A stretch of DNA of 5,488 nt from Candidatus Nanopusillus sp. Lineage in GTDB: Archaea; Nanobdellota; Nanobdellia; Nanobdellales; Nanobdellaceae. The stretch is taken from NCBI GenBank assembly GCA_046536775.1, contig JAWDMD010000030.1, forward strand, positions 1 through 5,488. The letters run 5' to 3'. The notes beneath the pieces were generated by a model. The model did no database searches. It saw only the letters and a list, made by a program, of their open reading frames with translations, and was not told the origin of the DNA. Positions 1 through 5,488 of this stretch are shown in pieces. Both the position numbers and the translations under genes were made by a program. How positions within the stretch are numbered: position 1 is the first letter of the stretch; each line of letters starts with the position of its first letter.

Positions 1-1
1 T

Positions 2-106
2 ATGGGAGAAATCATAAAGGCAAGGAGACCTGAATATATAGCTCAGGAGATAGCAATGAAGGTTCATTATTATAATATTATGAGAAGTATGACGGAGGCT
101 TATTAA
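2..106 (+). CDS. 3' end of an unidentified protein-coding gene (partial, enters from the left edge)
   Basis: The frame starting at position 2 is open from the window edge to TAA at 104-106 (...GEIIKARRPEYIAQEIAMKVHYYNIMRSMTEAY*). Frame 1 is stopped at 31-33. The fragment is too short to identify. Confidence 0.3.
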   Translation: MGEIIKARRPEYIAQEIAMKVHYYNIMRSMTEAY

Positions 107-169
107 TTATGCAACACACTTATTCCGTCATTAAAATTTAAATATTGGAAACTCTATCAAAGATGCAAA

Positions 170-616
170 ATGATAAAGTATTGCCCTAAATGTGGAACAC
201 CTAATCAGAATGATGCTAAATTTTGCATTAAGTGTGGTTACCAGTTCCCACAGGAAGAACAAGTTTCAAAGCAACCACCTCAACAAATTGCTCAGTCCTC
301 CCCTCAGCCTATTCAACAAACAGCTCAGCATTCTCAACAAAAAATTCCAACTTCCAACCCAAAGCAAAAAAAGGGAAATGATATAGATTTGGAGCTTGCG
401 TTATTACTTATATTGGGTATTATAGGTATTATAATTCCATTTGAATTTTTTATTAAGTTATTTATAGTGTTAGGTATATTATTTATTATTTGGCGTATTT
501 ATAAAATTAATGAATATTGGGATCAAGGGCTAAAGAAATCCAGAATTGAGTATCAAGAGATCACAGAAAAATTAACTCAAATAATAGACCAGCTATCGCA
601 GAATAAATCAAAATAA
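170..616 (+). CDS. Small zinc-ribbon membrane protein: N-terminal CxxC...CxxC zinc ribbon, Gln/Pro-rich linker, hydrophobic TM region
   Basis: 148-codon ORF. The N-terminus [26 protein letters not shown] has a CPxCG-x11-CxxCG zinc-ribbon pattern. A low-complexity Q/P-rich linker follows ([23 protein letters not shown]). Then come about 45 hydrophobic residues ([33 protein letters not shown]), enough for two TM helices. A TATA-like tttaaata lies about 25-30 nt upstream of the ATG, and a T9 tract follows the stop. Confidence 0.75.
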
Positions 617-629
617 TTCCCAAAAGCAA

Positions 630-638
630 TTTTTTTTT
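630..638 (+). terminator. Oligo-T (T9) tract, archaeal-style terminator after the zinc-ribbon gene
   Basis: Nine consecutive T at 630-638, 14 nt after the stop at 614-616. An A6 run follows at 639-644, so the T/A tract could terminate transcription in both directions. Confidence 0.5.
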
Positions 639-805
639 AAAAAATACAGGTGATCCACGAGCAACTTTTGAATGAGGGTAATCAAAAACAAGTATAAAAT
701 TTGACATATAAAATGTTGACATGTAATTCCACTTTAGTTATATTTTTTTTTGAAATTTTAATGTATAGTAAAAGTTTCTACTCCTATTTTTTTAGTTCTC
801 TTTAT

Positions 806-814
806 AAAAAAAAA
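806..814 (-). terminator. Oligo-T (T9 on the - strand) downstream of GC-rich module D
   Basis: An A9 run on + at 806-814, plus A6 at 827-832, reads as T9 and T6 on the - strand just after the GC-rich sequence ends at about 843. Confidence 0.3.
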
Positions 815-842
815 TAAATACCTGTTAAAAAATATTTATTTT

Positions 843-1100
843 GGGACTTCCAACCCTAAGACTCCCTCTCCATACTTGTCGGAAGGAATTTTGCCGGGCA
901 GGTTATATTCGCAATCCAAAACTGAAATTAAGCATTTTTACAGTATCTATTATTGCATTGTAAAATTCTTTTCTATCCTCAAGCGATTAGGCTGGAGAAA
1001 AACAGCCAGCAGTTCCCGAAGTTCACCCTCCTCCCGAATGGCATTTCCCTCAGGGTGCTCAGGAACAGGTTCAGCCACGGAAACCTAGATTAGAGGAATA
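843..1100 (-). ncRNA. GC-rich module D: candidate structured non-coding RNA segment (family unknown). Two GC-rich blocks (843-905, 985-1100) flank an AT-rich core.
   Basis: It is C-rich on +, so G-rich on -. The only ORF (876-1088) gives a low-complexity S/R/P-rich translation. Short motifs are shared with modules A, B and C: cagccacgg at 1072-1080, tagagga at 1091-1097, gccgggcagg at 893-902. The segment ggcaggtta at 897-905 is the exact reverse complement of taacctgcc at 1388-1396. A TATA-like tttatatt (- strand, 1104-1111) lies just upstream. This is the weakest of the four modules. Confidence 0.3.
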
Positions 1101-1108
1101 CGTAATAT

Positions 1109-1116
1109 AAAAAAAA
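1109..1116 (-). terminator. Oligo-T (T8 on the - strand) at the 3' end of module A; overlaps a TATA-like box for module D
   Basis: An A8 run on + at 1109-1116 reads as T8 on -, directly after the GC-rich sequence ...cagcacagccctgta. The - strand reads ttttttttatattacg, which contains tttatatt. Confidence 0.35.
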
Positions 1117-1118
1117 TA

Positions 1119-1398
1119 CAGGGCTGTGCTGTTTTCTGTTCGTTTGTGCTGGGGTGAATGCCTGGATCCATGATTTTACAAATCTAGGGGACCGAGCCAC
1201 GGTAGTTCCATGTTCTTGTACCCCTGTGGTCCGGTTGGACAGGACCACCGTAACCTCCTTGGCCCCGTACCACAGTGGCCCATTAGCCCGGGGAGTACAG
1301 GGGAACTCAGCCCGATTCTGAGCTTCGGAAATCCAGGGAATCAGTGTCCAACTGCCCAATCCTATCCGGGGTCTGGCAGAGCTGTGGTAACCTGCCTT
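1119..1398 (-). ncRNA. GC-rich module A: candidate structured non-coding RNA (family unknown)
   Basis: Hand counts of four 60-nt rows give 52-65% GC, against 13-23% in the adjacent gene. Overlapping ORFs on both strands (1090-1359 -, 1210-1419 +) give implausible P/G/R/S-rich peptides. There is a perfect 7-bp long-range pairing of 1161-1167 (cctggat) with 1331-1337 (atccagg), enclosing about 163 nt. A perfect 7-bp hairpin pairs 1226-1232 with 1242-1248. An 8-bp helix with one bulged A pairs 1263-1270 with 1295-1303. A 5-bp hairpin pairs 1306-1310 with 1318-1322. The strand call rests on - strand T-tracts and the G-rich - strand. Confidence 0.45.
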
Positions 1399-1451
1399 AA
1401 GAATAAAAAACAGAAATAGAATTCGCCCCTAAAAAAATCTGTAAAGGCAGG
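1391..1451. repeat. Perfect 8-bp inverted repeat (cctgcctt / aaggcagg) closing the AT-rich spacer between modules A and B
   Basis: The segment 1391-1398 is the exact reverse complement of 1444-1451. The enclosed 45 nt (1399-1443) are AT-rich and contain both - strand oligo-T tracts: A6 at 1405-1410 and A7 at 1431-1437 on +. Confidence 0.6.
1431..1437 (-). terminator. Oligo-T (T7 on the - strand) at the 3' end of module B; first strong T-tract downstream of the 657-aa gene
   Basis: An A7 run on + at 1431-1437 reads on the - strand as ...ctcctgcctttacagatttttttagggg. Between the gene stop (1809) and this site, the - strand has no T-run longer than 4. Confidence 0.4.
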
Positions 1452-1790
1452 AGATCTATTAGGGGTCTCAGGAAAACCATTGAAAACTCAGAGAGCCACC
1501 TAGCCAGGGCTTTCAGTCCCTTGCTACTCCGTCCTCAGGTCTCCCAGCTAGCAGTCCCAGACTTTCCAGCCCTGCCCCCAGCCGGGCTCAACCAGATTTT
1601 TCAGTACCCATGCCCAAACCCATGTTTTTCAGCCCGGCCAGTTAGGCGACCCCATAAGACAGTCGGTGTGTCCAGCGGTACTCCCAGTCTACAGGTCCTG
1701 TTGCCCTGATCTTCTGCGAAGTCCACAGAATTATAAAGCTAAGCTGGGGGCAGAAGGCGTTGCAGAATGTGTATCAGTATCGGTCTGTTT
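1444..1790 (-). ncRNA. GC-rich module B: candidate structured RNA, possibly the structured 3' UTR of the 657-aa gene (family unknown)
   Basis: Hand-counted rows give 48-60% GC, and the module starts about 20 nt after the gene stop. A perfect 11-bp long-range pairing joins 1572-1582 (ctgcccccagc) and 1743-1753 (gctgggggcag), enclosing about 160 nt. A 5-bp hairpin pairs 1712-1716 with 1726-1730. The + strand has two internal T5 runs (1597-1601, 1625-1629) that would hinder + strand transcription in an archaeon. The + strand is C-rich. Collinear sequence blocks are shared with module C. Confidence 0.5.
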
Positions 1791-1808
1791 TGTTTGAATA
1801 AATTAGAA

Positions 1809-3782
1809 TTAAATAAAATGCAGAATCCCCAAAAGCTGCAGAATTCCCAATAATATTAATGCCAATGTTAATACTATTAACAATCCAGTAATTTCTTTAT
1901 TTTCTTCAGCTATTTCATAGTTTGAAAACAATTGAAGTCTATCCAAAAGCACCTTATGATAATAGTTTAATTTAAATGTATCTTTAATATTTTCGAATGT
2001 TTCTCTAAAAAATTTGGCATCGACAATATCTATATCATAATAAAATTCAAAGTCAGAAATAGCCTTTTGTGTAATTTTTTTAAGTTCTTTAGGACGAGGT
2101 TTTTTCTTTGATAAATGTTCTTCTATTTCGTTATTATATAAAATAAAGTAAGTGGCACTAGTTGTTGCCATATCTCCTAACAAAATTGACCAAGCTATAC
2201 CCCATTTTAACCCACACTCCTTAAAATTGATTATATTTTGATAAAAATCCTTCATATTACATAAATCCAAAAGAGTTACCCCACAATAATAATTTTCAAA
2301 AACAATTTCTTCAGGTACTACAGATCCATTTTCTTTAATTTCTTTTATAATGGTTTTAAAAGTTGTATCTTTCTTTTTATAATGTCTTTTTCTCACCCCT
2401 AAAAATTCTGATATATCTTCAATAAAATAGTCAGGAATTTTTTTCAAATCATAATTTTCAAGTTCCGGTCCTTTATCCAATACTATTTGTGAATTTTGGA
2501 AAATAATAAATGTTTGCTGTTTTTTGATATTTTCAATAAATCTATCAGGGTTCAGTGACTTTTTATATAATTTTATTATTTTATAAAAACTTTCTTTAAT
2601 TTTTCTTTTGTTTCTTAATATAATATCTAATATAAATTCAAAAATTAGATGTTTTTCATTCTCATCATATTCTTTATTATATTTTTTTATAATAATTTCG
2701 GATAATTTATTGTAGATTACGTAATCTACTAGTTTTTTTAAATAATTTATTGTTTTAATTTTTTTATATATATTTTCTCTAATTGGATAAACGATTTCAT
2801 TCCATATATTTAGCAATAAAAAGTCTTCAAAAGTAACAAATTCTTTTATTTCCTTTTTCCCTTCGCTCTCTACCTGTAATTTTCTTATATATTTGTTTCC
2901 GTAAATATTTTCTTTATCGCCTTTAATTTCATTCCCGTTTGAATTATTTTCATTTTTCCATTCAACATAAAAATCTTCAATATTTCTTAAAAAATAATCA
3001 TAGTCAAAATTCTTATCATTTTTTATTAAACGCTCTATAACAAATGTAACCGTTGCCACCCTCGAAATTGTATTATTATCATCATCATAATCAACATGTA
3101 AATAACCTTTGATGTTAGCATCAAATGTCTGCTCTTTGATAATGGGCGTTTGATTTACATAATTTTTATTAGTAATGTAAGCCATTTCATTTTTATATTC
3201 AAAGGAATAAGTTACCGGCTTCGAATCTTCAATTTCATAAAAATTTAAGTTTTCATTAAAAAACCTGATATGTATAAATCCCTCCCTACCTTTAGGGGTT
3301 AACACTTCATTTTTTCTTTCAAATAAATATAATAGGTTAATATCAACTTCTTCTTTTTCCTCAATTTTTTTCTTATCAATAATATATTCCTGAATATAAT
3401 CGTCAACAGTTTCAGGAGATAATAACAAAAAATTTTTAGGTATTAACTCCAATAAGTGTTGTTTATTAATCTTACTTATTTCCTTTCCTTTGCTTATATA
3501 TTTTTTAAATTCTTCAAAATTTATATCACTAATTTCTCCATTATTTGTTAAATCAACGCCAATGGTTATAATTCTTGCCCCATCTTTAATTTTTCTTTCA
3601 TATTTTTTTGGGTTTAATACTGATGCCTTCTTTTTATATTCCTCTTCTATAATCTGTTGCTGTTCTGGGGTTAATTGGTCTTTATTTTTTTCATAAATTT
3701 CCTTAATTGAATAATATTCGTATGGTGTAGTAATATTTTTGATCTTTTCCAGAAGATCTTCAAAGTTAGTTAATGTTAACAT
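1809..3782 (-). CDS. 657-aa hypothetical protein with a C-terminal transmembrane anchor (orphan, no recognisable catalytic domain)
   Basis: This is an uninterrupted 657-codon ORF in DNA so AT-rich that stop codons should be frequent by chance. The protein is rich in K, E, N and I. The last ~27 residues (ITGLLIVLTLALILLGILQLLGILHFI) form a tail-anchor-like TM helix. A second hydrophobic stretch is GLKWGIAWSILLGDMATTSATYFILY. The ATG at 3780-3782 sits about 23-26 nt downstream of a TATA-like box, suggesting a leaderless mRNA. Confidence 0.85.
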   Translation of the reverse strand: MLTLTNFEDLLEKIKNITTPYEYYSIKEIYEKNKDQLTPEQQQIIEEEYKKKASVLNPKKYERKIKDGARIITIGVDLTNNGEISDINFEEFKKYISKGKEISKINKQHLLELIPKNFLLLSPETVDDYIQEYIIDKKKIEEKEEVDINLLYLFERKNEVLTPKGREGFIHIRFFNENLNFYEIEDSKPVTYSFEYKNEMAYITNKNYVNQTPIIKEQTFDANIKGYLHVDYDDDNNTISRVATVTFVIERLIKNDKNFDYDYFLRNIEDFYVEWKNENNSNGNEIKGDKENIYGNKYIRKLQVESEGKKEIKEFVTFEDFLLLNIWNEIVYPIRENIYKKIKTINYLKKLVDYVIYNKLSEIIIKKYNKEYDENEKHLIFEFILDIILRNKRKIKESFYKIIKLYKKSLNPDRFIENIKKQQTFIIFQNSQIVLDKGPELENYDLKKIPDYFIEDISEFLGVRKRHYKKKDTTFKTIIKEIKENGSVVPEEIVFENYYCGVTLLDLCNMKDFYQNIINFKECGLKWGIAWSILLGDMATTSATYFILYNNEIEEHLSKKKPRPKELKKITQKAISDFEFYYDIDIVDAKFFRETFENIKDTFKLNYYHKVLLDRLQLFSNYEIAEENKEITGLLIVLTLALILLGILQLLGILHFI

Positions 3783-3804
3783 AAATAATATATTATATCA
3801 GTAA

Positions 3805-3812
3805 AATATAAA
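3805..3812 (-). promoter_or_regulatory. Candidate archaeal TATA box (tttatatt) with a purine-rich BRE-like agaaaaa upstream, for the 657-aa gene
   Basis: The - strand reads ttagaaaaatttatattttactgatataatatattatttATG. The box centre lies about 26 nt upstream of the ATG, which would give a leaderless transcript. The background is AT-rich, so a chance match is possible. Confidence 0.4.
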
Positions 3813-3883
3813 TTTTTCTAAAATAATTCATTGTTAGTTTAAATGCCATAATATATACAATGTTGCTATATGAATCAGAATTT

Positions 3884-4066
3884 TAGAGGGACCAGCATGG
3901 TCTGATAAGGTGATAATCAGTTTAAGGGACCCGCCGTACCAGAGCCACTGCCCCAACCCCCTTATCGGTGGTCAAGCCCTGCCGTACCCAGCCCCACCCG
4001 GATCCAGCCGGGTCAAATTCAGTCAATTTCAGTGAGTCTGGGGTCATGGGGGTGGCGAATGCAGGG
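3884..4066 (-). ncRNA. GC-rich module C: candidate structured RNA upstream of the 657-aa gene; a shorter relative of module B (and partly A)
   Basis: Hand-counted rows give 55-63% GC and there is no ORF. The + strand is strongly C-rich (3931-3960 has 17 C against 5 G). A perfect 6-bp hairpin pairs 3996-4001 (acccgg) with 4008-4013 (ccgggt). A 12-position pairing joins 3939-3950 and 4030-4041, giving 10 bp with a central 2x2 mismatch. A 6-bp pairing joins 3977-3982 (ccctgc) and 4061-4066 (gcaggg). Blocks shared with B are agccctgcc, ccagccggg, tcaa, tttcagt and gtaccca(t)gccc. The strand is uncertain, because TATA-like boxes exist on both sides. Confidence 0.5.
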
Positions 4067-4320
4067 ATAAAAATATGCAATTTGATTAATGTGCTTGAAT
4101 TCTATAATGAGGAGAAGAAGGAGAAGAAAAAAAAGCTTCATAATTAATCATCTTGGTTTTTATTAGAAAAGCAATTAATTTTTATTTCTCATGCTTATAA
4201 AAAGCATTAAAGGCATTTTTTAAAACAAGGAAGGAGTAAAAACATGTTTTCATTAACCGATTTGGATAATGTATTCTAATCGTTTTTCCCCCTTTTTGAA
4301 AAACTGATAAAAACATAGAA

Positions 4321-4343
4321 TTGACAAAATAGCATTTTGTCAA
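4321..4343. promoter_or_regulatory. Perfect 23-bp palindrome (ttgacaaaat-agc-attttgtcaa), candidate dimeric DNA-binding-protein operator
   Basis: The arm 4321-4330 is the exact reverse complement of 4334-4343, with a 3-nt centre. It lies in the ORF-free region between module C and the integrase gene. Confidence 0.5.
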
Positions 4344-4616
4344 TCAATTAATTATGGATCTTGAGGGTATTTATATACCTCGGAGGAAATTTTCTAGGCT
4401 AAAAGATAGAAAAATATGAAAATTCCTATATAAAGTATATTCGAAAAATATTGAACTTTTACATAAACATAATTGATACACTTACCCAAAGAGAATTTAA
4501 AAATACTAAATTTCACAAAAAAAGTGGATCATCAACACATATTATACGAATTATGAGGTAAATTGATAAAATAAGGGAAGGTATCTGTTGCAGATGCAAA
4601 ATACGCATCATATACA

Positions 4617-5318
4617 ATGATGAACACAATGAGGTCACTGAGGCACTTAATAAACGAGGGAGTAGATCTAAACAACAGAGAATCATTTAAGAACTGGATT
4701 CTGAAAATGAAAAGAAAAGGGGTAATGGACAAGACTCTGAACATATACATAAAGGCATATAACAGTTATCTTGAATGGAAGGGCGAGGAAAAAATAAAAC
4801 CTTATAAGGAGATGAGGGCATTTAAGACGGCCAGGGCTACAGAAGAGGATTACAAAAAACTGATGGATGCCTGCTATGGATATACTGAAATAAGAAATAA
4901 ACTTATGATAGACCTTTTATTCAAAACTGGGATCAGGTACAGGGAATTAATAAATATCAGGCTAGAAGACATAAAGGAAGATACTTTAATAGTAAGGGGC
5001 AAAGGGCAGAAAATTAGAGTAGTACATCTCCCAAGATCTGTAAGAGATCTACTCAAAGAGTATTTAAAAATAAGAAAAGCAAAACCTGGGAACAATTTCC
5101 TTTTTGTAAATTATTATGGAGACCAGTTGACATATGCGGGAGGTCATAAAATACTGAATGAAATTGCAAAAAGGGCAGGGGTACACTTTTCGCCACACTT
5201 GGCGAGGCGGTTTTAAACAAGAAAATTATATCAGGAGGGCTATGATATTGAAAAAATCCGCCTGTTGCTTGGTCATGAAAAGCTAGATACCACAAAAACA
5301 TACCTCAAAGTGGATTAA
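4617..5318 (+). pseudogene. Tyrosine recombinase / phage-type integrase (XerC/D-like) interrupted by one in-frame TAA at 5214-5216
   Basis: The conserved recombinase motifs appear in order: LLFKTGIRYRE (Arg I), RGKGQKIRVVHLP (Lys beta-hairpin), SPHLARRF (His-x-x-Arg). After the TAA, in the same frame, comes TRKLYQEGYDIEKIRLLLGHEKLDTTKTYLKVD*, which carries His II and the catalytic Tyr. The stop sits where the consensus H-x-L-R-H-x-F-A-T has the Ala. It therefore removes the catalytic Tyr from the 199-aa product. Confidence 0.85.
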
Positions 5319-5356
5319 GAGGATGCAATTAACGAGCTTAGAAAGAAGGACTTCGA

Positions 5357-5362
5357 TTTTTT
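5357..5362 (+). terminator. Oligo-T (T6) tract after the integrase reading frame
   Basis: T6 lies at 5357-5362, about 40 nt after the stop at 5316-5318. Confidence 0.3.
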
Positions 5363-5411
5363 ATATTTAAATCCTGAGGTACAAAACCAGACAACTCCGT
5401 CTAGTATCTTA

Positions 5412-5484
5412 CGCCCCGGACGGGATTTGAACCCGTGTCACGAGCTCGACAGGCTCGTATGATAGGCCACTACACTACCGGGGC
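5412..5484 (-). tRNA. tRNA-Asp (anticodon GUC), archaeal type, CCA not encoded
   Basis: The - strand reads GCCCCGGTAGTGTAGTGGCCTATCATACGAGCCTGTCGAGCTCGTGACACGGGTTCAAATCCCGTCCGGGGCG (73 nt). The acceptor stem is 7 bp (GCCCCGG/CCGGGGC). The anticodon stem CGAGC/GCTCG carries the loop CTGTCGA, giving anticodon GTC. The T arm is ACGGG-TTCAAAT-CCCGT and the discriminator is G. The next bases are TAAG, so no CCA is encoded. The GCCC start, GTGTAGTGGCC D-arm and TTCAAATCC T-loop are typical of archaeal tRNA-Asp. Confidence 0.92.
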
Positions 5485-5488
5485 TTCG

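What the first reader, a model, noticed from the sequence alone, without database searches (positions are those of the whole stretch)
843..4066. Cassette-level hypothesis: RNA module, orphan membrane-anchored protein and RNA modules form one unit inside an integrase/tRNA island
On the - strand the order is module C, a TATA-like box, the 657-aa gene, then module B starting about 20 nt after the stop. Next come the T7 tract, module A, T8, module D and T6/T9. No strong T-tract separates the gene from module B, so B is probably co-transcribed as a long structured 3' extension. The cassette is compositionally bimodal: a roughly 20% GC gene sits between roughly 57% GC RNA-like modules. It lies about 1.3 kb from a decayed integrase next to a tRNA, where accessory, defence or mobile cargo is expected. 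One possibility is that the protein and the RNAs work together, for example as a ribonucleoprotein or an RNA-regulated membrane effector. That is speculation.
Basis: inference. Interest (0 to 1): 0.75.

Follow-up and report, generated by a model that had tools for sequence, protein, structure and literature searches.

The report
Portable gene cassette with GC-rich tails
An AT-rich gene for an unknown membrane-anchored protein travels with GC-rich non-coding DNA as a small movable unit in hot-spring nano-archaea and a likely host lineage, but the GC-rich pieces do not behave like classic folded RNAs and not all of them belong to the unit.

Summary
A 657-aa ORF at about 20% GC (1809-3782, minus strand) lies between non-coding blocks at 49-55% GC. 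The window is a whole contig from a Candidatus Nanopusillus MAG. It ends in a stop-interrupted tyrosine recombinase and tRNA-Asp.

Comparison with 38 related loci redraws the unit. The part that recurs in different contexts is window 1432-3928: 146 nt with the gene's own TATA promoter, the ORF and block B.
- A second GC-rich family (A, called E elsewhere) usually follows B.
- D and the GC-rich part of C are optional or replaced.
- Close homologs also occur without B.

The blocks match no Rfam family. They fold no better than shuffles and show little conserved structure, so the ribonucleoprotein idea is unsupported. They do carry gene-strand-specific biases, and T-tracts mark their 3' ends.

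The cassette also lies next to a tRNA in a Thermocladium-like chromosome. In one locus it sits inside a CRISPR array in place of one spacer, flanked by a 37-nt duplication of B. That arrangement implies a ~2.9-kb circular or tandem form.

The protein family is uncharacterised. The confident AF2 model has no fold match.

Verdict: a mobile accessory cassette with cis-linked GC-rich flanks of unknown function.

The parts
170..616 (+). Neighbouring gene for a 148-aa zinc-ribbon protein with a hydrophobic C-terminal part. It is not part of the cassette.
   Evidence: ORF. Pfam Zn_Ribbon_1 at 1.6e-08. NCBI names it as a protein of a Candidatus Nanopusillus sp. MAG.
841..917 (-). Block D2. It is GC-rich and non-coding, is followed on the minus strand by T6/T9, and is optional.
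   Evidence: GC 0.49. Present only in the window-like loci, L002/L008, L010/L020 and L026.
973..1097 (-). Block D1. It is GC-rich, non-coding and optional. It contains a GCTGG...T5...CCAGC hairpin and one G-tract motif on the gene strand.
   Evidence: GC 0.53. Same distribution as D2. L022 diverges from the window at about 1074. G-tract motif at 1015-1049.
1112..1401 (-). Block A, a member of the A/E family of GC-rich non-coding blocks that follow B. This is a contracted version with only 1-2 relics of the ~17-nt partly palindromic repeat. T8 lies at its 3' end (1110-1117).
   Evidence: Alignment A3 shows 94% column identity and 1-nt indels. 71% identity over 168 nt to block E of L035. Family alignment and nhmmer hits.
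1431..1437 (-). T-tract after B, at the recurrent homology breakpoint (1432). It is the probable end of the gene+B transcript.
   Evidence: Sequence. Breakpoint at 1432 in more than 12 loci. Two alternative continuations follow it.
1440..1808 (-). Block B, a GC-rich non-coding tail that starts right after the stop codon. It is the probable 3' untranslated part of the mRNA. It holds a CRISPR protospacer-like segment (B positions about 152-189).
   Evidence: Alignment A2. nhmmer finds it in 32 loci. CTGA occurs 7 times against TCAG once. Two G-tract motifs. 37-nt duplication next to CRISPR repeats in L007.
1809..3782 (-). Gene for a 657-aa protein with a C-terminal transmembrane helix. It belongs to an uncharacterised family.
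   Evidence: ORF. 24 close homologs and 71 representatives by exhaustive HMM search. dN/dS 0.34-0.54. AF2 pLDDT 84.7 and pTM 0.85. No fold or family match.
3783..3928 (-). Conserved 146-nt upstream region with the gene's promoter (TATA 3806-3812, BRE 3813-3819) and a CTGAT...ATCAG hairpin. This is the 5' edge of the portable unit.
   Evidence: Alignment A4. Recurrent breakpoints at 3925-3941.
3929..4080 (-). GC-rich part of block C. It lies upstream of the promoter, is variable between loci and is not an obligatory part of the unit. It holds the palindrome ACCCGG-CTGGAT-CCGGGT and one G-tract motif.
   Evidence: GC 0.55. Replaced by other GC-rich sequence in L003/L028/L011 and L007, and absent in L018/L027, L020 and L023. 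Palindrome. G-tract motif at 3977-3999.
4617..5320 (+). Tyrosine recombinase (integrase) gene interrupted by an in-frame TAA at 5214-5216.
   Evidence: Pfam Phage_integrase. Reading of the frame. Intact 281-305-aa relatives. The relative in L037 overlaps tRNA-Asp and has different cargo on its other side.
5412..5484 (-). tRNA-Asp (GTC), the attachment-site gene of the integrative element.
   Evidence: ARAGORN. Rfam tRNA at 64.2 bits.

Best explanation
The window carries a small portable accessory-gene cassette as cargo of a decaying integrative element at tRNA-Asp in a Nanopusillus genome.

Core of the cassette (window 1432-3928):
- a BRE/TATA promoter about 27 nt from the ATG, which implies a leaderless mRNA;
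- an AT-rich ORF for a tail-anchored membrane protein of an uncharacterised family;
- a GC-rich untranslated tail of about 360 nt (B). I infer that B is transcribed with the gene, because the first archaeal-type oligo-T signals come only after it.

A second GC-rich block of the A/E family normally follows. It comes either directly after B, as here, or after a 240-nt AT-rich spacer that ends in a hairpin plus T7.

The unit moves as a whole between hypervariable, defence- and mobile-element-rich regions. It can exist as a circular or tandem form of about 2.9 kb.

The GC-rich blocks are therefore cis-linked parts of the mobile unit: transcript tail, maintenance region or recombination region. They are not independent structured RNAs that partner with the protein.

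Shown: the anatomy, the portability, the non-coding nature and the absence of classic RNA-structure signals. Inferred: co-transcription of B, the circular intermediate, and any function of the blocks or the protein. Given the neighbourhood, a membrane-acting defence or exclusion factor is my guess for the protein.
For: Boundaries. Homology to loci in unrelated contexts stops at 1432 and at 3925-3941.

Contexts.
- A tRNA-Asp integrase element in a Nanopusillus MAG, whose cargo differs in L037.
- A 21-kb contig whose ABC ATPase is 93% identical to a Thermocladium modestius protein. There the cassette lies in a 4.3-kb AT-rich island next to a tRNA.
- Next to two tRNAs and a 54% GC His_Phos_1 gene in L003.
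- Next to a type IIG restriction-modification gene and IS debris in L036.
- Next to a methylase and an ABC/AAA ATPase in L004.

CRISPR locus L007. 2894 nt ordered B(152-361), spacer, E, promoter, gene, B(1-~195) lie between two CRISPR repeats, with a 37-nt duplication of B at each repeat. A Csx1 gene is adjacent.

A solitary copy of the same CRISPR repeat truncates E in L036, L015 and L030.

The promoter is conserved in all loci, including the 55-61% identical homolog L032.

No run of five or more T occurs inside B. T-runs follow B, A and D on the gene strand.

Gene-strand bias: CTGA occurs 15 times against 6.9+-2.3 in shuffles and against TCAG 3 times. G-tract motifs occur on that strand only.

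The gene is under purifying selection, with dN/dS 0.34-0.54.
Against: - No transcript data exist, so co-transcription of B and the strand of A, C and D are inferred from T-tracts and motif asymmetry only.
- B is absent from L012/L013, L019 and L033, so it is not needed for the gene to persist.
- The loci were all found through the protein, which biases the sample towards co-occurrence. Whether B or A/E occur alone in metagenomes could not be tested.
- The circular form rests on one locus. Later deletions could have shortened a larger inserted element.
- Block identities are sometimes above and sometimes below the gene's third-position identity. Recombination therefore blurs any argument from constraint.
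Confidence: 0.5

Rival explanations
1. The GC-rich blocks are genuine thermostable non-coding RNAs of new families. They act together with the membrane protein, either as a ribonucleoprotein or as an RNA-regulated effector.
For: - GC-rich islands in an AT-rich hyperthermophile genome are the classic signature of RNA genes (established knowledge).
- T-tracts lie at the 3' ends on the gene strand.
- The blocks show gene-strand CTGA enrichment and G-tract motifs.
- A is 92-96% identical between loci whose gene third positions are 83-90% identical.
- One compensatory change occurs in a B hairpin and one in an A/E hairpin.
- If the L007 array is read from its AT-rich leader side, the B-matching spacer would give a crRNA complementary to a gene-sense B transcript. 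The adjacent Csx1 points to an RNA-sensing type III system. This step is inference.
Against: - No Rfam match, even at E up to 1-5.
- Folding z-scores run from -2.0 to +1.0 on both strands at 37 and 80 C, while the tRNA control gives -2.4 to -4.0.
- RNAalifold covariation term is +1.0 and SCI is 0.16-0.58.
- Large indels and repeat-number changes occur inside B and E.
- The blocks are not complementary to each other.
- The gene occurs without B.
- C lies upstream of the promoter and is replaceable.
Confidence: 0.12
2. The GC-rich blocks are functionless debris of GC-richer donor DNA, from host crenarchaea or their IS elements. They were trapped beside the gene during repeated recombination in a hypervariable island and hitch-hike with it.
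For: - The same contigs hold other GC-rich foreign pieces. These include a TnpB gene at 0.52 GC in L002, an IS-like pseudogene and a TnpB fragment in L036, and a 54% GC His_Phos_1 gene in L003.
- The blocks are mosaic, with many breakpoints.
- They show no structural or coding signal.
Against: - GC stays at 53-63% in copies that have diverged to 72-80% identity inside genomes of 25-35% GC.
- In the roughly 45% GC Thermocladium-like contig, B is at 58% GC, richer than its surroundings.
- A is more conserved than the gene's third codon positions in all four comparable pairs.
- The strand-specific CTGA bias is reproduced in diverged B copies at 8-11 against 1.
- Six-frame translations hit no protein family.
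Confidence: 0.18
3. The cassette is a miniature plasmid-like replicon of about 2.9 kb. The large ORF would be its only, replication- or maintenance-related protein. The AT-rich spacer plus the repeat-bearing A/E block would be its origin. Chromosomal copies such as this window would be integrated, partly eroded forms.
For: - The circularly permuted copy in L007 implies a unit of about 2.86 kb made only of the gene, B, the spacer and E.
- E carries 5-14 degenerate ~17-nt repeats next to a 240-nt AT/T-rich spacer. That is the layout of iteron-type origins (established knowledge).
- CRISPR spacers recombining with B and E suggest the unit was treated as an invader.
- Its size and its one large ORF recall small cryptic archaeal plasmids (from memory, not tested).
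Against: - The protein has no similarity to any Rep, primase, helicase or HUH protein.
- The best-conserved part of the protein is a C-terminal domain followed by transmembrane helices, which is odd for an initiator.
- No free circular contig was seen. Nothing was found in IMG/VR, INPHARED or PLSDB.
- In the window the spacer is missing and the repeats are reduced to relics.
Confidence: 0.15

Closest known systems
tRNA-targeting integrative elements of archaea (tyrosine-recombinase islands with variable cargo)
   Same: A tyrosine recombinase gene lies next to, and in relatives overlaps, tRNA-Asp. The cargo differs between strains. The integrase is decaying.
   Different: No second att repeat was found within 10 kb. 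The cassette itself also occurs outside such elements, in a CRISPR array and beside other tRNAs in other genomes.
GC-rich RNA-gene islands in AT-rich hyperthermophile genomes (the basis of composition-based ncRNA screens)
   Same: Sharp blocks at 53-57% GC in a 20-30% GC background, ended by T-tracts.
   Different: No Rfam family, no excess folding energy and no conserved structure. GC is lower than the 63% of the neighbouring tRNA.
Integron gene cassettes (ORF plus attC, circular intermediates, array next to a tyrosine recombinase)
   Same: One ORF plus a 3' non-coding element behaves as a discrete, apparently circularisable unit near a tyrosine recombinase.
   Different: The cassette has its own promoter. 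B and A are 290-370 nt and lack the attC inverted core sites and hairpin. No cassette array was seen.
Small cryptic archaeal plasmids and iteron-type origins
   Same: The implied circle is about 2.9 kb and has one large ORF, an AT-rich spacer and a block of short repeats.
   Different: No Rep-like domain and no free circular record. The protein is membrane-anchored.
Insertion of mobile elements into CRISPR arrays by recombination between a spacer and its protospacer
   Same: In L007 the element lies between two repeats and is flanked by a spacer-length duplication of its own sequence.
   Different: Seen in a related locus, not in this window, which has no CRISPR repeat. The mechanism is inferred from the arrangement.
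CorA/ZntB divalent-cation channels
   Same: They are the top, very weak Foldseek hits. Both have a cytoplasmic alpha/beta part, long helices and C-terminal transmembrane helices. Remote family members have two such helices.
   Different: E-values of 0.08-1 and TM-scores of 0.11-0.13. No Pfam CorA hit. No GMN motif in the sequence.

Membership tests
Any Rfam RNA family | Covariance-model score at or above the family's gathering threshold | tested here: not met
   The window at E up to 1 gives tRNA only. Twenty related loci at gathering threshold give tRNAs only. L036 200-2200 at E up to 5 gives only chance-level hits.
Structured thermostable ncRNA (generic) | Folding energy clearly below that of dinucleotide shuffles | tested here: not met
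   z runs from -2.0 to +1.0 for A, B, C, D1 and D2 on both strands at 37 and 80 C. The tRNA control gives -2.4 to -4.0.
Structured thermostable ncRNA (generic) | Conserved secondary structure with compensatory changes | tested here: inconclusive
   For B (15 sequences) the covariation term is +1.01, 4 of 63 pairs have a double change, and the SCI is 0.16-0.58. One compensatory pair occurs in an A/E hairpin. The A copies are too similar (94%) to be informative.
C/D box sRNA | C box (RUGAUGA) paired with D box (CUGA) within about 50-70 nt | tested here: not met
   No RTGATGA occurs in any block on either strand. CTGA is present and enriched.
Integron gene cassette | 3' attC site with inverted core sites (RYYYAAC ... 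GTTRRRY) forming an imperfect hairpin | tested here: not met
   0-1 chance matches per block. No block-length inverted repeat.
Integron gene cassette | Promoterless ORF expressed from the platform promoter | tested here: not met
   A conserved BRE/TATA lies 27 nt upstream of the ATG in all loci.
tRNA-linked integrative element | Tyrosine recombinase gene adjacent to or overlapping a tRNA gene | tested here: met
   In L037/L038 the intact 300-aa homolog overlaps tRNA-Asp.
tRNA-linked integrative element | Direct att repeat of the tRNA end at the far border | tested here: inconclusive
   No second copy lies within the 10.6 kb held for L002 and L006. The far border may lie beyond the contigs.
tRNA-linked integrative element | Cargo that differs between strains at the same site | tested here: met
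   The window and L037 share only the integrase and tRNA (4589-5486, 83% identity). The sequence on the other side of the integrase is unrelated.
CRISPR array | Regularly spaced identical repeats with unique spacers | tested here: not met
   Not met in the window: no copy of the L007 repeat within 3 mismatches or 8 mismatches. Met in L007: 9 repeats, spacers of 39-45 nt and an adjacent Csx1 gene.
CorA/ZntB channel | Pfam CorA profile match, GMN motif and pentameric funnel fold | tested here: not met
   No Pfam hit for the window protein or for 47 relatives. Foldseek gives E 0.08-1 and TM 0.11-0.13. The sequence has no GMN.
Type III toxin-antitoxin (RNA repeats upstream of the toxin gene) | Tandem direct repeats upstream of the ORF, separated from it by a terminator | tested here: not met
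   TRF finds only a 10-nt x 2.2 repeat in C. C is replaceable.
Iteron-type plasmid origin with Rep gene | Array of short direct repeats next to an AT-rich region | tested here: inconclusive
   Present in related loci, where E has ~17-nt repeats after a 240-nt AT-rich spacer. In the window the spacer is absent and only 1-2 repeat relics remain.
Iteron-type plasmid origin with Rep gene | Recognisable replication initiator | tested here: not met
   No Rep, primase, helicase or HUH family or fold match.

The most novel reading that the evidence does not exclude
The cassette is an autonomous one-gene genetic element of about 2.9 kb that shuttles between Nanoarchaeota and their crenarchaeal hosts. 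Its GC-rich region (B plus A/E) would act on the gene strand as a new kind of RNA or origin module. That module would work with the membrane-anchored protein, which has a new fold, for replication, transfer between cells or exclusion. The element would be recognised and captured by the nanoarchaeal CRISPR system.
Probability: 0.15. Interest if true: 0.8.

Novelty: new variant of a known kind. Interest (0 to 1): 0.55.

Why it matters
If the reading holds, this would be one of the smallest discrete mobile units described for DPANN archaea. It would also be direct sequence evidence for gene traffic between a nano-sized symbiont lineage and Thermoproteales, which are plausible hosts. The CRISPR-array insertion gives a rare snapshot of recombination between a spacer and its target.

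The protein family is entirely uncharacterised. It has 71 cluster representatives, a confident model and no fold match, and it sits in defence-rich neighbourhoods. That makes it a reasonable candidate for a new membrane-acting defence or exclusion factor.

The GC-rich blocks also show that, in AT-rich thermophile genomes, GC-rich and non-coding does not automatically mean structured RNA.

Tried and rejected
- **Known RNA families:** Rfam searches at gathering and permissive thresholds found nothing.
- **Structured RNA:** single-sequence folding at 37 and 80 C on both strands, RNAalifold, and a sliding-window structure-conservation index with column shuffles gave no signal.
- **Long-range pairing of C with B, A or D, as in intron-like or processing stems:** scores are no better than shuffles. 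An RNAduplex attempt timed out.
- **Blocks as copies of one another:** no similarity among A, B, C and D in the window. Only A and E of other loci are related.
- **Decayed protein genes:** frame-breaking indels and no Pfam hit in six frames.
- **C/D box sRNAs and integron attC sites:** rejected.
- **MITE-like copies:** no extra copies in about 190 kb of related loci, apart from the permuted copy in L007. The terminal inverted repeat of A is only a weak visual match.
- **Protein function:** Pfam, PADLOC, NCBIfam, PHROGs, PDB by sequence, and Foldseek against PDB and BFVD all came back empty.
- **Other collections:** IMG/VR, INPHARED and PLSDB had no match to the gene or the blocks. GTDB representative genomes had none to the protein family.
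- **Searches that did not help:** the second word-indexed protein search with the deep alignment returned only the close family. Two alignments were too diverse for locus finding.
- **Far att repeat:** not found.
- **Other spacers of L007:** no match to any held sequence.

Full report
**What is in the window.**

The 5488-nt window is AT-rich, with sharply bounded GC-rich blocks at 841-917, 973-1097, 1115-1407, 1461-1788 and 3906-4080. Their GC is 0.49-0.55. A 1974-nt ORF (1809-3782, minus strand, 657 aa) lies between them at 0.12-0.35 GC per 100-nt window.

tRNA-Asp lies at 5412-5484. A tyrosine-recombinase gene runs from 4617. One in-frame TAA at 5214-5216 interrupts it, and the same frame continues through the LLGH...TKTY motifs.

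An exact look-up shows that the window is a complete 5488-nt contig of an NCBI MAG named Candidatus Nanopusillus sp. Relatives of the integrase at 90% identity or more are intact, at 281-305 aa.

**The gene is real and belongs to an uncharacterised family.**

Twenty-four close homologs exist, all from hot-spring metagenomes, and one is labelled Ca. Nanopusillus acidilobi. An exhaustive profile search of 1.84 billion representatives finds 71 with E up to 0.001. Their amino-acid compositions vary widely.

The family shares a C-terminal domain followed by one to three transmembrane helices. The domain pattern is W..SW..ML...F..YN..IE.H...L..T..A..DF..YYD...FE.AK..F.I..YY..L..RL.LFS..EI.

Pairwise dN/dS against the window gene is 0.34-0.54. 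That indicates purifying selection on a fast-evolving protein.

Pfam, PADLOC, NCBIfam, PHROGs and PDB sequence searches all find nothing. With the 48-sequence alignment, AlphaFold2 gives pLDDT 84.7 and pTM 0.85. With only the close family it gave pLDDT 53. Foldseek against PDB and BFVD gives no hit below E 0.07. The weak top PDB hits are CorA/ZntB at TM 0.11-0.13.

The protein has no N-terminal signal-like segment and ends in one long hydrophobic helix. It is most simply read as tail-anchored, with the bulk in the cytoplasm. This is inference.

**The blocks are non-coding and are not recognisable structured RNAs.**

- Homologs of B and A differ by 1-, 2-, 4- and 7-nt indels.
- Six-frame translations hit no Pfam family.
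- Rfam finds only tRNAs in the window and in 20 related loci.
- Minimum free energies are no better than dinucleotide shuffles on either strand at 37 or 80 C, with z from -2.0 to +1.0. The tRNA control gives -2.4 to -4.0.
- For B (15 sequences, 74% mean column identity) RNAalifold gives a covariation term of +1.0. Only 4 of 63 pairs show a double change.
- Sliding windows give a structure-conservation index of 0.16-0.58.
- The blocks are not complementary to one another. They are not copies of one another.

**Comparative anatomy redefines the unit.**

One metagenome scan with the protein alignment gave 32 loci. Further look-ups brought the total to 38. Four results follow from BLAST and nhmmer of the blocks against these loci.

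1. B follows the stop codon in nearly all loci with enough 3' flank.
   - The exceptions are L012/L013 (none), L019 (first 60 nt only, then a GNAT gene) and the divergent L033.
2. In loci with unrelated surroundings, homology to the window ends at exactly 1432, the 3' end of B (...ACAGATCTTTTAG). On the other side it ends at 3925-3941, 146 nt upstream of the ATG.
3. Two continuations exist after 1432.
   - Block A follows directly in the window, L002, L004, L010, L022 and L026.
   - Elsewhere a 240-nt AT-rich spacer follows, ending in CTCTGA-aattttta-TCAGAG plus T7, and then a GC-rich block E.
   - A and E are one family: 71% identity over 168 nt, with an alignment and nhmmer hits.
   - E carries 5-14 degenerate, partly palindromic ~17-nt repeats. 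A keeps one or two.
4. D occurs in one lineage only. The GC-rich part of C is replaced by other GC-rich sequence in L003/L028/L011 and L007, and is absent in L018/L027, L020 and L023.

The promoter is conserved everywhere, including the 55-61% identical homolog L032. It reads AAAAATTTATAT, with the TATA about 27 nt from the ATG. The mRNA is therefore probably leaderless, and C lies outside it.

**Contexts show a mobile, island-type cargo.**

- In this lineage the cassette lies inside an element bounded by tRNA-Asp and the integrase. In L037/L038 an intact 300-aa integrase overlaps tRNA-Asp. There the window matches only 4589-5486 (83% identity), and the cargo is different.
- L002 extends the element with small ORFs, MCM fragments and a GC-rich TnpB gene.
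- L027, a 21.5-kb contig, places the cassette in a 4.3-kb AT-rich island beside a tRNA in a genome of about 45% GC. Its ABC ATPase is 93% identical to a Thermocladium modestius protein. L018 and L029, from other datasets, reproduce the same junction.
- Other neighbours are two tRNAs and a 54% GC phosphatase gene (L003), a type IIG restriction-modification gene with IS debris (L036), and a methylase with an ABC/AAA ATPase (L004).
- The gene and the blocks are absent from IMG/VR, INPHARED and PLSDB. The protein family is absent from GTDB representative genomes.

**The CRISPR locus.**

L007 holds a true CRISPR array. It has nine copies of CTGCCATACTACTTAGTACTTCGGAATC and spacers of 39-45 nt. An AT-rich leader-like region and a Csx1 (CARF-HEPN) gene are adjacent.

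Between the second and third repeats lie 2894 nt in place of one spacer. Their order is B(152-361), AT spacer, a short E, the 146-nt promoter region, the 655-aa gene, then B(1-~195). Each end abuts a repeat with a 37-nt copy of the same B segment.

This arrangement is what recombination between a spacer and its protospacer would produce, if the protospacer sat on a circular or tandemly repeated unit of about 2.86 kb made only of the cassette. This is inference.

A solitary copy of the same repeat cuts E short in L036, L015 and L030. That suggests a second such event.

The window itself has no CRISPR repeat.

**Signals in favour of gene-strand function of the blocks.**

- T-runs follow B, A and D on the minus strand, and none of five or more T lies inside B.
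- CTGA occurs 15 times on the gene strand of the window blocks. Dinucleotide shuffles give 6.9+-2.3, and 0 of 500 reach 15. Its complement TCAG occurs 3 times. Diverged B copies show 8-11 against 1.
- All four G3+N1-12 x4 motifs in the window lie on the gene strand, inside C, B and D1.
- A is 92-96% identical between loci whose gene third positions are 83-90% identical. B and C are sometimes more and sometimes less conserved than the gene, which shows recombination.
- GC stays at 53-63% in copies that have diverged to 72-80% identity.

**Interpretation.**

The best-supported reading is a portable cassette made of promoter, gene and B, usually followed by an A/E block. In this window it is carried as cargo of a decaying tRNA-Asp integrative element. 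B is most likely the untranslated 3' tail of the mRNA.

The function of B and A/E is not established. They are linked in cis to the unit and are strand-biased, but they are not classic folded RNAs.

Two other rivals remain:
- the blocks are inert GC-rich debris, of a kind that is demonstrably present elsewhere in these contigs;
- the unit is a mini-plasmid, with the AT spacer and repeats as its origin.

The protein's role is unknown. I propose a membrane-acting defence or exclusion function, based on three things:
- its tail anchor;
- its fast evolution;
- its neighbours (CRISPR, restriction-modification, TnpB, ATPases).

This rests on association only.

**Limits.**

- All related loci were found through the protein, so co-occurrence of gene and blocks is biased upward.
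- Solo copies of the blocks in metagenomes could not be searched.
- The contexts of the remote homologs could not be fetched.
- No expression data were available.

Noticed in passing
L007 429-3867 (array), 526-3419 (insert), 4347-5759 (Csx1): A CRISPR array of nine 28-nt repeats holds the whole cassette (2894 nt) in place of one spacer. A 37-nt duplication of block B lies next to each flanking repeat, and a CARF-HEPN Csx1 gene is adjacent.
   Followed up: yes
L036 887-914; L015 3418-3445; L030 1421-1448: A solitary copy of the same CRISPR repeat (one mismatch) lies directly after a truncated block E. This looks like a second junction between a GC-rich block and a CRISPR array.
   Followed up: partly
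L027 3600-7890 within a 21.5-kb contig: The AT-rich cassette sits in a 4.3-kb AT-rich island beside a tRNA in a genome of about 45% GC. That genome's ABC ATPase is 93% identical to a Thermocladium modestius protein, which suggests transfer between Nanoarchaeota-type and Thermoproteales genomes.
   Followed up: partly
window blocks 841-1800 and 3885-4080, minus strand: CTGA occurs 15 times on the gene strand, against 6.9+-2.3 in shuffles and against TCAG 3 times. It is mostly followed by A or G. The bias recurs in diverged copies of B. No C box accompanies it.
   Followed up: partly
window 3977-3999, 1607-1635, 1543-1579, 1015-1049 (minus strand): All four G-quadruplex-type motifs (four G3+ tracts with loops of up to 12 nt) in the window lie on the gene strand inside blocks C, B and D1. 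None lies on the plus strand.
   Followed up: no
L003 4895-5008; L009 2560-2760; L035 950-1200: Block E contains a variable number of degenerate ~17-nt partly palindromic repeats (GGGTACTGGRCCACTGT). It is open in all six frames.
   Followed up: partly
window 2583-2734 (codons about 350-400 of the gene): A segment of about 60 codons, predicted as part of a long helix pair, is present in the window, L002, L005-type and L007 proteins. It is missing from most other close homologs.
   Followed up: no
L027 7220-7285: A perfect 33-nt tandem duplication at the 3' end of the gene repeats the last 11 codons (ILDIPRYFIKF twice), as in protein P0017.
   Followed up: no
L002 9994-10644; L036 6095-6409 and 1340-1990: GC-rich TnpB (IS200/IS605-type) genes and an IS-like pseudogene lie in otherwise AT-rich contigs. 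GC-rich foreign DNA is therefore common in these islands.
   Followed up: partly
L037 2639-3563; L038 532-1456: In related Nanopusillus-type contigs the intact 300-aa integrase gene overlaps tRNA-Asp on the opposite strand by about 50 nt. Housekeeping genes follow (PRPP synthase, an MFS transporter).
   Followed up: partly
window 622-639 and 4167-4184: An 18-nt direct repeat (AAAAGCAATTWWTTTTTA, 89% identical) brackets the region from D to C. It may be chance in AT-rich DNA.
   Followed up: no
L003 5294-5315 versus 2462-2483: A 22-nt copy (91% identical) of the gene's promoter sequence lies just after block E. This fits a circularly permuted or tandem origin of the arrangement.
   Followed up: no

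What the first reader, a model, noticed from the sequence alone, without database searches (positions are those of the whole stretch)
1809..3782. 657-aa tail-anchored orphan protein with extreme AT bias
No catalytic or nucleotide-binding motif is recognisable by eye: no P-loop, no CxxC pairs, no RT or nuclease signatures. The architecture is a large K/E/N/I-rich soluble region. A hydrophobic segment (GLKWGIAWSILLGDMATTSATYFILY) follows, then about 85 helical residues and a terminal TM helix. The gene is markedly more AT-rich than the neighbouring integrase and zinc-ribbon genes, which suggests a foreign origin. Weak features only: an EF-hand-like loop DLTNNGEISDINFEEF, which has three extra residues compared with the canonical 12-residue loop, and a single R-x4-H (REGFIH). 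A large soluble sensor fused to a membrane anchor within a mobile island fits an abortive-infection-type effector, but that is conjecture.
Basis: partly seen in the sequence, partly recalled or inferred. Interest (0 to 1): 0.65.

Follow-up and report, generated by a model that had tools for sequence, protein, structure and literature searches.

The report
Tail-anchored protein on mobile archaeal cassette
The 657-residue gene is real and belongs to a previously undescribed archaeal family of membrane-anchored proteins with a confidently predicted fold that matches nothing known; in hot-spring archaea it is the only gene of a ~2.8-kb cassette that moves between genomes, once into a CRISPR array, and its function is still unproven.

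Summary
The ORF at 1809-3782 (-) is real. An open frame this long has a chance probability of about 1e-31. It is intact in most of 27 related loci, with median dN/dS 0.44.

It is not an orphan. There are 24 close homologues, and a profile search found 71 cluster representatives, all named ones archaeal.

Only the C-terminal helix (628-657) is TM-grade. The "hydrophobic segment" is a moderately hydrophobic conserved helix. The EF-hand is not supported.

Pfam, NCBIfam, PHROGs, PADLOC and PDB sequences give nothing. An AlphaFold model (pLDDT 85.6) has no Foldseek match in PDB or BFVD.

New findings:
- The gene has its own conserved BRE/TATA promoter and GC-rich non-coding flanks.
- This unit recurs in at least six genomic contexts. 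These include a Thermoproteales-like chromosome and, in four independent contigs, the inside of a CRISPR array.
- In the array it is flanked by a 36-nt direct repeat. That fits recombination between a spacer and a ~2.86-kb circular form.

The gene's 24% GC equals the nanoarchaeal genome average, so AT-richness alone does not show foreign origin. Neighbourhoods are rich in defence and mobile-element genes. A membrane-acting conflict effector is the best guess (~0.35), not shown.

The parts
1809..3782 (-). Gene for the 657-aa tail-anchored protein. Predicted layout: N-terminal 3-helix domain (1-56); beta-rich alpha/beta domain (65-317); coiled-coil hairpin insertion (318-408); alpha/beta subdomain (412-514); conserved helical C-terminal module (525-627); TM helix (628-657).
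   Evidence: ORF. Intact in most related loci. dN/dS median 0.44. AlphaFold model with pLDDT 85.6. Hydropathy. Family alignments.
3801..3819 (-). Archaeal BRE/TATA-type promoter AGAAAAATTTATATTTTAC. The TATA centre lies ~26 nt before the ATG, which implies a leaderless or near-leaderless mRNA.
   Evidence: Nearly identical in all loci examined, including those whose homology starts only here (L019, L020, L023). The promoter role is inferred from the consensus and was not measured.
3829..3941 (-). Conserved upstream segment starting at TTAAAC (about 3925). It contains the inverted repeat CTGATTATCACCTTATCAG. Homology between loci repeatedly ends near 3925-3941.
   Evidence: Homology boundaries. 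Sequences. Circle junction in L007 compared with L042.
3885..4080 (.). Upstream GC-rich non-coding block (56% GC). It is present upstream of the gene in most loci, but its sequence differs between groups of loci.
   Evidence: Fold z-score ~0 on both strands.
1432..1800 (-). Downstream GC-rich block A (52% GC). It is present in most loci. Positions 1611-1646 correspond to the 36-nt sequence duplicated at the CRISPR-array insertion.
   Evidence: No fold-energy signal. No covariation. ORFs within it change frame between loci.
1431..1437 (-). T-run (T7 on the gene strand) at the end of block A. It is a likely archaeal transcription stop and a recurrent homology boundary.
   Evidence: Sequence. Conserved CAGATCTTTTAG in the alignment. 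Boundary at 1432 in about a dozen loci. The terminator role is inferred.
840..1400 (.). Two further GC-rich non-coding blocks: C at 840-1095 (45% GC) and B at 1125-1400 (55% GC). AT-rich spacers with T-runs separate them. Only a subset of loci share them.
4617..5318 (+). Decayed XerA-like tyrosine recombinase gene, divergent from the cassette gene. It has an in-frame TAA at 5214-5216 (Tyr in intact relatives) and a TAA at 5316-5318 (Gln in intact relatives).
   Evidence: Pfam Phage_integrase. Translation. Intact relatives at >=90% identity, 281-300 aa. NCBIfam XerA_Arch 161 bits, below the cutoff of 220.
5412..5484 (-). tRNA-Asp (GUC). The reading frame of intact integrase relatives runs on into its antisense strand.
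   Evidence: The 3' half matches Sulfolobus plasmids.
170..616 (+). Zinc-ribbon protein with a P/Q-rich linker and a hydrophobic C-terminal region. It is a neighbour only in the window-type context.
1..106 (+). 3' end of an IS4-type DDE transposase gene. It is complete (308 aa) in the longer sister contig L006.

Best explanation
SHOWN:
- The ORF encodes a real, selectively maintained protein of a so far undescribed archaeal family.
- Family members have no N-terminal signal or TM segment. They have one or two C-terminal TM helices. A conserved helical membrane-proximal module sits just before these (consensus G.RW..SW..LL..M....F..YN..IE.H...L..T..A..DF..YYD.D...FE.AK..F...Y..L..RL.LFS..EI.E).
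- The bulk of the protein therefore faces the cytoplasm and is tail-anchored.
- No polar residue is invariant across the family, which argues against an enzyme.
- In Yellowstone-type hot-spring archaea the gene is the only gene of a ~2.5-2.9 kb unit: its own BRE/TATA promoter, the gene, and GC-rich non-coding blocks.
- This unit is found in many unrelated genomic contexts.

INFERRED, good support:
- The unit is mobile and has existed as a ~2.86-kb circle.
- In four contigs it lies between two CRISPR repeats, flanked by a 36-nt direct repeat that is part of its own block A. A single crossover between a spacer and its protospacer on a circular element would produce exactly this.
- A nearly identical unit lies in a 44% GC Thermoproteales-like chromosome. 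It has therefore crossed between lineages.

INFERRED, weak; my committed guess:
- The protein is a non-enzymatic conflict-system effector of the defence or exclusion type.
- The variable N-terminal and beta-rich domains would sense a cue.
- The conserved amphipathic/hydrophobic helix module next to the anchor would then act on the membrane, by permeabilisation or depolarisation.
- This would benefit the carrier cell or the cassette.
For: Real gene:
-.

Family and topology:
- 24 close homologues.
- 71 profile hits, 45 of them at E<=1e-10.
- The names found are Nanopusillus, Thermoplasmata, Aenigmatarchaeota, Conexivisphaera and 'archaeon'.
- The C-terminal module is aligned across about 60 representatives.
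- 42 of 45 long members have C-terminal TM segments, and 42 of 45 have no N-terminal hydrophobic segment.
- Only W531 (and Y582) are near-invariant.

No known relatives:
- Sequence searches.
- Fold searches with a pLDDT 85.6 / pTM 0.84 model.

Cassette:
- Conserved promoter.
- GC-rich flanks in nearly all loci.
- Recurrent boundaries.
- CRISPR insertion, reproduced in four samples, with Csx1 next to the array.
- The circle is collinear with the linear copy in L042.
- The Thermoproteales context appears in two independent assemblies.

Conflict context:
- Decayed integrase plus tRNA plus IS in the window.
- Neighbours elsewhere include a type IIG RM (E=0), N6/N4 methylase, LmuB-, DndD- and JetC-like ATPases, MADS components, Csa3, CsaX, Csx1, PIN, AAA_21, NERD, ParB_N-DUF488, integrases, a resolvase and transposases.
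Against: - There is no direct evidence of function, toxicity, oligomerisation or expression. Read mapping was not available for this window.
- PADLOC has no model that matches.
- The neighbourhood sample is small, about 8 independent contexts. There is no background statistic. SMC-like hits to LmuB can be generic.
- No conserved partner gene was found.
- The segment at 529-548 is not hydrophobic enough to be a classical TM helix. Membrane insertion is speculation.
- I could not inspect model coordinates, so burial of that helix is unknown.
- A 2.86-kb circle with a single gene would, if autonomous, need that gene for replication. That points to the rival explanation.
- The circle is inferred from junctions. 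It has not been observed.
Confidence: 0.35

Rival explanations
1. Replication or maintenance protein of a minimal plasmid-like replicon. The ~2.86-kb circle would be autonomous. The GC-rich blocks would be its origin or cis sites. The single 657-aa protein would be a new, membrane-tethered initiator or partition protein.
For: - The circle inferred from the CRISPR junctions carries one ORF and ~0.9 kb of non-coding DNA.
- From my own knowledge, the smallest archaeal plasmids encode a single large Rep of about this size.
- CRISPR targeting marks the unit as an invader.
- The non-coding blocks travel with the gene.
Against: - There are no HUH, primase-polymerase, Walker A or helicase motifs.
- No polar residue is invariant in the family.
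- The strongest conservation is in a membrane-proximal helical module and the TM anchors.
- Distant relatives lie in chromosomes without GC-rich flanks.
- There is no hit in 72,556 plasmids or 50,697 phage/virus records.
Confidence: 0.15
2. Cell-contact or host-interaction protein of the ectosymbiont. Examples would be a membrane-tethering or lipid-handling protein at the Nanoarchaeota-host interface. Variable regions would track different hosts.
For: - The close subfamily comes from Yellowstone hot-spring metagenomes with Nanopusillus labels.
- Nanoarchaeota cannot make lipids and must take them from the host (PMC4935971).
- Segments with dN/dS of 0.8-1.0 exist.
- A copy is present in a Thermoproteales-like genome, a lineage proposed as a nanoarchaeal host.
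- The weak Foldseek top hits are curved-sheet lipid-binding folds, but all are non-significant.
Against: - There is no signal peptide and the bulk is predicted cytoplasmic.
- The family also occurs in free-living-type archaea: Thermoplasmata, Conexivisphaera, and contigs of 0.5-1.5 Mb.
- The gene was not found in the scan of GTDB species-representative genomes, a scan that confirms only close relatives of a single-protein query. It is strain-variable.
- The Foldseek hits have probability <=0.25.
Confidence: 0.12
3. Membrane or virion protein of an integrated virus. The window would be a provirus remnant at tRNA-Asp, and the protein a viral membrane or terminal-fibre-type component.
For: - An integrase lies next to a tRNA gene.
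- One weak Fusello_VP2 Pfam flag appears on a 52-aa call in the sister contig.
- CRISPR targets the unit.
Against: - The flagged region is an IS transposase in the intact sister contig.
- There is no PHROG hit.
- There is no BFVD fold hit.
- There is no tblastn hit in phage/archaeal-virus records.
- There is no relative in IMG/VR contigs by the pattern scan.
- No capsid or other viral hallmark gene occurs in any of the loci.
Confidence: 0.05

Closest known systems
Transmembrane effectors of abortive-infection and signalling defence systems (for example the 2TM/SLATT-type effectors of CBASS-like systems, or RexB-type membrane proteins)
   Same: - A large cytoplasmic part is joined to one or two TM helices.
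- Phyletic distribution is sporadic.
- Location is among restriction-modification, CRISPR-associated and mobile-element genes.
- The conservation pattern is non-enzymatic.
   Different: - There is no sequence match to any PADLOC or Pfam model.
- There is no fold match.
- The anchor is at the extreme C-terminus, preceded by a unique conserved helical module.
- The gene stands alone, with no partner sensor or signal-generating gene.
- No phenotype is known.
Integron gene cassettes, including the archaeal integrons of Ghaly et al. 2022 (PMC9668308)
   Same: - A single-gene unit recurs in different places.
- A circular form is inferred.
- Non-coding recombination-prone DNA follows the gene.
- A divergently oriented tyrosine recombinase gene lies next to it in the window.
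- The unit starts at TTAAAC, which fits the TTRRRY start of cassettes.
   Different: - The recombinase scores 58 bits against the integron-integrase model, whose cutoff is 265. It is XerA-like, and no IntI-type extra domain was detected.
- The unit is 2.5-2.9 kb and has its own promoter.
- The flanks are 200-900 nt GC-rich blocks, not 57-141 nt attC hairpins, and show no fold signal.
- There are no tandem cassette arrays.
Spacer-protospacer recombination between CRISPR arrays and mobile elements (described for staphylococcal phages by Varble et al. 2019; cited from memory, not read here)
   Same: An element is integrated between two repeats. It is flanked by two copies, 33 of 36 nt identical, of a spacer-length sequence that belongs to the element itself.
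   Different: - The setting here is a thermophilic archaeal array with Csx1.
- The whole small element appears to be fixed at the old end of the array.
- It persists in four samples while the array continues to differ in other spacers.
tRNA-targeting integrative elements of Crenarchaeota (SSV-type and pNOB8-type integrases)
   Same: - A tyrosine recombinase lies beside a tRNA gene.
- The reading frame of intact relatives overlaps the tRNA 3' half.
- That tRNA segment matches Sulfolobus plasmids; in one of them (NC_010365.1) the match lies within the annotated integrase gene, in the others under no annotated feature.
   Different: - The recombinase is XerA-like and is inactivated in the window.
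- No second att copy was found in the available contigs.
- The cassette also occurs without this integrase.

Membership tests
EF-hand calcium-binding proteins | A helix-loop-helix with a 12-residue loop whose positions 1, 3, 5 and 12 are conserved acidic or polar ligands. | tested here: not met
   - The canonical loop pattern is absent.
- The segment is strand-loop-strand-helix in the model.
- Ligand positions change to K, R or G in homologues.
Known anti-phage defence proteins (PADLOC-DB 2.0) | A significant match to a model of a known or candidate defence protein. | tested here: not met
   0 families at E<=1.
Any curated protein family (Pfam-A, NCBIfam, PHROGs) | A match at or near the curated threshold, in the query or in family members. 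| tested here: not met
   - The query has no hits.
- Scans of 46 and 71 family members found no shared family. One member alone matched DUF4007.
Proteins of known structure | Sequence or fold similarity to a PDB chain or to a predicted viral structure. | tested here: not met
   - Profile against PDB sequences: best E=0.038 and 0.63.
- Foldseek with the pLDDT 85.6 model: best E=0.18 in PDB and 0.16 in BFVD, TM<=0.26.
- AFDB and searches of single domains were not available.
Reverse transcriptases, polymerases, rolling-circle Rep proteins, P-loop NTPases | Conserved YxDD/GDD hairpin, HUH plus Tyr motifs, or Walker A. | tested here: not met
   - There is no HUH or Walker A.
- YDDD at residue 232 varies between homologues (NRDN, NEEK).
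Tail-anchored membrane proteins (a topological class, not a homology family) | No N-terminal signal or TM segment, and a hydrophobic helix within the last ~30 residues. | tested here: met
   - Kyte-Doolittle score is 2.8 at 628-657, and nothing reaches 1.6 elsewhere.
- The same pattern, with 1-2 helices, holds in 42 of 45 long family members.
- This is a prediction only. DeepTMHMM was not available.
Integron (cassette plus IntI) | An IntI with the IntI-specific extra domain; attC sites of ~57-141 nt that fold as single strands; tandem promoterless cassettes. | tested here: not met
   - The integron-integrase model scores 58 bits against a cutoff of 265.
- The flanking blocks are 200-900 nt with no fold signal.
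- The unit has its own promoter.
- Defining features were taken from PMC9668308.
Structured non-coding RNA (for the GC-rich flanks) | A match to an RNA family, folding energy better than shuffles, or covarying base pairs. | tested here: inconclusive
   - There is no Rfam match at E<=1.
- z-scores are -0.77, -0.36, +0.33 and +0.56.
- RNAalifold gives a covariation term of +0.48, with 3 of 77 pairs showing double changes.
- The sequences are 80-95% alike, so power is low.
- No transcript data were available.
CRISPR array (locus L007 and its sister contigs, not the window) | Regularly spaced identical repeats with unique spacers of constant length, and cas genes nearby. | tested here: met
   - There are nine 28-nt repeats spaced 67-73 nt apart, with unique 38-44 nt spacers.
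- Csx1 with CARF and HEPN domains is adjacent.
- The array is reproduced in four samples.
- No Rfam CRISPR-DR family matched.

The most novel reading that the evidence does not exclude
The unit is a minimal self-mobilising element of about 2.86 kb. It would shuttle between ectosymbiotic Nanoarchaeota and their crenarchaeal hosts. Its single tail-anchored protein, with a fold unlike any solved or viral structure, would be a new kind of membrane-tethered protein that mediates the element's own replication, its transfer across the cell-cell contact, or the exclusion of competitors.
Probability: 0.12. Interest if true: 0.85.

Novelty: new variant of a known kind. Interest (0 to 1): 0.6.

Why it matters
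- It defines a protein family found in several archaeal phyla with a confident predicted fold and no detectable relative. That makes it a clean target for structure and function work.
- It shows a one-gene cassette moving between a genome-reduced symbiont lineage and a lineage proposed as its host. This bears on how such partners exchange DNA.
- It gives a natural archaeal example of a whole element captured in a CRISPR array through a spacer. That is direct evidence that the unit was treated as an invader.
- It suggests that arrays can act as landing pads for mobile DNA.
- If the protein is a membrane-acting defence or exclusion effector, it would add an archaeal-specific class to a catalogue that is almost entirely bacterial.

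Tried and rejected
1. **Provirus reading.** It rested on a weak Fusello_VP2 flag in the sister contig. The region is an IS4-type transposase in the intact contig, and no viral hallmark was found.
2. **GC-rich flanks as known or clearly structured RNAs.** There is no Rfam hit, no fold-energy signal and no covariation.
3. **GC-rich flanks as a gene on the other strand.** ORFs of 92-172 aa exist there, but they use different frames in different loci.
4. **GC-rich flanks as borrowed virus or plasmid DNA.** There is no blastn hit. A 20-mer scan of GTDB genomes gave only a chance hit in a bacterium.
5. **Direct repeats between the upstream and downstream blocks as excision sites.** Only short low-complexity matches were found.
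6. **A second att copy of the tRNA-Asp 3' half.** None is present in the available contigs.
7. **First AlphaFold run, with 24 close sequences.** pLDDT was 53.5 and the model was unusable. It was replaced by a run with 71 sequences.
8. **Searching the word-indexed protein database with the family profile.** It returned only close relatives.
10. **Integron reading.** It was rejected on integrase score and site anatomy.
11. **Polymerase-like YDDD hairpin.** It is not conserved.
Full report
**1. The observation**

The window has one long ORF at 1809..3782 on the minus strand, ATG to TAA, 657 aa. Its GC content is 0.243 and GC3 is 0.19. The Zn-ribbon gene is 0.318 and the integrase 0.363. With the gene's own base composition a stop codon is expected about every tenth codon. 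The chance of 657 open codons is about 1e-31.

A motif scan found no Walker A, CxxC, HUH, HExxH or HD. REGFIH is the only R-x4-H. Hydropathy gives one TM-grade segment, 628-657, with a Kyte-Doolittle peak of 2.8. The description therefore holds, with three corrections:
- The protein is not an orphan.
- The inner segment is not TM-grade.
- The EF-hand is not real (see section 3).

**2. It is a conserved coding gene with relatives**

A search of 5.8 billion proteins gave 24 homologues of 48-99% identity in the best local alignment (56-89% over the whole alignment A1). All come from hot-spring metagenomes. One is named as a Candidatus Nanopusillus acidilobi MAG protein. A metagenome scan gave 27 loci. 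The frame is intact in most of them. A few have frameshifts or lack the N-terminal 58 residues.

Pairwise dN/dS over 15 intact copies has a median of 0.44 (105 pairs). The N-terminal 76 residues are at 0.06-0.15. Values of 0.8-1.0 occur only at residues 387-426, 467-505 and in the TM helix.

A profile of the 24 sequences was searched against 1.84 billion cluster representatives. It found 71 proteins at E<=1e-3 and 45 at E<=1e-10, with 15-36% identity to the query. Every name available for these is archaeal: Thermoplasmata, Aenigmatarchaeota, Conexivisphaera and 'archaeon'. All are 'hypothetical protein'.

**3. Anatomy of the protein**

The part shared by nearly all relatives is the C-terminal ~130 residues. 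It comprises a helix carrying G.RW..SW..LL..M, then DF..YYD.D, then RL.LFS..EI.E, which runs straight into one or two TM helices.
- Of 45 long representatives, 42 have C-terminal TM-grade segments.
- Of the same 45, 42 have no N-terminal hydrophobic segment.
- Two-helix members end in basic residues, for example ...KLRAFKFLFRKIF. By the positive-inside rule this fits a cytoplasmic bulk.
- Across 71 sequences only W531 (with Y582) is near-invariant. The His of IEEH and the second Asp of YYDID are replaced in distant members. This pattern fits a structural, channel or sensor protein better than an enzyme.

AlphaFold2 gave pLDDT 53.5 with the 24 close sequences. With 71 diverse sequences it gave pLDDT 85.6 and pTM 0.84. 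The predicted layout is:
- a three-helix N-terminal domain (7-56);
- an alpha/beta domain with very long antiparallel strands (65-317);
- a coiled-coil hairpin (318-408), which is an insertion present in only 4 of the 24 close sequences aligned and corresponds to the 15-19% GC stretch of the gene;
- a small alpha/beta subdomain (412-514);
- the helical C-terminal module.

The 'EF-hand' residues 78-93 form a strand-loop-strand-helix. Their acidic positions become K, R or G in homologues. The motif around REGFIH (LT.KGREGF.HIR) is conserved even in some distant members. Its role is unknown.

**4. No known relative by sequence or fold**

Sequence searches:
- Pfam, PHROGs, PADLOC and NCBIfam give nothing for the query.
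- Scans of 46 and 71 family members show no shared family.
- PDB sequence profiles give E>=0.038.
- tblastn against 50,697 phage/virus records and 72,556 plasmids finds nothing.

Fold searches with the good model:
- Foldseek has no hit below E=0.18 in PDB or 0.16 in BFVD, and TM-scores are <=0.26.
- The weak top hits are curved-sheet folds (hot-dog, START-like). At probability <=0.25 they are noise.

**5. The gene sits in a self-contained cassette**

In almost every locus the 23-25% GC gene is bracketed by GC-rich (45-60%) non-coding blocks. One block of ~150-200 nt lies upstream. Blocks totalling 300-950 nt lie downstream. In the window these are 3885-4080, 1432-1800, 1125-1400 and 840-1095.

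The gene has its own promoter. AGAAAAATTTATATTTTAC is nearly invariant, with the TATA centred ~26 nt before the ATG, even in loci where homology begins only there. This implies a leaderless mRNA. That is an inference from the archaeal BRE/TATA consensus.

Block A ends at a conserved T-run (window 1431-1437). Homology between loci repeatedly stops there, and it also stops at TTAAAC near 3925-3941.

I could not show what the blocks are:
- There is no Rfam hit.
- Fold z-scores lie between -0.8 and +0.6 on both strands.
- There is no covariation in 12 sequences.
- ORFs on the opposite strand use different frames in different loci.
- There is no similarity to viruses or plasmids.
- CTG-containing tetramers are about threefold enriched.
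- Distant family members have no such flanks, and their GC matches their genomes.

**6. The cassette is mobile**

(a) The flanking genes differ between loci:
- integrase, tRNA-Asp and IS (the window, L006, L008);
- a DNA methylase (L004);
- tandem tRNA-Gln genes (L042, L028);
- CRISPR-associated and ATPase genes (L002);
- others.

(b) In L027 and in the independently assembled L041, the same unit lies in a chromosome of about 44% GC. Nucleotide identity to the window is 78-88%. The chromosome carries ribosomal protein L34e, cytidylate kinase, Hel308, Trm112 and ABC-transporter genes. Its Hel308 is closest to Caldivirga (56%) and Vulcanisaeta (52-53%) among named proteins. Vulcanisaeta has been proposed as a nanoarchaeal host (PMC6142677).

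(c) In L007 the unit lies inside a CRISPR array. The array has nine copies of CTGCCATACTACTTAGTACTTCGGAATC spaced 67-73 nt apart, with unique 38-44 nt spacers. A Csx1 (CARF plus HEPN) gene lies beside it.
- Between the second and third repeats there are 2.9 kb instead of a spacer.
- This insert begins and ends with a 36-nt direct repeat, 33 of 36 nt identical, that abuts the CRISPR repeats.
- The 36-nt sequence is part of block A in all other loci (window 1611-1646).
- The insert is a circular permutation of the unit: distal block A, then an inter-region, then the upstream segment, the gene, and proximal block A.
- The inter-region is collinear with the DNA that follows block A in the Nanopusillus MAG contig L042. 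The permuted copy therefore equals L042 ~2350-5122 joined end to start.
- The same junctions occur in four contigs from four samples. One of them carries both flanks, and the arrays differ in other spacers. An assembly artefact is therefore excluded.

The simplest reading has three steps. An array owner had acquired a spacer from block A. The unit existed as a circle of ~2,856 bp. A single crossover between spacer and protospacer then integrated it. The circle itself has not been observed.

**7. The window's own context**

The integrase gene (4617-5318, +) is divergent from the cassette gene.
- Relatives at >=90% identity are 281-300 aa. One is named as a Nanopusillus acidilobi MAG protein.
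- Against them the window copy has TAA for Tyr at 5214-5216, between the RHR region and the LGH...Y motifs. It also has TAA for Gln at 5316-5318. It is a decayed gene.
- In intact relatives the frame continues into the antisense of the tRNA-Asp gene at 5412-5484.
- The 3' half of that tRNA matches Sulfolobus plasmids. In one of them (NC_010365.1) the match lies within the annotated integrase gene; in the others no feature is annotated under it.
- The enzyme is XerA-like, 161 bits against a cutoff of 220. It is not an integron integrase, 58 bits against 265.
- The first 106 bases of the window are the end of an IS4-type DDE transposase gene.

The window is therefore a decayed integrated region at a tRNA gene, and the cassette is one of its modules.

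**8. Composition and the 'foreign origin' argument**

The draft genome of the Yellowstone nanoarchaeon Nst1 has 24% G+C, and its host has 52% (PMC3655853). The gene's 24% is therefore the native nanoarchaeal value. In L042 the neighbouring TPR gene has 26%. In the window it is the neighbours (28-39%) and the non-coding blocks (45-56%) that deviate. AT-richness marks the unit as foreign only in the 44% GC crenarchaeal chromosome. The argument for it is not.

**9. What it most likely does**

Firm points:
- It is an accessory, sporadically distributed, non-enzymatic-looking protein.
- It is tail-anchored and faces the cytoplasm.
- It is carried on mobile DNA, and a CRISPR system recognised that DNA as foreign.

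Context: I scanned 61 neighbouring ORFs from about a dozen loci. They include the following:
- a type IIG restriction-modification enzyme (E=0) and an N6/N4 methylase;
- four SMC-type ATPases that hit Lamassu LmuB models (best 1.4e-35), and DndD- and JetC-like hits;
- MADS components;
- Csa3, CsaX and Csx1;
- PIN, AAA_21, NERD and ParB_N-DUF488;
- integrases, a resolvase and transposases.

This is the company kept by defence and exclusion genes. The sample is small, there is no background control, and SMC hits can be generic.

My committed guess, at about 0.35, is a stand-alone conflict effector. The variable N-terminal and beta-rich domains would sense a cue. The conserved helical module beside the anchor would then act on the membrane.

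Rivals:
- A replication or maintenance protein of a minimal replicon (0.15). The one-gene circle favours it. The motif-free, membrane-centred conservation and the flank-free chromosomal relatives count against it.
- A symbiont-host contact or lipid-handling protein (0.12). The cytoplasmic topology and the presence in free-living-type archaea count against it.
- A viral membrane or virion protein (0.05). This is largely refuted.

**10. Comparison with what is known, and novelty**

By analogy, the protein works most like the TM effectors of abortive-infection systems. The cassette behaves somewhat like an integron cassette. The array insertion looks like spacer-mediated recombination. It fails every membership test I could run for known protein families, for integrons and for known RNA families (see the membership table).

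I rate it as a new variant of a known kind, namely mobile-element cargo in a conflict context. Two caveats apply. The protein family itself has no detectable relative, and the function is unproven.

**11. Limits**

- There are no expression data.
- There is no access to model coordinates and no AFDB search.
- Most contigs are short and end near the tRNA.
- Taxonomic labels come from MAG binning.
- The neighbourhood analysis is not statistical.

Noticed in passing
window 840-1800 and 3885-4080; equivalent positions in L004-L031, L042: GC-rich (45-56%) non-coding blocks bracket the 24% GC gene in nearly all loci. They are enriched in CTG-containing tetramers. They show no Rfam match, no fold-energy signal, no covariation and no consistent reading frame. 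Their nature is unexplained; they could be cis sites, RNA or decayed DNA.
   Followed up: partly
window 4617-5318 and 5412-5484: The XerA-like integrase gene carries two nonsense codons, TAA at 5214 and TAA at 5316, relative to intact relatives of >=90% identity. In those relatives the frame runs on into the antisense strand of tRNA-Asp.
   Followed up: yes
window 5411-5460: The 3' half of tRNA-Asp matches 45-48 nt (85-89% identity) in seven Sulfolobus islandicus plasmids. In one, the match lies inside an annotated integrase gene. This suggests a shared attachment-site type.
   Followed up: no
L007 428-3879 (also L044, L045, L046): A CRISPR array with a 28-nt repeat and 38-44 nt spacers, next to a Csx1 gene, has the whole cassette inserted between two repeats. 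The insert is flanked by a 36-nt direct repeat derived from the cassette.
   Followed up: yes
L027 5297-7890 and L041 9692-11825: The same cassette lies in a ~44% GC Thermoproteales-like chromosome, in two independent assemblies. It is preceded by ~1.7 kb of 33% GC DNA with small ORFs. The gene there lacks the N-terminal 58 residues.
   Followed up: partly
L042 5317-6310: A series of six or more ~100-180 nt repeat units lies here. Each unit contains a promoter-like TTTATTATATATTTAAAAG and a GGGGAGTAC motif. It could be an array of small RNA genes.
   Followed up: no
L042 4895-5008: A degenerate ~26-nt tandem repeat (…CCACTGTACCC…GGGACCA…) lies within the GC-rich block downstream of the cassette.
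   Followed up: no
L042 1362-1949: A histidine-phosphatase gene with 50% GC sits in a contig binned to a 24% GC nanoarchaeon, just before two tRNA-Gln genes. It may be an import from a GC-rich partner.
   Followed up: no
window 3615-3782 (residues 1-56); P0080 / L047 1311-2465: The N-terminal three-helix domain is the most constrained part of the protein (dN/dS 0.06-0.15). It is also found at the start of an otherwise unrelated 384-aa protein, in a three-gene cluster of unknown function.
   Followed up: partly
window 2557-2763 (about residues 340-408): This 15-19% GC stretch encodes a coiled-coil hairpin. It is present in only 4 of the 24 close sequences aligned, and blastn homology between loci breaks here.
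   Followed up: partly
window 170-616: A zinc-ribbon protein with a P/Q-rich linker and a hydrophobic C-terminal half. It is 148 aa in all nine cluster members, and its function is unknown.
   Followed up: no
L037 2678-5328 (also L038, L039): In Aenigmatarchaeota MAGs the family gene overlaps a small upstream ORF (80-138 aa) by 8 nt and is followed by a 79-aa ORF. These are possible partner genes, not seen in other lineages.
   Followed up: no

What the first reader, a model, noticed from the sequence alone, without database searches (positions are those of the whole stretch)
3884..4066. A second, shorter GC-rich module upstream of the orphan gene is a relative of module B, so the gene is bracketed by related RNA-like elements in the same orientation
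Blocks shared in the same order on the + strand:
- agccctgcc (B 1568-1576, C 3975-3983)
- ccagccggg (B 1578-1586, C 4004-4012), followed by (c)tcaa
- tttcagt (B 1599-1605, C 4027-4033)
- gtacccatgccc (B 1604-1615) versus gtacccagcccc (C 3984-3995)

Relative to B, C carries a ~22-nt insertion. That insertion supplies the 5' half of the local hairpin 3996-4013. In both modules the ccctgcc block is complementary to a segment at the far end of the module (B 1572-1582 with 1743-1753, C 3977-3982 with 4061-4066). Conserved blocks separated by variable hairpin insertions and closed by an equivalent helix are what homologous structured RNAs look like. They do not look like simple DNA repeats.
Basis: seen in the sequence. 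Interest (0 to 1): 0.8.

Follow-up and report, generated by a model that had tools for sequence, protein, structure and literature searches.

The report
GC-rich non-coding flank, not B's relative
The GC-rich stretch upstream of the orphan gene is a real non-coding flank that travels with this mobile-element gene in hot-spring nanoarchaea, but it is neither a demonstrable relative of module B nor a demonstrably folded RNA: the shared blocks are copies of one short strand-specific motif (CTGA/CTGG).

Summary
The four blocks are at the stated coordinates, but only three are collinear. B-C similarity is marginal against dinucleotide shuffles (Smith-Waterman P=0.05-0.11). It vanishes against a null that keeps the oligomer vocabulary of these GC islands (P=0.12-0.44). 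Neither a profile HMM nor a covariance model links C to B.

No conserved fold is supported. Folding-energy z-scores are about 0 on both strands. RNAalifold covariation terms are unfavourable.

The module itself is real. C-type sequence lies upstream of the 657-aa gene in 11 related metagenome loci, and B lies downstream in about 25. The organism is a Nanopusillus-like nanoarchaeon. The region is a degraded integrated element (tRNA-Asp, integrase pseudogene, MCM fragments) that CRISPR targets.

C has two parts: a promoter-proximal segment (3878-3955) kept in most loci, and a variable GC-rich tail.

B and C share a 4-6-fold, strand-specific excess of CTGR on the gene-sense strand, and every shared block contains one. 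My best reading is motif-dense non-coding flanks of one gene unit, probably read as RNA. Iteron-like DNA sites or neutral GC-rich DNA remain live rivals.

The parts
3878..3955 (.). Promoter-proximal conserved segment of module C ('5' segment'), including the imperfect palindrome CTGATAAGGTGATAATCAG
   Evidence: This segment is kept upstream of the gene in most related loci. That includes loci whose distal GC-rich sequence is different (L003, L007, L012, L024, L053) or absent (L014, L023, L025). Substitutions in its small hairpin are not compensated.
3956..4066 (.).
   Evidence: It is 73-100% identical in the 10 distinct C-type sequences other than the window (L001, L002, L004, L006, L008/9, L010, L011, L017, L021). 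Other lineages carry other GC-rich sequence here. One-base indels among close homologs exclude coding. There is no covariation.
4012..4033 (.). Small 10-nt tandem repeat (GTCAAATTCA x2.2) inside C. On the minus strand it gives two ACTGAA motifs.
   Evidence: Tandem Repeats Finder and the motif list.
3783..3877 (.). AT-rich intergenic spacer with TATA-like boxes on both strands. It is the presumed promoter region of the gene and possibly of a divergent transcript.
   Evidence: The sequence was read directly. The part next to the ATG is conserved in nearly all the Nanopusillus-type loci. The promoter roles are inferred, not shown.
1809..3782 (-). 657-aa orphan gene with a C-terminal hydrophobic helix
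   Evidence: ORF list. Homologs were found. There is no Pfam, PADLOC or PHROG family. The AlphaFold model has pLDDT 84 and no significant PDB fold match, the best being CorA-like at E about 0.1.
1444..1790 (-). Module B, the downstream GC-rich flank, with 16 CTGR motifs on the gene-sense strand
   Evidence: It is 73-99% identical, immediately after the stop codon, in about 25 loci. CTGR counts are 16 observed against 3 expected, with the reverse complement at 2. Motif columns are more conserved than the rest, P=0.004.
1431..1457 (-). Hairpin AGATCT-N11-AGATYT followed by a T run at the distal end of B on the minus strand (terminator-like)
   Evidence: It is conserved in nearly all B homologs. 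The C-to-T change in the 3' arm, seen in the window lineage and in L027, gives G-U on the minus strand and A-C on the plus strand. The bacterial-type terminator scan did not flag it because the loop exceeds 8 nt and there are fewer than 3 G-C pairs.
1612..1647 (.). Segment of B equivalent to a CRISPR spacer/protospacer
   Evidence: In L003 this 36-nt segment is duplicated (33 of 36 identical). Each copy abuts a CRISPR repeat, and together they flank a 2.86-kb unit carrying the gene.
1120..1400 (.). Module A, a further GC-rich non-coding island beyond B
   Evidence: It is 92-99% identical in 8 loci and weakly similar to island D of other lineages. Its MFE z-scores are -0.47 and +0.94.
845..1090 (.). 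Module Z, a further GC-richer non-coding island
   Evidence: It is conserved in 6 loci. Its MFE z-scores are +0.21 and +0.71.
4617..5330 (+). Tyrosine recombinase (Phage_integrase) gene with two in-frame TAA stops, a probable pseudogene
   Evidence: Pfam E=7.6e-24 for residues 75-198. The stops were read in the sequence. The gene is also split in L048.
5412..5484 (-). tRNA-Asp(GTC), the likely integration target of the element
   Evidence: ARAGORN and Rfam at 64 bits.

Best explanation
Module C is the upstream non-coding flank of a gene unit carried by a mobile element. The element is integrated next to tRNA-Asp in a thermophilic, AT-rich, Nanopusillus-like nanoarchaeon.

C has two parts. A promoter-proximal segment (3878-3955) is kept wherever the upstream region survives. 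A GC-rich, indel-prone tail (3956-4066) has been reshaped or exchanged between lineages.

B is the corresponding downstream flank. It starts right after the stop codon and ends in a hairpin plus T run on the gene strand.

B and C are not copies of one ancestral module and do not share a fold.

The mechanism I commit to is inferred, not shown. The flanks are read in the gene-sense direction, B as a long 3' extension of the mRNA, and they act as largely unfolded CUGR-motif platforms for a sequence-specific binding factor. They are not folded ribozyme- or riboswitch-like RNAs. The evidence for this is weaker for C than for B.
For: Real and syntenic:
- B and C homologs flank the gene in related hot-spring contigs.
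- One contig is an NCBI Nanopusillus acidilobi MAG.

Non-coding:
- Indels of 1, 4 and 7 nt occur among homologs.
- The six-frame translations match no Pfam family.

Motif array:
- On the gene-sense strand, CTGR occurs 16-22 times in B against about 3 expected, and 6-12 times in C-type modules against about 2 expected.
- The reverse complement occurs only 1-6 times.
- The pattern holds in all lineages tested.
- CTGR columns in B are more conserved than other columns (0.91 vs 0.82, P=0.004).

Gene-strand reading of B:
- G exceeds C on that strand.
- The hairpin plus T run at the distal end is conserved, with a G-U-compatible change.
- The first hairpin of B shows U-A to U-G and one C-G to U-A change that fit the minus strand only.
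- The C hairpin 3996-4013 is U-G on the minus strand where it is C-A on the plus strand.
- In L003 the CRISPR spacer is oriented so that, if the leader is on the AT-rich side, the crRNA would be antisense to the gene-sense B transcript.

Not a folded RNA family:
- Rfam finds only tRNAs.
- MFE z-scores are about 0.
- There is no covariation.

Mobile-element context:
- tRNA-Asp, an integrase pseudogene and MCM fragments are present.
- A CRISPR spacer matches B.
Against: - No transcript data exist, so the strand and even transcription itself are inferred.
- TATA-like boxes and A/T runs can be read for either strand. A TATA-like box about 25 nt upstream of 3884 would fit a + strand transcript of C instead.
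- The candidate upstream promoter for a minus-strand C leader (near 4068-4078) is degraded in L008/L009.
- B and C are not more conserved than the gene's third codon positions. Against L011, for example, the gene's third positions are 0.91 identical, B 0.84 and C 0.79. Variable columns are 50% in B, 42% in C and 34% in the gene. Purifying selection on the flanks as a whole is therefore not shown.
- In C the motif columns are not more conserved than the rest (P=0.29).
- No CUGR-binding factor is known or identified here.
Confidence: 0.4

Rival explanations
1. Double-stranded DNA cis-elements of the mobile element. B, C and D would be iteron-like arrays of short oriented sites around AT-rich spacers, serving as a replication origin, a partition (centromere-like) site or recombinase accessory sites. 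Their resemblance would come from binding the same element-encoded protein.
For: - The sequences are conserved without covariation, and MFE z-scores are about 0.
- The motifs are directly oriented, with frequent 9-14-nt spacing.
- In many loci B is followed by a conserved AT-rich spacer of about 160 nt and then island D. Part of D is a tandem array of 8-9-nt GGNCCACTG units with dyad symmetry.
- The 2.86-kb unit in L003 (segment-gene-B-spacer-D) looks like a circular permutation. A free circle of that kind would need an origin.
- MCM fragments lie in the same element.
Against: - A 4-nt motif with irregular spacing is weak for iterons.
- No Rep, ParR or ParB-like protein was recognised. The 657-aa protein has a C-terminal membrane helix and no DNA-binding fold match.
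- The G-U-compatible substitutions and the terminator-like end of B are not explained by this reading.
- GC-richness is not needed for DNA sites in an AT-rich genome.
Confidence: 0.25
2. Neutral or nearly neutral GC-rich DNA. The flanks would be low-complexity sequence that grew by slippage of a short GC-rich unit, or came from a GC-richer donor. They would be carried along with a recently spread gene, and the similarity among loci would reflect recent common ancestry.
For: - The flanks evolve as fast as, or faster than, the gene's third codon positions and have more variable columns.
- There are many unit-sized indels: a GGGAGGT duplication, CCTGAA-type unit gains, and expansion of the 8-9-nt array in D.
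- The modules are replaced in a mosaic fashion between lineages.
- There is no structure signal.
Against: - GC of 52-60% persists in a genome of about 25-30% GC in all lineages.
- CTGR columns in B are significantly more conserved than their neighbours.
- The hairpin plus T run and the promoter-proximal segment are retained across otherwise rearranged loci.
- No donor sequence was found in phage records, and no coding remnant was found.
Confidence: 0.2
3. One reading: B and C are homologous structured non-coding RNAs on the + strand. Each would be closed by an equivalent long-range helix, with variable hairpin insertions.
For: - The blocks and complementary segments exist in this sequence.
- Shared 7-mers exceed dinucleotide shuffles (P=0.007).
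- A TATA-like box lies about 25 nt upstream of 3884 on the + strand (inferred).
- One predicted + strand helix in C shows C-G to U-G changes.
- GC-rich islands in AT-rich hyperthermophile genomes are often RNA genes (own knowledge: Klein, Misulovin and Eddy 2002).
Against: - The profile, the covariance model and the vocabulary-aware nulls do not link B and C.
- One block is out of order.
- The closing helices show no compensatory changes beyond shuffled controls and break in divergent loci.
- On the + strand the hairpin 3996-4013 is mismatched in 5 of 9 sequences.
- In the RNAalifold tables, my own tally finds more broken than maintained changes at paired positions of C on both strands: 31 broken vs 21 kept on +, and 44 vs 13 on -.
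- MFE z-scores are about 0.
- There is no Rfam family.
Confidence: 0.05

Closest known systems
GC-rich non-coding RNA islands of AT-rich hyperthermophiles (Klein, Misulovin and Eddy 2002 screen; Hgc RNAs of Methanocaldococcus and Pyrococcus; cited from my own knowledge)
   Same: These are discrete 180-350-nt islands of 52-58% GC in a thermophile genome of about 25-30% GC. They are non-coding and retained in relatives.
   Different: They match no Rfam family, Hgc families included. They have no excess folding stability and no covariation. They sit on a mobile element rather than in the core genome.
Protein-sponge small RNAs such as CsrB/RsmZ (many copies of a short motif on one RNA; cited from my own knowledge)
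   Same: B is about 350 nt and carries 16-22 one-stranded copies of a short motif spaced 9-20 nt apart. The motif columns are preferentially conserved in B.
   Different: The motif is CUGR, not GGA. Archaea lack CsrA. The motifs are not shown to sit in hairpin loops. No binding partner and no transcript is known. This is an analogy of architecture only.
Iteron or centromere-like repeat arrays of plasmids (for example R1 parC, iteron origins; cited from my own knowledge)
   Same: There are directly oriented short repeats beside AT-rich spacers on a mobile element. Island D is a true tandem array.
   Different: The repeat unit in B and C is only 4-6 nt, with irregular spacing. No cognate Rep or ParR-type protein was recognised.
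Guide RNAs encoded next to transposon nucleases (the omega RNAs of TnpB and IscB; cited from my own knowledge)
   Same: A conserved non-coding module abuts the end of a mobile-element gene.
   Different: The 657-aa protein has no RuvC, HNH or OrfB signature and no fold match. It carries a C-terminal membrane helix. No structured scaffold is detectable, and no Rfam omega-RNA or HEARO hit was found.

Membership tests
Any curated RNA family (Rfam 15) | Match to a family covariance model at or near its gathering score | tested here: not met
   In the window at E<=1 only tRNA-Asp is found. In 20 loci at gathering threshold only tRNAs are found. In four loci at E<=1 only a tRNA and a chance miRNA hit are found.
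   SW gives P=0.05-0.11 against dinucleotide shuffles and P=0.12-0.44 against the Markov-3 island null. nhmmer gives E=0.99 or no hit. The covariance model of C has no hit in B.
   The C helices have 0 pairs with double changes against a shuffled mean of 0.8. The B helix has 1 against 0.7. RNAalifold covariation terms are +1.28, +3.56 and +1.66.
   The z-scores are +0.23 and +0.37 for C and -0.59 and -0.74 for B.
   B lies downstream in about 25 loci. C-type sequence lies upstream in 11 loci (10 distinct sequences), and its first 45-60 nt in 7 more.
Archaeal box C/D sRNA | C box RUGAUGA and D box CUGA 30-75 nt apart, with internal D'/C' boxes | tested here: not met
   Only one C-box-like heptamer was found (GTGATAA at 3910, + strand), with no D box downstream. 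There is no exact C box in any island.
tRNA, tRNA-like or split-tRNA element | Cloverleaf detected by ARAGORN or the Rfam tRNA model | tested here: not met
   The only tRNA in the window is at 5412-5484.
CRISPR array | Regularly spaced identical repeats of 25-40 nt | tested here: not met
   There are no such repeats in the window. The CRISPR repeat of L003 is absent from the window lineage.
Protein-coding sequence or remnant of one | An open frame preserved among homologs, or a match to a protein family | tested here: not met
   Frame-breaking indels occur among close homologs. ORFs are open in several frames with no conserved frame. Ten translated fragments match no Pfam family.
Iteron or centromere-type DNA repeat array | Several copies of a defined repeat of 10 nt or more, in helical phase, bound by an element-encoded protein | tested here: inconclusive
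   Oriented CTGR motifs have many 9-14-nt spacings, and island D of other loci is a true 8-9-nt tandem array. The repeat unit in B and C is very short, and no binding protein was identified.

The most novel reading that the evidence does not exclude
B, C and the related island D may be a new class of thermophile non-coding element. They would be weakly folded, GC-rich transcripts or UTRs built from dense one-stranded CUGR arrays, and they travel with a membrane-protein gene on a small nanoarchaeal mobile element (about 2.9 kb in its minimal form). They would work as binding platforms or sponges for a host or element RNA-binding factor. A further possibility is that they act as targets or decoys in the CRISPR conflict seen in L003 and L011.
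Probability: 0.15. Interest if true: 0.65.

Novelty: new member of a known kind. Interest (0 to 1): 0.35.

Why it matters
If the flanks are functional motif arrays, they would be among the first non-coding elements described for mobile elements of Nanoarchaeota (Nanobdellota), a group whose mobile elements and RNA biology are largely unknown.

They would also show that GC-rich islands in AT-rich thermophile genomes need not be folded RNAs. For the scan itself the lesson is practical. Short exact blocks shared between GC-rich islands of one locus can come from a common oligomer vocabulary. They should be tested against nulls that keep that vocabulary before homology is claimed.

The related loci also give a concrete, testable case of a small element sitting inside a CRISPR array at a spacer that matches it.

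Tried and rejected
- Rfam scans of the window and of the loci gave only tRNAs.
- Covariance model of C: it finds only C-type sequence upstream of the gene, with no B and no extra copies.
- nhmmer profiles run B against C and C against B gave no significant link.
- Inverted-repeat (transposon-end) relation of B and C: reverse-complement SW is below the shuffle mean.
- Protein-coding reading of the islands: rejected because of frame-breaking indels, shifting frames and no Pfam match.
- RNA-guided nuclease idea (a TnpB/IscB-like gene with a flanking guide RNA):
  - Rejected because there is no Pfam, PADLOC or PHROG hit.
  - The pLDDT-84 model has no PDB fold match, only weak CorA-like hits.
- Integron attC idea: I read the sequence for GTTRRRY/RYYYAAC core sites at the 5'-segment breakpoint and found none. 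No tool test was run.
- Box C/D sRNA idea: rejected.
- G-quadruplex idea: the window has one motif, on the minus strand at 3977-3999, and it is not conserved in L011 or L008.
- Search for the gene in GTDB representative genomes and in IMG/VR found none.
- An 18-mer of B in GTDB genomes gave 16 hits in unrelated bacteria, about the number expected by chance.
- A B 20-mer pattern in IMG/VR gave two hits. One is inside a viral coding gene with a 26-nt near-identity, which I judge probably chance.
- Phage records held no DNA or protein match.
- A search for a second partial tRNA-Asp copy (the other att site) found none within the available contigs.
- Polarising substitutions to estimate equilibrium GC: the same crude method gave 0.42 for the 24%-GC gene, so I discarded it.

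Full report
**Setting**

The window is AT-rich, about 25% GC in the coding parts. It has sharp GC-rich islands at 845-1090 (Z), 1120-1400 (A), 1444-1790 (B) and 3884-4066 (C). Other features:
- A 657-aa ORF lies on the minus strand at 1809-3782.
- A tyrosine-recombinase gene at 4617-5330 carries two in-frame TAA stops.
- tRNA-Asp lies at 5412-5484 on the minus strand.

The 657-aa protein has no Pfam, PADLOC or PHROG family. It does have 24 close relatives in hot-spring metagenomes. One of these is annotated in an NCBI MAG of Candidatus Nanopusillus acidilobi, phylum Nanobdellota/Nanoarchaeota. A longer version of the same locus (L048) adds fragments of an MCM helicase gene and small ORFs. The window is therefore part of a degraded integrated element next to a tRNA gene in a thermophilic nanoarchaeon.

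**Checking the observation**

All four blocks, the local hairpin and both long-range complementarities are at the stated coordinates. The fourth block (gtaccca[t]gccc) is out of order between B and C, so only three blocks are collinear.

Tests of the similarity:

| Test | Result |
|---|---|
| Local alignment B vs C, dinucleotide shuffles | score 24 vs 18.4 +/- 2.5; 20 of 500 shuffles reach it |
| Repeat SW, two scoring schemes, dinucleotide null | P=0.05 and 0.11 |
| Shared 7-, 8-, 9-mers, dinucleotide null | P=0.007, 0.08, 0.12 |
| SW, third-order Markov null trained on this family's GC islands | P=0.12 and 0.44 |
| Shared 7-, 8-, 9-mers, Markov null | P=0.19, 0.32, 0.30 |
| nhmmer profile of 13 B homologs against C | no hit at E<=100 |
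| nhmmer profile of 9 C homologs against B | touches 1568-1597 at E=0.99 |
| Covariance model of C, filters off, whole window | no hit in B at E<=10 |
| Covariance model of C across 34 loci | only C-type sequence upstream of the gene |

The blocks are also not conserved features of the B family.

**Why the blocks match**

On the gene-sense (minus) strand, B contains 16 CTGR tetranucleotides against about 3 expected, and only 2 of the reverse complement. C contains 7 against about 1.7 expected, and 2 of the reverse complement.

The same bias holds in every lineage examined. B homologs have 20-22, and C-type modules have 6-12. The most enriched 5-mers are GGCTG, GCTGG, ACTGA and CTGAA.

- ccagccggg is cccggCTGG.
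- agccctgcc is ggcagggCT, which continues into CTGG in B.
- tttcagt is aCTGAaa.

B and C thus share a short, one-stranded motif vocabulary and not an alignable ancestry. In B the motif columns are more conserved than the other columns (0.91 vs 0.82, permutation P=0.004). In C they are not (P=0.29).

**Is there a conserved fold?**

No test supports one.
- Minimum free energies are no lower than dinucleotide shuffles. The z-scores are C +0.23 and +0.37, B -0.59 and -0.74, A -0.47 and +0.94, Z +0.21 and +0.71.
- RNAalifold on 9 C sequences (73-100% identity) and 13 B sequences gives unfavourable covariation terms and only 3-5 pairs with double changes.
- In the per-pair tables for C, my tally finds more broken than maintained changes at paired positions on both strands (31 vs 21 on +, 44 vs 13 on -).
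The C closing helix and hairpin have no double changes, against a shuffled mean of 0.8.
- The closing helix breaks without compensation in L011 and L004. On the + strand the hairpin's fourth pair is C-A in 5 of 9 sequences.
- The B helix 1572-1582/1743-1753 has one double change, no better than shuffles, and its 3' arm is partly deleted in several lineages.

**Which strand?**

The evidence is thin, but it leans to the gene strand for B.
- G exceeds C on that strand.
- A hairpin AGATCT-N11-AGATYT plus a T run lies at the distal end and is conserved in nearly all homologs. A C-to-T change in it is G-U on the minus strand.
- The first hairpin after the stop codon shows U-A to U-G and one C-G to U-A change in the L021/L017/L031 group.

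For C the evidence is mixed. The hairpin 3996-4013 tolerates its change only on the minus strand. Another predicted helix tolerates its changes only on the plus strand. A TATA-like box about 25 nt upstream of 3884 would suit a + strand transcript. These promoter and terminator readings are my inference from the sequence. The bacterial-type scan is not informative for archaea.

**Anatomy of C from comparison**

The AT-rich stretch next to the start codon is kept in nearly all the Nanopusillus-type loci. The next 60-75 nt (window 3878-3955) is kept in most loci. Beyond that, lineages differ:
- The C-type tail occurs in the window, L001, L002, L004, L006, L010, L017, L021, L011 and L008/9.
- A different GC-rich sequence running up to tRNA genes occurs in L024 and in the NCBI MAG contig L053, and partly in L007 and L012.
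- Island D occurs in L003.
- AT-rich coding sequence occurs in L014, L023 and L025.

C is therefore a composite of a stable promoter-proximal segment and an exchangeable GC-rich tail.

Downstream, B is usually followed in one of two ways. In the window lineage A and Z follow. In other lineages a conserved AT-rich spacer of about 160 nt follows, and then island D. In L005, L031 and L053, part of D is a tandem array of 8-9-nt GGNCCACTG units.

**Is it under selection?**

The flanks are not more conserved than the gene. Identity to the window at third codon positions is 0.83-0.92. For the same loci B is 0.84-0.90 identical and C 0.74-0.97. Variable columns are 34% in the gene, 50% in B and 42% in C.

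Retention across loci is thus compatible with recent common ancestry. The only positive signs of constraint are the preferential conservation of CTGR in B, the retained terminal hairpin, and the persistence of 52-60% GC in an AT-rich genome.

**The gene**

With a 50-sequence alignment that includes distant relatives, AlphaFold gives a confident model (pLDDT 84, pTM 0.83). It has a beta-rich N-terminal half, long helices and a C-terminal hydrophobic helix. Foldseek against the PDB finds nothing significant. The best hits are CorA-type channels at E about 0.1.

The protein is not a recognisable nuclease, replicase or recombinase. That removes the TnpB/IscB-with-guide-RNA analogy.

**Mobile-element evidence from related loci**

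In L003 the gene, its upstream segment, B, the AT spacer and D form a 2.86-kb unit lying between two CRISPR repeats of one array. A 36-nt piece of B (equivalent to window 1612-1647) is duplicated at both junctions, 33 of 36 identical. This is what recombination between a spacer and its protospacer on a circular element would give. An assembly chimera cannot be excluded.

In L011/L026, island D is cut off and joined to a single copy of the same repeat. Either way, the flanks belong to DNA that a CRISPR system has sampled.

**Conclusion**

The claim that C is a relative of B, and that both are homologous folded RNAs, is not supported. What is there is a real, family-specific, GC-rich non-coding flank. 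Like B, it is packed on the gene-sense strand with CTGR motifs.

- My best reading (confidence 0.4) is that the flanks belong to the gene's transcription unit and act as weakly structured motif platforms at the RNA level.
- An iteron-like DNA role has confidence 0.25.
- Near-neutral GC-rich DNA has confidence 0.2.

Strand-specific transcript mapping would decide between most of these.

Noticed in passing
L003 425-3868 (equivalent to window 1612-1647 in B): A 2.86-kb unit (upstream segment, 657-aa gene, B, AT spacer, island D) sits inside a CRISPR array with repeat CTGCCATACTACTTAGTACTTCGGAATC. A 36-nt piece of B is duplicated at both junctions, 33 of 36 identical, and each copy abuts a repeat. 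This looks like a circular element that recombined with a spacer matching it. An assembly chimera is not excluded.
   Followed up: partly
L011 3300-3450 and L026 1300-1450: Island D is cut off after about 110 nt and joined to a single copy of the same CRISPR repeat, followed by AT-rich sequence. This is a second, independent junction between this element family and a CRISPR repeat.
   Followed up: partly
window 4617-5330: The tyrosine recombinase next to tRNA-Asp has two in-frame TAA stops in otherwise well-conserved motifs (after ...ARRF and after ...YLKVD). In L048 it is split into two ORFs, and MCM helicase fragments lie nearby. The integrated element is decaying.
   Followed up: partly
L005 2577-2724; L031 about 990-1200; L053 about 4900-5010: Part of island D is a tandem array of 8-9-nt units (GGNCCACTG) with internal dyad symmetry (CCACTGTGG; GTACCCAC...GTGGGTAC). 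ORFs are open in all frames but no frame is conserved. Module A of the window has a short version of the motif, gggccactgtggtac on the minus strand.
   Followed up: partly
window 4321-4343; L028 and L029 just downstream of the gene homolog: A perfect 10-bp-arm palindrome TTGACAAAAT-AGC-ATTTTGTCAA lies between C and the integrase. A near-identical palindrome (GACAAAAT-TAAC-ATTTTGTC) lies beside distant homologs of the gene that have no GC-rich flanks. TTGACA-containing 15-nt repeats also occur at window 693-726. This may be an operator of a regulator that travels with the gene.
   Followed up: no
L053 about 5320-6300 (NCBI Nanopusillus acidilobi MAG contig JAWDMP010000057.1): About eight AT-rich tandem units of roughly 125 nt lie in a 2-kb stretch with no called genes, downstream of island D. 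Each has a TATA-like box (ttattatatatttaaaag) and a GGGAGTAC...-type motif.
   Followed up: no
window 1809-3782 and its homologs: The three codon positions of the 657-aa gene diverge almost equally (for example 0.85, 0.90 and 0.83 identity against L008), and there are many in-frame indels. This suggests relaxed or diversifying selection on a membrane-anchored protein. The most widely conserved part is the C-terminal helical region, residues about 520-625.
   Followed up: partly
L051 2047-2072 (IMG/VR contig UViG_3300008050_000009, 38 kb): A 26-nt stretch inside a viral coding gene is 96% identical to the most conserved piece of B (ggcagacctgaggacagagtggcaa). It is probably chance, given the pattern search that found it, but the extra flanking matches are slightly more than expected.
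   Followed up: partly
L011 3748-4540: An 800-nt island of 53% GC has no ORF over 83 aa, no Rfam match and no CTGR excess. It is followed by an AbrB/SpoVT-like small ORF. This is another uncharacterised GC-rich non-coding stretch in these contigs.
   Followed up: no
L024 2511-2584; L053 about 2000-2150: In one lineage the upstream GC-rich flank starts immediately after one or two tRNA genes oriented like the 657-aa gene, with no integrase between them. This fits integration at a tRNA 3' end, with the flank at the very edge of the element.
   Followed up: no
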